Shown here one piece after another: positions 1-64,000 of a DNA stretch of 64,000 nucleotides. The DNA lies in the NCBI GenBank assembly GCA_913048435.1, contig CAJWWC010000001.1:25281-89280 (forward strand). Reading direction: 5' to 3'. The notes below the pieces were generated by a model that saw only the letters and a list, made by a program, of their open reading frames with translations, ran no database searches and was not told the origin of the DNA. Position 1 is the first letter of the stretch. Each line of letters starts with the position of its first letter. The stretch comes from an uncultured Flavobacteriales bacterium. Lineage in GTDB: Bacteria; Bacteroidota; Bacteroidia; Flavobacteriales; UBA7312. The position numbers and the translations under genes were made by a program.

Positions 1-1201
1 CATCAGGAATTTTAGCAATCGATTGCATAATTTCACTGATAAGATTTACTTTTTTGATTGGATCATTTTTACTTTTTTCGTCCAGTAAGTTAATTTTGAA
101 CTCTACGAAATCTTGAACTTGCTCATTGATGTATTGAGTTAATCCTTCTGGTCCATATTTTTTGGTATAGCTGTCGGGGTCTTCGCCTTCAGGTAAAAGT
201 GCTACTTTGACGTTCATATTTTCGGTATGTATTAGGTCAATGGCTTTTGTCGCTGCATTAATTCCTGCATAATCAGAATCGAATAGAAGTATAATGTTTT
301 TGGTGTATCGACTAATCATTTTTATTTGCTCTGAGCCAATAGCAGTACCAGATGATGCTACCACATTTTCAACGCCTGATTGATACATGGATATAACATC
401 TGTGTAGCCTTCAACGATTAAGCAACTGTCATTTTTTACTATGGCAGACTTGGAAAAGTACATACCATACAAGACTTTTGCTTTGTGATAAATTTCACTT
501 TCTGGAGAGTTGAGGTATTTTGCTTTTTCGTCTTTTTTTAAGGCTCGTCCACCAAATCCGAGTATTCTACCAGAAATGCTATGAATAGGAAAAATAACTC
601 GCCCCTTGAACCTATCAAAAGTCTTGTCTTCTTTGAAAATACTAAGCCCTGTCTTTTCTAAAAATTCTTGCTTATGGGATGATTCTAAAGCAGACTTTGT
701 AAAAGCGTCCCAACTGTCAGGGTTGTAACCCAACTGGAATTTATTTATAATTTCTTCCGAAAGACCTCTTTCTTTGAAGTAGCTTAAGCCTACAGCTTTA
801 CCTTCTACGGTTTTGTGTAAGCTATTTCGAAAGTAATCATTGGCGAATGAATTTACAATAAATAAACTTTCTCTAAGATTATATTTTTCTATCTGCTCAG
901 GTGTTTGCTCCTCTTTCGGAACTTCAATATTGTATTTTTTGGCGATATATTTGAGAGCTTCGGGATATGATAGTTGATCAATTTCCATAACGAAGTTCAC
1001 GGCATGACCACCTTTACCACAACCGAAACACTTATAAATGTTTTTTGTAGGAGAAACGGTAAAAGAAGGAGTTTTTTCGTCGTGAAAGGGGCAATTACCG
1101 ATCATATTTGCACCTCTTTTTTTGAGGTTAACAAAGTCTCTTACAACCTCTTCTATTCGGGCTGTTTCAAAAATGGTATCTATGGTTTCCTTCGGAATCA
1201 T
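1..1201 (-). CDS. dnaG: DNA primase DnaG, N-terminal ~400 aa (gene continues beyond window start)
   Basis: Own translation of the minus strand from ATG at 1201: MIPKETIDTIFETARIEEVVRDFVNLKKRGANMIGNCPFHDEKTPSFTVSP...CFGCGKGGH (CHC2 zinc finger), then TOPRIM motifs EGYTDV and LFDSDYAG. It is absent from the ORF track because it is open at the window edge. The start overlaps the ispB stop as ATGA. Confidence 0.9.
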   Translation of the reverse strand, partial: MIPKETIDTIFETARIEEVVRDFVNLKKRGANMIGNCPFHDEKTPSFTVSPTKNIYKCFGCGKGGHAVNFVMEIDQLSYPEALKYIAKKYNIEVPKEEQTPEQIEKYNLRESLFIVNSFANDYFRNSLHKTVEGKAVGLSYFKERGLSEEIINKFQLGYNPDSWDAFTKSALESSHKQEFLEKTGLSIFKEDKTFDRFKGRVIFPIHSISGRILGFGGRALKKDEKAKYLNSPESEIYHKAKVLYGMYFSKSAIVKNDSCLIVEGYTDVISMYQSGVENVVASSGTAIGSEQIKMISRYTKNIILLFDSDYAGINAATKAIDLIHTENMNVKVALLPEGEDPDSYTKKYGPEGLTQYINEQVQDFVEFKINLLDEKSKNDPIKKVNLISEIMQSIAKIPD

Positions 1202-2172
1202 TTTTTTCTTTCGATAACGAAATTTACTAAAAGTTCTAAAGACTTTCGGCTTTCATTATCATCAAAAGTTTTCAACAAACTCAAGGCTTCTTTTTGGTAG
1301 GCTTTCATTTTTTCAACCGTGTAGTTTATTCCACCACTTTTTTTAACTATTTCTAATACCTTAGAAACTCGATCACTATTGGTATTGTGATTTTTTACAG
1401 TTTGAATAATGAATTTCTTTTGTTTTCTATCGCAATTTCTTAAGGTGTAAATAAGAGGTAAGGTCATCTTTTGCTCTTTGATATCAATACCTGTAGGTTT
1501 GCCAATAACATCATCGTTGTAGTAATCGAATAGGTCATCTTTCATTTGAAAAGCTATACCTATCAGTTCACCAAATTTTCGCATTCTCTCGACAATTACT
1601 TGGTCTTGTTTGGCAGTGACAGCACCACAAGCACAACAAGCCGCAATAAGTGTTGCTGTTTTTTGTCTTATAATTTCAAAATATACGTCTTCTTCGACAT
1701 CAAGTTTACGGGCTTTTTCTATTTGTAAAAGCTCTCCTTCACTCATTTCTTTGACCGCTTTAGAAACAATTTGAAGTAAATCATATTCTTCATTTTCTAA
1801 AGACATTAGTAGTCCTTTTGATAAAAGGTAATCTCCAACAAGTACTGCAATTTTATTTTTCCAAAGGGCGTTAATAGAGAAAAAACCCCTTCGCATATTC
1901 GCATCATCAATAACGTCGTCGTGTACTAATGTGGCTGTATGCAAAAGTTCAATGAGTGAGGCTGCTCTGAAACTACTTTCGTTGATTTCACCAAAAAGTT
2001 TTCCACTAAGAAAAACAAACATAGGACGCATCTGTTTACCCTTTCTTTTTACGATATAGTGCAATATTTTATCTAAAAGAGAAACCTTACTAATTAAGGA
2101 GTCTTTAAACTTCTTTTCAAACAAGAGCATCTCTTGTTGAATAGGTTTTTTAATCGCTTTTATGGTGTTCAT
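1198..2172 (-). CDS. ispB: Long-chain all-trans polyprenyl diphosphate synthase (octaprenyl/IspB-like)
   Basis: 324 aa with two Asp-rich motifs, LVHDDVIDD and FQMKDDLFD. Small residues (A,T) at -5/-4 before the first motif fit a long-chain product. Confidence 0.85.
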   Translation of the reverse strand: MNTIKAIKKPIQQEMLLFEKKFKDSLISKVSLLDKILHYIVKRKGKQMRPMFVFLSGKLFGEINESSFRAASLIELLHTATLVHDDVIDDANMRRGFFSINALWKNKIAVLVGDYLLSKGLLMSLENEEYDLLQIVSKAVKEMSEGELLQIEKARKLDVEEDVYFEIIRQKTATLIAACCACGAVTAKQDQVIVERMRKFGELIGIAFQMKDDLFDYYNDDVIGKPTGIDIKEQKMTLPLIYTLRNCDRKQKKFIIQTVKNHNTNSDRVSKVLEIVKKSGGINYTVEKMKAYQKEALSLLKTFDDNESRKSLELLVNFVIERKK

Positions 2173-2193
2173 CTGCAGTATTTAGAAGGGGTA

Positions 2194-2201
2194 CAAAGAT
2201 A
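2194..2201 (-). promoter_or_regulatory. Putative -7 promoter box TATCTTTG for ispB, 21 nt upstream of its ATG, directly after the rlmN stop
   Basis: The reverse complement of caaagata equals TATCTTTG and matches the Bacteroidota TAnnTTTG consensus. The extended 11-mer TATCTTTGTAC is identical to the arms of the 3248-3288 palindrome. Confidence 0.5.
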
Positions 2202-3251
2202 CTAGGATTTTACGAGTTTATTGGCAAGTTGACCACAAGCAGCGTCAATGTCTTCACCTCTACTTCTTCTGATATTTACAATAAGGTTTTTGATTTCAAG
2301 ATAGTTAACAAAAGCATCTACTTTTTCTTTTTTAGCTTGTTGGAATTCGCCATCGTCGATAGGGTTATATTCAATAATATTGATTTTACAGGGTGTAATT
2401 TTCGCAAAGCTAGCTAGCTCTTGAGCATCGCTAATTTCATCATTGAAGTCCTTAAAAATGATGTATTCGTAGGTTACTCTTATTTGAGTTTTTTCATAAA
2501 AATAGACAATGGCTTCTTTTAATGCTTCTAAGCAGTTTTGTTCATTAATAGGCATTATGTAGTTTCGCTTTTTATCATTTGCAGCGTGCAAGGAGAGTGC
2601 CAGATTAAATTTGATTTCATCATCGCCTAGCTTTTTTATCAGCTTTGCGATCCCAGCAGTAGAAACTGTAATACGTTTTGGCGACATACCAAGTCCGTTT
2701 TTAGAGGTAATTTTATCTATAGATTCTAGAACATTTCTATAGTTTAACAGAGGTTCGCCCATACCCATGTAAACAATATTGCTCAGCTTTTGATTGTAAT
2801 TGTTTAGCGCTTGTTCGTTTAGCATAAATACTTGATCGTAAATTTCATCAGCATTTAAATTTCTCAGTCTGTCTAATTTACCTGTAGCACAAAATTTACA
2901 TGTTAAACTACAGCCTATTTGAGAAGATATACAAGCTGTTATTCTCCTTTTGGTAGGGATTAGTACTCCTTCAACTTTATTATTGTCATAAAGGCCAAAA
3001 GCAGATTTTATGGTGCGGTCAGCACTTTTTTGTGATTCTATAATTTTGGCGTGTAGAATTACAAAGTGCTCATCTAACAGTTGAATTGTTTCTCTAGAAA
3101 TATTTCGCATTTCTTCAAAGGAAGACACCGACTTTTTCCATAGCCATTCATATACTTGTTTGGCTCGAAAAGTGGGTATATCATTTTCTTTGAAAAAGTC
3201 CTTAAGTTCGTCTAAGTTAAGTTTGCGAATATTTTTTTTATCTAAATGCAT
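2202..3251 (-). CDS. rlmN: 23S rRNA (adenine2503-C2)-methyltransferase, radical SAM
   Basis: 349 aa with radical-SAM cluster motif CSLTCKFCATG, C-terminal DIDAACGQL, and typical N-terminal FRAKQVYEWLW. Confidence 0.9.
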   Translation of the reverse strand: MHLDKKNIRKLNLDELKDFFKENDIPTFRAKQVYEWLWKKSVSSFEEMRNISRETIQLLDEHFVILHAKIIESQKSADRTIKSAFGLYDNNKVEGVLIPTKRRITACISSQIGCSLTCKFCATGKLDRLRNLNADEIYDQVFMLNEQALNNYNQKLSNIVYMGMGEPLLNYRNVLESIDKITSKNGLGMSPKRITVSTAGIAKLIKKLGDDEIKFNLALSLHAANDKKRNYIMPINEQNCLEALKEAIVYFYEKTQIRVTYEYIIFKDFNDEISDAQELASFAKITPCKINIIEYNPIDDGEFQQAKKEKVDAFVNYLEIKNLIVNIRRSRGEDIDAACGQLANKLVKS

Positions 3252-3288
3252 AGAGCGTACAAAGATAGTATCTTTGTACGCTCTATGC
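3248..3288. repeat. Perfect 41-bp palindrome (20-nt arms, 1-nt centre) containing two mirrored TATCTTTG boxes and both divergent start codons
   Basis: The arm at 3248-3267 is gcatagagcgtacaaagata, the centre at 3268 is g, and the arm at 3269-3288 is tatctttgtacgctctatgc. The two arms are exact reverse complements, verified base by base. Confidence 0.95.
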
Positions 3289-4418
3289 GCTACTTAACAT
3301 CAGATATCATTTTTACGGCTTTTTCTAGTCCCATTTATGATGGTGTTTTGGTTGTTGATGATGATGGAAGAATTGAAGATTTACTAAATAATAAGCGACA
3401 GATAGATAATGCCAATTTAGAATATTTTAGAGGTGCACTTTGCCCCGGATTTATTAACACTCATTGTCATTTAGAGTTGTCACATTTGCAGGGAGAGTTA
3501 GCTTCAAAAACAGGATTAGCTCATTTTATTAATTCAATTGGTCAAATTAGAAAGGCTAGTCAGCGACGAAAAAACCATGCCTTTAAGTTAGCAGACAGAC
3601 AGATGTATAACAATGGCATTGTGGCTGTTGCAGACATTAGTAATACAGCAGATTCTTTTTCTGTAAAAGCTAATAGTGCCATATACTATTATACCTTCAT
3701 CGAATTATTTGCCTCTAACCCCCAAAAAGCTGAAGAAGTATTTGAACGAGGACTGCAATTAAGCCAAGAATGTAGCACACCCAATTCTTTAACACCTCAT
3801 GCTAACTATTCCGTTTCTTTACCGCTTTTCGAAAAGATTAGATATCACAATAGGGGAGAAATTATCAGTATACACAGTCAAGAAACGCCTGATGAAGACA
3901 CTATGTTTTTGACAGGCAGTGGTCAATTATTGTCACAACTTATTGCCAAAGAATTTTTCAAGTATACAGGCAAGACAGCACTTCAAAGCACCCTTCCTTT
4001 ATTGCCAGAATCTCCTATTTTATTAGTCCATAATACCTTTACCAAAGAAGAAGACATGTCAGAAGCCATATCCAATTTTGATAGCCTTTATTGGTGCACT
4101 TGTCCCAAAGCCAATTTATATATAGAAAATCAATTGCCTAACTATCAGCAGTTTGTTGATGCTCAAGCCAAAATGACGATTGGAACAGATAGTTTAGCTT
4201 CTAACGATACGTTATCTATTTTGGAAGAAATGAAAACGATACAAACTCATGTTTCTTTGGAGCTATTGATGGAATGGGCTTGTAAAAACGGGGCTGAATT
4301 TCTTGGAATTGATGCTTTAGGAACTTTTCAAAAAGGTAAAATGCCTGGCATCAATTACATCAATCATATCGTAGATAGTAAGTTAACAGCAGATAGTCAA
4401 GTCAAAAAGTTATTCTAA
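3285..4418 (+). CDS. Amidohydrolase-superfamily protein (metal-dependent deaminase/chlorohydrolase-like, substrate unknown)
   Basis: Motifs GFINTHCHLELSH (metal-binding HxH), SIHSQE, and IGTDSLASND. The ATG at 3285 is preferred over the track start 3246, because 3246 would translate the palindrome and overlap the rlmN start. Confidence 0.7.
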   Translation: MRYLTSDIIFTAFSSPIYDGVLVVDDDGRIEDLLNNKRQIDNANLEYFRGALCPGFINTHCHLELSHLQGELASKTGLAHFINSIGQIRKASQRRKNHAFKLADRQMYNNGIVAVADISNTADSFSVKANSAIYYYTFIELFASNPQKAEEVFERGLQLSQECSTPNSLTPHANYSVSLPLFEKIRYHNRGEIISIHSQETPDEDTMFLTGSGQLLSQLIAKEFFKYTGKTALQSTLPLLPESPILLVHNTFTKEEDMSEAISNFDSLYWCTCPKANLYIENQLPNYQQFVDAQAKMTIGTDSLASNDTLSILEEMKTIQTHVSLELLMEWACKNGAEFLGIDALGTFQKGKMPGINYINHIVDSKLTADSQVKKLF

Positions 4419-5084
4419 CATTAAATTGATGTAAACTTGAGCTTTCTTTAAGTCTTCTGGTGTTGTGATTTTAATATTTTCTTTATTCCCTTGAACGAGT
4501 TGTATCTCTATTCCCATAGATTCCACAACTGCAGCGTCATCAGTAAATTTAGGCGAATAGTCTTTTTGATAGGCTTTTAATAATACTTCACTTCTAAAAC
4601 ATTGAGGTGTTTGAACAATAAGGTAATCGTCTCTATTAACAACAACACTGCCACTATTGGTCTTTTGTCTCAAGCTTTCTTCAATTTCTAAGACTGGAAT
4701 AGCAGTCCCTTTCTTTTTAGCCGTATTTATACATTCATTAACCACACTATTTTTAACGAAAGGACGAACGCCGTCGTGTACGGCAATAACAGATTGCTCA
4801 TTGACTTTTTTCAAAGCATTACCAACCGATTCAAAACGTGTGTTACCACCCTCGATAATATGATGATTTACTTTAAATTGGTGTTTTTTACAAAGTTTTT
4901 TCCAATTATGTAACTCAGATTTTGGTAATGCTAAAATGATTTCAGAATGGTCTAAACTTTGGTGCATTTTTTCAATGGTATGCATCAAAATTGGCTTTGA
5001 GTTGAGGTTTAAAAATTGCTTTGGAATAGTAGAACCCATACGACTTCCTCTGCCACCAGCAACTATAATAATATATTTTTTCAC
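4410..5084 (-). CDS. ispD: 2-C-methyl-D-erythritol 4-phosphate cytidylyltransferase
   Basis: 224 aa with N-terminal IIVAGGRGSRMG, then VHDGVRPF and QTPQCF motifs. Confidence 0.9.
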   Translation of the reverse strand: MKKYIIIVAGGRGSRMGSTIPKQFLNLNSKPILMHTIEKMHQSLDHSEIILALPKSELHNWKKLCKKHQFKVNHHIIEGGNTRFESVGNALKKVNEQSVIAVHDGVRPFVKNSVVNECINTAKKKGTAIPVLEIEESLRQKTNSGSVVVNRDDYLIVQTPQCFRSEVLLKAYQKDYSPKFTDDAAVVESMGIEIQLVQGNKENIKITTPEDLKKAQVYINLMLE

Positions 5085-5086
5085 TG

Positions 5087-6145
5087 CTACAATATCAGCA
5101 TTGCATCACCATAAGTAAAGAAATTATATTTTTCTTTTATGGCTTCTTCATATGCATTCATTATTATTTCATGACCACCAAAAGCACTTACCATCATCAG
5201 CAGTGTAGATTTTGGAGTGTGAAAGTTGGTAATCATACTATTTGCAATACTGAAATCATATGGAGGATAAATAAATTTGTTAGTCCATCCATTGAAAGGA
5301 GTCATTAAACCTTGTGTAGTTACAGATGTTTCAATTGCTCTCATAGAAGTTGTCCCAACAGCACAAATTCTTCTTTTTTCTTTTATACCTGTATTTATAA
5401 TATTAGTTGTTTCTTTACTAATTATCACTTGTTCAGAATCCATTTTATGTTTACTTAAATCTTCTACTTCTACAGGTCTAAAAGTTCCAAGTCCGATGTG
5501 TAAAGTAAGGTTGGCAAATTCTAAGCCTTTTATTTCTAGGCGCTTTAAAAGTTCACGGCTGAAGTGTAAACCTGCAGTAGGTGCTGCAACTGCTCCCTCT
5601 GACTTTGCATATACGGTTTGGTAGCGCTTTTCATCTTCAGCATCAGGCTCTCTTTTGATATATTTCGGCAATGGTGTTTCGCCAAGTTCTTTTAGTTTTT
5701 CTCTAAACTCATCATAACTTCCATCATAAAGAAAACGCAAGGTTCTTCCCCTTGATGTTGTGTTGTCAATTACCTCAGCAACTAAGGAATCATCTTCGCC
5801 AAAATATAATTTATTACCTATTCTAATTTTACGAGCGGGATCTACTAGAACATCCCACAACAAATTTTCTTTATTAAGTTCTCGAAGTAAAAAGACCTCT
5901 ATCCTAGCTCCAGTTTTTTCCTTGTTACCATACATTCTAGCAGGAAAAACTTTTGTGTCATTGAAAATCATGACATCGCCTTCGTTGAAATATTCTAACA
6001 GATTTTTGAATTGTTTATGTTCAATCTTTCCTGTTTTTTTATTTACTACCATTAATCTTGATTCATCACGATTATAAGCAGGTCTTTCTGCTAAAAGTTC
6101 ATTTGGTAATTCAAAGTTAAATTGCGATAGCTTTCTTTTTATCAT
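5087..6145 (-). CDS. queA: S-adenosylmethionine:tRNA ribosyltransferase-isomerase
   Basis: 352 aa with [24 protein letters not shown], and GTTSMRAIE. Confidence 0.9.
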
Positions 6146-6174
6146 GTTATTGATATTTTAAATAAAAAAGTTCG

Positions 6175-6182
6175 CAAATATA
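6175..6182 (-). promoter_or_regulatory. Putative -7 box TATATTTG for queA (29-nt spacer to ATG)
   Basis: The reverse complement of caaatata abuts the truB stop codon. Confidence 0.35.
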
Positions 6183-6896
6183 CTAAATTAATATTCTACC
6201 GTCTGATTCTATTGAATTTGAAAAAGAATCTATAAAATCTTGAATATCAGTAGCTTGAGCCAATTCAAAATTTCCTATTCGAGTTCTTGTTAATTTACTT
6301 AAATATGCGCCGCTTTTTAAGTTTTTACCAAATGTATGTGCTAATGACCGGATGTAAGTTCCCTTGCTACAAACAATTTTCACACAAACCTTTGGCATCT
6401 CAACCTTAATAATTTCAAATTTTGAAATATAAACCATTCTTTTTTTGATTTTAACATTTTCTCCTGTCCTTGCATATTCATAAAGACGTTTTCCATCTTG
6501 TTTTATAGCTGAAAAAATAGGAGGTGATTGTAATAAATTACCTGTCATTGATCTTACATTATTTTGTAGCATTTTTAGATTAATGTGATTATAGTTAAAA
6601 GTGTCATTGATTTTGGTTTCTAAATCATACGAGGGAGTTGTTGCACCTAATGTAAATTCGGCTATATATTCTTTTTCTTGAGCTTGAAATTCATTAACGC
6701 GTTTGGTGAATTTTCCAGTACAAACTATGAGAAGTCCATCGGCTAAAGGGTCAAGTGTACCAGCATGACCTACTTTTATCTTTTTAACTTTTAAAGCCGA
6801 ACGTAGTGTATTGCGTATTTTTTTTACTACATCAAAAGAAGTCCATCGTAACGGCTTATTGATAAGTAAAGTGTGACCTTGTATGTAATCAATCAT
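6183..6896 (-). CDS. truB: tRNA pseudouridine(55) synthase
   Basis: 237 aa with catalytic-Asp motif GHAGTLDPLADGLL. Confidence 0.9.
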   Translation of the reverse strand: MIDYIQGHTLLINKPLRWTSFDVVKKIRNTLRSALKVKKIKVGHAGTLDPLADGLLIVCTGKFTKRVNEFQAQEKEYIAEFTLGATTPSYDLETKINDTFNYNHINLKMLQNNVRSMTGNLLQSPPIFSAIKQDGKRLYEYARTGENVKIKKRMVYISKFEIIKVEMPKVCVKIVCSKGTYIRSLAHTFGKNLKSGAYLSKLTRTRIGNFELAQATDIQDFIDSFSNSIESDGRILI

Positions 6897-7700
6897 TTAA
6901 AGTATAGTGAAAATAATAGCCAAAATTCCTATGGTAAAACAGTAGTAAGAAAAATACTTAAGCTTACTTTTTTTGACTAGTGATATCATCCATTTACAAG
7001 CGATTAGACCAGTAATAAACGCGGCTACGAATCCAGCTATTAAAGGAATTAGAGCAGCACTTTCGGATACCATATCTCCATTTAAAATGTCTTTTGCCAT
7101 CTTACCAAAGATTAGAGGAACAACCATTAAAAAAGAAAATCGTGCCGCCTTTTCTCTATCAACACCAAAAATAACAGATGTAGAAATAGTAGCTCCCGAC
7201 CTTGAAATACCAGGTAGAATAGCAATAGCTTGAGCTATACCAATAATCAATGATTGTCCGAAGCTAACAGATTGAGCTGTATTCTTAGTTTTGTCAGCAA
7301 CAAAAAGAAGTAAACCAGTAACGATTAGCATACTGCCAACCAATAAAATTTTACCACTAAAAAGAGCATCTATTTGAGCATTAAAAAGTACTCCAGCTAG
7401 CGCTGCAGGAATCATTGAAATTATGATTTTTAATGAAAATTGAAATTCTTCGTTCCATTTAAATTGCAATAATCCTTTTATAATAAAAATGACTTCACTT
7501 CTAAAAATAAAGATTGTACTTAACGCTGTAGCTCCATGCAGCACAACAGTCATCAAAATATTTTCTTCAGGTAATCCCTTGCTTCCGAAGTGTTCTAGTA
7601 TAAATCTCGTAATTTCTAAATGACCACTGCTACTAACAGGTAAAAATTCGGTAAGTCCTTGAACAATTCCTAGTAGGATAGCTGCCAAAACACTACTCAT
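6897..7700 (-). CDS. uppP: Undecaprenyl-diphosphate phosphatase (BacA/UppP)
   Basis: 267 aa polytopic membrane protein with LTEFLPVSSSGHL and PGISRSGATI motifs. Confidence 0.9.
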   Translation of the reverse strand: MSSVLAAILLGIVQGLTEFLPVSSSGHLEITRFILEHFGSKGLPEENILMTVVLHGATALSTIFIFRSEVIFIIKGLLQFKWNEEFQFSLKIIISMIPAALAGVLFNAQIDALFSGKILLVGSMLIVTGLLLFVADKTKNTAQSVSFGQSLIIGIAQAIAILPGISRSGATISTSVIFGVDREKAARFSFLMVVPLIFGKMAKDILNGDMVSESAALIPLIAGFVAAFITGLIACKWMISLVKKSKLKYFSYYCFTIGILAIIFTIL

Positions 7701-7914
7701 CTTTATCCTTATGTAAAATAGCGAAGACTTCGATTACTAGTCCAACTATAAGAAATATTACAGACAGTGTCATCCTTCTAAAACTGAAGATAGCATCGCT
7801 AAAAATATTAGGGTCTTCGGACTTCCCCCCTGACATCAATATATAACCTGTTGTAATAAATATTAACCCTAGTACCATGAGTTGGTAATTTCTTTTTCCA
7901 AAATTGAATTCCAT
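7693..7914 (-). CDS. Small two-TM membrane protein (DUF3098-like)
   Basis: FNFGKRNYQLMVLGLIFITTGYILM resembles the conserved N-terminus of this small Bacteroidota family. The start at the second Met (7914) leaves a 4-nt gap after the ftsX stop, whereas the track start 7941 would overlap ftsX by 23 nt. The 3' end overlaps the uppP start by 8 nt. Confidence 0.55.
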   Translation of the reverse strand: MEFNFGKRNYQLMVLGLIFITTGYILMSGGKSEDPNIFSDAIFSFRRMTLSVIFLIVGLVIEVFAILHKDKDE

Positions 7915-7918
7915 AATT

Positions 7919-8797
7919 TTAATGATATATGTCGTTTTCATTCATTTTAAGATACCTGCCCACTGATAAGCTGGTTACAATAGCACTAATAAGTACACCG
8001 AAAATAAGATTTACAACAAAAATTATTCCTAAAATTGGCATATCTTCAAGTATTAATAGTTCAGGTATTTCTTTGTGTATACTAAATAAAGTAATAATTA
8101 AAAATACGAAACCTGTTAGGGCAGAGTAAACGCCTTGTAGCATACTATTCTTTAAAAAAGGTTTTCTTATAAAAGCATTTGTTGCTCCTACTAGTTTCAT
8201 AGTTTGTATGTTAAATCTTTGTGAGTATACTGATAATCGAATAGTATTATTAATCAATGCAATGGCAACGATTAATAATAAAGTACAAAAAGACACTAAA
8301 ATAATGCTTAGTTTTCTAACATTATTATTTATAGCATTTATTAAATCTTTTTGTATTATTATTTCTTTTATTATTGGATTTTTTTGCAAATCTTTTTCAA
8401 TTACTTCAATATGATTTTCGTCCGCAAATTCGGCATTCATAAATACATCAATTGATGCTGACAATGGGTTAAAGCCAAGAAAGGCAACAAAATCTTCACC
8501 TAAATCGCTTTCTAAAATTTTAGCCGCATCTTCTTTGCTAAAAAATTCTGTTCTTTTAACTTTTGGGGAAGCATCTAAAATTTTTTGTAGTTGAAGTCGA
8601 TCTATTTTTTTAATATTTTCATCTAATATAAGACTAAAGCCGACATTTTCTTTTATATAATTAGTTAATCGTTGTGTGTTAAGGTATATAAATCCCATTG
8701 TACCTAACATCAATAAAACCAATGAAATACTTATCATTGTAGAAAAAGACGATGTCCATAGCCTCCTTTTTATATGCCTTTCTTGGGCTTTTTTCAT
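7919..8797 (-). CDS. ftsX: Cell-division permease-like protein FtsX
   Basis: 292 aa with one N-terminal TM, a periplasmic domain and three C-terminal TMs. It contains MKLVGATNAFIRKPF, typical of FtsX. Confidence 0.8.
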   Translation of the reverse strand: MKKAQERHIKRRLWTSSFSTMISISLVLLMLGTMGFIYLNTQRLTNYIKENVGFSLILDENIKKIDRLQLQKILDASPKVKRTEFFSKEDAAKILESDLGEDFVAFLGFNPLSASIDVFMNAEFADENHIEVIEKDLQKNPIIKEIIIQKDLINAINNNVRKLSIILVSFCTLLLIVAIALINNTIRLSVYSQRFNIQTMKLVGATNAFIRKPFLKNSMLQGVYSALTGFVFLIITLFSIHKEIPELLILEDMPILGIIFVVNLIFGVLISAIVTSLSVGRYLKMNENDIYH

Positions 8798-8845
8798 AGC
8801 ATTCGCTAAGGTAATAATTTTTAGTGCTTAGTTGTGATGATTGAT

Positions 8846-8853
8846 TAACTTTG
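8846..8853 (+). promoter_or_regulatory. Putative -7 box TAACTTTG for leuS (18-nt spacer)
   Basis: Matches TAnnTTTG upstream of the ATG at 8872. Confidence 0.4.
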
Positions 8854-8871
8854 CTTTTAAATTTATTAGTA

Positions 8872-11643
8872 ATGGAATATGATTTTAATCGCATTGAGCA
8901 AAAATGGCAAGACCGTTGGAGACAATTGCAAACCTACAGGGTCAAGGAAGATTCTACGCTACCAAAGTTTTATGTATTAGATATGTTTCCATATCCATCC
9001 GGATCAGGCTTACATGTTGGTCATCCATTAGGCTACATAGCTTCTGATATTTATGCCCGTTATAAACGCCACCTGGGGTTTAATGTTTTACATCCAATGG
9101 GATACGATTCCTTTGGTTTGCCAGCAGAACAGTATGCCATACAGACTGGTCAACATCCTGCCATTACAACTGAAAATAATATTAAACGTTACAGAGAACA
9201 ATTGGATAAAATAGGTTTCTCATACGATTGGAATAGAGAAATCCGTACTTCAGAGCCCAACTATTATAAGTGGACACAGTGGATTTTTAAGCAACTTTTT
9301 AACTCTTACTATTGTAAAATACATAACAAGGCTTTACCCATTTCAGAACTGGTTGAAGAATTAGAACGTAATGGAAACGCTTTAGTCCAATCTGCATGCG
9401 ATGAAGACACGCCACTGTTTACTGCTGAAGAATGGATGGCATGGAGTGAAGCTAAGCAACAAGCCATTTTATTAAAATACAGAATGACCTTTTTATCCGA
9501 AACCTTGGTTAATTGGTGTGAGGGTTTAGGAACTGTTTTAGCTAATGATGAGGTCAAAGATGGTCGTTCAGAACGAGGAAATTTTCCTGTTGAACAAAAA
9601 CTCATGAAGCAATGGTCTATGCGAATAACTGCCTATGCCGAACGCTTACTTGAAGGTTTAGAAAAAGTAGAATGGAATGATTCTATCAAAGAAATTCAGC
9701 GCAACTGGATAGGTAAATCTGAAGGTGCATCACTTCGGTTTTCTGTAGAAAATAGTTGCGAGCAAATAGAAGTATTTACTACTAGACCAGATACAATATA
9801 TGGCGTTACATTTATGGTATTAGCGCCTGAGCATGAACTTGTAAAGTCTATCACTATTGCTTCACAAAAAGATGAGATAGAAAGCTATTGCCAACAAGCA
9901 GCCTTGAAGTCCGAAAGGGACAGGCAGTCCGATGTGAAGAGTGTGACAGGAGCCTTTACAGGAGCTTGTGCTATTCACCCTTTTACCAATGAAAAAATAC
10001 CTATTTGGATTGGGGATTATGTCTTAGCATCTTATGGTACAGGGGCTGTTATGGCAGTTCCTTGTGGTGACCAAAGGGATTGGAATTTTGCTAATAAGTT
10101 TGGTATTGAGATAAAGAACATCTTTAAAGACACAGATATTAGTGAAGGGGCATACGAAGACAAAGCGGCCATCCTTGTTAATTCGGATTTCCTATCTGGT
10201 CTTTCCGCCCAAGAAGCCATACAACAAGCCGTATTAGCCATCGAAAAAAAAGAGATAGGTAATGGTAAAACAAACTACAAACTAAGAGATTCTATATTCA
10301 GTCGTCAAAGGTATTGGGGGGAGCCATTTCCAGTTTATTATGAAAATGATATACCAAGACTGACAAATGATGATAGTTACGTAGAATTGCCAAAGGTAGA
10401 TAAATATCTACCAACAGAAGAAGGTGAGCCTCCTTTAGCTAGAGCTAAAAAAGAAGATTGGAATATTTTCCAAGGCGATAGAATGGAGTTTAATACTATG
10501 CCAGGGTGGGCAGGTTCCTCTTGGTATTTTTTAAGGTATATGGATCCACAAAACAACACTGAGTTTGTTTCTAAAGAAAAAGCCGATTATTGGGGGCAAG
10601 TGGATTTATACATTGGTGGCGCAGAACATGCTGTTGGGCACTTGCTATACTCCAGGTTTTGGACTAAGTTTTTGTATGATAGAGGTTTTATTAATTTTGA
10701 TGAGCCCTTCAAAAAAATGATCAACCAAGGAATGATTTTAGGTCGTTCCAATTTTGTATATAGAATTAAAGACAGCAATACTTTCGTCAGTTTTGATAAG
10801 ATAAAAGACTATAAAACCAGCCGCATACATGTTGATATTGAACTTGTGGAAAAGGACGTTTTAGATATTGAAGCCTTCAAAAGATGGAGAGAAGAACACA
10901 AAGATGCAGAATTCATCCTTAATGATGAATGTAAATATATCTGTGGTTTTGAGGTAGAAAAAATGTCTAAGTCCAAATACAATGTTCAGACGCCTGATTA
11001 TTTAGTGGAGAAATTTGGTGCTGACACCTTAAGAATGTACGAAATGTTTTTAGGGCCTTTAGAGCAATCTAAGCCGTGGGATACAAAAGGTATCAATGGG
11101 GTACATAATTTTTTAAGAAAGTTTTGGCGTTTAGCACACAATGAAAATAATCAAATCAATCTTTCCGAAGAGAAGCCAACAAAATCAGAATTGAAGTCTT
11201 TGCACAAAGCTATTAAAAAGGTAACAGAAGATATAGACAGACAGGCGTTCAATACGGTAGTTAGTAATTTGATGATAGCAGTCAATGAGTTGAATGATTT
11301 GAAATGCAATAAACGACATATTCTCAAAGATTTAATTGTTTTAATATCACCTTATGCTCCTCATTTTGCTGAAGAACTATGGGAAAAGTTAGGTTATACA
11401 GAATCGGTCACATATGCAAATTGGCCTAAATTTGATGAACAGTATTTAAAAGAAGACGCCTTCACTTATCCTATTTCTTTTAATGGTAAAATGCGTTTTA
11501 CTCTAAAGCTTCGTGCTGATTTGAGTAAGGAAGATATAGAAAAGGAAGTCATGATTTGTGATAAGACTAAACAATATATGCAAGGTAAAAACCCAAAGCG
11601 TATTATTATAGTTCCTAAGAAAATTGTTAATATCGTGATATGA
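8872..11643 (+). CDS. leuS: Leucine--tRNA ligase
   Basis: HIGH region PYPSGSGLHVGHPLGY and KMSKS motif VEKMSKSKYN, about 923 aa. The start is taken at MEYDFNRIEQKWQ rather than the upstream track start 8851. Confidence 0.95.
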   Translation: MEYDFNRIEQKWQDRWRQLQTYRVKEDSTLPKFYVLDMFPYPSGSGLHVGHPLGYIASDIYARYKRHLGFNVLHPMGYDSFGLPAEQYAIQTGQHPAITTENNIKRYREQLDKIGFSYDWNREIRTSEPNYYKWTQWIFKQLFNSYYCKIHNKALPISELVEELERNGNALVQSACDEDTPLFTAEEWMAWSEAKQQAILLKYRMTFLSETLVNWCEGLGTVLANDEVKDGRSERGNFPVEQKLMKQWSMRITAYAERLLEGLEKVEWNDSIKEIQRNWIGKSEGASLRFSVENSCEQIEVFTTRPDTIYGVTFMVLAPEHELVKSITIASQKDEIESYCQQAALKSERDRQSDVKSVTGAFTGACAIHPFTNEKIPIWIGDYVLASYGTGAVMAVPCGDQRDWNFANKFGIEIKNIFKDTDISEGAYEDKAAILVNSDFLSGLSAQEAIQQAVLAIEKKEIGNGKTNYKLRDSIFSRQRYWGEPFPVYYENDIPRLTNDDSYVELPKVDKYLPTEEGEPPLARAKKEDWNIFQGDRMEFNTMPGWAGSSWYFLRYMDPQNNTEFVSKEKADYWGQVDLYIGGAEHAVGHLLYSRFWTKFLYDRGFINFDEPFKKMINQGMILGRSNFVYRIKDSNTFVSFDKIKDYKTSRIHVDIELVEKDVLDIEAFKRWREEHKDAEFILNDECKYICGFEVEKMSKSKYNVQTPDYLVEKFGADTLRMYEMFLGPLEQSKPWDTKGINGVHNFLRKFWRLAHNENNQINLSEEKPTKSELKSLHKAIKKVTEDIDRQAFNTVVSNLMIAVNELNDLKCNKRHILKDLIVLISPYAPHFAEELWEKLGYTESVTYANWPKFDEQYLKEDAFTYPISFNGKMRFTLKLRADLSKEDIEKEVMICDKTKQYMQGKNPKRIIIVPKKIVNIVI

Positions 11644-11696
11644 TTTGTGGTATATCATAAATATTAATATTCAATTTGTCTCAAAAAATTACTAAT

Positions 11697-12692
11697 ATGA
11701 AATGGACTAAAGAGATTAAAGACAAAATAGAGAAGTTAAACATTAAGTACGCTTCTACTGGACAAGATTTACCAGCTTATTTAGATGGTTTACTGTATGC
11801 TAATCCTTTACACTATTGGGATTATACTTATGTTGATACATTATTGAGCCTTCAACACCCCAAAACAGACTTTCCAGACGAACAAATATTTATCATTTAT
11901 CATCAAATTACAGAACTATACTTTAAGTTGGCAATGCTTGAGCTTGACCAAATAGCACGTAATGGCAAGTTAATGTCAGAAGATGGTCAAGATATGGGAT
12001 GGAATGATACTCTATCGGTTGATTTCTTTACAGATCGCTTAAAAAGAATCAATAGTTATTTTGAAGTGTTAATTTCTTCCTTTGATATTATGATCAATGG
12101 TATGGAAAAGAAACAATTTTTAAAGTTCAGAATGTCCTTATTGCCCTCTAGTGGCTTTCAGTCTGCACAATACAGACTGATAGAAATTTCTTGTACACAT
12201 CTTATTAATCTCACACACAAGGATGAAAGAGAAGATTTGAGAGACTCTAATATTGATGATATGGCTCAGCACTTTTATTGGAAAGACGGTGCCATAGATA
12301 TGAAAACGGGTAAAAAAACTTTGATGCTAGAAAATTTTGAAAAGAAATATATGACTCAATTTATTGAAAGAGCCCATGATTTTTCAGATAAAAACATACT
12401 TGCAAAATATCAACAATTAAGTGTTGAAGACCAGCAAGACAAAGACTTGGTACATCAATTACGTTTATTAGATTTGAATGTGAATGTGAATTGGCCATTG
12501 GTGCATTACAAATCAGCAGTTCGCTATTTGTCATCAAAAGACGGTGATACTGATGCAACAGGTGGAACAAACTGGCAAAAATATTTGCCCCCTCGCTTTC
12601 AGAAACGTATTTTCTTTCCAGAATTATGGACAAAAGATGAAATGGAAAATTGGGGTAGACAATGGGTGGTAAGTGCCCTTAACGAAAGTTGA
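11697..12692 (+). CDS. kynA: Tryptophan 2,3-dioxygenase family protein
   Basis: YLDGLL...YWDYTYVDTLLSLQHP...DEQIFIIYHQITELYFKL is the characteristic TDO helical core. The first ATG is at 11697, and the track start 11676 is a TTG. Confidence 0.7.
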   Translation: MKWTKEIKDKIEKLNIKYASTGQDLPAYLDGLLYANPLHYWDYTYVDTLLSLQHPKTDFPDEQIFIIYHQITELYFKLAMLELDQIARNGKLMSEDGQDMGWNDTLSVDFFTDRLKRINSYFEVLISSFDIMINGMEKKQFLKFRMSLLPSSGFQSAQYRLIEISCTHLINLTHKDEREDLRDSNIDDMAQHFYWKDGAIDMKTGKKTLMLENFEKKYMTQFIERAHDFSDKNILAKYQQLSVEDQQDKDLVHQLRLLDLNVNVNWPLVHYKSAVRYLSSKDGDTDATGGTNWQKYLPPRFQKRIFFPELWTKDEMENWGRQWVVSALNES

Positions 12693-12701
12693 TAGTACAG
12701 A

Positions 12702-13931
12702 ATGAAAAAAAATAAACGGAGTAATGTAGTAGGCTTTTTGCTGTTGGCAATCTCCATTTCAATTGTTTTTCCAAGTTGTAATTCTCAAAAAAATAAAAAC
12801 CTTTCAAACCCCTGTGTATTACTTTATGATATATGTACTGACGACTATAAAGTTTACAAGGGAGAGCTTGAGAGTGGCCAAACTTTAGGTGCAGTTCTTT
12901 ATCTCAACCACATAGACCACGGAAGGATTGACCAAATAGTAAGAGCCTCCAAAGGAATTTTTGATTTCAGAAAAGCGAAAGCGGGTAAGAAGTTTACAGT
13001 TCTGTGTTCAAATGACAGTATTGAGAAAGCCCAATATTTTATTTATGAAATGTCTAGTATAGACTATGTTGTTTTTGACATAAGAGACACCATAGGCGTA
13101 TTTTTAGGTCAAAAAGAAGTTGTGTATAAAACAAAAAACGCAAGTGGTAAGATAGAATCCTCCTTGTGGAATTCACTGGTTGAAAACAAAATGAGTCCTG
13201 CTTTGGTTATGGAATTATCCTCCATTTACGCTTGGACCATAGACTTTTTTAGAATACAAAAAGGTGATTACTTCAAAGTAGTTTATGAAGAAAAATATGT
13301 GGAAGGAGAATACATAGGCATAGGTCGTGTATATGCTGCATTATTCAATCATGCCAATGAAGATTTTTATGCATTTTACTTTGAAGAAGAAGAAAACTAT
13401 GGTGATTATTTCGATGATGAAGGTGCCGCTCTAAGAAAGGCTTTTCTTAGAGCACCATTAAATTACTCTCGAATCAGTTCAAGTTTTAGTAAGCGAAGAA
13501 AGCACCCAGTAACAGGTCGTATAAAAGCTCATTTGGGTACTGATTATGCTGCTCCTACAGGTACACCAATTTTATCGACTGCCAATGGTACCGTTACTGA
13601 GGCGAGGTACAAACGTAACAATGGTAATTACGTTAAGGTGAGACACAACAGTACTTACAGCACTCAATATTTACACATGTCCAAAATAAAATCAGGTATA
13701 CGCCCTGGAGTTTATGTCAAGCAAGGAGAAGTCATTGGATATGTGGGAAGTACAGGCTTAGCAACAGGACCTCATGTATGTTATCGTTTTTGGAAAAATG
13801 GTCGTCAGGTAGACCCCTACAAACAGAAGCTACCCCCATCTAAGCCAGTTAAAAAAGAAAATTTAGAAGCTTATACCATGCTAAAAGACAGCATGATGAA
13901 TGTTATTCAATCTATATCAAGTAATTTTTAG
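12702..13931 (+). CDS. M23 family metallopeptidase (LytM/peptidoglycan DD-endopeptidase-like)
   Basis: 409 aa with an N-terminal lipoprotein-like signal (VFPSC). The C-terminal M23 motifs are HLGTDYAAPTGTPI and GSTGLATGPHVCY. Confidence 0.85.
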   Translation: MKKNKRSNVVGFLLLAISISIVFPSCNSQKNKNLSNPCVLLYDICTDDYKVYKGELESGQTLGAVLYLNHIDHGRIDQIVRASKGIFDFRKAKAGKKFTVLCSNDSIEKAQYFIYEMSSIDYVVFDIRDTIGVFLGQKEVVYKTKNASGKIESSLWNSLVENKMSPALVMELSSIYAWTIDFFRIQKGDYFKVVYEEKYVEGEYIGIGRVYAALFNHANEDFYAFYFEEEENYGDYFDDEGAALRKAFLRAPLNYSRISSSFSKRRKHPVTGRIKAHLGTDYAAPTGTPILSTANGTVTEARYKRNNGNYVKVRHNSTYSTQYLHMSKIKSGIRPGVYVKQGEVIGYVGSTGLATGPHVCYRFWKNGRQVDPYKQKLPPSKPVKKENLEAYTMLKDSMMNVIQSISSNF

Positions 13932-13945
13932 TCCACTTAAATCAG

Positions 13946-13953
13946 TATCTTTA
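13946..13953 (+). promoter_or_regulatory. Variant -7 box TATCTTTA, 4 nt upstream of the ATG of the type-B cargo gene
   Basis: One mismatch to TAnnTTTG (final A). The box-to-ATG geometry is the same as at the other leaderless candidates. Confidence 0.35.
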
Positions 13954-13957
13954 TCCT

Positions 13958-16900
13958 ATGAGAGCTTTGCTGACATTAGTGATGGTATTATGCTGGTGCA
14001 ACTTATCGGCCCAAGTATTTTTTACTCCAAACAAAGGCCAATGGAATAAAGCTGTCAAAGCAAAAGTTAATTTAGTCAATGGGGCTATGTTCCTAGAAAA
14101 TAAAGCTCTTACTTTTAATTTCATTGACGCTACTTATTTTAGCCATTCACACGATTACGACACCATGGTCGATAGCATTCAAGCTCATGCTTTCAAATGG
14201 CACTTTGTTAGAGCCAATACTCCCAACATCAGCTTTGAGGAAGAAAGAAAAGGGGTAATTAATTTTTTCAATGTTAAGCCCTTAGTATCCGAAGTCAGAA
14301 CTTATAAAAAAGTCAATTATAATAATTTGTATGACGGCATAGATTATAGCATTTATGAATATGCTGGAGGTTTAAAATACGATTGGATAGTTCAGCCTAA
14401 CGCTGATCCCAAAGATATTAAACTACGTCTTGAAGGAGTAAAAGATATACGTATTGAAGATGGCAGATTGGTATTGCGTACTGTTTTGAATGAAATTAGA
14501 GAAGAATGGCCTTATGCCTATCAATGGTATAATGGCGAAAAAGTTGAGGTAGCTTGTCGTTTTGTATGGAAAAAACAACGCTTATCTTTTGAATTCCCAA
14601 AGGGTTATGACCGAAATAGGGAATTGATAATTGACCCTGAAATGATATTTTCTTCATACTCTGGTTCAGTAGCAAGTAACTTTGGATATACTGCCACCTA
14701 TGACGACTACGGCTTTTTATATGCTGGAGGGACAGCATATAACATAGGTTATCCTATTACTGTTGGGGCATACCAAACTGCATATAACGGTGGTGTTGTG
14801 GGTAATGATGTGGTGTTGAGTAAGTATGATACTAGTGGAACATATATGCTTTATTCCACATATTTAGGAGGTTCTGGCGACGAGGTACCTCATAGTCTTA
14901 TTGTTTTTGATGAAGAATTATTTGTTATGGGCACAACAGGTTCAGTGGACTTCCCAACTAGCGAAGGGGCTTTTGACAATACCTTCAATGGCGGACAGGC
15001 TCTTGCTGTCAATGGGGTAGGCATCAACTACACCAACGGTTGTGATATTTTTATCAGTCGCCTTAATGCAGAAGGGACAGACTTATTATCCTCGACCTTT
15101 TTAGGGGGGACAGACAACGATGGCTTTAATAGCTCGGGTACTTTACGTTACAACTATGCCGACCAGATGCGAGGCGAAATAGACATTGATACTGATGGAA
15201 ATTGTTACATCGCTTCATCAACTTTTTCTTCAGACTTTCCTATTGTCAATAGCTTAATTCAACCCGCCATCAATGGAGGTCAAGATGGTATAATAGTAAA
15301 ACTAAATTTAGATTTGAGTGCCATTCAATGGAGTTCATATTTTGGGGGCAGTAGCGACGATGCTTTGTATTCATTAGCCTTTGATTCCAATAACGATTTG
15401 TACGCTTGTGGAGGCACATCATCTGATAATTTAGCAACTACGAATGGGGCCTATGCAACAGATTATTTAGGAGGCTCAGTAGATGCTTTTGTTTCTCATT
15501 TTTCTAAAGATGGCCAGACACTTTTGAGTTCAACCTATTACGGTTCTGACCAATACGATCAGTCCTATTTTATTGAGTTGGATAAGTTAGACCAAGTGTA
15601 TTTGTTTGGACAAAGTTTAGCTCCTAACAACACTTTGATATTTAATGCGGTATTTTCTCAGCCCAACAGTGGACAGTTTGTAAGTAAGCTAAACTCAGAG
15701 CTTAACACCTTAGATTTTTCTACTGTTTTTGGATCTGGAAGTGGAGGAATAGACATCTCACCTACGGCTTTTTTGGTCGATGCTTGTAATAGGATTTATT
15801 GTTCGGGTTGGGGAGGTACTACAAACGATTCTATACATTTAGGACCTGGTGGTAGCACTTTCGATTTGGTTACTACTTTTGATGCTTTTCAAGATGAAAC
15901 AGACGGAAGTGATTTCTACCTCATTATTTTTGAGGACGATGCAAACACCCTATCTTTCGCTTCCTTTTTCGGAGGGGATCAAGCTGCCGAACACGTAGAT
16001 GGTGGAACAAGTCGTTTTGATAAAAAAGGCATCGTTTATCAGTCCGTTTGTGCGGGTTGTGGGGGGTTTTCTGATTTTCCTACCACTGACAATGCCGTAT
16101 CGAATACCAATGGGGCGAATTGTAATAATGCAGTCTTTAAGTTTGATCCAGACTTCCCTTTGACTGTTGCTAACTTCAATGCTCCAGAATTGACTTGCAA
16201 TTGGACAGTAGTTTTTGAAAATCTAAGTTTGGGAGAAAACAACTCCTACTATTGGGATTTTGGAGATGGCACAACTTCTACAGAAATGACACCTACTCAT
16301 ACCTTCAAGACTGTAGGGAACTACGAAGTGTTACTTGTTACTAATGACCCCACCTCATGCAATTTGGTGGATAGCATCATCAAGAATATTACCATAGACG
16401 ATAATAAATACCAAGAATTGGATAGCTTATTTATCTGTGAAGGCGATAGCGTACTTTTACAGGGAACTGAAATCGACGGTTTTACCTATCAATGGTCGCC
16501 CAATGTTGCTATAGCTAATTCTTCAGAATCTAGCACTTATGCCTCGCCTACAGATTCTATGTTTTATTATTTCATAGGTCAGTCTGATAATTGCTTTGAT
16601 ACACTCAGTCAGTATGTTGCAGTTAAGAAAGTACCTTTGGATTATTCTGCAAACTCAGAAATATGCGGTTTTCCTATTGTCTTGAGGGTAGAAACTAGCG
16701 ATTCAGCACAAATTATATGGACAACAGCTTTGGGACATTCTTTACCTGTGGACCAAGATACTTTAGTAGTTTCTACTGTTGGCACATACTATATGGAAGT
16801 TAGGCAGTTTGGGTGCAATGAAAAAGGAAGAATAGATGTTGCCTTAGCCGAAGCATGTTGTAGCGAAGATAATATACTTATTCCCAATGCTTTTACTCCA

Positions 16901-17149
16901 AATGGCGATTTGTTGAATGAAAAATTCCGAATCAAAGATGAATTGAATATCGTTCAAGATTTTGAACTCAATATATTCAACCGATGGGGACAGAAAGTCT
17001 TTTACACTCGAGATAAAAAAGAGCCTTGGGACGGTTATTTTAAAGGAAAGTTACAACCTTCTTCTGTCTTCGATTACCATCTCAATATTGGCTGTATTGG
17101 AGGTGAAAAATCCTTTTTCAAAAAAGGTAACATTAGTCTAATACGATGA
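13958..17149 (+). CDS. Large secreted protein with signal peptide, SBBP-type beta-propeller repeats, a PKD domain and a gliding-motility-associated (type B) T9SS C-terminal domain
   Basis: 1063 aa. Repeated YSTYLGGSGDE.../SSYFGGSSDD.../STYYGSDQYD... units. PKD signature YWDFGDGTTSTEMTPTHTFKTVGNYEV. C-terminal IPNAFTPNGDLLNEKF...FNRWGQKVF is the CHU_C/TIGR04131-type signature. Confidence 0.85.
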   Translation: MRALLTLVMVLCWCNLSAQVFFTPNKGQWNKAVKAKVNLVNGAMFLENKALTFNFIDATYFSHSHDYDTMVDSIQAHAFKWHFVRANTPNISFEEERKGVINFFNVKPLVSEVRTYKKVNYNNLYDGIDYSIYEYAGGLKYDWIVQPNADPKDIKLRLEGVKDIRIEDGRLVLRTVLNEIREEWPYAYQWYNGEKVEVACRFVWKKQRLSFEFPKGYDRNRELIIDPEMIFSSYSGSVASNFGYTATYDDYGFLYAGGTAYNIGYPITVGAYQTAYNGGVVGNDVVLSKYDTSGTYMLYSTYLGGSGDEVPHSLIVFDEELFVMGTTGSVDFPTSEGAFDNTFNGGQALAVNGVGINYTNGCDIFISRLNAEGTDLLSSTFLGGTDNDGFNSSGTLRYNYADQMRGEIDIDTDGNCYIASSTFSSDFPIVNSLIQPAINGGQDGIIVKLNLDLSAIQWSSYFGGSSDDALYSLAFDSNNDLYACGGTSSDNLATTNGAYATDYLGGSVDAFVSHFSKDGQTLLSSTYYGSDQYDQSYFIELDKLDQVYLFGQSLAPNNTLIFNAVFSQPNSGQFVSKLNSELNTLDFSTVFGSGSGGIDISPTAFLVDACNRIYCSGWGGTTNDSIHLGPGGSTFDLVTTFDAFQDETDGSDFYLIIFEDDANTLSFASFFGGDQAAEHVDGGTSRFDKKGIVYQSVCAGCGGFSDFPTTDNAVSNTNGANCNNAVFKFDPDFPLTVANFNAPELTCNWTVVFENLSLGENNSYYWDFGDGTTSTEMTPTHTFKTVGNYEVLLVTNDPTSCNLVDSIIKNITIDDNKYQELDSLFICEGDSVLLQGTEIDGFTYQWSPNVAIANSSESSTYASPTDSMFYYFIGQSDNCFDTLSQYVAVKKVPLDYSANSEICGFPIVLRVETSDSAQIIWTTALGHSLPVDQDTLVVSTVGTYYMEVRQFGCNEKGRIDVALAEACCSEDNILIPNAFTPNGDLLNEKFRIKDELNIVQDFELNIFNRWGQKVFYTRDKKEPWDGYFKGKLQPSSVFDYHLNIGCIGGEKSFFKKGNISLIR

Positions 17150-18072
17150 AGAAAATAGTTCTCATATTTCTTTGTATAGGCACTACTTTAATGGCGCAAG
17201 ATGTACATTTTAGCCAGTGGTTTAATAATCCTTTATTTAGCAATCCCGCTTTAACCGTTGACTTCGATGGAGACTATCGTATTACAGCCCATCAGCGTGA
17301 GCAATGGGCGAGTGTGAGTGTTCCATTCAGTACTACTTCGGTGGGCTTGGATATGCCCATAGAAAATTGGGGTTTAGGGCTTCAATTTCTTCATGACCAG
17401 TCGGGTAGTTCTCGCTTGTCACTCACACAATTTAACCTTTCCCTTTCTCGTTTTTTAAAAGATTGGCAATTTGGGGTTCAGTTGGGCTTTGCACAACGTC
17501 GTATTGACTACTCCGATTTGATATTTATTGATGATGGCGAATCCATCAGTACAGAAATTAAGAATTATATTGACATAGGAATGGGCATCAATAGAACTTT
17601 CAGTTTTTTTTCTAGTGAATTGAACGTCGCATACGTTTTGTTTCACATCAATAGTCCAAACCGTTCTTTTATATCATCGAAAGATAAGTTAGCTGTTCGC
17701 CATCAGTTTTCCAGCGGTTTAGATTACGATTTGAATGAAAAATGGCAGCTTAGCCCATCAATTCATTATACCAGCCAACAAAACCAAAGGGAGTTAATGC
17801 TAGGCTCACAGATTAGTTTTGATATCAGCGAATACTACTACAAATATATAGTCCTTGAGCTAGGTAGTTATTACCGTTTTGGAGATGCCTTGACGTCTTT
17901 AATTGGCATACAATTTGAGCAATCGCATGTGGCATTTTGCTACGATTGGAACACCTCCGACTTAGTTCCAGCTAGTAATTATTTGGGTGCTTGGGAATTG
18001 TCATTTGCTCACATTATACAGTCAAAAGTATTATCCAAGCCCAAGTATAAAACCTGCCCTACTTTCTTATGA
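17146..18072 (+). CDS. PorP/SprF family type IX secretion system membrane protein
   Basis: 308 aa with a signal peptide followed by AQDVHFSQWFNNPLFSNPA, the family-defining N-terminal motif. The beta-barrel-like alternation ends in TCPTFL. ATGA overlaps link it to both neighbouring genes. Confidence 0.85.
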   Translation: MKKIVLIFLCIGTTLMAQDVHFSQWFNNPLFSNPALTVDFDGDYRITAHQREQWASVSVPFSTTSVGLDMPIENWGLGLQFLHDQSGSSRLSLTQFNLSLSRFLKDWQFGVQLGFAQRRIDYSDLIFIDDGESISTEIKNYIDIGMGINRTFSFFSSELNVAYVLFHINSPNRSFISSKDKLAVRHQFSSGLDYDLNEKWQLSPSIHYTSQQNQRELMLGSQISFDISEYYYKYIVLELGSYYRFGDALTSLIGIQFEQSHVAFCYDWNTSDLVPASNYLGAWELSFAHIIQSKVLSKPKYKTCPTFL

Positions 18073-19952
18073 AAAAATATATTCTAACATACTTTTTAGT
18101 ATTCTTGACTAGCTTTTCTTTCGCTCAGAAAAAAGGAGAAATTGATGCCGAAGCTGATTTTTATTACAACACACAAGATTACTTTTCAGCCGTTTATTTC
18201 TACGAACTCTCTTTCCAAAAGGACAGTACATCTTTTAGCGATTGGTATCCTTTAGCAGAAAGTTATCGACAAACCAACCAGTATAGTAAAGGGATTATGG
18301 CTTATGAAAAAGTTCTTGAAAGTAAGCAAGTATACGTTTTTCCCAATACCTTATTGTGGTTAGGCGTTTTACACAAAAACCTTGAACAGTACGAGGAAGC
18401 CTCCAGTTATTTAAAACAGTTTTTAGATGAAAGTTTACGCCCTTCAGATTATTGGTATAGAAAGGCAATGATGGAATGGAAAGGGGCTCAGATGGCATTG
18501 ACTATGAAAGAGCGTAAAGATATTCAAGTCCAAGTTATGGGCGAGCACATTAACTCCGCATATTCCGATTTTGCACCTTTTCCCTTAGGTGATACGATCT
18601 TATATTTTTCTTCTATGGTTGCTGATGACGGTTTGGCTGAGGAGTTATATATCGGTCACCGTTCTCAATTTATGCGATCTAGAGATGGGGCTGTTGCCGA
18701 TTTTTATAAGTTATTCAACGATAAAAGCTACCACATGGCGAACATCACTTTCAGTCCTTTCGGTCAGGAGACCTATTTTACCAAGTGTAAAAATCAGAAA
18801 GGCGAGATGGTCTGTCAGATTTATAGTAGTCAGTACCGCAATGGCTTGTGGTCTGTTCCTCAACTTATGGACCAACGCTTTAATGTTCCTTATAGCAATA
18901 ACACCCATCCGCAATGGGCTTTGTGGAATGGGATTGAAGGCTTGTTTATAGCCTCCAACAGGGCGGGTGGATTTGGCGATTTAGACATTTGGTTTGTGCC
19001 TATGACAGGACAAGCTCAAAATCTAGGAAACGGTATCAATACGACAGGCAAAGAAGTGACTCCTTTTTATCATTCGGCAGAAAAGGTCTTGTATTTCAGT
19101 TCAGACTTTCACCCCGGTATAGGAGGCTTAGATATTTTCAAATCGGTATGGAATGAACAATGGGGTTTAGTACAAAATGTAGGACAACCCCTCAATAGCA
19201 GTGCTAACGATTTGTATTATGTTGCTTTGATAGACAGTTTTCATCAGGGCTTTTTATCTTCCAATAGGCTAGGCTCGCAGACCATTAGCCAAGAAAGCTG
19301 TTGTAACGATATTTACAGTTTTGTAAAAAAAGTGAAGTGTGTTTGTGTTGAGGTAGATAGCTTGGCTACCGCTATGCAATTGAACTTACCTTTGAGTTTA
19401 TATTTTCATAACGACGAGCCTAACCCCAAAACGATGGATAGCGTCACCACTTTAACTTATACCGATGCCTATAATTCTTTCATGACACAAAAAGAGGAAT
19501 ACGTCAAGCGTTTTTCTTCGGTAATGTCAGGTAGAGCCAGAAACACTATAGAACGTCAGATGCGTGATTTCTTCGAACAAACTGTATATGAAGGACATGA
19601 GCAACTGTTACAATTTGCCGAGCAGTTAGAAAGAGCATTATCTTTGGAAGCTAAAGTCGAGATAAAGCTCAAAGGCTATACCTCACCCTTAACGGCTTCC
19701 GACTACAACAACCTATTAGCAAGACGCCGTATTTCTAGCGTAGAAAACTTTCTTATGCAATACAATGATGGGGCACTCTTAGCTTACATTCAAAACGGGC
19801 ACTTACAGATTAGCGAACTCCCTTTAGGGGAAACACAAGTTAGTATAGGCGTGAGTGATAATCCTAAGGACAGAAGGAACTCGGTGTATAGCATAAAGGC
19901 GGCTCGAGAAAGACGGATAGAAATAGTGTCAGTTTTGGTAGAATTTAATTGA
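18069..19952 (+). CDS. PorE-like outer-membrane-associated protein: TPR + PD40/TolB-like beta-propeller repeats + OmpA-like C-terminal domain
   Basis: 627 aa. TPR-like YYNTQDYFSAVYFYELSF...YSKGIMAYEKVL. PD40-type repeats SAYSDFAPFP...LYFSS and ASNRAGGFGDLDIWFV. OmpA-like C-terminus KLKGYTSPLTASDYNNLLARRRISSVENFL. Confidence 0.7.
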   Translation: MKKYILTYFLVFLTSFSFAQKKGEIDAEADFYYNTQDYFSAVYFYELSFQKDSTSFSDWYPLAESYRQTNQYSKGIMAYEKVLESKQVYVFPNTLLWLGVLHKNLEQYEEASSYLKQFLDESLRPSDYWYRKAMMEWKGAQMALTMKERKDIQVQVMGEHINSAYSDFAPFPLGDTILYFSSMVADDGLAEELYIGHRSQFMRSRDGAVADFYKLFNDKSYHMANITFSPFGQETYFTKCKNQKGEMVCQIYSSQYRNGLWSVPQLMDQRFNVPYSNNTHPQWALWNGIEGLFIASNRAGGFGDLDIWFVPMTGQAQNLGNGINTTGKEVTPFYHSAEKVLYFSSDFHPGIGGLDIFKSVWNEQWGLVQNVGQPLNSSANDLYYVALIDSFHQGFLSSNRLGSQTISQESCCNDIYSFVKKVKCVCVEVDSLATAMQLNLPLSLYFHNDEPNPKTMDSVTTLTYTDAYNSFMTQKEEYVKRFSSVMSGRARNTIERQMRDFFEQTVYEGHEQLLQFAEQLERALSLEAKVEIKLKGYTSPLTASDYNNLLARRRISSVENFLMQYNDGALLAYIQNGHLQISELPLGETQVSIGVSDNPKDRRNSVYSIKAARERRIEIVSVLVEFN

Positions 19953-20014
19953 ATATCTAGTTGATTTACCAATGTATTTACCTACTTTAGTGGCGAATTA
20001 ACCTTTGTGTATCA

Positions 20015-20911
20015 ATGAAACCAACACTATTAATTTTAGCAGCAGGAATGGGTAGTCGTTACGGTGGACTCAAACAAATCGATGGTATTGGACCAAATGA
20101 AGAACCCATTATAGAATACTCTATTTATGATGCTATTCAGTCGGGTTTTGGCAAAATAGTTTTTGTCATTCGCCAAGAGTTTAATGAAGCTTTTTGCTCT
20201 CGTTTCTCTAAGTTTGAGGACAAGATAGACATAGCCTACGCCTATCAGCCTGTACAAGTAGAGTTAGAGGGGGTAGATTTGGTAGAAAGACAAAAACCGT
20301 GGGGTACTTCTCACGCTGTTTTGGTGGCTCAAGAATTTATCAATGAGCCTTTTGCTGTGATTAATGCCGATGATTATTACGGCAACAATTCTTTTAAGAC
20401 AATGGTGGACTTTTTACAAAACGACTGTTCGCCTTCTGTCATGTCTATGTTGGGCTATGTTTTGGACAATACCCTATCGGAGCACGGCACAGTGAATAGG
20501 GGAGTTTGCGAAGTCAATGAAAGTGGTAACCTTATAGAAGTCATTGAGCGTACCAAGATTGCCAAATTAGACGGTAAAGTAGAATATAATGTTGGCGAAG
20601 ATGGTGGCGCAGAGCTAAACCCTAAAGCTAGTGTATCTATGAATTATTGGGGTTTTCATCCTTCCATTTTTGCTGAGATAGAACAAGGACTTCATGCCTT
20701 TATGAAGGCCAATGCTCAAGACCCTAAGGCAGAGTACTATATTCCGAATATTGTTACCGAAAAAATTAATGATGGGACAATGGTGGTTAAGGTTATTCCT
20801 ACTACCGACACTTGGTTTGGAGTTACTTACAAAGAAGATAAACCTATGGCGGTGGCGGCTATTGCCAAACAAATTAAGAAGGGCGTTTATCCTACACCTT
20901 TGTGGGGCTAA
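20015..20911 (+). CDS. Sugar-phosphate nucleotidyltransferase family protein (substrate unknown)
   Basis: 298 aa with N-terminal LILAAGMGSRYGGLKQ (GT-A-fold NTP-transferase P-loop) and KPWGTSHAV...INADDYYG. Confidence 0.7.
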   Translation: MKPTLLILAAGMGSRYGGLKQIDGIGPNEEPIIEYSIYDAIQSGFGKIVFVIRQEFNEAFCSRFSKFEDKIDIAYAYQPVQVELEGVDLVERQKPWGTSHAVLVAQEFINEPFAVINADDYYGNNSFKTMVDFLQNDCSPSVMSMLGYVLDNTLSEHGTVNRGVCEVNESGNLIEVIERTKIAKLDGKVEYNVGEDGGAELNPKASVSMNYWGFHPSIFAEIEQGLHAFMKANAQDPKAEYYIPNIVTEKINDGTMVVKVIPTTDTWFGVTYKEDKPMAVAAIAKQIKKGVYPTPLWG

Positions 20912-20937
20912 ATACTTCTCACATAAATTAAAAAATT

Positions 20938-22875
20938 TTAATCACTTTTTGCCTCTACCCAATCGCCATAAGATTTAATGAGGTCAATGAGGGCATCTAC
21001 GGCTTGTTCTTCTGGAATGTTGCGTTGTACAACTTCTCTTTCTTTGTAGAGTGTTATTTTTCCTACACCTGTACCTACATAGCCGTAGTCAGCATCTGCC
21101 ATCTCTCCAGGTCCGTTAACAATACAGCCCATAATACCAATTTTTACACCTTTGAGGTGGTTAGTCTTAGCTCTAATCTTGGCAGTCGTTTCTTGTAGGT
21201 CGAATAGTGTACGTCCACATGAAGGGCAAGAGATGTACTCTGTTTTAGAGATACGTGTTCGAGTGGCTTGTAGTATGCCAAAAGCGGTTTGGTTGATATT
21301 CTCGTCGCTACCACAATTTTCAGCAGCAATAAAAATACCATCGCCTAGACCGTCTAATAAAAGAGCCCCCATATCGGTGGCACTTTGCAGTTGTAATTTT
21401 TCTTCGGAAAGTCCTCCGTAAGCACGACCAATAATTACGGGTACTTGACAATCGGCATTCATCAATTCCATAAACAAACGCCTTTGCTCTGCCATACCGT
21501 GGGCATTACAAGTATCAATGAGTAATACGACCGTTGGGTCTGCTTTGAGTCGGCTCATTAGCTCGGTATTGAGATCTTCCAAACAGGCGTAAACCACATT
21601 CATCTGTTCAGAAAAGACACCGCCTTCAAGGTAGTTCTTACTGGTCAGAAAGGGATAGACTCTTTCCTTATCTTTATGTTTGAGCCAAGTATCGTGATTG
21701 TAAATGACGCCTAAAGTTCCTGGTATGTCAAAGTTAATTTCTACACTTCCCAAAAAGATGTAGTCGCATGCCATATCGCCAATGTTCCACTTGTCTGTGG
21801 GCACCGAATAACGATAACCCAAGGCAAAGAAACTGGCTGGGGTTATGTTTTTCTTAAAAGAAAAGTCTGCCATCACAATAGGAACTTGCTTTTCGCCAAT
21901 GTTAAGTAGTGAGCTGCTTTTTCTTCTTTGGTAGTTGTAGCTATCAATAGGGTTTTGATCTACCTCAGTAATAGCTTGATGCTTTATTCTATCTTTATAA
22001 CGGTCCACCAAATCACGAGCTACGGGAATTTCGTATTCGGGTTCTTCAGTGAGGGATACCCTAACAGTATCGCCTATACCATCTTCTAAGAGTGTGCCTA
22101 TACCTACGGCAGATTTTATACGTCCGTCTTCGCCTTCTCCAGCTTCTGTTACGCCTAAATGTAAAGGGTAATTCATACCGTCTTCTTTCATTTTCTGAAT
22201 GAGCAAACGATAGGCTTGAACCATTACTTGGGTGTTACTGGCTTTCATAGACAAGATGATGTTGTGAAAATCTTCTTCTCTACAAATTCGTAAAAACTCT
22301 AGGGCGGATTCTACCATACCAAGAGGGGTATCGCCATAACGGCTGAGTATTCTATCCGACAGCGAACCGTGATTGGTGCCTATTCGCATGGCAGTACCTT
22401 CTTCTTTGCAGATACGTACCAGGGGTACAAAGCGTTCTTTGATCCGTTCCAATTCTTGTTGGTAGGTATCGTCGGTATATTCTATCTCTTCAAACTTTTT
22501 CTTATCTGCATAGTTTCCTGGGTTTACCCTAACTTTTTCTACTATACGTGCAGCTATTTCGGCAGCTTTGGGCGTGAAGTGTATATCGGCAACTAAGGGG
22601 GTATCGTAACCTCTTGCTCTCAATTCATCTTTTATTTTTTGTAGGTTTTCGGCATCTTTCCTGCTCGGTGCAGTGATACGTACAATTTCACAACCAGCCT
22701 CTATCATTCGGATACTTTGTTCAACAGTAGCTTGCGTATCCATTGTATCTGTAGTAGTCATGGATTGTACACGTATGGGGTTATCTCCACCAACACCTAC
22801 TTTGCCGACCATAACTTCTCTGGTACGAAAACGAGAATATTCTACTAAACTATTGCAATAGGGAGGTTTACTCAT
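20938..22875 (-). CDS. ispG: 4-hydroxy-3-methylbut-2-en-1-yl diphosphate synthase, long form with internal insert domain
   Basis: 645 aa. The N-terminal TIM-barrel part (VGGDNPIRVQSMTTTDT) and the C-terminal Fe-S part (CPSCGRT...GCIVNGPGE) are separated by a long insert, as in Bacteroidota/Chlamydia/plant-type GcpE. Confidence 0.9.
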   Translation of the reverse strand: MSKPPYCNSLVEYSRFRTREVMVGKVGVGGDNPIRVQSMTTTDTMDTQATVEQSIRMIEAGCEIVRITAPSRKDAENLQKIKDELRARGYDTPLVADIHFTPKAAEIAARIVEKVRVNPGNYADKKKFEEIEYTDDTYQQELERIKERFVPLVRICKEEGTAMRIGTNHGSLSDRILSRYGDTPLGMVESALEFLRICREEDFHNIILSMKASNTQVMVQAYRLLIQKMKEDGMNYPLHLGVTEAGEGEDGRIKSAVGIGTLLEDGIGDTVRVSLTEEPEYEIPVARDLVDRYKDRIKHQAITEVDQNPIDSYNYQRRKSSSLLNIGEKQVPIVMADFSFKKNITPASFFALGYRYSVPTDKWNIGDMACDYIFLGSVEINFDIPGTLGVIYNHDTWLKHKDKERVYPFLTSKNYLEGGVFSEQMNVVYACLEDLNTELMSRLKADPTVVLLIDTCNAHGMAEQRRLFMELMNADCQVPVIIGRAYGGLSEEKLQLQSATDMGALLLDGLGDGIFIAAENCGSDENINQTAFGILQATRTRISKTEYISCPSCGRTLFDLQETTAKIRAKTNHLKGVKIGIMGCIVNGPGEMADADYGYVGTGVGKITLYKEREVVQRNIPEEQAVDALIDLIKSYGDWVEAKSD

Positions 22876-22880
22876 CGAAA

Positions 22881-22888
22881 CAAAAATA
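22881..22888 (-). promoter_or_regulatory. -7 box TATTTTTG, 5 nt upstream of the ispG ATG (leaderless candidate)
   Basis: The reverse complement of caaaaata. The spacer is TTTCG, then ATG at 22875. Confidence 0.5.
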
Positions 22889-22910
22889 TCAAAAAAGACA
22901 AATGAAAAAT

Positions 22911-25139
22911 TTAATAATTGTTAAATATAATTTTTTCCGTTTGCAAAGAGTTGTTAGTCTTGAATTTGATGAAGTAGATACCTTCGGAAAAGTTGCTTAA
23001 ATCAATATCTGTTTCTGCCTCAAGCCATTGTTTTTGTAGTAGTAATTGACCTTTAACATCGAACAATCGTAAGTTTTTCTCCTCTTTACTTGCTGTCGAT
23101 TTTATGTGCACTAGCCCATTAGTTTGTGTTGGGTACGCTTCAAATTTATCCATAGATTGCTTATCTATAGAAGTAGCATTTTGTACCCTAAATGAATGCA
23201 CAATTCGAGAGCCAAAATCTTTGTGGAAGGTTTTAAATACTGAAACAGTATCGAAATACATAAAATTAATAAACCCAGAACCATCAGGCTCACCAATATT
23301 GTCCCAATACCAAAAATCCAAACCATCCCCGCCGCTATCCTCAAGGGTAAATTTGAAACAACCATTTCCTAAAATTATAGTATCAGCGTATAATGTATTG
23401 CTTGAAAAATTGTCTTTTGAGTATATAATTTCACCTTGGCTATTTTCTATTTTCCATGAATTTTGATTGCCATAGTTATTCGTCTTCAAACGTACTAAAA
23501 ATTGATTTTTGTAAACGGGAACGCTCTCAAAATCTGATGACATGAAGTCGTTATCGCTATGCATATCAGTAGTTCCATTTGGATTAGATACTGTTACTTC
23601 AAAGGTATTTTGGCTGCCATCATCAATTATTTCACCAAGAGTAACTTCTTCTTCTTGCATGAATTTTAGATTCCCCGACCATTGTTGTGTTTGCATAGTC
23701 CCACCCTTAACGCCATACTCAATAGTCAGTGAAGTCAATTCTTCAGTACCAGAGTTTCTGATTTTTATTATAGGATTGGAGCAAATAGGGTTTGTTCTAG
23801 AATACTTATCTTTGAGTGAGGGACTAATAATGTCTAAAACTTCAGCATCTAATTCGAAGTTGGGTTCTTTGTATTGGAAGAAATGTACGGCACAAGAGTA
23901 TGAAGCGTCTCCGTTTGGGTTGTAGCTACTTAAGTTAATATCTACTCGAGCGGAATCACCAGACGTGACATAAGGTGTTATTTCGTGGTTGTATATGGGT
24001 ACAGCTTCCCCTGGGCACCAATTGGCACGGTCAAAAATCCAAGTACCCCCTTGTGGCCAAATGGCATTGAAACCACAATCGTCTTTCCAGATTGTTTCTC
24101 CACCCACTATCGAACCATTTACTTTAGCAGTATAACTGACGTTAGGAGTAAATTCGCCTGCTTGTCCGTGACCTGATGGCACGAATTGTAATTTGAAGCT
24201 GGAGGCATGTTGAGAGGTAGCGACTTTGACTTCAGGCATTTGTTGGCTTTCAAAATTAGCTGAATTAGTATATCCATAGCTTGCAGCTCCATTTTTATAT
24301 ACGTTACTTAAACTAATAGGCATTCTTGGGGGTGTTCCCTCTATTAATTCAAAGTTGAGCGTGACACTAAAACCACTACTCCAACCCGAATAAAAAGCAT
24401 CAATTTCAACAGAATCTTTGAGTAGGTGTTGGAAGTCAGTCACATCGTAGGTGAAACGGTGTTTCCAATTTTCATCGTATCCATTGGTGCCATAACTACC
24501 ATTGGCAGGATTCATATAGGTGCCATAAGGAGTAATAGCTCTACCGAGTTCAAAATCTTCTATAATCTCGTATACGTTATAGGTGTTGGTATTGTTCAAA
24601 TATAAAGAGGTATCTGCAGCTACCCAAACTGAATCAATAACTAATCCAGCACTGTCATAAGTCATGTTGTAGTAGTTTGCAGCATAGACGTATTGAGTAT
24701 CAGTCGCTAAAAAAGGGTCACTGGCATCTTGATACCATACCAATACTAGCGTATCATTGGCGATAACTGTATATCCACTAACACTGTCCCAAGTAGTTAC
24801 ATAAGTGGGGCTGTAGCTGAATTGTATAGTTTCTAAACTTATACCATCTAAACTATAGCTAGGGGCTAAAACAAGGTTAGAGTCTAGTTTATTGGTTCTG
24901 TTTCTAAGAAGGATATGTACGTCATAATCCCAACCGCTACACCCTGTTGAGGCACAACCCATATCAAAGTGCATCAACACTTTTCGGAATGAACCTTCTG
25001 TTGGGAATTCACCCCACTTTTTATAATGGCCATACCAAGTCATATCGACATTATCATGTACTTGAACTGTGGTCGTGTCGCCATTGTCAGCAAAAGCTAT
25101 ACTAACACTTAGGCAAAGGATAAAAAATAATCGTATCAT
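22911..25139 (-). CDS. PNGase F-like (peptide-N-glycosidase F family) multidomain protein with type-A T9SS C-terminal sorting domain
   Basis: Matches to the remembered Elizabethkingia PNGase F sequence:
- CSGWDYDVHILL vs CDEWDRYANVYV
- GRAITPY vs GRFITPY
- DVTDFQHLL vs DVTDFKSLL
- DRANWCPGEAVP vs DRAGWCPGMAVP
The C-terminal ~70 aa (LRLFDVKGQLL...GIYFIKFKT...) is Por_Secre_tail-like. The start is taken at the ATG at 25139 (MIRLFFILCLSVSIAFA signal peptide); the track start 25166 is a TTG. Confidence 0.65.
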   Translation of the reverse strand: MIRLFFILCLSVSIAFADNGDTTTVQVHDNVDMTWYGHYKKWGEFPTEGSFRKVLMHFDMGCASTGCSGWDYDVHILLRNRTNKLDSNLVLAPSYSLDGISLETIQFSYSPTYVTTWDSVSGYTVIANDTLVLVWYQDASDPFLATDTQYVYAANYYNMTYDSAGLVIDSVWVAADTSLYLNNTNTYNVYEIIEDFELGRAITPYGTYMNPANGSYGTNGYDENWKHRFTYDVTDFQHLLKDSVEIDAFYSGWSSGFSVTLNFELIEGTPPRMPISLSNVYKNGAASYGYTNSANFESQQMPEVKVATSQHASSFKLQFVPSGHGQAGEFTPNVSYTAKVNGSIVGGETIWKDDCGFNAIWPQGGTWIFDRANWCPGEAVPIYNHEITPYVTSGDSARVDINLSSYNPNGDASYSCAVHFFQYKEPNFELDAEVLDIISPSLKDKYSRTNPICSNPIIKIRNSGTEELTSLTIEYGVKGGTMQTQQWSGNLKFMQEEEVTLGEIIDDGSQNTFEVTVSNPNGTTDMHSDNDFMSSDFESVPVYKNQFLVRLKTNNYGNQNSWKIENSQGEIIYSKDNFSSNTLYADTIILGNGCFKFTLEDSGGDGLDFWYWDNIGEPDGSGFINFMYFDTVSVFKTFHKDFGSRIVHSFRVQNATSIDKQSMDKFEAYPTQTNGLVHIKSTASKEEKNLRLFDVKGQLLLQKQWLEAETDIDLSNFSEGIYFIKFKTNNSLQTEKIIFNNY

Positions 25140-25163
25140 TTCTTTTGTAAAGGTTATTAAACT

Positions 25164-25171
25164 CAAAGATA
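25164..25171 (-). promoter_or_regulatory. Putative -7 box TATCTTTG for the PNGase F-like gene (24-nt spacer to ATG 25139)
   Basis: The reverse complement of caaagata. Confidence 0.4.
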
Positions 25172-25189
25172 ATAAGAAAAGACAAAAAA

Positions 25190-27007
25190 TTAAGACAAGT
25201 TTTGATAGTCTTGCAAACTCTTGTAAAGCCCTTCTTTTTGGATAAGCTCTTGGTTGGTTCCTTGCTCAATAATTTCTCCTTCTTTAATTACTAATATATT
25301 ATCGGCATTTTGAATGGTAGAAAGTCGGTGAGCAATGACTAAAGAGGTTCTGTTTTTCATGAGTTGCCCCAAGGCTTCTTGTACCAATTTTTCTGACTGG
25401 GTGTCTAGTGATGAGGTGGCCTCATCTAGTATAAGTATTGGAGGATTTTTATAAATAGCTCTGGCAATACTTAGACGTTGCTTTTGTCCGCCAGACAATT
25501 TACTGCCTCCTTCGCCAACATTACTATTATATCCTTCAGCCATTTCCATCACAAAATCGTGAGCATTGGCGGCTTTGGCAGCGTCAATAACATCATCTAT
25601 ATTGGCGTCTTCATAGCCTAAAGTGATGTTATTAAATACACTGTCATTGAACAGTATAGAGTCTTGAGAAACAATACCCATCAGCCCTCTCAATTCAGAA
25701 AGTTTAAAGTCTTTAATATTGACACCATCAATAGTAATTTCTCCCTTTTCGATATCGTAAAAACGTGCCAATAAATCGGCAATAGTAGATTTACCACTTC
25801 CAGATTCTCCTACCAAAGCAATGTTTTGACCTAACTTTATGTCGAAACTGATGTTTTTCAAAACAGTTTGAGTGTCGTATTGAAAGCTAACATTTTTAAA
25901 ACTCAATTGCTGATTAAAGCCTTTACCTTTGGAAACCTTAGGGTCTTTAATGCTGTTTTCCGTTTCTAAAATATCTAATACCCTTTTAGATGAAGCACTT
26001 CCTTTTTGTAAATAGTAAAAGGCCGTAGTAAAGGATTTAGCAGGAGGTATAATTTGAGAAAAGATAGCAATGTAGCCAATAAATGCCTCGGGTGATAGAC
26101 TATTTTCACTGCCCAAAACCAATTGACCACCGAACCACATTACGCAAACAAGTACTATCGTACTCAAAAATTCACTCATTGGAGATGACAAATCTTTTTT
26201 ACGTAAAAGCTTAGTCATAGTTTTACGATAGTCATCGCTATTTTTTTCAAATTGGGATTGTACGATATGTTCAGCTCTGAAGGCTTTTATGATGCGTAAT
26301 CCACCAATGTTTTCTTCAATATTTGACAATATTTCTCCCATCTTGCTTTGCCCTTTTTGAGATGATTTTTTAAGACTTTTGCCAATACGAGCAATGAGAA
26401 ATCCAGCAATAGGAAATAAGACAATAACAAATATGGTTAGCTCAGGACTAATTAATACTAAACTGGCTAAGAATATGATGATATTAAGCGGATCTTTAAA
26501 AATCATTTCTAAAGAACTCATAATGGACCATTCTATCTCTACAAGGTCTGTTGTCATTCGTGCAATGATGTCACCTTTTCTTTTTTCAGTATAATAGCCA
26601 AGGGGCAAGTGGAGTACCTTTTTATGCAAAGCATTTCTCATATCTCTCACTACACCATTGCGTATGGGCGTAAGAAAAAATAAGGCTAAGTATCGGAAAA
26701 GATTTCTAAATAAAAACATAGCGAGTACTAGACCACATATAAAAAGTAAGGCGTCAATTTGACCTCTTGTTTCTATTATTTGTGTAATTTGAAAGTAGAA
26801 ATTCTCTGTAATAGATGTTGTGCTAAATGCCAAAGGAGGTGCTTGGTAAACCTTTTCTTGAGTACCAAATAATAGACCTAAGAAAGGAATAATCATCGTT
26901 ATTGAAACCAAGGAAAAGAGTACTGTAAGGATATTAGAGATAATATTGAATACAGCATATTTCCAGTAAGGTTTAGCAAAACGTAACACCCTTAAAAAAT
27001 CCTTCAT
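25190..27007 (-). CDS. ABC transporter, fused permease/ATPase (MsbA-like exporter family)
   Basis: 605 aa with six N-terminal TMs, Walker A GESGSGKST, signature LSGGQKQR and Walker B ILILDEATS. Confidence 0.85.
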   Translation of the reverse strand: MKDFLRVLRFAKPYWKYAVFNIISNILTVLFSLVSITMIIPFLGLLFGTQEKVYQAPPLAFSTTSITENFYFQITQIIETRGQIDALLFICGLVLAMFLFRNLFRYLALFFLTPIRNGVVRDMRNALHKKVLHLPLGYYTEKRKGDIIARMTTDLVEIEWSIMSSLEMIFKDPLNIIIFLASLVLISPELTIFVIVLFPIAGFLIARIGKSLKKSSQKGQSKMGEILSNIEENIGGLRIIKAFRAEHIVQSQFEKNSDDYRKTMTKLLRKKDLSSPMSEFLSTIVLVCVMWFGGQLVLGSENSLSPEAFIGYIAIFSQIIPPAKSFTTAFYYLQKGSASSKRVLDILETENSIKDPKVSKGKGFNQQLSFKNVSFQYDTQTVLKNISFDIKLGQNIALVGESGSGKSTIADLLARFYDIEKGEITIDGVNIKDFKLSELRGLMGIVSQDSILFNDSVFNNITLGYEDANIDDVIDAAKAANAHDFVMEMAEGYNSNVGEGGSKLSGGQKQRLSIARAIYKNPPILILDEATSSLDTQSEKLVQEALGQLMKNRTSLVIAHRLSTIQNADNILVIKEGEIIEQGTNQELIQKEGLYKSLQDYQNLS

Positions 27008-27011
27008 AGTG

Positions 27012-27019
27012 CAAATGTA
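27012..27019 (-). promoter_or_regulatory. -7 box TACATTTG, 4 nt upstream of the ABC exporter ATG (leaderless candidate)
   Basis: The reverse complement of caaatgta. The spacer is CACT, then ATG at 27007. Confidence 0.5.
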
Positions 27020-27051
27020 TTTAAATTGCTCTTTTTAAGGTTCTAAAAATT

Positions 27052-27059
27052 TATCTTTG
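27052..27059 (+). promoter_or_regulatory. -7 box TATCTTTG, 4 nt upstream of the rbfA ATG (leaderless candidate)
   Basis: tatctttg, then ttct, then ATG at 27064. Confidence 0.5.
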
Positions 27060-27063
27060 TTCT

Positions 27064-27399
27064 ATGGAAAGTACAAGACAAAAGAAAGTTTCTAGGCAGT
27101 TGTTGAAGGATTTGTCAGAAATATTACAACTCAAAGGAAGGGACTTAATAGGCACTTCTTTAGTGTCCGTTACGGTAGTTAGAATCTCTCCTGATTTATC
27201 AATTGCTAGAGTATATATTAGTGTTTTTGGCACTCAAGATAAAGACGCTTTATTGGCTAAAATGAATAAACAGTCTTATGCTATTCGCAAAAAATTAGGG
27301 CAACGCATACGCAACCAAATGCGTAAAGTACCCGAACTGAAGTTTTTTCTTGACGATTCTGTCGATTACTCTTTAAAGATAGAAGATTTATTAAAGTAA
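27064..27399 (+). CDS. rbfA: Ribosome-binding factor A
   Basis: 111 aa. RQKKVSRQLLKDLSEIL...VSVTVVRISPDLSIARVYISVF is typical RbfA. Confidence 0.85.
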   Translation: MESTRQKKVSRQLLKDLSEILQLKGRDLIGTSLVSVTVVRISPDLSIARVYISVFGTQDKDALLAKMNKQSYAIRKKLGQRIRNQMRKVPELKFFLDDSVDYSLKIEDLLK

Positions 27400-27401
27400 G
27401 A

Positions 27402-28604
27402 TTGAAAGTTGCCATTTATATCGCTAAGCGTTATTTGTTCTCTAAAAAGTCCAAAAACGTTGTTCATTATGTGAGCTTAGCTTCTATGATTGGCGTAGGC
27501 ATCGGTACTGCTGCTTTGATTCTTGTACTATCGGTATTCAACGGTTTTGAACAACTTATTTTGTCGTTATACAATTCTTTTGATCCACCTATCAAAGTGA
27601 GTGTTCTCGATGGCAAAGTGTCAGACTTTCAAGAGGCTAAAAATTACCTCGACGATAAGACTATCTTATATTCTGAGGTATTGGAAGAAAAGGTCTTGTT
27701 GCGCTATCAAGACAAAGAATACATAGCTACTCTTAAAGGAGTTGATGCTAATTTCAAAGCCATTAATGCTGTGGATACTATGCTCATTGCTGGTGATTAT
27801 TTAGACATTTATTCATCTAAACATACGGCAGTTGTGGGTCAAGGAGTGGCTTACTACCTTTCTATGAACATCGGAAATATATTCGACCAACTGCAAGTGT
27901 ATATTCCAGACAGAGAAAAAAAGAACTTATTAAGACCAGAAAAATCCTTCATTCAAAAAAGTATTCTACCAGTAGGCGTTTTTGCTATACAATCCGATTT
28001 TGATGCTGAATATGTATTAACCAATATTGCTTTTGTTAGAGAAGTACTAAACAGAGATAGCTTGTCTTCTTCTTCCTTAGAAATACGCTGTACTGATGCC
28101 GATATATCCACGATACAGACCGATTTACAAGAAATATTAGGCGAATCGTTTAGCGTTAAGAGTAAATACCAGCAACATGCTTTTTTATACAAGATATTAA
28201 ACTCTGAAAAATTAGCGGTATTTATCATTTTGAGCTTTATTCTCATCATAGCGACCTTTAATATTATCGGAGCTTTAACAATGCTAATGATAGAAAAGAA
28301 GAACGATATAAAACTGCTTTTTCACCTTGGTGCATCGCCTCAATTGGTAAAGCGTATTTTTTTCTTTGAAGGGCTTTTAACGACTGCTGTTGGGGCAATT
28401 ACAGGTTTAATGTTGGGTATTTTCATCGCTTGGCTACAAATTCAGTTCGGACTAATAAAAATGGGTAATGGCTCTTTTGTAGTCGATAGTTATCCTGTTG
28501 TTATAGAATCTTTAGATATATTATTTGTGCTTATAACAGTCTTTGGAATAGGCTGTATTGCAAGTCTAATACCAGCTAGGCAGTTGGTCAAACGCTATTT
28601 CTAA
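27402..28604 (+). CDS. FtsX-like ABC permease (LolC/LolE-like)
   Basis: 400 aa with N-terminal IAKRYLFSKK, one TM, a large periplasmic domain and three C-terminal TMs. TTG start at 27402, 2 nt after the rbfA stop. Confidence 0.75.
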   Translation: MKVAIYIAKRYLFSKKSKNVVHYVSLASMIGVGIGTAALILVLSVFNGFEQLILSLYNSFDPPIKVSVLDGKVSDFQEAKNYLDDKTILYSEVLEEKVLLRYQDKEYIATLKGVDANFKAINAVDTMLIAGDYLDIYSSKHTAVVGQGVAYYLSMNIGNIFDQLQVYIPDREKKNLLRPEKSFIQKSILPVGVFAIQSDFDAEYVLTNIAFVREVLNRDSLSSSSLEIRCTDADISTIQTDLQEILGESFSVKSKYQQHAFLYKILNSEKLAVFIILSFILIIATFNIIGALTMLMIEKKNDIKLLFHLGASPQLVKRIFFFEGLLTTAVGAITGLMLGIFIAWLQIQFGLIKMGNGSFVVDSYPVVIESLDILFVLITVFGIGCIASLIPARQLVKRYF

Positions 28605-29320
28605 ACCGTCTTTGAAGATGATTCAATCAGACGATTTAACTCTTTTAGTTCTGATTTTCTCAAATCACGATGCTCACCCACTTTCAAATCGAGGTGAATA
28701 TTCATTATACGAATACGCTTGAGTCTGACTACATGATAATCTAAGTATTCACACATTCGGCGAATTTGTCGGTTCAATCCTTGAGTCAGAATAATTTTAA
28801 AACGGTAATCTCCTATTTTTTTGACTTTACAAGGGCGAGTAACGGTGTCCAAAATTGGAATACCTTGACTCATCTTACTCACAAAGTCAGTATCAATTTT
28901 TTTATTGACATGCACAATATATTCCTTTTCGTGGTTGTTTCTGGCTCTTAGTATTTTGTTTACGATATCTCCATCATTGGTTAAAAGTATAAGCCCTTCA
29001 CTTGCTTTGTCTAGTCTGCCAATGGGAAAAATACGTTTGGGATAGTTGAGGAAGTCTATGATGTTATCTTTTTCTACTCTAGTATCAGTAGTGCATACAA
29101 TGCCAATTGGTTTGTTTAGGGCAATATAGACCGCTGCTTCTTCCGACTTACTTACAGCCTTACCATCAACACACACCTTATCTCCTTCTATTATTTTAGT
29201 TCCCATAAGGGGTACTTCGCCATTGATGGTCACTCGTCTTTGTTCTATAAGTTTATCGGCAGCTCGTCTAGAACAATAGCCTACTTCACTTAAATATTTA
29301 TTGATGCGTGTTTCTTTCAT
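28601..29320 (-). CDS. rluF: Pseudouridine synthase, RsuA/RluF family, with S4 domain
   Basis: 239 aa with S4 domain RINKYLSEVGYCSRRAADKLIEQRRVTING and catalytic GRLDKASEGLILLTNDG. Confidence 0.8.
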   Translation of the reverse strand: MKETRINKYLSEVGYCSRRAADKLIEQRRVTINGEVPLMGTKIIEGDKVCVDGKAVSKSEEAAVYIALNKPIGIVCTTDTRVEKDNIIDFLNYPKRIFPIGRLDKASEGLILLTNDGDIVNKILRARNNHEKEYIVHVNKKIDTDFVSKMSQGIPILDTVTRPCKVKKIGDYRFKIILTQGLNRQIRRMCEYLDYHVVRLKRIRIMNIHLDLKVGEHRDLRKSELKELNRLIESSSKTV

Positions 29321-29326
29321 TCGATT

Positions 29327-29842
29327 TTATGCCATTAGCTGTCCCCCAAAAAAGTTTTCGTATTCAAAATCGTAAAAAATAGAATCACCTATTGTTTTAC
29401 CACTGCTATTGTGGGCTTTATAGACGTCGGTATTAATAATTTCTTGAAATTCGACAAACAAACTGTCTCCATCGACTTGAGCTGAAACTTGTGTATAATC
29501 TGCTGTGGGGTTGTCAGTATAAGTGTGAACTTTTGCCCAATTTCTGATTTTAATTTGACTGGGGTTATGTTTATTTTGAACAATTTCTATCGTGTAGTTT
29601 CGTTGGCCTTCCCATTCACCAGGAATCATGCCGCCAGTAATACTATCATTAATGGAATATATACCTGTAAAATTTTCACTCAAATACTTACAAGAACCAT
29701 TATCTTTTACGGCATTTAAGTCATAATTTAGGGCTAGTAAATCTGTGCAGCCTTCTTCTTCTTTGCATGAGGAGTAAAATAAGGAAACTGCTACCATAAT
29801 AATAAAAATGGATTGTGGTTTAAGCAAATTCATATTCTCCAA
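29327..29842 (-). CDS. Hypothetical lipoprotein with a Cys-framed CTDxxAxNYDxxAxxDNGSC module
   Basis: About 168-171 aa with a signal peptide ending LFYSSC, followed by GCTDLLALNYDLNAVKDNGSCKY. I recognised no other family. The 5' end overlaps the dusB 3' end by 14-23 nt depending on which Met is used. Confidence 0.5.
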   Translation of the reverse strand: MENMNLLKPQSIFIIMVAVSLFYSSCKEEEGCTDLLALNYDLNAVKDNGSCKYLSENFTGIYSINDSITGGMIPGEWEGQRNYTIEIVQNKHNPSQIKIRNWAKVHTYTDNPTADYTQVSAQVDGDSLFVEFQEIINTDVYKAHNSSGKTIGDSIFYDFEYENFFGGQLMA

Positions 29843-30815
29843 ATGTATGTTCTATTTCGTAAAGAATCTCAAAAAGTTCTTCTGGCTGTTGTGCTGTCAC
29901 TAATCGCATTCTGTATTCTTTAAAATTTGGAATATGCTTAAAATAATTGGTGTAGTGTCGTCTTGTTTCTACAACACCTAAGATAGGACCTTTCCATTTT
30001 AAGGAAAATTCCAAATGCTCTTTACATACATCTATGCGTTCTTTCATAGTTGGCTTAGACAGTTCTTGACCTGTTTTTAGAAAGTGTTTTATTTCATTAA
30101 ATATCCAAGGGTAACCAATGGCAGCACGACCTATCATAATACCATCAACACCGTATTTATCACGCTTTAGTTGTGCAGTCTGTGGGCTATCCACATCGCC
30201 ATTTCCAAATACAGGAATGTGCATGCGTGGGTTGTTCTTGATCTCGGCAATAAGACTCCAATCGGCTTCTCCCTTATACATCTGTTTACGTGTACGACCG
30301 TGTATTGCAATAGCTTTGATACCAACATCTTGTAGTCGCTCAGCAATTTCAACGATGTGTTTGCTATTATCGTCCCATCCCAATCGTGTTTTTACGGTTA
30401 CAGGCAAATGAGTGGCATTGACAATCTCTTTAGTCATGGATACCATCTTTGGGATATCTTTGAGTATGCCCGAACCAGCTCCCTTGCAGGTCACCTTTTT
30501 TACTGGGCAACCATAATTGATATCTATGAAGTCAGGGTTCACCTTCTCACATATTTTAGTGGTTTGCTTCATGGACTCTATATCATGTCCAAAAATTTGA
30601 ATGGCTAGTGGGCGTTCGTAGTCGAAGAAATCCAATTTTTGAGTACTCTTTACCGCATCACGTATTAGACCCTCTGAAGAGATGAATTCTGTGTACATAA
30701 CATCTGCTCCATGACGTTTGCACAATGCACGAAATGGCGGGTCACTGACATCTTCCATGGGGGCTAATAATAATGGAAAATCACCTAAAATGATATTACC
30801 TATCTTTACACTCAT
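29820..30815 (-). CDS. dusB: tRNA-dihydrouridine synthase
   Basis: LLLAPMEDVSDPPFR, GCPVKKV and HGRTRKQMY motifs. The start is taken at the ATG at 30815 (MSVKIGNI...), which is supported by a -7 box 5 nt upstream. The track start 30863 would overlap the CPBP gene. Confidence 0.85.
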   Translation of the reverse strand: MSVKIGNIILGDFPLLLAPMEDVSDPPFRALCKRHGADVMYTEFISSEGLIRDAVKSTQKLDFFDYERPLAIQIFGHDIESMKQTTKICEKVNPDFIDINYGCPVKKVTCKGAGSGILKDIPKMVSMTKEIVNATHLPVTVKTRLGWDDNSKHIVEIAERLQDVGIKAIAIHGRTRKQMYKGEADWSLIAEIKNNPRMHIPVFGNGDVDSPQTAQLKRDKYGVDGIMIGRAAIGYPWIFNEIKHFLKTGQELSKPTMKERIDVCKEHLEFSLKWKGPILGVVETRRHYTNYFKHIPNFKEYRMRLVTAQQPEELFEILYEIEHTFGEYEFA

Positions 30816-30820
30816 TTTTG

Positions 30821-30828
30821 CAAAATTA
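30821..30828 (-). promoter_or_regulatory. -7 box TAATTTTG, 5 nt upstream of the dusB ATG (leaderless candidate)
   Basis: The reverse complement of caaaatta. The spacer is CAAAA, then ATG at 30815. Confidence 0.5.
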
Positions 30829-30846
30829 ACTAATTTATAATTCGAT

Positions 30847-31737
30847 ATGAATCTTAAAGGCATTTATAAAGATTATGAGCCCATTAAGCAAGTCTTTATC
30901 TTATTTATGTCGCTATTTGTGAGCTTTATTGTCTTCAACGCTTTAGGTATGATAGGCGTTAGCCTAATTGATGCTCCTTCTCTTAGTGATTTTGAGAATA
31001 AAGCTACCATACAATCCTTGAAGTTTTTACAAGCATTTAGCTCTACAGGAATATTTATTGTGCCCCCTTTTTTATTTGCCTATTTGACGTCTAAGTCCTT
31101 AAATTTTAAAGCAGTGAGTCGTCAGCAATTTCTGTTGACAGTAGCTATTATGTGCTTTGCTTTCCCTTTGATTAATGCCTTAGCTTTGTGGAATGAGGGT
31201 TTGCATTTACCATCTTTTTTGTCTGGCCTAGAAGACTGGATGCGTTCGGCAGAAAGTCAGGCTATGCAGATAACGGAGGCCTTTTTAAAGGTTGATCATT
31301 GGTCGGAATTATTGCTCAACATCCTAATTATAGGTGTTATTCCAGCACTTGGTGAGGAATTATTATTTAGAGCAGTCATACAGAAAGAGTTGTTTTCAAG
31401 AAATGGCAAAATACACTTGAGTATTTGGATAACAGCTTTTCTTTTTAGTGCCATGCACTTACAATTTTTAGGTTTTATCCCTCGCTTTCTAATCGGTGGC
31501 TTGTTGGGTTATTTGTTTTATTGGAGTGGTTCAATATGGTTACCTATTTTGGCTCATTTTGTAAATAATGCAGGAGCAGTTATCTTGAGTTACTTCATTA
31601 ACCAACAAAGCATCTCCAAAGAGGTTGAGCAACTAGGAGCTAAAGATGGTCAGCTGTCCATGCTTATCATCGCTTTATTGGGGCTGCTCATGTTGCTGTA
31701 TTTGCTCCAGATGATTTCTAAACCTCAATCGAACTAA
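30847..31737 (+). CDS. CPBP family intramembrane glutamic endopeptidase (CAAX protease-like)
   Basis: 296 aa polytopic protein with motifs GEELLFRAVIQ, FSAMH and HFVNN. Confidence 0.8.
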   Translation: MNLKGIYKDYEPIKQVFILFMSLFVSFIVFNALGMIGVSLIDAPSLSDFENKATIQSLKFLQAFSSTGIFIVPPFLFAYLTSKSLNFKAVSRQQFLLTVAIMCFAFPLINALALWNEGLHLPSFLSGLEDWMRSAESQAMQITEAFLKVDHWSELLLNILIIGVIPALGEELLFRAVIQKELFSRNGKIHLSIWITAFLFSAMHLQFLGFIPRFLIGGLLGYLFYWSGSIWLPILAHFVNNAGAVILSYFINQQSISKEVEQLGAKDGQLSMLIIALLGLLMLLYLLQMISKPQSN

Positions 31738-31783
31738 AAAAACTTTAAAAACGAGTCTTCAACTTTAAAAAATTGAACAATTC

Positions 31784-32251
31784 TTACTGAACTTTCTTTC
31801 TTGTAGAATAGTTAATCTTCAGAGCATTGGCTTTTCGAAGCTCTTGCTTGACGTCAGTTACAATTCCCATTTTAGTATTTTGGTCAGCCTTTATAGAAGT
31901 GGTCATAAACGGCACTTCTTTTTCATCACGAGCAGTACGCTCGGCAGTAATGTACTGTGGAATATCATCGACAGTAGCAAAGGCGTCGTTCAGCTGAATA
32001 CGTGCTTTAGTACCATAAGTGCCTTGCATTCTCTCAACTGGACTACCTATGTAGATATAGCTTACTAAAGATTTTTTTTGTAGCTTTTGTATTTCGGTGG
32101 CTTGTGGTAAACTTTGTTGTACCATTATTGTAGTTTCACGCATTACGGTTGTTACCATGAAGAAAAACAAAAGCATAAATACGATGTCGGGTAGCGATGC
32201 TGTCGATATTCCTGGCGTATCTTTTTTAGAATCTTTTCTGAATTTAGACAT
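31784..32251 (-). CDS. exbD: ExbD/TolR family biopolymer transport protein
   Basis: 155 aa with a single N-terminal TM (LPDIVFMLLFFFMVTT) and a periplasmic domain. Confidence 0.8.
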   Translation of the reverse strand: MSKFRKDSKKDTPGISTASLPDIVFMLLFFFMVTTVMRETTIMVQQSLPQATEIQKLQKKSLVSYIYIGSPVERMQGTYGTKARIQLNDAFATVDDIPQYITAERTARDEKEVPFMTTSIKADQNTKMGIVTDVKQELRKANALKINYSTRKKVQ

Positions 32252-32253
32252 AA

Positions 32254-32799
32254 CTAGTTTCCTATATTTTTGGGTTCTGCTTCAGATATTTTTTGAGGGT
32301 ACTCCTTTCTTATCTCTTTCTGCTGTGTCTTGTTCAAATTAGCATACATCATACCAAAACGTTGCATAGCCTTAGCGTCTCTTAGCTCTCTGTATGCAGC
32401 CGCCAATTCGTTTTGTACCAGTATGTAGGTTTCGTAAGATGTTCCTCTGTCGTTCTGTAATGAAATAATAGCTTTTTGTGGGTTGTCCGATGATTCGGGA
32501 TTACGACCATTATTGTTGATAAAAGCTTTAGCACCTGCACGAAGTTGTGTGATGTCTATAAATTCGTTTTCTACTAGCAATTGATTGTTAGAGTTTATCA
32601 ATACCACATAGATATTTTTAGCTTTGATTTGAGAATCATCTTGGATAATATCTTCTTCTGGCATAGGAGGTAACTTACGAGCTAATCCAGTATCCACGTC
32701 CATAGTAGTCGTTACTAGAAAAAATATAAGCAGTAAGAAGGCGATGTCTGCCATAGAGCCAGCATTGATTTCTGATGCACCTTTAGCTCTTCTTGCCAT
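32254..32799 (-). CDS. exbD: ExbD/TolR family biopolymer transport protein (longer paralogue)
   Basis: 181 aa with N-terminal INAGSMADIAFLLLIFFLVTT. Confidence 0.8.
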   Translation of the reverse strand: MARRAKGASEINAGSMADIAFLLLIFFLVTTTMDVDTGLARKLPPMPEEDIIQDDSQIKAKNIYVVLINSNNQLLVENEFIDITQLRAGAKAFINNNGRNPESSDNPQKAIISLQNDRGTSYETYILVQNELAAAYRELRDAKAMQRFGMMYANLNKTQQKEIRKEYPQKISEAEPKNIGN

Positions 32800-32802
32800 A
32801 AT

Positions 32803-33141
32803 TTATTTTTTAAATAGTTTACCTAACTCAGCGTAAAGAACGGCTAGAACAGCACCAATAGAAAGTATGTAGAAGGTGATTAAACCCATACCAACTCTTT
32901 TAGTGGAGGCTTCTGTCATTCCAAACTTTTCAGAACCAGGGAAAGTCATTAAATCTCCTGATGAGATGATGTAAGATACAACTGCAATAAGCAGCAGTCC
33001 ACCAACACCCATCAATGCTGTTTTGCCTTTTGAAGGATTCTTAGCCAAGAACATCAAAGGATAGATAACGGCTGCTAGGGCAGCAACACCTATCATTGCG
33101 TAGGTTAGAATCAGTCCGGCGTTGATTAAAAAATCCGACAT
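32803..33141 (-). CDS. Small 3-TM membrane protein of unknown function inside the exbB-exbD operon
   Basis: 112 aa with three hydrophobic segments. It lies 2-3 nt from both neighbours. No family recognised. Confidence 0.5.
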   Translation of the reverse strand: MSDFLINAGLILTYAMIGVAALAAVIYPLMFLAKNPSKGKTALMGVGGLLLIAVVSYIISSGDLMTFPGSEKFGMTEASTKRVGMGLITFYILSIGAVLAVLYAELGKLFKK

Positions 33142-33143
33142 GC

Positions 33144-33956
33144 TTATTTAATTTTGTTTTTTACTAAAATATCTACAAATGAGATTGAAGCATCTTCCAT
33201 AGTATTTACGATACTATCAATTTTTGCAACAATATAGTTGTAAAAGATCTGTAATATCATAGCTACGATAAGACCAAATACAGTAGTTAAAAGTGCTACT
33301 TTAATACCTCCAGCAACTAATGATGGAGAAATGTCTCCTGCTGCCTCAATAGCGTCAAAAGCACCAATCATACCAATTACAGTACCCATAAAGCCAAGCA
33401 TTGGCGCTAAAGCAATGAATAATGAAATCCATGAAAGACCTCTTTCTAATAAGCCCATTTGTACACTTCCGTAAGCCACTACTGACTTTTCAACCACATC
33501 AATACCCTCACCAGAACGGTCTAAGCCTTGATAAAATATACTTGCTACTGGGCCAGGAGTATTTCTACATAAATCTTTTGCAGTATCTACATTACCTGAT
33601 GATAAAGCTCCCTCGATGTCAGATAATAATAAATCAGCGTTAGTTGTTGCTTTATTTAGGTAAATTATTCTTTCTATGCATAGTGCCAATCCAAGAATTA
33701 GACACAAAAGAACTATACCCATGAATGATGGACCACCTTCAATAAATTTTTGTTTGATAACTTGGTGAAAAGAAGGGCTTTGTGTTACTTCAGCACTTGA
33801 TGCCTCAATACTTGTTTCCACTACTTCTTCAACAGCTTCCATTTCTTCTACGATTGTTGTTGTGTCAATTTTATCTTGTACTGTAGCAAAGGTTGCTTGA
33901 CTTACCCCAAAGGTTAAAGAAAAAGTCAGCATAAAAAGAGCTAATAGATTTTTCAT
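33144..33956 (-). CDS. exbB: MotA/TolQ/ExbB proton-channel family protein
   Basis: Signal-peptide-like N-terminus, an acidic periplasmic extension, and the conserved LAPMLGFMGTVIGMIGAF / LLTTVFGLIVA core. The start is taken at the ATG at 33956 (MKNLLALF). Confidence 0.85.
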   Translation of the reverse strand: MKNLLALFMLTFSLTFGVSQATFATVQDKIDTTTIVEEMEAVEEVVETSIEASSAEVTQSPSFHQVIKQKFIEGGPSFMGIVLLCLILGLALCIERIIYLNKATTNADLLLSDIEGALSSGNVDTAKDLCRNTPGPVASIFYQGLDRSGEGIDVVEKSVVAYGSVQMGLLERGLSWISLFIALAPMLGFMGTVIGMIGAFDAIEAAGDISPSLVAGGIKVALLTTVFGLIVAMILQIFYNYIVAKIDSIVNTMEDASISFVDILVKNKIK

Positions 33957-33994
33957 TTTAATATTTGTTTTATATTGTTTTTTTAAACTCAATA

Positions 33995-34002
33995 CAAATC
34001 TA
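33995..34002 (-). promoter_or_regulatory. Putative -7 box TAGATTTG for the exbB operon (38-nt spacer)
   Basis: The reverse complement of caaatcta. Confidence 0.35.
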
Positions 34003-34123
34003 CACAAATTAATAGTTTAAAAAAATGTACTTGAAAATTAAATCTTAAGTAATGTTGATTATTTTTTTAACTTGTCTTCAAATTACTTAAAAGAAAAATA
34101 CCTTTAGGCACTTTTATTTAATG

Positions 34124-34208
34124 CGGAAAGGAAGGGATTCGAACCCCCGATACGTTTCCGTATACACGCTTTCCAAGCGTGCGCCTTAAGCCACTCGGCC
34201 ACCTTTCC
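34124..34208 (-). tRNA. tRNA-Ser (anticodon GGA)
   Basis: Minus-strand sequence GGAAAGGTGGCCGAGTGGCTTAAGGCGCACGCTTGGAAAGCGTGTATACGGAAACGTATCGGGGGTTCGAATCCCTTCCTTTCCG. It has a 7-bp acceptor stem (GGAAAGG/CCTTTCC), anticodon stem CACGC/GCGTG with loop TTGGAAA, a long variable arm and T-loop GGTTCGAATCC. CCA is not encoded. Confidence 0.9.
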
Positions 34209-34237
34209 AATAAGCTAACAAAACTAAGAAATGCATT

Positions 34238-35242
34238 TTAATTGCTAAGCTCTCCTCTTAAAGAAATTTGAAGTCGGTGTTTTATTTCTTTTAGTGAATA
34301 GTCACCTCCTAACAAGAACATCATTTTGGTTAATGCTGCCTCTGATGTCATATCCTTACCACTAATCACGCCTAGTTCTTCTAATTTTGAGCTTGTTTCA
34401 TACAAGCCTTGACTCACGCTTCCCGAAATACATTGACTAATATTTAATATTAATTTTTTATTTCTAACAGCAGATTGTACAGACTTTAAAAACCAGCCTG
34501 TTGTAGTTGCATTACCTGCGCCAAAAGTTTCCAAAACGATACCTTTATATGAAAAGTTCAATACACTTGCGATGTATTCTTTTTTCATACTTGGAAACAG
34601 TTTTAGAATAAGAACGTCTTCGCATAAATTAGTGTGTACTTTTAAGTCTTTGTGTGTATGGGAGTATTTTATAGGGCTGTACTTTATATCAAGACCTGCT
34701 TCTGCCAAATAGACGAAGTTAGGACTTTTAAAGGCTTCAAAATGTTCGGCATTGGCTTTGGTACATCGGTTGCCTCGCATTAGTCGGTATTCAAAGTAAA
34801 CACATACTTCTGGTATATTGCCTTTAGCAGCAATTTCTATAGAGGTAATGATATTTTCTTTAGCATCAGTTCGGCGCACTCCAATGGGCAATTGTGCACC
34901 AGTAAGGATAACGGGCTTATTCAAATTTTCTAGCATAAAGCTAAGTGCTGATGCTGTATATGCCATAGTGTCTGAGCCATGAAGAATAACAAAACCGTTG
35001 TAGTTGTTGTACTCTTTTTCAATAATTTCTGCCAATTGTATCCATACTTCTTTAGACATATTAGAGGAGTCTATGGGCTGTGCTATACTTATGGCATTGA
35101 TGTCGACATCAAAGGTGTTAAGCTCAGGAATTTGTGTGCTAAGGGTGTCCAAATCGAAAGGTTTTAAGCTCCCTTTATTGGTCTTATACATGCCAATTGT
35201 ACCACCTGTATATATAAGTAAGACAGAATTGGATTGTTTCAT
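34238..35242 (-). CDS. ansA: L-asparaginase, type I (cytoplasmic)
   Basis: 334 aa with active-site LLIYTGGTIGM and HGSDTMAYTASAL. Confidence 0.85.
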   Translation of the reverse strand: MKQSNSVLLIYTGGTIGMYKTNKGSLKPFDLDTLSTQIPELNTFDVDINAISIAQPIDSSNMSKEVWIQLAEIIEKEYNNYNGFVILHGSDTMAYTASALSFMLENLNKPVILTGAQLPIGVRRTDAKENIITSIEIAAKGNIPEVCVYFEYRLMRGNRCTKANAEHFEAFKSPNFVYLAEAGLDIKYSPIKYSHTHKDLKVHTNLCEDVLILKLFPSMKKEYIASVLNFSYKGIVLETFGAGNATTTGWFLKSVQSAVRNKKLILNISQCISGSVSQGLYETSSKLEELGVISGKDMTSEAALTKMMFLLGGDYSLKEIKHRLQISLRGELSN

Positions 35243-36006
35243 AATTTAAAAAGTGTTTTAGCATTTTGTGTAGTTACTTTTGCTACTTCTTCGATTTTTA
35301 GGCCATAGATTTCTGCCAATTTTTGTGCAATTAAAGTAATGTAGGAACTTTCATTGCGCTGTCCTCTGTGTGGAGTGGGGGCAAGATATGGGCTATCGGT
35401 TTCTAATAAAATTTTATCTATTCGAAGCTCTTTTAAGGTTTTATCTAAACCACTATTCTTGAAGGTAACGACTCCACCTATTCCAAGCATAAAACCCATG
35501 TCTATAGCTTTTTGCCCTTGCTCTTTAGTTCCTGTAAAACAATGAAAAACTCCTCTTAAATTTTGGTCATTGACTTCTTCTACCACTTCGAAAATTGCCT
35601 CGAAACTTTTTCTTACATGTATGGCTACCGGCAAGTCGTATTCTTTAGCCCATATCAATTGCTGACGAAAAGCCTTTTTTTGAATATCTAATGTACTTTT
35701 GTCCCAATACAAATCGATACCAATTTCACCCACTGCTATAAAATTCCCTTTATTGAGGTGAGATTTGACAATTTTTAATTCTTGCTCATAATCGTCTTTG
35801 ACATCACATGGGTGTAGTCCCATCATAGGGAAACAATGTTGTGGAAAATCTTGGCATAGTTGATGCATCGCTTTTACTGTTTCACTATTGATATTTGGCA
35901 ATAGCATTTTGTTAACGCCTAGCTCAATGGCTTTCTGAACAACTTGGTGTCTGTCATTTTCAAATCGGGAAGAAAATAAATGAGTATGTGTATCAATAAA
36001 GTGCAC
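35239..36006 (-). CDS. TatD family metal-dependent hydrolase
   Basis: 255 aa with FIDTHTHL, GEIGIDLYW, VAIHVR, FHCFTG and ETDSPYL motifs. GTG start at 36006. ATGA-type overlap with ansA. Confidence 0.85.
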   Translation of the reverse strand: MHFIDTHTHLFSSRFENDRHQVVQKAIELGVNKMLLPNINSETVKAMHQLCQDFPQHCFPMMGLHPCDVKDDYEQELKIVKSHLNKGNFIAVGEIGIDLYWDKSTLDIQKKAFRQQLIWAKEYDLPVAIHVRKSFEAIFEVVEEVNDQNLRGVFHCFTGTKEQGQKAIDMGFMLGIGGVVTFKNSGLDKTLKELRIDKILLETDSPYLAPTPHRGQRNESSYITLIAQKLAEIYGLKIEEVAKVTTQNAKTLFKL

Positions 36007-36010
36007 ATTA

Positions 36011-36018
36011 CAAAATTA
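36011..36018 (-). promoter_or_regulatory. -7 box TAATTTTG, 4 nt upstream of the tatD-like GTG start (leaderless candidate)
   Basis: The reverse complement of caaaatta. The spacer is TAAT, then GTG at 36006. Confidence 0.45.
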
Positions 36019-36029
36019 GAATTATTTAT

Positions 36030-36037
36030 TAGTTTTG
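36030..36037 (+). promoter_or_regulatory. -7 box TAGTTTTG, 3 nt upstream of the GT9 ATG (leaderless candidate)
   Basis: tagttttg, then ata, then ATG at 36041. Confidence 0.45.
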
Positions 36038-36040
36038 ATA

Positions 36041-37018
36041 ATGATTAAAAAACAGAAAATTTTAGTGATAAGATTTTCATCTATTGGTGATATTATATTA
36101 ACTACTCCAGTCGTTAGAGAACTTAAACAAAAAAACTTTATCATACATTTTTTAACTAAGTTCAATAATATTTCAACTATTAAGAATAATATTTTTATTG
36201 ATAAAATATATGTAATCAATAAATCAATTTATGAGATTGTATGTGATTTAAAAGAAGAAAGCTATGATGTAATTGTTGATTTACATAATAATTTAAGATC
36301 AAATTTTTTAAGAATAATTTTAGGTGTAAGAACTCTTAAAATCAGAAAAAATAACTTAGCTAAATTTTTATTTATAAATTTTGGTATTGATTTACTAAAC
36401 AATCAGCATGTAGTTAACAGAAATTTAAAAGTTATAAGCACTTTAGTTAACGATAAATATGACGACAATGGGCTCGACTTTTTTATTGATTTCAATAGCG
36501 TAAAAATCCATCTAACTGAAGATAAGTATATTGTTTGGTCGCTTTCCGGGTCTCACGATAATAAAAAGCTAACTTTTAAAATCATTAATGAAGTATTATT
36601 AAAAATTGATATTCCAATTGTATTCATAGGCGGTAATGATGATTTCATATTAGCAGATAAATTAGTAAAAAGTCACAACAAAAAAATACATAATTATTGT
36701 GGAAAAACAACATTAGATGAATCAGCTGCAATTATTAACAATTGTATAATTTTATTATCTAATGATACAGGAATGATGCATCTAGGAGCAGCTTTAAAGA
36801 AACCTATTATTTCTTTTTGGGGTTGTACTAAACCTTCTTTAGGATTTTATCCATATCAAAGCAATAATTTTTCAGAATTTGTTGTTTCAAGAAAATACTC
36901 TAGACCATGTTCAAGACATGGCCAAAAGTGTCGTGGAAAAAATAAATGTATTACAAGTATTAGTTCAGAAGAAATATTAATGAAATTACAATTATTTTTT
37001 GATAAAAAGAGCTTTTAG
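36041..37018 (+). CDS. Glycosyltransferase family 9 (LPS heptosyltransferase-like)
   Basis: KILVIRFSSIGDIILTTPVVRELK and SNDTGMMHLGAAL are GT9 hallmarks. GC is very low: hand counts give 20/100 at 36241-36340 and 23/100 at 36601-36700. Confidence 0.75.
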   Translation: MIKKQKILVIRFSSIGDIILTTPVVRELKQKNFIIHFLTKFNNISTIKNNIFIDKIYVINKSIYEIVCDLKEESYDVIVDLHNNLRSNFLRIILGVRTLKIRKNNLAKFLFINFGIDLLNNQHVVNRNLKVISTLVNDKYDDNGLDFFIDFNSVKIHLTEDKYIVWSLSGSHDNKKLTFKIINEVLLKIDIPIVFIGGNDDFILADKLVKSHNKKIHNYCGKTTLDESAAIINNCIILLSNDTGMMHLGAALKKPIISFWGCTKPSLGFYPYQSNNFSEFVVSRKYSRPCSRHGQKCRGKNKCITSISSEEILMKLQLFFDKKSF

Positions 37019-37507
37019 CTCATCAGCATCTTCTGGTTTTAATCTTCCTGAAAGTATTAAGCTTAATTGACGTCTTCTTAATGCTGCGTTGTAGCGTTTT
37101 TTTTCAACTTTAGATTCGGCAATAATCGAAGGAACAGAAATAGGGTTGCCTAATTGGTCAACCGCTACAAATGTAAAGATGGCCTCATTACATTTTACTC
37201 GACCTTTAGTAGTTTGATTTTCCATCCAAACATCTACAAACACTTCCATAGAAGATTTGAAAGCTCGCGAAACCTTTGCCTCAAGAGTTACAATACTGGC
37301 TCTGGGAATAGGCTTTTCAAAAGACACATTGTTGACAGAAGCTGTAACAACAATTCTACCACAATGGCGATGTGCAGATATAGCAGCGGCTATATCCATC
37401 CAGTGTAGTAGACGACCGCCCATAAGATTATCCAAGTTATTAGTGTCATTAGGAAGTACCATCTCAGTAAGAGTAGCTAAACTTTGTAAAGAAGTTCTAG
37501 AAGACAT
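36992..37507 (-). CDS. Acyl-CoA thioesterase (hotdog fold, YciA/Acot-like)
   Basis: 171 aa. LPNDTNNLDNLMGGRLLHWMDIAAAISAHRH is typical of this family. Confidence 0.75.
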   Translation of the reverse strand: MSSRTSLQSLATLTEMVLPNDTNNLDNLMGGRLLHWMDIAAAISAHRHCGRIVVTASVNNVSFEKPIPRASIVTLEAKVSRAFKSSMEVFVDVWMENQTTKGRVKCNEAIFTFVAVDQLGNPISVPSIIAESKVEKKRYNAALRRRQLSLILSGRLKPEDADELKALFIKK

Positions 37508-37511
37508 TGTT

Positions 37512-38492
37512 TTAGTTTATTGATAAGATCCAAGCAGAAGGATTCATTTTTCTTATTTCTCGTAAGGCTGACAAAGCTTCTGTATAATTATTGAAGCCAT
37601 CGTAACATACTCTGTAAAGCCCTGAATGGCTTTGATTAACTATTTTGGACTTGCCAAATTTAGCATTTTTTAATTTTACAATCATTTTTTGTGCATTTTT
37701 ATCAGATGAAAAAGCACCAGCAATGATGAAGTGTTTATCTAAGTTGATAGATGTAGTGACCATATTGTCTTTGGCCTCATAAAAGGACATTACTGCCTGT
37801 TCAATATTATTAGTTGGGCTTTCAATATCAAATTTATTTGGATTATATGATTTACTAGTTTCAACAATTTCCGTAGTTGATGAAGAAAAAGGTGAAAGGT
37901 TGGCATAAGTGGTTTGTATCTTCTCTTTATTGCTAATACCTAAAGCGCTTAACATAAATAATGGTAAAAAAACAGCAGCAGCTTTCAACCAAACCTTTTT
38001 GCTACTAGTAATACGTTTCTTGTCTATGCGCTTTATTTTTTCTTCAAATTGTTCTTGTATAGATGTTCTATTTATGGCTGGATATTGTACTGTACTTAGC
38101 CCAAAGCTGTCTAGCAAATGATTATGTGAGTTGCTCTGAACAAATAAGATGTTACCTTCAGAAGTGTATAATAATGTACCAACTTCTTGGATGATCACCT
38201 TTTTATATAGTTTTAAGGATTCTTTCAAGTCTAGTACATATTTATCCAATTCTTTTTTAGCTTGTTTGAATGTCAATCCCTCGCAAAATGCAATTTCATT
38301 GACAAGTAATCCGTCGTTACTTTGTAAACTTTTATTAAACAAAATACTTTTTTTAGGAGCATACACGGAGTGTGAACTACTTTCTATTCTGGCTGACTTA
38401 TAGTTTGCAACGAAACCCCCAAAGCCAGGAATTATAACACAGTTGTGTTCATGTAGTAGTGATAATATGTAGTTATTAATTTTTGTTTTCAT
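37512..38492 (-). CDS. HU-CCDC81-like N-terminal domain / SPOR C-terminal domain protein
   Basis: 326 aa with N-terminal LLHEHNCVIIPGFGGFVANY, a central TM, and a C-terminal SPOR-like FIIAGAFSSDKNAQKMIVKLK...GLYRVCYDGFNNYTEALSALREIR. Confidence 0.65.
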   Translation of the reverse strand: MKTKINNYILSLLHEHNCVIIPGFGGFVANYKSARIESSSHSVYAPKKSILFNKSLQSNDGLLVNEIAFCEGLTFKQAKKELDKYVLDLKESLKLYKKVIIQEVGTLLYTSEGNILFVQSNSHNHLLDSFGLSTVQYPAINRTSIQEQFEEKIKRIDKKRITSSKKVWLKAAAVFLPLFMLSALGISNKEKIQTTYANLSPFSSSTTEIVETSKSYNPNKFDIESPTNNIEQAVMSFYEAKDNMVTTSINLDKHFIIAGAFSSDKNAQKMIVKLKNAKFGKSKIVNQSHSGLYRVCYDGFNNYTEALSALREIRKMNPSAWILSIN

Positions 38493-38552
38493 CGTCAGCT
38501 AAATTATCAAAATCAGTCACCGTCCCCAAATCTTTCATTATTTTTTTTTGTT

Positions 38553-40904
38553 TTAAATTGAAATACCCAATTTAAATGATAGATTCCTTGGAGCCATCAT
38601 ATTGGCTGGACGAGACTGATATTCTCTATTTAATAAATTATTGACTATTAATGAGAAAGTGATTGATTGATTAAAATCATATATAAAACGAGAGTCTATA
38701 ATAAAGTCACCATTAGCAATTTTTTCTCTTGATTCAGGTATACCCGGCACTAAATTTTCAAAAAATGGTTCAACAAATATTCTATCGATATTTAGCATAA
38801 AGCTATTGTATCTAAAACTTGTTCCAATTGACCATTTTCTAAATTTATACTGCATATCTAATTTAGTAACATGTTTATGTCTGTATTTTAAAAAAAGAGA
38901 ATTTGAATCCAATGAACTGGTATTATAATAATTTAATTCATTTCCATTTATATCTTCTCCATAGGCAATTTGCGGACTAATGGGAACAGCATCTATGTAA
39001 GTATAACCCCCTAAAAGTGAAAGTTCATTTTTTCCAATTTTACCGCCAGCACTTAAAGAAAATTCAACTCCTGAAATTCTAGTGTCGCCAATGTTAATTG
39101 ATTTGAAACCTAATCCTAGATTTTCAGATGTTGTTTGCTCCCATTGCCCAAAGCTAAATTCCATCATGTTTTTGTACTCCATAATAAAGCCAGAAAAATC
39201 TAAAAAACCACCCCAATTCCTAATTTTAAAACCTTGCTTTATCGCAATTTCGGAACTCCAACCTGATTCGGGTTTTAAATTTGGATTTTGATAAACATAA
39301 ATTCCACTAGTTACTTCAGTTTCGATGAATAGTTCAGCTATACTTGGGAAACGATACCCTTGCCCCCATGATGATCTCAAAAATGTGGCTTCAGCTATTT
39401 GATAATTTATACCTGCTCTAAAAACAGGCTTAGCGGCTTTAAATGAACTAATACTGTCACCGTCTATCTGATATAGTTCACTTGTTTCTAGCTTAAACTG
39501 TTCATATCTGGCTCCAAAGGATAAGTTTATTCTATTACCAATTTTTTTATCTAGTTGAGTAAAAACCGCATTATTAAGCCTGAAGTTAGTACCATTAAAT
39601 AATTCTGCAACAGCATCAACATATTCATTCATAATTCCAGATGTCCAATTAAGTCTGTATTTGTTAAGGTACTTTTGATATTGGTATTCTGTATAATAAG
39701 TTTTAGATTGATTATCTTGTCCATCGGGATTATTTTTTGTTTCATTATCATTAATAACTTTCATGTAACGTGTTCTCAGACTGTGTTTATCTGAATTATT
39801 CGGATTTATGTAAGTAATGTATGGGTCAATATTAAACACATCCCCACTAGTTTTAGTTACGGAACTGTCTAGTGGAATGAATGCTGATTCATAACTTTCC
39901 CATATAAGTGCTGATGCAGTTTCATTAAATAAAAAATTAGCATTCAATCCATATGATAGTCCATCAATTTTTTGGTCTATATAGCGTGTATTAAAATTGA
40001 TTCTTTTACTAGACGTTTTTTCTTTGTATCTGTAACCTTGATCCCAAAGTAAAAATCCACCTAAAACAAGATCCAAATTGCCAATTTTTTGTTTGTGCAA
40101 AAAATCCATCCCTGAAATATTTCTTTTATTGTCGCCCCACCAATTTAAACTATTCCTTCTTGCGTTATCATAAAATCCAGCATGCAGATTAACTCTAGTC
40201 TCTGGCTTTTTAGTTGGATAAGCTGTCCTAATATTAATTACCCCGTTTAGAGCGGATGATCCATACAATGCTGATGTTGCCCCTTTGATGATTTCTACTT
40301 GATTTATATTTTCTGTTGATATTAAACTCCATTGAGCTTGCCCTGCATCTCCAGAAATAAGCGGCATATCATCAACCAATACTTGAACGCGTGTGCCTGC
40401 ACCATAACTCCATCCGCTACCCCCTCGAATATTTGCCTGGCCATCAGTTATATTTACGCCTGGAACTTGATCAATGGCTGTTTGTATATTCGTTGTGTTT
40501 TTATCAGCAATCAAATTTGGCTTTATCACTTCAATTGAAACAGTAGTTTCTTCAATTCGTTGTTCAAACTTTCCTGCAGACACTACAACAGTTTTTATTT
40601 GCTTGGCGTCTTCAATCATTTCAACTTCAAAGTGTTTAATTTCTGATAAGAGATTAAAATTTATCTTTTGTTCCTTGTAGCCTATAAACTTGAAGAGTAA
40701 TTCGTGATCACCAGCCGATGTATTAATACTAAATTTTCCATCAATGTCAGAGGAAGTGACACCTTTGCCATCTATTAATATATTTACTCCAGTTAATGTT
40801 TCTTTACTTAGTTTGTCGAAAATTTGCCCAGTTACTTCTTGTCCTTTTGAATTCAAATATGTGAATATGTTGAGAACAATAAAACAAGACCAGAGATTTT
40901 TCAT
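38553..40904 (-). CDS. TonB-dependent receptor with N-terminal carboxypeptidase-regulatory-like domain
   Basis: 783 aa with a signal peptide, a CarboxypepD_reg-like segment (VTGQIFDKLSKETLTGVNILIDG...DGKFSI), a plug (IEIIKGATSALYGSSALNGVINI) and a long beta-barrel region. Confidence 0.85.
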   Translation of the reverse strand: MKNLWSCFIVLNIFTYLNSKGQEVTGQIFDKLSKETLTGVNILIDGKGVTSSDIDGKFSINTSAGDHELLFKFIGYKEQKINFNLLSEIKHFEVEMIEDAKQIKTVVVSAGKFEQRIEETTVSIEVIKPNLIADKNTTNIQTAIDQVPGVNITDGQANIRGGSGWSYGAGTRVQVLVDDMPLISGDAGQAQWSLISTENINQVEIIKGATSALYGSSALNGVINIRTAYPTKKPETRVNLHAGFYDNARRNSLNWWGDNKRNISGMDFLHKQKIGNLDLVLGGFLLWDQGYRYKEKTSSKRINFNTRYIDQKIDGLSYGLNANFLFNETASALIWESYESAFIPLDSSVTKTSGDVFNIDPYITYINPNNSDKHSLRTRYMKVINDNETKNNPDGQDNQSKTYYTEYQYQKYLNKYRLNWTSGIMNEYVDAVAELFNGTNFRLNNAVFTQLDKKIGNRINLSFGARYEQFKLETSELYQIDGDSISSFKAAKPVFRAGINYQIAEATFLRSSWGQGYRFPSIAELFIETEVTSGIYVYQNPNLKPESGWSSEIAIKQGFKIRNWGGFLDFSGFIMEYKNMMEFSFGQWEQTTSENLGLGFKSINIGDTRISGVEFSLSAGGKIGKNELSLLGGYTYIDAVPISPQIAYGEDINGNELNYYNTSSLDSNSLFLKYRHKHVTKLDMQYKFRKWSIGTSFRYNSFMLNIDRIFVEPFFENLVPGIPESREKIANGDFIIDSRFIYDFNQSITFSLIVNNLLNREYQSRPANMMAPRNLSFKLGISI

Positions 40905-40931
40905 GAATAAAATATTTATTCACGCAAAGTA

Positions 40932-40939
40932 CAAATTTA
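40932..40939 (-). promoter_or_regulatory. Putative -7 box TAAATTTG for the TonB-dependent receptor (27-nt spacer)
   Basis: The reverse complement of caaattta. Confidence 0.35.
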
Positions 40940-41014
40940 TAGCACCTTTCTGTAATTTATAATTTAATTTTTGTGGACTTGTATTTTTAAATGAATAAAT
41001 ATTAAAAAAATTAA

Positions 41015-42487
<1,473 letters not shown>

Positions 42488-42508
42488 ATTGGGAAAATAA
42501 TTCTTAGT

Positions 42509-42531
42509 AAAGGGGAGGAGACTCCCTTTTT
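42509..42531 (+). terminator. Rho-independent terminator after gdhA
   Basis: aaaggggag-GAGA-ctccctttt forms a 9-bp stem (one G-U) with a GAGA tetraloop, running into a T-tract. Confidence 0.75.
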
Positions 42532-42556
42532 CTATTCTTAAAATATTTTTAATAGT

Positions 42557-43747
42557 ATGTATGGAAAATTAAAAAATCAATTGATTGAGGAGCTAAACTC
42601 AATAAAAGAATCCGGTCTTTACAAAAATGAAAGAACCATAGTTACTCCACAGGGGGCTGACATACGTGTTAATAGTGGTGACGAGGTCATTAATTTTTGT
42701 TCGAATAATTATTTAGGATTATCTTCTCATCCTAGAGTAATTAGTGCAGCCAAAGATAGTTTAGATACTCATGGTTTTGGATTGTCTTCAGTTAGGTTTA
42801 TCTGTGGCACTCAAGATATTCACAAGACTCTTGAACACAAATTAACTAAATTTTTAGGTACAGAAGATACTATTCTTTATGCTGCAGCTTTTGATGCAAA
42901 TGGAGGATTATTTGAGCCGCTTTTCCTAAAGGATGATGCCATAATTTCTGACTCTTTAAATCATGCTTCAATAATAGATGGTGTTCGTTTATGTAAGGCT
43001 GTTCGTTACCGTTACAACAATAATGATTTGGCTGATTTAGAACAAAAATTGATTGAATCACAAGCCCAACGCAATAGAGTTATTGTCACTGATGGTGTGT
43101 TTTCAATGGACGGTTACATTGCTCAGTTAGATAAAATTTGTGATTTAGCTGATAAATATGATGCTTTAGTTATGGTGGACGAATGTCATTCAACAGGTTT
43201 TGTTGGCAAAACGGGAAGAGGGACTCACGAATACCACAATGTCATGGGTAGAGTTGATATTATTACCGGAACCTTAGGAAAGGCATTGGGCGGAGCCATG
43301 GGAGGCTTTACTTCTGGAAGGAAAGAAATTATTGATATTTTAAGACAACGCTCTAGGCCATATTTATTTTCTAATTCTTTAGCGCCATCCATTGTTGGTT
43401 CAGCTATCGAAGTACTTGATATCCTGTCAAATTCTACAGAGCTAAGGGACAGACTGGAAAGTAATACCTCTTATTTCAGGAGTAAAATGACTGAAGCAGG
43501 TTTTGATATAAAGGAGGGCGTACACCCTATCGTACCAGTTATGTTATACGATGCCAAAACTTCTCAAATAATGGCAGATAAATTATTAAAAGAGGGTATT
43601 TATGTCATAGGGTTCTTTTACCCTGTAGTGCCAAAAGATCAGGCCAGAATTAGAGTTCAAGTTTCAGCAGCTCATAACAAAGAGCACCTTGATAAAGCCA
43701 TAGCTGCTTTTATTAAGGTTGGTAAGGAAATGAAAATTATCAACTAA
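42557..43747 (+). CDS. kbl: Glycine C-acetyltransferase (2-amino-3-ketobutyrate CoA ligase)
   Basis: 396 aa with [24 protein letters not shown] and PLP-Lys GTLGKALGG. Confidence 0.85.
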
Positions 43748-43786
43748 TTATGGTTAATAAAATTTTGTTGAATTAAAATAAAGTTC

Positions 43787-43794
43787 TACTTTTG
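43787..43794 (+). promoter_or_regulatory. Putative promoter of the rplM-rpsI operon: -7 box TACTTTTG, with a TTTG at 43764-43767 as a -33 candidate
   Basis: Matches TAnnTTTG. An upstream TTTG lies 19 nt before the box. Confidence 0.5.
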
Positions 43795-43800
43795 CCGACC

Positions 43801-43823
43801 CTTTGGAATGTGGTATTTCAAAG
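43801..43823 (+). promoter_or_regulatory. 5'-proximal stem-loop in the rplM leader
   Basis: CTTTGGAAT-gtggt-ATTTCAAAG forms a 9-bp stem (one G-U) with a 5-nt loop. It begins about 6 nt after the -7 box and lies 27 nt before the GTG start. Confidence 0.5.
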
Positions 43824-43849
43824 TGTGCTAATAATAAAAATAATTTATA

Positions 43850-44299
43850 GTGGATACACTAAGTTATAAAACGGTATCAGCAAATAAAAAAACAGCTGAC
43901 AAACAGTGGGTTTTAGTAAATGCTGAAAATTTGGTTTTAGGTCGTTTAGCTTCTAGAGTAGCATCTATACTCAGAGGTAAGCACAAAACCAATTTCACCC
44001 CACACGCTGATTGTGGTGATTATGTAGTGGTTATAAACGCAGATAAGATTCGTTTAACAGGACACAAATGGACTGACAGAGAGCACTTTAAACACACGGG
44101 CTATCCGGGCGGACAAAAGAGGGTTTCCCCTAAAGAATTGTTCGACAGAGACCAAACATCATTAGTCCGTCAAGCTATTAAAGGTATGTTGCCAAAGAAT
44201 AAATTAGGCAATGCACTTTATTCTAACTTACATGTTTACGCTGGTACTGACCACAAGCACGAAGCACAAAAACCCAAAGAAGTAAAAATTAAAATATAA
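43850..44299 (+). CDS. rplM: 50S ribosomal protein L13
   Basis: 149 aa. MDTLSYKT...LGRLASRVASILRGKHK...TPHADCGDYVVVINA. GTG start. Confidence 0.95.
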   Translation: MDTLSYKTVSANKKTADKQWVLVNAENLVLGRLASRVASILRGKHKTNFTPHADCGDYVVVINADKIRLTGHKWTDREHFKHTGYPGGQKRVSPKELFDRDQTSLVRQAIKGMLPKNKLGNALYSNLHVYAGTDHKHEAQKPKEVKIKI

Positions 44300-44301
44300 C
44301 G

Positions 44302-44688
44302 ATGGATACAATACACACCATTGGAAGAAGAAAATCAGCTGTTGCTCGTATCTACATGAGCAAAGGCAAAGGAAATATCACAGTAAATAACCGTGAATCA
44401 GACAAGTATTTCACTACAGCTACTTTACTTTACAAATTAAACCAACCTTTCAGCCTAGTTGATATGGAAGGAAAATTTGATGTAAAAGTGAACGTAAGTG
44501 GTGGTGGTATTACTGGTCAAGTAGAAGCAGTACGATTGGCAATTTCTCGTGCCTTATGTCAGCTTGATCCTGAAAACCGTCCAGCTCTTAAAGTTGAAGG
44601 TTTGATGACGCGTGACCCAAGAATGGTGGAACGTAAAAAACCAGGACAAAAGAAAGCGCGTAAGAAATTCCAATTTAGTAAGCGTTAA
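44302..44688 (+). CDS. rpsI: 30S ribosomal protein S9
   Basis: 128 aa. GRRKSAVARIY...GGGITGQVEAVRLAISRAL...KKPGQKKARKKFQFSKR. Confidence 0.95.
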   Translation: MDTIHTIGRRKSAVARIYMSKGKGNITVNNRESDKYFTTATLLYKLNQPFSLVDMEGKFDVKVNVSGGGITGQVEAVRLAISRALCQLDPENRPALKVEGLMTRDPRMVERKKPGQKKARKKFQFSKR

Positions 44689-44780
44689 TATCTTAGGATA
44701 TTGTTTAGTATCTAAATTACTTAGACTATAAACTATACTACTAAGTGATTGTTAATTAATGAATGTAAACAATTTTAAAA

Positions 44781-45536
44781 ATGTCTAGAACAAATTTTAA
44801 AGAATTATTAGAATCAGGTGTACACTTCGGTCACCTAACAAGAAAGTGGAATCCCAAAATGGCTCCTTATATCTTTATGGAGAAAAATGGTATCCACGTT
44901 ATCGATCTCAACAAAACTATTACCAAGTTAGACCATGCCTGTGCAGCACTTAAACACTTAGCAAAGTCTGGTAGAAAAGTCATGTTTGTTGCTACAAAGA
45001 AACAAGCTAAAGAATCGGTATCTGCTCATGCAGAAAGAGTAAACATGCCATACATTACTGAAAGATGGTCTGGTGGTTTGCTAACCAATTTTGCTACTAT
45101 TCGCAAGGCGATTAAAAAAATGAATTCCATTGACAAAATGAAAGCCGATGGAACTATCGATACTTTATCTAAGAGAGAACGTTTACAAGTGTCAAGAACA
45201 CGTGATAAACTAGATAAAAACCTTGGTAGTATTGCCTCAATGAATAGAATCCCTGCAGCTTTATTTGTAGTAGATATTCACAGAGAGCACATTGCAATCG
45301 CTGAGGCTAAAAAATTAGGTATTCCAACCTTTGCTATTGTTGATACTAATTCTGACCCCAACTTAGTAGACTTTTGTATTCCTGGTAATGATGATGCAAG
45401 TCGTTCTATTGAAAAAATAGTTTCTAAAGTTGCAGATTCTATTCAAGAAGGTCTGTCAGAGAGAAATTCAGAAAAAGAAGTTGCTGATACTGTAAAAGTT
45501 GAAGATAAAATTGAAGTATCTTCTGAATCAGAATAA
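44781..45536 (+). CDS. rpsB: 30S ribosomal protein S2
   Basis: 251 aa. [24 protein letters not shown]...GIHVIDL. Confidence 0.95.
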
Positions 45537-45562
45537 ACTATAACAAATTAAAATTTCACAAA

Positions 45563-46384
45563 ATGGTAAAAATTACTGCCTCTGAGGTGAATGCACTAAG
45601 AAAACAAACTGGTGCTGGAATGATGGATTGTAAAAAAGCTTTAGTAGAGGCCAAAGGGGATATGGCTAAAGCGATTGATATTCTTAGAAAAAAAGGACAA
45701 AAAGTAGCTGCAAAAAGAGCTGATAGAGAAGCGTCTGAAGGAGTTGTTCTCTCTTCAACAAATGGCCAATTTGGAGCTCTTATAGCACTTAATTGTGAAA
45801 CGGACTTCGTAGCAAAAAATGAAAGTTTCATTGCATTAGCACAGTCTTTCTTAGACGTAGCAATGTCAAACAAACCTACTGATTTAGCTGCACTAAAAGC
45901 CTGTTCATTAGGTGATATGACTGTTGAAGAAAAAATTATTGAGCAAACAGGTGTTATTGGTGAAAAATTAGATTTATCATCATACGAAACTATAGAATCT
46001 TCGCAGGTAGCTGCATATATCCATGGAGGAAATCGTTTAGCAACTTTAGTAGGCCTCAACTCTGTTGTTGATGAGCAAGTAGGTAAAGATGTTGCTATGC
46101 AAGTAGCGGCTATGAACCCTATCGCTTTAGATAAAGAATCTGTTTCTCAAGCAACGATAGACAACGAAATGGATGTGGCTAAAGATTTAGCTCGTCAAGA
46201 AGGAAAACCTGAAGATATGCTTGAGAAAATAGCCATTGGTCGTTTGAATAAATTCTTTAAAGAAAATACTTTATTAAACCAGGAATTTATTAAGGAATCT
46301 AAAACTTCAGTATCTCAATATTTAAATAAGGTTCAAAAAGATTTAACAATAACTGATTTTAAAAGAGTTGGACTTGGAGTATAA
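45563..46384 (+). CDS. tsf: Translation elongation factor Ts
   Basis: 273 aa. ITASEVNALRKQTGAGMMDCKKAL...CETDFVAKN. Confidence 0.95.
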   Translation: MVKITASEVNALRKQTGAGMMDCKKALVEAKGDMAKAIDILRKKGQKVAAKRADREASEGVVLSSTNGQFGALIALNCETDFVAKNESFIALAQSFLDVAMSNKPTDLAALKACSLGDMTVEEKIIEQTGVIGEKLDLSSYETIESSQVAAYIHGGNRLATLVGLNSVVDEQVGKDVAMQVAAMNPIALDKESVSQATIDNEMDVAKDLARQEGKPEDMLEKIAIGRLNKFFKENTLLNQEFIKESKTSVSQYLNKVQKDLTITDFKRVGLGV

Positions 46385-46401
46385 TTTTGATTAAATCAAT
46401 T

Positions 46402-46430
46402 GAGAGAGTGTTTTTCACTCTCTTTTTTTT
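46402..46430 (+). terminator. Rho-independent terminator after tsf
   Basis: gagagagtg-ttttt-cactctct is followed by T7. Confidence 0.8.
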
Positions 46431-46448
46431 GCCTTAAATTAGCACACT

Positions 46449-47156
46449 ATGAAATACAAAAGAGTTCTTTTAAAATTAAGTGGAGAAGCCCTGATGGGCG
46501 ACAACCAATTTGGCATTGATACAAAAAAGTTATCAGCATATGCTGATGAAATAAAAACCGCTGTGGATTATGGCGTTGAACTTGCCGTAGTTATTGGAGG
46601 AGGAAATATATTCAGAGGTGTTCAGATTGAAGGTCAAGGTCTAGATAGAGTCCAAGGTGATTACATGGGAATGTTGGCAACAATAATTAATGGAATGGCG
46701 CTTCAGTCAGCTTTAGAAAAAGCTAACGTAGAAACACGCTTGTTGACAGCTATTAAAATGGAACAAGTAGCGGAACCATTCATACGTCGCCGTGCCATGC
46801 GTCATTTACAAAAACGCAGAGTGGTTATTTTTGGTGGTGGTACAGGAAACCCTTATTTTACAACAGATACTGCTGCTACTCTCAGAGCAATAGAAATTGA
46901 GGCTGATGTTATTCTCAAAGGAACTCGAGTTGATGGTATTTACACTGCTGATCCTGAGAAGGACAAAACTGCAACTAAATACGATACAATTACATTCAAA
47001 GAGGTTTATGAGAAAGAATTAAATATTATGGATATGACTGCATTTACTTTATGTAATGAAAATAGATTACCAATTGTTGTATTTGATATAAATAAAAAAC
47101 AAAATTTATTTAAGATGCTTAAAGGAGAATCTGTTGGTACTAAAGTCAATTTTTAG
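46449..47156 (+). CDS. pyrH: UMP kinase
   Basis: 235 aa. [13 protein letters not shown]...[10 protein letters not shown]...[13 protein letters not shown]. Confidence 0.95.
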
Positions 47157-47166
47157 AATTATTATT

Positions 47167-47721
47167 ATGGAGGAAATAGAATTTATATTAGAAAGTACAA
47201 ATGAACAAATGACTAACACTATAAAACATTTAGAGATAGCCTTTTCAAAAATCCGAGCAGGTAAAGCAAATCCGCAAATGCTTGATAACGTTAACATAGA
47301 TTATTATGGTGTGCAAACACCACTATCACAGGCCTCCAACATTAATACACCCGATGCTAGAACTATCTCTGTTCAGCCATGGGACAAAAGCATGCTCGAA
47401 ATTATGGAAAAAGCAATTATTGATGCAAATCTTGGTTTTAACCCCATGAACAATGGTGAAACGATAATTATTAATGTACCACCATTAACAGAAGAGCGTA
47501 GAGTACAACTTGTAAGACAAGCAAAGTCTGAGTCAGAAAATGCTAAGGTTAGTATTCGCAGTTCCAGAAAAGATGCAAATGATGAGCTTAAAAAATTAAA
47601 TGGTATTTCTGAAGATATTCTCAAAGATTCAGAAAACAAAGTTCAAAATTTAACTGATAGTTTCACCTCAAAAATTGATAGTTTTTTTTCATTAAAAGAA
47701 GAAGAAATTTTAACAATATAA
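47167..47721 (+). CDS. frr: Ribosome recycling factor
   Basis: About 184 aa. FSKIRAGKANPQMLDNV.VDYYG..TPL...NI...DARTI.VQPWDKS. The start is taken at the ATG at 47167 (MEEIEF). Confidence 0.9.
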   Translation: MEEIEFILESTNEQMTNTIKHLEIAFSKIRAGKANPQMLDNVNIDYYGVQTPLSQASNINTPDARTISVQPWDKSMLEIMEKAIIDANLGFNPMNNGETIIINVPPLTEERRVQLVRQAKSESENAKVSIRSSRKDANDELKKLNGISEDILKDSENKVQNLTDSFTSKIDSFFSLKEEEILTI

Positions 47722-47745
47722 CTTAATCCAATCTCATACTATCAT

Positions 47746-47771
47746 AGCACTATATTTCACTGTGCTTTTTT
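47746..47771 (+). terminator. Weak candidate terminator after frr
   Basis: AGCAC-(11 nt)-GTGCT followed by TTTTTTG. Only a 5-bp stem. Confidence 0.3.
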
Positions 47772-47811
47772 GTTAAAAATTTATGATTAATTTAAATCAA
47801 TTACAAATACA

Positions 47812-50187
47812 ATGTGGTTAACTGTAGCTCGAGTAATTCTAAGATTTAGAGCCGTATTCATATGGCTTATATTGGTTTCTACATACCTCATGGTACAAAA
47901 GTCAAATAACGTTAATCTTTCCTATTCAATGGCTAGATTACTGCCTAAAGATTCTGATATACAATTAAATTACAATTATTTTGTAGAAAAGTTTGGTATC
48001 AAGGATAATATTATGATCATTGGTGTTGAATCCGAAGATTTTTTTGATTTAGACAATTTTAAGTACTGGCAAAATTTTGAGGATAGTTTAAAATCTATTC
48101 CTGGTGTTGAGGAGGTTTTCTCAATCACAGATGCGGTTGACCTACAAAAGAGCAAAACAGAAAAAAAGTTAGTCATCGAGGCGCTATTTGAAAATATAAC
48201 AAATCAAAAATCTCTTGACCAAAAAGCTTCAAAATTACAACAATTGCCATTTTATGATAATAGGCTAATTAATGATCAGGCCATGTTGATGCTAGTATCA
48301 TTAAGTAATGATTATGTGACTAGTAATAGGCGAGTTAATATGATAAACTCTATTACCAATTTTGGAAAAATCTATTCTAATTCAACTCAAAAAGAAGTAA
48401 AATATTCGGGTCTTCCGTACATAAGGACCGTGCACTCAGAACTAATACGAAAAGAAGTTGGTTTATTTATTTTCTTGGCTCTTTTGGTTACTGCCATTAT
48501 CTTATTTTTCTTTTTCAGATCAATAAAAGTTATGATAATTTCAATTTTAGTTGTTGGCATTGGTGTTATTTGGTCATTTGGTAGTCTTGGAATTTTAGGT
48601 TACGAGATAACAATACTTACTGCATTAATACCACCACTTTTAATTGTAATTGGAGTCCCCAATTGTATTTTCCTAATTAATAAATATCACAATGAATTTA
48701 GAGAGCATGGAAACAAGTCTAGATCTCTAGTTCAGATGATTAGACGTGTGGGTAACATTACCATTCTAACTAATACCACCACGGCATTGGGTTTTGCTAC
48801 ATTTATTCTAACTTCTAGTAAAGATTTACGACAATTTGGCTTAGTTGCCTCTATAAATATATTAGCAGTTTTTATTTTGTCTTTGTTGCTCATTCCTATA
48901 ATTCTTAGCTATTTAAAACCACCTAATAAACGTCATGTTAGTCATCTTGACAGAAAATGGCTAAATAAATTAATACAAAAAGTTACCTACTTTGTTACCG
49001 AAAAGAGAACAGCAGTATATGCCACTACAATTGTGATTATTTCCATTGCTATTTTTGGACTTTTTCAAATGCATATTGCTGGAAATATTACGGATGATAT
49101 TCCCAAAGAGTCAATACTTTACAAAGACATAAAGTTTTTTGAAAAGCATTACAAATCCGTTATGCCTTTCGAAATTATTATTGACACACATAGAAAGAAC
49201 GGTATTACTAAACTATCTACCCTTAAACGCATCAACAAATTGTCCGATACTTTGATGACATATGAAGAGTTTTCTAGGCCAATTTCAATTGTCGACCCTA
49301 TCAAATATTCTAAGCAAGCTATATATAACGGTGAAGAACAATTTTATACTCTACCCAATTCTCAAGAAAAAAAATGGCTCTTTGATTATACCATCAATAG
49401 TGAATCCCCTAGTGAATGGATGAATGCTTTAGTAGATGAAAATCAACAAGTAGGTCGAGTAAGTTTATATGTTACAGATATAGGTACCTCGAGAATGAAA
49501 GAGATAAAAAACGATTTACGTGTGAAAATTGATCAGATTTTCAACCCTGAAAAGTACAAAGTGATACTAACTGGTATGAGTGTTGTTTTTTTAGAAGGTA
49601 CAACATACTTAGTAAAAAATCTATTTATTAGTCTATTTTTAGCCATCTTATTGATATCATTTTTCATGGCTTGGATGTTCAACTCATTTAGAATGGTTGT
49701 TGTTTCTTTGATTCCAAATCTAATTCCATTACTTATAACTGCATCTATAATGGGTTATTTTGGTGTTTCTATTAAACCTTCTACAATATTAGTATTTAGT
49801 ATTGCTTTTGGTATTTCTGTTGATGATACTATACACTTTTTAGCAAAGTACCGACAAGAGCTAAAATATAAAAATAATAATATAAAAGACTCAGTTGTTT
49901 CTGCTATAAAAGAAACAGGTGTTAGTATGTTTTATACATCAATTGTTTTATTTTTCGGGTTTTTTATATTTTTAGCTTCACAGTTTGGAGGAACATTAGC
50001 TTTAGGCATATTAGTTTCAATCACTTTATTAATTGCTTTATTATCAAATTTAATAGTTTTGCCCGCAATGTTATTAAGTTTAGAAAAGTCTCTTATTGAA
50101 GAAGCTATAAGTGATCCTTTACTTGATGTTTTTGATGAGGAAGAAGATATTGAATTAAAAGAATTGACTATTAATAATAAGTTATGA
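47812..50187 (+). CDS. RND-superfamily / MMPL-type (sterol-sensing-domain-like) exporter
   Basis: 791 aa with two blocks of about 6 TMs, each preceded by a large periplasmic loop. Contains [15 protein letters not shown] and [20 protein letters not shown], as in the HpnN/MMPL family. Confidence 0.75.
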
Positions 50188-51038
50188 AAGGAATTATTTT
50201 AGCTGGAGGTTCAGGCACTAGGCTACATCCTCTTACTTTATCAGTTAGTAAGCAGGCTTTACCTGTATATGATAAGCCTATGATTTATTATCCATTGACT
50301 ACTTTAATATATTCAGGTATTAATGAGATATTAATTATTTCTACACCTCATGATTTACCAGTTTTTAAGCGACTTTTGGGAGATGGGAGCTCTTTAGGCT
50401 GTAATTTTGAATACAAAGCCCAAGAAACTCCTAATGGTTTAGCTCAAGCTTTTATTATAGGAGAAGACTTTATTGGCGATAATAAGGTTTGTTTGGTTTT
50501 GGGTGATAATATTTTTTATATGAAACGTCAAATTCTCCAATCTAGCATGGATTTAAAAGGGGGTTTAGTTTTTGGTTACCATGTGAACGATCCAGAGCGT
50601 TATGGTGTTGTTGAGTACGATGAGAATTTAAATGTAGTTAGCATTGAAGAGAAACCCAAAAATCCGAAGTCTAACTTTGCTGTTCCAGGTTTATATTTTT
50701 ATGATAATGATGTTGTCGAGATTGCTAAAAATATTACTCCTTCACCTCGAGGAGAATACGAAATCACAGACATCAATTTAGAGTATCTTAAAAGAGGCAT
50801 GCTAAAAGTCAAAACATTAGGACGAGGTTCAGCTTGGCTTGATACTGGTACGTTCAAATCTTTAATGCAAGCAAGTCAGTTTGTTGAGGTAATAGAAAGC
50901 AGGCAAGGACGTAAGATAGGATGTATAGAAGAGGCGGCATATAAAATGGGCTTAATTGATGAACATCAATTGATACAACTAGCACAGCCACTATTGAAAA
51001 GTGGTTATGGAAATTATTTAATATCTCTGTTAAAATAG
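50184..51038 (+). CDS. rfbA: Glucose-1-phosphate thymidylyltransferase
   Basis: 284 aa. [18 protein letters not shown]...[10 protein letters not shown]...LGDNIF. ATGA overlap with the MMPL gene. Confidence 0.9.
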
Positions 51039-51040
51039 CA

Positions 51041-52006
51041 ATGAAATCTATAGACGAACTAAGAACATTAGTAGAGCAGGAGCTGTATAGCTTAAAATAT
51101 CCTAGTTCTCCTGTCGATTTGTATTCACCCATAGAGTATATTATGTGTTTAGGAGGTAAACGAATGCGTCCTATTCTTTTGTTGTTGGCCTATCAACTAT
51201 TCGATAAGGATGTCCAAAAAGCCATCAAGCCATCTTTATCGATAGAATTTTTCCACAATTTTACTTTGTTACATGATGATATTATGGATAAAGCACCAGT
51301 TAGAAGGGGCAAAGCAACTGTGCATGCCAAATGGAATGAAAATGTTGCCATTTTATCAGGTGACGCAATGCTCATACAATCTTATAAATACTTGTGCGAT
51401 TTACCATCAGATAAATTAATCAAGTGTTTAGACGTATTTAATAAAATGGCTTTACAAGTTTGTGAGGGGCAGCAATATGACATGGATTTTGAAATACAAG
51501 CTGAAGTTGATATGGAATCTTATCTAAAAATGATCGAACTTAAAACGGCAGTTTTATTGGGAGCAGCTCTCAAAATGGGAGCTATCATTGGTGGTTCTAA
51601 TGAAAAACAATCTGACACACTCTATGAGTTTGGGAGAAACATTGGTATTGCATTTCAGCTTAAAGACGATTTACTGGATGTTTTTGGTGATAAACAAAGC
51701 TTTGGGAAACAGGTAGGAGGCGATATTATTGCTAGCAAAAAAACCTGTCTTTACCTTAAAGCGCTTTCTCTTACCGAAGGGAAGCAAAAAATGGAACTCG
51801 TAAATCTTTACAGTTCACAATCGTTAAATGATATCGAAAAAGTGGAGCGAGTTAAGACTATATATAATTTAATGGATATAAAAGAACATATAGATAATTT
51901 GATTGATTATTATTATTCAGAAGCCATTAAGTCTTTAAATTTTATAAATGCTGACCTTACTGAATTAAAGTTATTTGCTTCTATTTTAAAGAAAAGAGAA
52001 AACTAA
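51041..52006 (+). CDS. Short-chain polyprenyl diphosphate synthase (FPP/GGPP synthase-like)
   Basis: 321 aa with motifs LLHDDIMD and FQLKDDLLD. An aromatic Phe at -5 before the first motif (FHNFTLLHDD) is typical of short-chain enzymes. It starts 2 nt after the rfbA stop. Confidence 0.8.
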   Translation: MKSIDELRTLVEQELYSLKYPSSPVDLYSPIEYIMCLGGKRMRPILLLLAYQLFDKDVQKAIKPSLSIEFFHNFTLLHDDIMDKAPVRRGKATVHAKWNENVAILSGDAMLIQSYKYLCDLPSDKLIKCLDVFNKMALQVCEGQQYDMDFEIQAEVDMESYLKMIELKTAVLLGAALKMGAIIGGSNEKQSDTLYEFGRNIGIAFQLKDDLLDVFGDKQSFGKQVGGDIIASKKTCLYLKALSLTEGKQKMELVNLYSSQSLNDIEKVERVKTIYNLMDIKEHIDNLIDYYYSEAIKSLNFINADLTELKLFASILKKREN

Positions 52007-52066
52007 AGCTAACCTTGAACTCTTAAAATAGAGCCAATTATAGGTAGAAAAATCAATAAAATTCAA

Positions 52067-52074
52067 TAGTTTTG
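52067..52074 (+). promoter_or_regulatory. Putative -7 box TAGTTTTG for sucAB (17-nt spacer)
   Basis: Matches TAnnTTTG upstream of the ATG at 52092. Confidence 0.4.
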
Positions 52075-52091
52075 TCTTAACCGAAAAATTG

Positions 52092-54800
52092 ATGGCAAAC
52101 AAATTTTCTTTTCTAGGGGCAGTTCATACTAATATGGTTGAAATCATGTATGAACAATACATTGAAAACCCCGAATCGGTAAATCAAGAATGGCGTAACT
52201 TCTTCACAGGTTTCGATTTTGCTAAAGAAGTTTATTCTGAAGAAGACGAAGTCCCAGAAACCTTTAAGAAAGAGTTTCAAGTTATAAATCTTATTGATGC
52301 CTATCGTAAAAGTGGTCATTTGTTTACCCATACCAATCCTGTTCGTGAGAGAAGAAAATATTCCCCCACATTAGACATTGAAAATTTTGGGCTTGAAGAA
52401 TCCGATATGGGAATTATTTTTCAAGCGGGTAGTCAAGTGGGTATAGGGCCATCTAGTTTAAAAGATATCATTACACACCTTAAGCAGGTGTATTGTCAAT
52501 CTATTGGCGTCGAGTATATGTATATCCGTAAGCCCGACCAAGTGGAATGGATAAAAAATAGATTGCATAAAAATAGTAATACTCCTACTTTCAGTCCTCA
52601 AGAAAAGAAACAAATTCTACGCAAACTTAATCAAGCAGTAGCCTTTGAAAATTTTATGCATACTAAGTTTGTCGGTCAAAAACGTTTTTCTTTAGAAGGT
52701 GCTGAAGCCCTTATTCCAGCATTAGATGCACTGATTGAAAAAGGGGCGAGTATAGGAGTTGAAGAATTCGTTATGGGCATGGCACATAGAGGGCGACTAA
52801 ATGTTTTGGCTAATATTTTCAACAAAACTTACAAAGATATTTTCTCTGAGTTTGAGGGTAAAGAATACGAAGACCGTCTATTTGCTGGTGATGTAAAATA
52901 CCATTTGGGTTATACTTCCGAACAAGCCTGTAATAATGGCAAGAAAGTAAAAATGTCTCTATCACCTAATCCATCGCATTTGGAAGCTGTTGATCCTGTT
53001 GTGCAAGGAATAGCAAGAGCAAAAATTGACCAAAATCATAATGGAGACAACTCTAGGATAGTTCCTATTCTTATTCACGGTGATGCGGCTTTAGCAGGGC
53101 AAGGCGTAGTCTATGAAGTCGTTCAAATGGCACAATTAGATGGCTACAAAACAGGAGGCACCATTCATATTGTAGTAAACAATCAGGTAGGTTTTACTAC
53201 CAATTATTTAGATGCCCGTTCTAGCACTTATTGTACCGATGTGGGTAAAGTGACCTTATCGCCCGTTTTTCATGTCAACGGTGACGACGTAGAAGCTGTA
53301 GTACATGCTATGGAAATGGCGGTAGAGTACAGACAAAAGTTTCACAAAGATGTATTTATAGATTTATTGTGTTACAGAAAGTATGGTCACAACGAAGGTG
53401 ACGAGCCTCGTTTTACGCAGCCTATGCTTTATAAAGCCATTAGTAAGCACCCTAACCCTAGAGAAATTTATAACCAAAAATTAATTAGTGAAGGAATTGT
53501 TGGTGCTAACATTGTCAAGGAGATGGAGCAAGAATTTAAGCAGTTGTTACAAGACCGCTTTGATGAATCTAAAGAAATTGAAAAAGCTCACATCACTCGC
53601 TTTATGCAAAGTGAATGGGAAGGCTTTAGAAAATCTAAAGATACTGACTTTATATCCTCGCCAGACACTTCAGTCCCTATCGATACACTTAAAGAGGTAG
53701 CTAAAAAAATATATACGGTGGCTCAGTACGACTCACTGTTTAAAAAGACCCAACGTTTATTAGCGGAACAGAAGAAGATGGTAGAGGTAAAAAACCAACT
53801 GGATTGGGGAACTGCTGAATTGTTGGCCTATGGTACGCTATTACATGAAGGCAACTCTATACGTTTGAGTGGGCAAGATGTAGAAAGGGGAACCTTTTCA
53901 CACCGTCATGCTGTATTGAAGTTAGAACAATCGGAGCAAGAAATAGTACCCTTGAATAGTATAAACCCTAAGGCTAGTTTTGAAGCTTATAATTCCCTAT
54001 TATCAGAATATGGAGTCTTAGGTTTTGATTACGGATATGCTATGGCCTTACCTAATACCCTAACCATTTGGGAAGCCCAATTTGGAGATTTTAGCAATGG
54101 TGCTCAGATTATGATTGACCAGTTTATTTCTAGTGCTGAAGACAAGTGGAAAACCTATAATGGTTTGGTTATGCTCTTACCTCATGGTTATGAGGGGCAA
54201 GGTGCTGAACACTCCAGCGCTAGAATGGAACGATATTTGCAGATGTGTGCTAAGCACAATATGCAGATGGTCAATTGCACCACTCCAGCTAACTTTTTCC
54301 ATGTTATGAGAAGACAACTCAGAAGAGAGTTCAGAAAGCCTTTGGTTGTATTTACTCCTAAAAGTTTATTGCGACACCCCTTGTGCGTATCCACATTAGA
54401 AGATTTGTCAGCGGGGCGATTCCTAGAGTTAATAGATGATATTCAAGTTAAGCCATCGGCAGTAGAAAAAGTAGTCTTTTGCAGTGGTAAAATCTATTAC
54501 GAATTACTTCAAGAGAGAGAGAAAATAGCTCGTATGGACGTGGCATTAGTTCGCTTAGAACAGCTTTATCCATTACCAGAAGAACAAATAAATATTGTAT
54601 TAGAAAAGTATAAAGGTAAGTCATTGATATGGGTACAAGAAGAGCCTAAAAATATGGGTGCTTGGACACATATCCTAAATCGATTACAACACTTACCGTT
54701 TGAGTTAATTGCCTCTAGACCCAGTGCAGCCACTGCCTCTGGTTCGTCTAAGCAAGCTGCTCACAGACAACGATTAATTATAGAAGAAGTTTTTAAATAG
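52092..54800 (+). CDS. sucA: 2-oxoglutarate dehydrogenase E1 component
   Basis: About 902 aa. LIDAYRKSGHLF...NPSHLEAVDPVV.G...HGDAALAGQGVVYE...LLPHGYEGQGAEHSSAR. Confidence 0.95.
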   Translation: MANKFSFLGAVHTNMVEIMYEQYIENPESVNQEWRNFFTGFDFAKEVYSEEDEVPETFKKEFQVINLIDAYRKSGHLFTHTNPVRERRKYSPTLDIENFGLEESDMGIIFQAGSQVGIGPSSLKDIITHLKQVYCQSIGVEYMYIRKPDQVEWIKNRLHKNSNTPTFSPQEKKQILRKLNQAVAFENFMHTKFVGQKRFSLEGAEALIPALDALIEKGASIGVEEFVMGMAHRGRLNVLANIFNKTYKDIFSEFEGKEYEDRLFAGDVKYHLGYTSEQACNNGKKVKMSLSPNPSHLEAVDPVVQGIARAKIDQNHNGDNSRIVPILIHGDAALAGQGVVYEVVQMAQLDGYKTGGTIHIVVNNQVGFTTNYLDARSSTYCTDVGKVTLSPVFHVNGDDVEAVVHAMEMAVEYRQKFHKDVFIDLLCYRKYGHNEGDEPRFTQPMLYKAISKHPNPREIYNQKLISEGIVGANIVKEMEQEFKQLLQDRFDESKEIEKAHITRFMQSEWEGFRKSKDTDFISSPDTSVPIDTLKEVAKKIYTVAQYDSLFKKTQRLLAEQKKMVEVKNQLDWGTAELLAYGTLLHEGNSIRLSGQDVERGTFSHRHAVLKLEQSEQEIVPLNSINPKASFEAYNSLLSEYGVLGFDYGYAMALPNTLTIWEAQFGDFSNGAQIMIDQFISSAEDKWKTYNGLVMLLPHGYEGQGAEHSSARMERYLQMCAKHNMQMVNCTTPANFFHVMRRQLRREFRKPLVVFTPKSLLRHPLCVSTLEDLSAGRFLELIDDIQVKPSAVEKVVFCSGKIYYELLQEREKIARMDVALVRLEQLYPLPEEQINIVLEKYKGKSLIWVQEEPKNMGAWTHILNRLQHLPFELIASRPSAATASGSSKQAAHRQRLIIEEVFK

Positions 54801-54806
54801 AAGGTT

Positions 54807-55988
54807 ATGCTGTTAGAAATGAAAGTACCTAGTCCTGGAGAGTCTATCTCCGAAGTTGAAATCGCTCAATGGTTGGTTGAAGACGGCGACTATGTTGAAA
54901 AAGATCAAGAAATTGCTGAAGTAGATTCGGACAAAGCTACATTAGCATTGCCAGCTGAGGAAAGTGGTATCATTAAGTTGGTAGCCGAAGAAGGTGATAC
55001 TGTTGAGGTAGGTCAAGTGGTGTGTATAATCAATACTGATGGTGTTGGAGAAACTAAAATTAAGGCTCCAGCTCAAGAGTCATCAATATTAGATAGCGCG
55101 TCAAGGGCTGCTAAGTCAGTAGATTCTAAGGTCACTCCATTAGCCAAAGCCATAATTTCACAAAATGACTTGCTACCAAATGATTTCAAAGGAAGCGGAG
55201 AAGGAGGAAAGATTTTGAAGGACGATGTGATGGAAGCTATGGCATCTGTCAAGACCGATGGGCCAAGAGGCACAGAGCGTAAGAAAATGTCTATGCTTAG
55301 AAGAAAAGTGGCTCAGCGCTTGGTATCTGTAAAGAACGAAACAGCTATGCTAACCACTTTCAACGAAGTGGATATGTCTGCTATTTTCGCTATCCGAAAA
55401 GAATACAAAGAAGCCTTTAAAGATAAGTACGATGTCACTTTAGGTTTCATGTCCTTTTTTACCAAAGCTATAACTACGGCACTGGTGGAATTTCCAGATG
55501 TTAATGCTCAAATAGATGGCAAGGAAGTGATTTACCACAACTATGCCGATATCAGTATAGCAGTAAGTGCTCCTAAAGGCTTGATGGTACCAGTTATTCG
55601 CAATGCCGAATTGATGAATTTTAAAGAAGTAGAATCGGAAGTCAAGCGTTTGGCATTACGTGCTAGAGATGGAAAAATTACCCCAGATGAAATGTTAGGC
55701 GGGACCTTTACCATTACTAACGGTGGGGTGTTTGGTTCTATGTTATCCACACCAATTATCAACCCACCACAGTCGGCGATATTGGGAATGCACAATATTG
55801 TAGAACGGCCTGTGGCAGTCAACGGGAAAGTAGAGATAAGACCCATAATGTACGTAGCCTTATCTTATGATCACCGTATCATTGACGGTAGAGAATCGGT
55901 AGGTTTCTTAGTCAGAGTTAAAGAATGCTTAGAAGATCCAAGGACTCATTTACTGAATGGAGACGTTAAAAAGAGTTTAGGACTCTAA
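54807..55988 (+). CDS. sucB: Dihydrolipoyllysine-residue succinyltransferase (E2 of 2-oxoglutarate dehydrogenase)
   Basis: 393 aa with lipoyl attachment [13 protein letters not shown] and catalytic [11 protein letters not shown]. Confidence 0.9.
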
Positions 55989-55992
55989 TGTT

Positions 55993-56020
55993 AAAAGCCA
56001 ACGAAAGTTGGCTTTTTTTT
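55993..56020 (+). terminator. Rho-independent terminator after sucB
   Basis: aaaagccaac-GAAA-gttggctttt forms a 10-bp stem with a GAAA tetraloop, followed by a T-tract. Confidence 0.85.
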
Positions 56021-56070
56021 GTTTTAAAATTTTTGAGAAAATGAACGTTTATGACAAAAATTCAAGCCCT

Positions 56071-57555
56071 ATGAAAAAGTATGAACTACTTGCTTTATTG
56101 CTATGCCTAAGCATACAGTCATTTGCTCAAGATCATCCAAACAGCCCATTGAAAGGAGTTTTGTATGACCATAACAGTCGACAGCCTTTGATGTATGCTA
56201 GTATTTTTGTTATAAACAGCAACACTGGAGTTATTAGCAACGAACAAGGGCAATACGCTATTGATATATCTTCTTTTAGATTACAAGATAGTATTCGTTT
56301 TCAGTATATGGGCTATCAGATTAAAGATGTTGCAATTAGCGAATTATTGCATTCTGCCGATGTTTATTTAGAAGAAAACATAATTAATATAAGCGAAACT
56401 CTTATTTTTGGCAGTGAGCAAGATCCCGATTTCATTGTCCAACAAGTTTTGCTGTATGCTGATAGCAATTACCACAAGGATTATTCGGCATCTGAAGTAT
56501 TTGTCAGAAAACGAGATGAGTCGGATTTATTGTTGTTTAATTTAGACTATAAGAAAAGCACCATTTCGGAAATAGACCAAGACGCTATAGCTATGGCACA
56601 GCAAAAAATGCCTCGTCACTCTACTTCTTACACCGACTTTTTAGGCGAAATGCTAAGCTCACCAGAAAAAACTGATAGCCTTCGTATTAAGATAAAGCCT
56701 AAAAAGGTAGTTAGTTTAAATGACAAGGACATTACAGAAATAGACCAATTAGCTCAAGTTTTTGAAGATGCTTTTAAGAAAACCGATAGCTTAGAATATT
56801 GGAAAATAAAAACTGGAATTATTGGCGGTAAGTTAGGCCTTGATTTTCGAGATACGACTTTGAATTTACAAGAGGACGAAATAGCAGTCATGGACTTTGC
56901 TACTAATTTGTATTACGATTTGAACGATTATCAATTTGATAAAGAAGACATGTGGGACTTTTTACACAAACCTTCTCGTTATAGCTTCACTTTGGTGGGT
57001 GGCACACGACTTCAAGGACAGGATATTTACATAATAGACTTTGTGCCCAAGAACAAAGGACTTTATGAGGGTAGGTTATACATCGGTCTATCGTCTTATG
57101 CCTTGCTCAGAGCCGACTTTCAATATGCTGAGGGCAAACATGGCAGGAACTTCAAGTTGATGGGAGTTAGTTTTAAAGAAGAAGAATATAAAATATCTGT
57201 GAATTTTGAGAAAGCAGATGAGCGTTATCATCTCAAATACTTTTCATTCAAAAAGGTTTCTAGCTTTGGTATTGATAGAAAACTTGCTCTATTGAAAAAG
57301 AGAAAGAAACCACTTTTTGATAAAACCCTATTGGAGCTTAAAGGGGCTATAGATATGCAAGTAAGGAGTCAGCAGTCTTTTGAATGTTTACTTTTATCTT
57401 ATGAGGATATTAGCCCCTGGGATTACCACCATTTTGAGCAGAGTAAAAAAATGAAGGTTATATATGTAGAACAGTTTGATGATAGCCTATGGCAAGGCTA
57501 TGATATCTTAGAACCTACTAAGCAAATGCGAGATTATAAGAAAATTAGTTATTAA
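56071..57555 (+). CDS. Hypothetical secreted protein with N-terminal carboxypeptidase-regulatory-like domain
   Basis: Signal peptide MKKYELLALLLCLSIQSFA followed by PLKGVLYDHNSRQPLMYASIFVINSNTGVISNEQGQYAI (CarboxypepD_reg-like). The remaining ~400 aa are unrecognised. Start uncertain (ATGs at 56041 and 56071). Confidence 0.5.
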   Translation: MKKYELLALLLCLSIQSFAQDHPNSPLKGVLYDHNSRQPLMYASIFVINSNTGVISNEQGQYAIDISSFRLQDSIRFQYMGYQIKDVAISELLHSADVYLEENIINISETLIFGSEQDPDFIVQQVLLYADSNYHKDYSASEVFVRKRDESDLLLFNLDYKKSTISEIDQDAIAMAQQKMPRHSTSYTDFLGEMLSSPEKTDSLRIKIKPKKVVSLNDKDITEIDQLAQVFEDAFKKTDSLEYWKIKTGIIGGKLGLDFRDTTLNLQEDEIAVMDFATNLYYDLNDYQFDKEDMWDFLHKPSRYSFTLVGGTRLQGQDIYIIDFVPKNKGLYEGRLYIGLSSYALLRADFQYAEGKHGRNFKLMGVSFKEEEYKISVNFEKADERYHLKYFSFKKVSSFGIDRKLALLKKRKKPLFDKTLLELKGAIDMQVRSQQSFECLLLSYEDISPWDYHHFEQSKKMKVIYVEQFDDSLWQGYDILEPTKQMRDYKKISY

Positions 57556-60134
57556 TTAATAAGATGTACTTCACCCAATTTGATTTCGTTAGTTTTGGCG
57601 CCATTGTATCTTGCTTTCCAAGTGTACACACCTAGAGGGCATCTTTGCTTGTTGTAGGTGCCGTCCCAGCCTACATTGATATCGTTACTATAGAATATAA
57701 CTTCGCCCCAACGGTTCATCACCCAAAATTCAAAATCATCGCTACAGCCCAATTGTGGTATGAAAGTTTCGTTGAGCTCATCGCCATCTGGTGTGAAAGC
57801 ATTGGGCGCATAAAAAGGAATACTTCCTACTGGATTAATTTCTCTGTAAAGGACGTTTTCACATCCGAATTCATTAACTAAATTCAGTTGTATGATATAG
57901 TTACCTACTTCCGAATAGGTGTAATAGTCAGTAGTGTCTTCACTACTCACCACGCCATCACCAAAGTTCCAGCTTAAAGAATCGTATCCAGTAGAGAGGT
58001 TGATTAATTTAATTGTTTTGTCGCAGTTATTAATTTCTTCTGGCTCTGCAATGAAGTTTGGGCTTGGAAGATTATGTACCGTGAGGTAGTCTTCCAGACT
58101 TAAAGTTGCTATGCAGCCTAATTCTGTTATAACCTCTAAACTTACGTCATAACTGCCTGAGTTGGCTAAGTTCACATTAGTGGATGAGGTATTGAAATTT
58201 TGGTTGTCAATTTGCCAATTCCAAGCTACTATGGGGTCGCCATTTTGAGGTATGCTTTCATCAATAAGGCTAAATTTAGCTGGAGAACATGCCGAGTCGA
58301 TAAGAGTGCTAAATACTACAGTGGGAGGTAATTTGTATTGTACTAATACCTCGTCTGTATAGTTACAATCGGCTTGACTAGTTACAGTAACGCTATATAT
58401 TCCTTCATCGTTTACACTAATGGTTTGAGAGGTTTGCCCTGTGTTCCATATGTATGATATAGCACTGCTTCCAGCATCTAAAGAAACACCACTTGTGCCT
58501 TCACATATAGCTAAATCGGGTCCTAAAGAAAAGGTAAAATCATCAATAGTTATACTGACACTAACAGTATCTCTTCCGCCACAGCTTCCCTCTCCTGTTA
58601 CGTTATAAATGGTATTTTCAGTAGGACTAGCAGTTGGGCTGTCTGAGGTATTATCGTCCAATGTTGCAGACGGACTCCATTCGTAATTAGTACCACCACT
58701 TACATTTAGTTGTACAGATGTACCAGGACATATGGTTGTATTAGGACTAACAGTAAAATTTGCTTCACTAACAGCGTCGGAATATATTTCTATATCTCCA
58801 TAAGACATCTTTTGTCCACCATTACTACCTGTTCCAGTATAATCCACATCAATATAAATACTACTAAGTTGCACATAATCGGCATCAATTGGGTCATTAG
58901 AGTTCCCTTCTATTGGAATACCTGTTAAGCCATATACATACTCTTGTCCCGCTAAATCATTAAAACCGCTGAATCGTAAGGCATCTCCTGAGGCCCAAAT
59001 AATTTTTTCACATTCTATTTCACCATTAGAAAGTTGTTTATTTCCTAACGCTACGCCTCCCGTAGTATTATCCGCGTCATTAGGAGTATTATAATTACCA
59101 ACAGCATATTTAATTGTACGTGTCCATACATTATTGATTTTCTGATATTCAAATAGTCGTGAACTATGTGCGCCAGGAGTAAAAGGATCGTTCCAACCAC
59201 CAAATGCTCCCCAACCTCCTTGAACTTTTTCACAAACATACATTTTACCATCACTACTGAAGGTAATATCTGAAATAGGATAAGATGCTCCAACAATACT
59301 CCCCATAAAACTTCCTGTATTATCTTCTAATGTAAAGCATAAATTTTCATTTCCTATAAAATCTCCGGATGCATCCAAATCTATTGACCAAACTGAATTA
59401 TTATCACCACTTGCATCAGATAAAGAATTGTCTTCTGTCCATAATGAAAAATAAACCTTTACTCCTTCATTATCGCCATATATATTAATACCCCATAAAG
59501 CCTCACCGTGCCCACTAAAAACACCTAACTCGGTAGTATTTACATTAAAAGGGTCAAAGGTTGATAATAAATTACCTTGCATATCGAAGCGATAGATTTT
59601 ACCATCTTCAAAATTGGTAATAAACAATTGATTATTCCATTTGTCATATGCAATATTACCAAGTCCGTTTCCTTGATTAGGGATTTCATTAGTGCCATTT
59701 CCTGAAAAAATAAATGGACTTACAATCCAAGTATTTGCATCCATTTTATAAACACCTCCATCTCCGGCTAAACCTGCTGATGTGCCTGTCGAACCGCTTG
59801 AGGATATTGATTTGGTTGCACTAAAATAGATGTTTTTTTCGGCATCAATAGCAATACCAAATACATCACCCATATTGGTTCCCTTCCATGTCGCATGAAC
59901 TGCAGGATCATTAGGTATTATAAAATTTGTTTCCCAATTTTGTCCAAGAGGAGCAGATGCATTATCTTCTGTTTCATATATGCTAAAAGCATCCCAACCT
60001 CCATCAAAACCTGTCCAATGTGTAATTATACCCATTCCATTTGTCAGTGGTTGTGCAAAAGAATAAAGGGTACAAAATATTAGACAAACAAAAATTGTAA
60101 TGAAATTTATATTTGACGCGTTGTAAAACTGCAA
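57552..60134 (-). CDS. Large secreted protein with beta-propeller-like N-terminal region, PKD/Ig-like repeats and a gliding-motility-associated (type B) T9SS C-terminal domain
   Basis: 860 aa with a signal peptide, SWNFGDGVVSSEDTTDYYTYSEVGNYII (PKD) and C-terminal APNAFTPDGDELNETF...MNRWGEVIF. Apparent TTG start at 60134. Confidence 0.8.
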   Translation of the reverse strand: MQFYNASNINFITIFVCLIFCTLYSFAQPLTNGMGIITHWTGFDGGWDAFSIYETEDNASAPLGQNWETNFIIPNDPAVHATWKGTNMGDVFGIAIDAEKNIYFSATKSISSSGSTGTSAGLAGDGGVYKMDANTWIVSPFIFSGNGTNEIPNQGNGLGNIAYDKWNNQLFITNFEDGKIYRFDMQGNLLSTFDPFNVNTTELGVFSGHGEALWGINIYGDNEGVKVYFSLWTEDNSLSDASGDNNSVWSIDLDASGDFIGNENLCFTLEDNTGSFMGSIVGASYPISDITFSSDGKMYVCEKVQGGWGAFGGWNDPFTPGAHSSRLFEYQKINNVWTRTIKYAVGNYNTPNDADNTTGGVALGNKQLSNGEIECEKIIWASGDALRFSGFNDLAGQEYVYGLTGIPIEGNSNDPIDADYVQLSSIYIDVDYTGTGSNGGQKMSYGDIEIYSDAVSEANFTVSPNTTICPGTSVQLNVSGGTNYEWSPSATLDDNTSDSPTASPTENTIYNVTGEGSCGGRDTVSVSITIDDFTFSLGPDLAICEGTSGVSLDAGSSAISYIWNTGQTSQTISVNDEGIYSVTVTSQADCNYTDEVLVQYKLPPTVVFSTLIDSACSPAKFSLIDESIPQNGDPIVAWNWQIDNQNFNTSSTNVNLANSGSYDVSLEVITELGCIATLSLEDYLTVHNLPSPNFIAEPEEINNCDKTIKLINLSTGYDSLSWNFGDGVVSSEDTTDYYTYSEVGNYIIQLNLVNEFGCENVLYREINPVGSIPFYAPNAFTPDGDELNETFIPQLGCSDDFEFWVMNRWGEVIFYSNDINVGWDGTYNKQRCPLGVYTWKARYNGAKTNEIKLGEVHLIN

Positions 60135-60206
60135 GATTATAGCTTATAAATAATAATTCATAAATATAGTTATAAAATTTAATGAAAACTGTTGTCAGAA
60201 AATTAA

Positions 60207-60938
60207 TTAACTCCTTTGCGCAAAGAAATAACGCAAATCTATTGTTAAATAATTTCCCGAAATATTTAAATATTTAGCATTATTACTTGTCGGGCCTTGA
60301 GTATTAAACATATTGGTGCCATCATCAAATTCAGGGAAGCTTCTAGCCGTATTTTTCCAGGGCCTATGTAAGCTAAAACCAAAATAAAAAATTCCTTTTT
60401 TTAAGGTTCTATATTCTACTCCTAAATTAGCAATCAATGCCGATTGAGTGCGCTTTCTTCTTGAGGTACTTTGAAAGAAAAAAGAATTTTCCTCGCCAAA
60501 ACTTATGATATCTGAAGCAAAAATATTGAAGGAATTGCCAAATGCAGCATTTAAATAATATTTGTCTGAAACTTTTACATAGGACAAAACCTGAAAAGGT
60601 AATTCATAGGAACGCAAGGTGAACCTACTCAAATCTTGCAATCCTATATCACTATTATCAACACTTAATTGATACCTTCTATTGACAAGGTTCAAGCCTG
60701 TTTCAGTAGAAAAAGTAGTGTTAAAATGGTATTTTAATATCATTCCTAAGGATTGCCCAAATCGTGGCGATAATTTAAAATTGAAGTTTTCCCATTGTGC
60801 AGATTCATTACCAGCATCAAAATAGGCAGCGGGAATTATAGGCTTAAATTGTAAGCCAAAATCGAAGTTTTTGGTCTTACTTTGTCCCAATAACAGAAAT
60901 GGAACTAGCAAGAATGATATGACTGTAGATTTAGTCAT
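60207..60938 (-). CDS. Hypothetical outer-membrane beta-barrel-like protein
   Basis: About 243 aa with signal peptide MTKSTVISFLLVPFLLLGQ and alternating hydrophobic beta-strand patterning, ending ...LTIDLRYFFAQRS. The start ATG at 60938 overlaps the nifU stop by 8 nt (ATGACTAA). Confidence 0.45.
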   Translation of the reverse strand: MTKSTVISFLLVPFLLLGQSKTKNFDFGLQFKPIIPAAYFDAGNESAQWENFNFKLSPRFGQSLGMILKYHFNTTFSTETGLNLVNRRYQLSVDNSDIGLQDLSRFTLRSYELPFQVLSYVKVSDKYYLNAAFGNSFNIFASDIISFGEENSFFFQSTSRRKRTQSALIANLGVEYRTLKKGIFYFGFSLHRPWKNTARSFPEFDDGTNMFNTQGPTSNNAKYLNISGNYLTIDLRYFFAQRS

Positions 60939-61530
60939 TATCAGCAATTACTTCCACAATTTCTTCTGGCATTTCTCTTTTTAACAAACCCTCTATACCA
61001 GATTTTAATGTCATACTTGATGATGGGCAACCGCTACATGCCCCTTGTAAAGATACGGTTACGATACCTTTTTCAAATTTTTTGAGCGAGATGAATCCTC
61101 CGTCTTGTTCTACGGCCGGTCTAACATATTCATCTAATAAATCAGCAATCTTCTTTTCTATTTCACTAAACTCTCTTTTGAGTTTCTTCTTGTGAGTAAT
61201 GTTTTTGCTTTTTTTTGGTGAAGCATCTTCATTAATAATGATTCTTCCATCGACTAGATAATCCCTTATAAATTCACGCATTTCCAAAATAATATCACTC
61301 CATTCTATGCCATTCTCTTTTTTAGTGATAGAAATGAAATTATTACTGATGAATACACTTTCAACAAAAGGAAAGCTGAATAATTCCAAAGCTAAAGGAG
61401 AGGCTGAAGCCTCAGCTCTATTATTGAATTCATATATGTTTTGATTAACTAATATGCGGTTAGCCGTAAACTTCATCACCCTTGGGTTTGGTGTTGCTTC
61501 GCTGTATAGTGATGTAGGTATTTTAGTCAT
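60931..61530 (-). CDS. NifU/Nfu-type Fe-S cluster assembly protein (Nfu_N + NifU C-terminal domain)
   Basis: 199 aa with N-terminal YSEATPNPRVMKF and C-terminal CxxC motif LQGACSGCPSS. Confidence 0.8.
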   Translation of the reverse strand: MTKIPTSLYSEATPNPRVMKFTANRILVNQNIYEFNNRAEASASPLALELFSFPFVESVFISNNFISITKKENGIEWSDIILEMREFIRDYLVDGRIIINEDASPKKSKNITHKKKLKREFSEIEKKIADLLDEYVRPAVEQDGGFISLKKFEKGIVTVSLQGACSGCPSSSMTLKSGIEGLLKREMPEEIVEVIADND

Positions 61531-61544
61531 AATTAAGATTTTCG

Positions 61545-61552
61545 CAAAGTTA
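61545..61552 (-). promoter_or_regulatory. Putative -7 box TAACTTTG for nifU (14-nt spacer)
   Basis: The reverse complement of caaagtta. Confidence 0.4.
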
Positions 61553-61563
61553 CGCCATTCTTT

Positions 61564-61571
61564 TATCTTTG
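61564..61571 (+). promoter_or_regulatory. Putative -7 box TATCTTTG for the gamma-CA-like gene (11-nt spacer to GTG 61583)
   Basis: tatctttg, then ggaaataaaat, then an in-frame GTG. Confidence 0.4.
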
Positions 61572-61582
61572 GAAATAAAATT

Positions 61583-62098
61583 GTGGCTCTAATTAAAACA
61601 GTAAATGGTAAAAGCCCTATAACGGGAAAGGGTTGCTTTCTAGCAGAAAATGCGACTCTTATTGGTGATGTTGTAATGGGTGAATCTTGTAGTGTCTGGT
61701 TTAATGCTGTAGTTCGAGGCGATGTAAATTATATTAAGATGGGTGACAAGGTTAATGTTCAAGACGGGGCTGTTATTCATTGTACTTATCAAAATCACGC
61801 CACCGAAATTGGTCATAATGTATCAATTGGTCACAATGCTTTGGTTCACGGCTGTACCATTCATAACAATGTTTTGATAGGTATGGGTGCTGTCGTTATG
61901 GACGGTGTGGTGGTTGAAAACAATTCTATTATTGCTGCTGGAGCTGTTGTTTTAGAAGGTACAAAGGTTGAAAGTGGTAGTATTTATGCTGGTGTTCCAG
62001 CTAAACGGGTAAAAAGTCTTAGTCAAGAACAAACAGCTCGACTTATTGAAGGTATTGCCAACAATTATGTAATATACTCTTCTTGGTTTAGTGAATAG
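61583..62098 (+). CDS. Gamma-carbonic-anhydrase-like / left-handed beta-helix (hexapeptide repeat) protein
   Basis: Hexapeptide repeats (IGDVVMGESCSVWFNAVVRGD..., IGHNALVHGCTI, IGMGAVVMDG). The in-frame GTG at 61583 gives about 171 aa, the usual size. The track start 61454 would overlap nifU by 77 nt. Confidence 0.75.
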   Translation: MALIKTVNGKSPITGKGCFLAENATLIGDVVMGESCSVWFNAVVRGDVNYIKMGDKVNVQDGAVIHCTYQNHATEIGHNVSIGHNALVHGCTIHNNVLIGMGAVVMDGVVVENNSIIAAGAVVLEGTKVESGSIYAGVPAKRVKSLSQEQTARLIEGIANNYVIYSSWFSE

Positions 62099-62888
62099 AG
62101 CTGACCTCCTCAAGATTAATATCTTCTCCAAAAAAGAATTTAGCGGACCTCTCGAAAGAAAGGGTATAATCCGAAACGTAAAATCTATGCTTTTGACTTT
62201 GATGAGTGAGTAATTGTTTATCGATTAGAACATCTTTTATGTGTAAAGCGACTTGATTCGCAGAGTCTATAATATCTATCTCCTTAGGGTAAAAATTCCT
62301 TATTGCTTCGTAAATAAGTGGGTAATGTGTACAAGCCAAAATTAATTTATCAATTCCCTCTAGAGCTGGGTCTTTCAGGTAATTATGAACGATAGCTTGG
62401 CTAATTTTATCGTTAAAAAAGCCTTCTTCTATCATGACAGCCAATAGTGGGGTGGCTAATGATTTAACGCTAATTTTATGATTAATAGATTTTATTTTTT
62501 GAGGATAAACATTTGAATTGATTGTTCCCTTTGTTCCAATAACGCCTATAATTTTTTTGTCTATGTTGTTAGTAATGTGCTTGACTATGGGGTCTATAAC
62601 ATTTACAATTTCAATATTTGGGCATTCATTTTTTATAGTTTCGTAGGCTAATGAAGACGCCGTGTTACAGGCAATAACAATCATTTTACAATTCTTTTGC
62701 TTTAGAAAAAAAGCGATGTTTTTTGAAAATTCTTGAACTGCATGTACTGATTTTTCACCATATGGCAGGTGCTTGGTATCTCCAAAATAAAGCAAACCTT
62801 CATTGGGTAAAAGTGAGCGAATCGCTTTAGCTACTGTAAGACCTCCTATTCCTGAGTCAAAAACACCTATTGGATTGTTCTCATTCAT
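62088..62888 (-). CDS. murI: Glutamate racemase
   Basis: 266 aa. GVFDSGIGGLTV, IVIACNTAS, LACTHYPL. Confidence 0.9.
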   Translation of the reverse strand: MNENNPIGVFDSGIGGLTVAKAIRSLLPNEGLLYFGDTKHLPYGEKSVHAVQEFSKNIAFFLKQKNCKMIVIACNTASSLAYETIKNECPNIEIVNVIDPIVKHITNNIDKKIIGVIGTKGTINSNVYPQKIKSINHKISVKSLATPLLAVMIEEGFFNDKISQAIVHNYLKDPALEGIDKLILACTHYPLIYEAIRNFYPKEIDIIDSANQVALHIKDVLIDKQLLTHQSQKHRFYVSDYTLSFERSAKFFFGEDINLEEVSSIH

Positions 62889-62904
62889 TTTTTAAAAGTA
62901 ATAG

Positions 62905-62933
62905 CATAAAAAAAGCAGTTTATAAAACTGCTT
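62905..62933 (-). terminator. Rho-independent terminator after the downstream skp/ompH gene
   Basis: AAGCAGTTT-ata-AAACTGCTT forms a 9-bp perfect stem, followed on the minus strand by TTTTTT. Confidence 0.75.
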
Positions 62934-62954
62934 TATTAAATGATATTAAAATTG

Positions 62955-63452
62955 TTATAAGCCTAGTTTCGACTTTACTAAATTTATTATATTTTCACTT
63001 TCTGCAGCGTATAAAAAACCTCCAGATCCTGAGTCAAATATATAAGTAAAATTACCTTCTTCAGCAACATCGTCAATAGCCTTCATGGCTTTTTCTCTAA
63101 TTGGAGTAAAAAGTTCGGCTTCTTTTTCAGCTAATGATTGTTGAGCATTTTTTTGAAATTCAACTACACGTTGTTGAATATTTTCAATTTCTCTAATCTT
63201 ATCCTCTTTTACTATATCAGTGTATGTTGACTCATTTTGTTGGTATTCAACTACTTTTTTTTCATATTCTGCTTGCATGGCAGTCAACTGAGTTTCTAAG
63301 CCTTTTGCATAAGATTGTAATTCTTCCTGCATTGATTGACTCTCTGGCATCATAGCCAATAGCTCATTTGAATTAAGATAACCAAACTTATTTTGAGCTT
63401 GTGTTGATAAAATTGTGGTTAAGAACAATAGATTTAAGAGTATTTTTTTCAT
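62955..63452 (-). CDS. OmpH/Skp family periplasmic chaperone
   Basis: 165 aa with a signal peptide and a coiled-coil-rich sequence containing FGYLNSNELL. Confidence 0.8.
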   Translation of the reverse strand: MKKILLNLLFLTTILSTQAQNKFGYLNSNELLAMMPESQSMQEELQSYAKGLETQLTAMQAEYEKKVVEYQQNESTYTDIVKEDKIREIENIQQRVVEFQKNAQQSLAEKEAELFTPIREKAMKAIDDVAEEGNFTYIFDSGSGGFLYAAESENIINLVKSKLGL

Positions 63453-63478
63453 TTTTTTTAATATTTAAATTAATGACT

Positions 63479-63988
63479 TTATTTGTATCCTAAAATATTT
63501 AAGATATCATCACTTTTATCAAGGCTAGTATTACTAAAAAGCATGATTAAATTACTAGATTTATCAAAGATAATATCATATCTTTTTTCGTTGGAGAAAT
63601 CTCTAATTGCATTATATACTTTATCTTGTATAGGCTGAATTAATTCTTTTCGTTTTGTATATAAATCACCTTCAGGACCAAACCTTTTTCTTTGTAATTC
63701 TTTAGCGTCTTTTTCTTTATTTATGATTTCACCTTCTCTCTTGTTTTTCATTTCTTGAGTAAGCAAAACTTTATCTGCTTGATATTTTTTGTAGAGCTGA
63801 TCGATTTCTTGATACAACTCTTCTATTTCCTCTTGCCAATTTAATGATAATTTATCAAGCTGATCTTGAGCAGAGACATATTCAGGCATGCGTTCAAGTA
63901 TGTAATCGGAATCGACATAGGCAAACTTTTGTGCATAGACACTTAAAGTCGCAATTGACATTATAAAAATAAAAATTAATTTTTTCAT
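63479..63988 (-). CDS. OmpH/Skp family periplasmic chaperone (tandem paralogue)
   Basis: 169 aa with a signal peptide and a coiled-coil-rich sequence containing FAYVDSDYILERMPEY. Confidence 0.8.
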   Translation of the reverse strand: MKKLIFIFIMSIATLSVYAQKFAYVDSDYILERMPEYVSAQDQLDKLSLNWQEEIEELYQEIDQLYKKYQADKVLLTQEMKNKREGEIINKEKDAKELQRKRFGPEGDLYTKRKELIQPIQDKVYNAIRDFSNEKRYDIIFDKSSNLIMLFSNTSLDKSDDILNILGYK

Positions 63989-64000
63989 TGATGCAAAAGT

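Follow-up and report, generated by a model that had tools for sequence, protein, structure and literature searches.

A perfect palindrome of 41 bp lies between two divergent genes of a marine Flavobacteriales bacterium and takes in the start codons of both. This raises the question of whether the symmetry itself has a function, for example as an operator or a folded structure, or whether it grew around a promoter region that serves both genes. We analyzed the 64-kb stretch of DNA that contains the locus (hereafter, the window) and compared the junction with its homologues. The palindrome is most likely a tidy variant of a known arrangement and not a new system. Specifically, its core is probably a minimal pair of back-to-back promoters for the Bacteroidota housekeeping sigma factor, with outer arms that arose by template-switch copying.

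The palindrome and its flanking genes

The genes and the palindrome are located as follows.

1198–2172, minus strand: polyprenyl diphosphate synthase gene, downstream of rlmN and with a TATCTTTGTAC box of its own
2202–3251, minus strand: rlmN, dual-specificity RNA methyltransferase of 349 aa (Pfam RlmN_N and Radical_SAM; NCBIfam TIGR00048 above the cut-off)
3248–3288, no strand: perfect 20+1+20 palindrome, a lineage-specific extended form that is also present in contigs L012 and L205–L211
3285–4418, plus strand: amidohydrolase gene, 377 aa (Pfam Amidohydro_1)

The ATG of rlmN is placed at 3251–3249 on the minus strand and that of the amidohydrolase gene at 3285–3287 on the plus strand, with 33 bp between the two start codons, in agreement with the original prediction. 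The amidohydrolase start is common to all relatives and to independent gene callers (377 aa), and the nearest solved relatives of this protein are aminofutalosine deaminases. An additional in-frame ATG lies upstream at 3246 in this lineage only, because rlmN has CAT as its second codon here, where all relatives have TCT or TCA. It was rejected as the start of the amidohydrolase gene since it is missing from all relatives.

The arms at 3248–3267 (GCATAGAGCGTACAAAGATA) and 3269–3288 (TATCTTTGTACGCTCTATGC) are exact reverse complements over 20 nt (100%) around G3268, and each arm consists of TATCTTTG, an 8-nt spacer (TACGCTCT) and ATG, in this order. This is the sole perfect inverted repeat of at least 14 nt in the window. 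Copies of the arm with up to 3 mismatches occur at just these two places, while none was expected from 100 shuffles, which bears out the earlier statement that such a repeat is far beyond chance. The identical 41-mer was found in eight other contigs (L012 and seven more, L205–L211) that derive from different samples and assemblers, and a 19+1+19 version is present in L014/L015, a lineage with 87% RlmN identity. The element had also been said not to be a terminator. Indeed, the genes diverge from it, and the promoter/terminator scan, whose sigma-70 promoter part is uninformative for this phylum, showed no terminator-like site or T-run at the palindrome.

A conserved core of two −7 boxes

The central part of the palindrome contains the following features.

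3260–3276, no strand: 17-bp core CAAAGATA-G-TATCTTTG, two −7 boxes back to back and 1 nt apart (homologue comparison)
3260–3267, minus strand: predicted −7 box TATCTTTG of the rlmN promoter (by reference to the Flavobacterium psychrophilum rlmN SigA promoter)
3268, no strand: central base, position −13 of both promoters; G here, C or G in relatives
3269–3276, plus strand: predicted −7 box TATCTTTG of the amidohydrolase promoter, positions −12 to −5 (sequence; motif definition from PMC6847099)

The −7 element of Bacteroidota promoters, TAnnTTTG or in its revised form TAHHTTTG, extends from T−12 to G−5 and is followed by the start site 4–5 nt further on (PMC6847099). The −7 element of a sigma-ABfr promoter is present on both strands of the core, as TATCTTTG at 3269–3276 (plus) and 3267–3260 (minus). 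Among rlmN/amidohydrolase junctions with RlmN N-terminal identities to the window of 65–91%, CAAAGATA-S-TATCTTTG is kept in 16 of 16 homologues representing 13 distinct lineages, the one exception being a 2-nt centre in L013. The free positions of both boxes are TC in all lineages. The positions flanking the core vary among the 13 lineages, in 10 of which the perfect arms measure just 8–10 nt. The proposal of a shared symmetric control element of 41 bp was therefore overstated: conservation is limited to the 17-bp core, and the outer 12 nt of each arm decay.

The order box, spacer and ATG is common both in the window and at Bacteroidota rlmN genes. A box lies 3–6 nt before the ATG at six further genes in the window, where TATCTTTG is the commonest box form. 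The TATCTTTGTAC box of the polyprenyl synthase gene, at 2201–2194, directly follows the rlmN stop codon and precedes the ATG of that gene by 21 nt. At 91 Bacteroidota rlmN loci, the spacer between box and ATG was 4 nt in 20 and 7–8 nt in 15. For F. psychrophilum, a member of a related genus, Tables S2 and S3 of PMC9723704 list a mapped SigA-type start site of rlmN at 769221, which is the A of the ATG (THC0290_T_0532) and makes the mRNA leaderless, and the promoter is given there as TAAATTTG-CACC-ATG. These observations, together with the conservation of both boxes and the 1-nt gap over the 13 lineages, favor a mirror-duplicated bidirectional promoter giving near-leaderless mRNAs among the roles originally suggested.

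In such a promoter pair, one TATCTTTG box per strand, with a single base between them, would drive rlmN leftwards and the amidohydrolase gene rightwards. A/T-rich motifs at −18 and −28 were clearer than any −33 element in F. johnsoniae (PMC6847099). At this locus the A-rich region from −14 to −21 of each promoter comes from the partner box, and each box may therefore serve as the A/T-rich upstream region of the opposite promoter. The footprint of RNA polymerase would cover both promoters, so that a single orientation would be occupied at a time. Inspection by eye of the region about 19–21 nt upstream of each box found no −33 TTG or TTTG on either strand. The absence of this element on both sides speaks against the promoter reading, although the element is reported to be weak or undetectable in Flavobacterium. 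In addition, an extra constraint such as a bound protein could lie behind the invariant TC and the unchanging gap of 1 nt.

Predicted start sites and leaders

The two spacers between boxes and start codons are as follows.

3252–3259, minus strand: 8-nt spacer TACGCTCT on the rlmN side, predicted start at 3255 or 3254; derived exact copy of the other arm
3277–3284, plus strand: 8-nt spacer TACGCTCT on the amidohydrolase side, predicted start at 3281 or 3282 and leader of 3–4 nt

With the published distance of 4–5 nt past the boxes, transcription is predicted to start near 3255 (minus) and 3281 (plus). The divergent start sites would be approximately 26 bp apart, with a range of 26–28 bp (3281/3282 versus 3255/3254). 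Because the spacer in the window is 8 nt, leaders of 3–4 nt are predicted and transcription would not begin at the first base of the start codon. The 5′ ends of the two mRNAs would both read CUCUAUGC. A truly leaderless rlmN mRNA is predicted for L003–L005 and L016–L021, in which the rlmN-side spacer is 4 nt. The amidohydrolase-side spacer is conserved in the closer relatives, i.e. the in-clade lineages and L003, L018, and L019. In E. coli-type systems, very short leaders are poorly translated. This counts against leaders of 3–4 nt, unless the host ribosomes can cope with them or transcription begins at a shifted site.

Origin of the perfect arms

All outgroup lineages have a 4-nt spacer on the rlmN side, and in three deep lineages it is the identical TGCC. 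An 8-nt spacer exactly complementary to the other arm is confined to the window clade, so that a clustered change from TGCC to TACGCTCT, complementary at 8 of 8 positions, falls in one clade. The distribution over the lineages indicates that the ancestral spacer was 4 nt (TGCC) and that it was replaced in this clade by an exact copy of the amidohydrolase leader; the term "mirror-duplicated" is apt in this respect. The copy is decayed to different degrees: L013 has one mismatch, L001 two and L002 three, and L016/L017 have lost 4 nt by deletion.

The central base provides a second line of evidence. It changed five times on the neighbor-joining tree and 4–5 times in 200 of 200 bootstraps, and all of these independent changes are C<->G, a class that in the flanking genes accounts for 7.7% of the changes involving C or G. 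This toggling appears to be the signature of spacer inversion by template switching. Phase variation or rapid switching by flipping of the centre was rejected, as the centre is one and the same in all near-identical contigs.

Template switching between short inverted repeats is described as having two products, homogenised arms and an inverted spacer (PMC8604942, PMC13100816, PMC7202029). Template switching during replication within an older short palindrome would have copied the amidohydrolase leader and ATG context to the rlmN side, displacing the ancestral 4-nt spacer that would give a leaderless rlmN mRNA. The same hairpin-mediated process may have flipped the central base repeatedly. Since pairing of the outer 12 nt of each arm is confined to the window and a single sister lineage and has decayed in the others, the perfection of the arms appears to be recent and is probably without function; these outer nucleotides would stand outside the conserved device. 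We infer that the arm extension was neutral. Some selection for it is conceivable, as two lineages, the window and L014/L015, out of six distinct ones in the clade have kept it perfect or nearly so.

Alternative explanations

A possible, if unlikely, reading is that the 17-bp core represents a dedicated minimal class of bidirectional promoter in which the two genes are coupled by polymerase competition, that the shared CUCUAUGC 5′ end is retained, and that the growth of the palindrome was adaptive. Each −7 box would then double as the upstream A/T element of the other, and the identical 5′ ends would equalise or co-tune initiation and translation. In 364 kb of Bacteroidota DNA, box pairs with a 1-nt gap were found at the rlmN junctions and in one match at 50045, within the span of the ORF at 47812–50187; this sample is small and rlmN-centred, and it says nothing for or against a general back-to-back class.

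The original prediction also offered an operator for a dimeric regulator. Bound to the palindrome or its core, the regulator would cover both −7 boxes and jointly repress or activate the rlmN/polyprenyl synthase operon and the amidohydrolase gene. The perfect symmetry, the TC and 1-nt spacing that are invariant across lineages, and the restriction of the centre to C or G are compatible with such a site, and the amidohydrolase, through its aminofutalosine deaminase relatives, and the polyprenyl synthase could both serve menaquinone synthesis. However, all conserved positions coincide with the promoter consensus, and conservation does not extend to the outer arms, by which an operator would become longer. 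Moreover, the box is the one seen most often elsewhere in the window and recurs as TATCTTTGTAC at the neighboring gene's own promoter. The neighbor genes are dnaG, the polyprenyl synthase gene, ispD, queA, truB, and uppP, with no regulator gene among them, and a regulon search of the 64-kb window with up to 3 mismatches found no second site above chance. We consider an operator improbable.

A cruciform had been listed as a third role. Supercoiling between the diverging units would extrude the palindrome and switch both promoters off or on. Single-stranded DNA of the element folds at −21.5 kcal/mol (z = −9), the centre is A/T-rich, and the signatures of spacer inversion and arm homogenisation indicate hairpin intermediates at this site over evolutionary time. 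These signatures, which are the only support for a cruciform role, require just rare replication intermediates and no regulatory structure. Most lineages conserve the arrangement although their arms of 8–10 nt would not suffice for stable extrusion, and the uniform centre of near-identical contigs argues against rapid switching. A regulatory cruciform is thus very unlikely.

It had further been suggested that RNA reading through the element would fold into a hairpin that buries a start codon. In this explanation, read-through or antisense transcripts form a stem of 19–20 bp that hides the start codon or triggers processing. The hairpin is thermodynamically real, as RNA spanning the palindrome folds at −31 kcal/mol with z of about −8 on either strand, and in L001 and L013 the mismatched positions could still pair as G.U on the rlmN-sense strand. 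For two transitions, wobble compatibility on one strand has a chance probability of about 0.25. The outer stem is broken without compensation in L002, L016/L017, and all outgroups, the terminator-like T-run is absent, and an Rfam search of the element returned only generic eukaryotic miRNA-hairpin models far below thresholds. Furthermore, transcripts from the predicted starts hold one arm and show no excess structure (z of about 0). The hairpin is probably irrelevant because these transcripts sit inside one arm and cannot form it, and a role in RNA is, in our estimate, highly improbable.

Exact matches to the 17-bp core were also found in viral contigs (113 matches). Their centres are uniform (G31, A30, T28, C24), their palindrome extension is nearly always 0–2 nt, and about 30 of them belong to a single conserved sequence family that recurs. 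The matches look like chance or unrelated ones, essentially without arm extension, and a mobile or phage-borne element was rejected. One viral contig (L164) has a 13+1+13 version of the palindrome.

Perfect palindromes at inverted junctions can stem from amplified or chimeric assemblies, and we give almost no credence to an artefact of assembly or amplification, to a palindrome that arose by chance, or to descent from a dispersed repeat or a mobile element: the 41-mer recurs in the eight contigs and is therefore no artefact, L014/L015 and the 13 lineages carry the 19+1+19 form and homologous cores, respectively, none was expected by chance, the element is single-copy in the window and without an Rfam family, unlike a REP, a MITE or a known structured RNA, and the viral matches are of the kind described above.

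Implications of the proposed promoter pair and the probable template switch

If the start sites are confirmed, the locus would be a case of compact, conserved divergent transcription from abutting Bacteroidota −7 boxes, in which two genes are served by 25–33 bp of intergenic DNA and produce leaderless or near-leaderless mRNAs. The concept of bidirectional promoters, so far one of −10 hexamers, would then extend to a phylum whose promoters are built by other rules, and a very small bidirectional part would be available for Bacteroidota engineering. Quite apart from any function, template-switch mutation in bacteria has left a clean natural record at this locus, in which a 5′ leader appears to have been transplanted between neighboring genes by arm homogenisation and a one-base spacer to have been repeatedly inverted. 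Neither point founds a new field. The practical lesson for genome scanning is that a conserved promoter core and a recent mutational extension can together make up a long perfect palindrome where two divergent genes begin.

Comparison with known systems

Bidirectional promoters have been described in E. coli and other bacteria (Warman, Forrest, Wade, and Grainger, bioRxiv 10.1101/2020.01.31.928960; NAR 2026, PMC12825309); Bacteroidota were not among the phyla analyzed in the bioRxiv study. The present locus resembles these promoters in that a short pseudo-symmetric sequence would supply the DNA-melting elements for two divergent transcripts, and in its location between divergent genes, which is frequent among them. 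In those promoters the divergent starts fall within one polymerase footprint, and binding in one orientation excludes the other; judging from the footprint size, the predicted starts here may behave in this way. It differs in spacing and grammar. Their −10 hexamers overlap, with starts 7–25 bp and mostly 18 bp apart, whereas the asymmetric 8-bp −7 boxes cannot overlap and abut with 1 nt between them, which places the predicted starts at about 26 bp (26–28 bp), outside that range and with no shared −10 element. The outputs here are predicted to be near-leaderless mRNAs, and the arrangement is known from sequence alone.

Compared with the sigma-ABfr promoter of Bacteroidota, with −33 TTTG and −7 TAnnTTTG (cited in PMC6847099, PMC7366714, and PMC9723704), both arms match the TAHHTTTG consensus and have an A/T-rich upstream region at −14 to −21, and the ATG lies where it would be expected from the published 4–5 nt from box to start plus a leader of 3–4 nt. 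Unlike in that promoter, a −33 TTG is not recognisable, and the two promoters are interlocked, the upstream half of each overlapping the other promoter and the first codons of the other gene. The F. psychrophilum rlmN promoter belongs to the same gene and likewise has a SigA-type box directly before the ATG. Its 4-nt spacer is that of the outgroup lineages of this junction, in contrast to the 8-nt spacer of the window lineage, for which a short leader and not a leaderless mRNA is predicted. No inverted second −7 box adjoins the box in the promoter sequence as printed for F. psychrophilum.

Finally, the history of the arms is similar to quasipalindrome template-switch mutation, which comprises homogenisation of inverted-repeat arms and inversion of the spacer (PMC7202029, PMC8604942, PMC13100816, PMC8794818). 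In both, an imperfect inverted repeat gained length and perfection through a change of several nucleotides at once, its centre was complemented time and again, and the site can be a promoter, as in the yeast GRE2 case. In contrast to those cases, the present one is a natural bacterial example deduced from phylogeny alone, and the part that appears to have been copied is a 5′ leader with its start-codon context, transferred to the divergent neighbor gene.

The palindrome and its flanking genes

The original observation of an exact palindrome at 3248–3288 was confirmed by a repeat finder, which returned two 20-nt arms with 100% complementarity and a 1-nt gap (GCATAGAGCGTACAAAGATA-G-TATCTTTGTACGCTCTATGC in the window). 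The 64-kb window has no other perfect inverted repeat of at least 14 nt. With up to three mismatches allowed, the arms matched only these two sites in the window and nothing in 100 shuffles, in line with the claim that the repeat is far beyond chance. The flanking ORFs are also those originally named, with the two ATGs 33 bp apart.

2202–3251, minus strand: rlmN (Pfam RlmN_N and Radical_SAM; NCBIfam TIGR00048, 373 bits against a cut-off of 290)
3285–4418, plus strand: amidohydrolase (Amidohydro_1)
Downstream of rlmN: polyprenyl diphosphate synthase (1198–2172) and dnaG
Past the amidohydrolase: ispD, queA, truB and uppP

The amidohydrolase frame reaches an ATG at 3246 in the ORF list. This in-frame upstream ATG exists because rlmN codon 2 is CAT (His), which is specific to the window lineage; in all relatives the codon is TCT or TCA (Ser), so there is no opposite-strand ATG. 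The start giving the 377-aa protein was also chosen by independent gene callers. The same His codon lengthens the palindrome arms from 19 to 20 nt, in the window lineage only, and ATGCAT at 3246–3251 is itself palindromic.

At least seven more contigs, obtained from different samples and assemblers (L205–L211), and the Tara scaffold L012 also encode the exact window RlmN protein. All of them carry the identical 41-mer and match the window with 100% identity across the 1.5 kb compared, which rules out an artefact. The window-identical contigs come from at least eight different marine samples, which suggests a widespread and very homogeneous population. A second, imperfect A/T-rich inverted repeat (36937–37000, 30-nt arms, 73% complementarity) sits where the convergent ORFs 36035–37018 (plus) and 36992–37507 (minus) meet and is possibly a bidirectional terminator region.

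Conservation of the junction

Loci containing rlmN were fetched from species-representative genomes and from metagenomes. The divergent rlmN/amidohydrolase junction was present in 16 sequences (the window, L001–L005, and L012–L021). These fall into 13 distinct lineages, uncultured marine Flavobacteriales and Cryomorphaceae-like bacteria whose RlmN N-termini are 65–91% identical to that of the window. A 17-bp core at the centre of the palindrome, CAAAGATA-S-TATCTTTG, is intact in all 16, and the centre in L013 is a 2-nt CG. The perfect arms are 20 nt long in the window, 19 nt in L014/L015 and 8–10 nt in all other junctions, and the two sides differ beyond the core. Since the core is invariant and the arms are short in most junctions, the conserved object is two opposite-strand TAnnTTTG boxes 1 nt apart, not the 41-bp palindrome. 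The L013 site (1475–1492, CAAAGATA-CG-TATCTTTG) is an even palindrome, GATAC|GTATC; either another template-switch event or an error in sequencing this one contig could explain it.

A probable compact bidirectional promoter

In Bacteroidota, the housekeeping sigma factor has TAnnTTTG (TAHHTTTG) as its −7 element, which spans −12 to −5 and lies 4–5 nt from the start site; in F. johnsoniae, A/T-rich motifs at −18 and −28 stand out more than the −33 element, which can hardly be detected (PMC6847099). In F. psychrophilum, the SigA-class start site of rlmN (769221–770264) is 769221, the A of the ATG (PMC9723704 Tables S2 and S3), and the promoter reads ...TAAATTTG-CACC-ATG (PMC9723704). This map is experimental evidence that, in this bacterial class, a leaderless rlmN mRNA results when 4 nt separate the box from the ATG. 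Of the 91 Bacteroidota rlmN loci fetched, 20 have 4 nt and 15 have 7–8 nt between the nearest box and a plausible ATG.

By the 4–5 nt rule, the predicted start sites are 3281 or 3282 (plus) and 3255 or 3254 (minus), 26–28 bp apart, with leaders of 3–4 nt. Each box would occupy −14 to −21 of the opposite promoter and would there supply the A/T-rich upstream segment. Polymerase binding at the two promoters is predicted to be mutually exclusive because both fit in one polymerase footprint. Bidirectional promoters of E. coli have been shown to bind polymerase in this exclusive way, with competition relevant only at high activity (PMC12825309). Among the roles originally proposed, a bidirectional promoter giving near-leaderless mRNAs is the best supported; the functional unit, as judged from conservation, appears to be the 17-bp core in place of the 41-mer.

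Six other genes in the window have a box 3–6 nt upstream of the ATG.

22881–22888, minus strand: TAnnTTTG box
27012–27019, minus strand: TAnnTTTG box
27052–27059, plus strand: TAnnTTTG box
29840–29847, minus strand: TAnnTTTG box
30821–30828, minus strand: TAnnTTTG box
36030–36037, plus strand: TAnnTTTG box

They include a second divergent pair, 25190–27007 (minus) and 27064–27399 (plus), with a box 4 nt before each ATG. Its two boxes are 32 bp apart, and therefore divergent boxes in the window are not always arranged with the 1-nt abutment seen at rlmN. A large share of the transcription units in the 64 kb look leaderless. In published maps, only 3.7% of B. thetaiotaomicron mRNAs have 5′ UTRs below 10 nt, 5.5% of F. 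psychrophilum mRNAs are leaderless, and about 13% of those in F. johnsoniae have leaders of at most 10 nt. The streamlined marine lineage of the window may use leaderless initiation far more than model Bacteroidota.

The nearest solved relatives of the amidohydrolase are aminofutalosine deaminases (7lkj, E = 2e-13, then 3v7p and 2imr), and its best NCBIfam match is the aminofutalosine deaminase family, below threshold (101 bits against a cut-off of 320). The divergent operon includes the long-chain polyprenyl diphosphate synthase gene. Both enzymes could act in menaquinone synthesis, which, if true, would be a rationale for coupled expression. The synthase has its own TATCTTTGTAC box (2194–2201, minus strand), which directly follows the rlmN stop codon and precedes the synthase ATG by 21 nt, so the gene may not depend on the rlmN promoter. 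The 12-mer GTATCTTTGTAC is common to this box and the plus-strand arm of the palindrome.

Origin of the perfect arms

A neighbour-joining (NJ) tree of 1.5 kb of coding sequence flanking the junction was used to map the spacers. All outgroup lineages have a 4-nt spacer on the rlmN side (TGCC in L018, L020 and L021; CGCC in L003 and L019; TAGC in L004; CATG in L005), and therefore the ancestral spacer was 4 nt, of the leaderless type. In one clade the rlmN-side spacer is 8 nt, and in the window and L014/L015 it is TACGCTCT, the exact complement of the amidohydrolase-side spacer. The 8-nt copy is decaying in sister lineages of the clade (TGCGCTCT in L001 and L013; TAAATTCT in L002; a 4-nt deletion leaving CTCT in L016/L017).

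The hallmarks of template switching at quasipalindromes are one-step arm lengthening to perfect complementarity and spacer inversion (PMC7202029, PMC8604942, PMC13100816). The second hallmark is also present, at the central base, which is C in 8 sequences, G in 7, and A or T in none. Parsimony gave five changes on the tree (4–5 in 200/200 bootstrap trees), all C<->G. Of 2,713 changes inferred across the flanking genes, 5.9% are C<->G, a share that becomes 7.7% when only changes touching C or G are counted, and the probability that 4–5 out of 4–5 changes would be C<->G by point mutation is about 3.5e-5 to 3e-6. In frequency of change, the base is on a par with a fast third-codon position (mean 3.4 changes). 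A rapid switch at this base was rejected; near-identical contigs always agree. These patterns mark the perfect arms as an ordinary template-switch product. The unusual part is the copied content, a 5′ leader and start-codon context transferred from one gene to its divergent neighbour. The perfection of the 41-mer is a recent and probably neutral mutational extension.

Alternative explanations

The invariant TC and the fixed box spacing would suit a bound dimer, but the operator originally proposed is unlikely: the promoter consensus accounts for all that is conserved, TATCTTTG is the most frequent form of the box in the window, TATCTTTGTAC recurs at the synthase's own promoter, no regulator gene lies among the neighbours, and no second site was found in the 64 kb. 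The suggested cruciform is less probable still, as the arms are too short for extrusion in most lineages. A functional RNA hairpin burying a start codon is the least credible of the three: the stem would be very stable if the whole palindrome were transcribed (−31 kcal/mol), but transcripts from the predicted starts hold one arm only (z about 0), the outer stem has no compensatory change among relatives, and Rfam matches were sub-threshold, generic hairpins. A scan found no terminator at the palindrome, as originally stated.

A mobile or dispersed element was rejected, given the single copy in the window and core matches in viral contigs that behave like chance. The viral contig L164 (IMGVR_UViG_3300045988_119058) has the same 17-bp core at about 4409–4435 (GCTACAAAGATAGTATCTTTGTAGC, 13+1+13 perfect arms), possibly a back-to-back promoter of the same sort in a phage of Bacteroidota.

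Comparison with known systems

Text searches, with incomplete literature coverage and hence as weak evidence, found no paper combining TAnnTTTG with bidirectional promoters, and Bacteroidota were not analysed in the bidirectional-promoter preprint (10.1101/2020.01.31.928960). The nearest functional analogues are the bidirectional promoters of Proteobacteria, Actinobacteria, Firmicutes, and archaea, strictly defined by overlapping −10 elements and start sites 7–25 bp apart (10.1101/2020.01.31.928960; PMC12825309). The rlmN/amidohydrolase locus falls outside this definition, with boxes that abut and a predicted start-site separation of about 26 bp; because the Bacteroidota −7 box is an asymmetric 8-mer, abutment is the tightest arrangement possible. 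The locus is a textbook-quality natural example of template switching and, on comparative grounds, appears to be a neat new form of an already known promoter arrangement rather than a new type of system.
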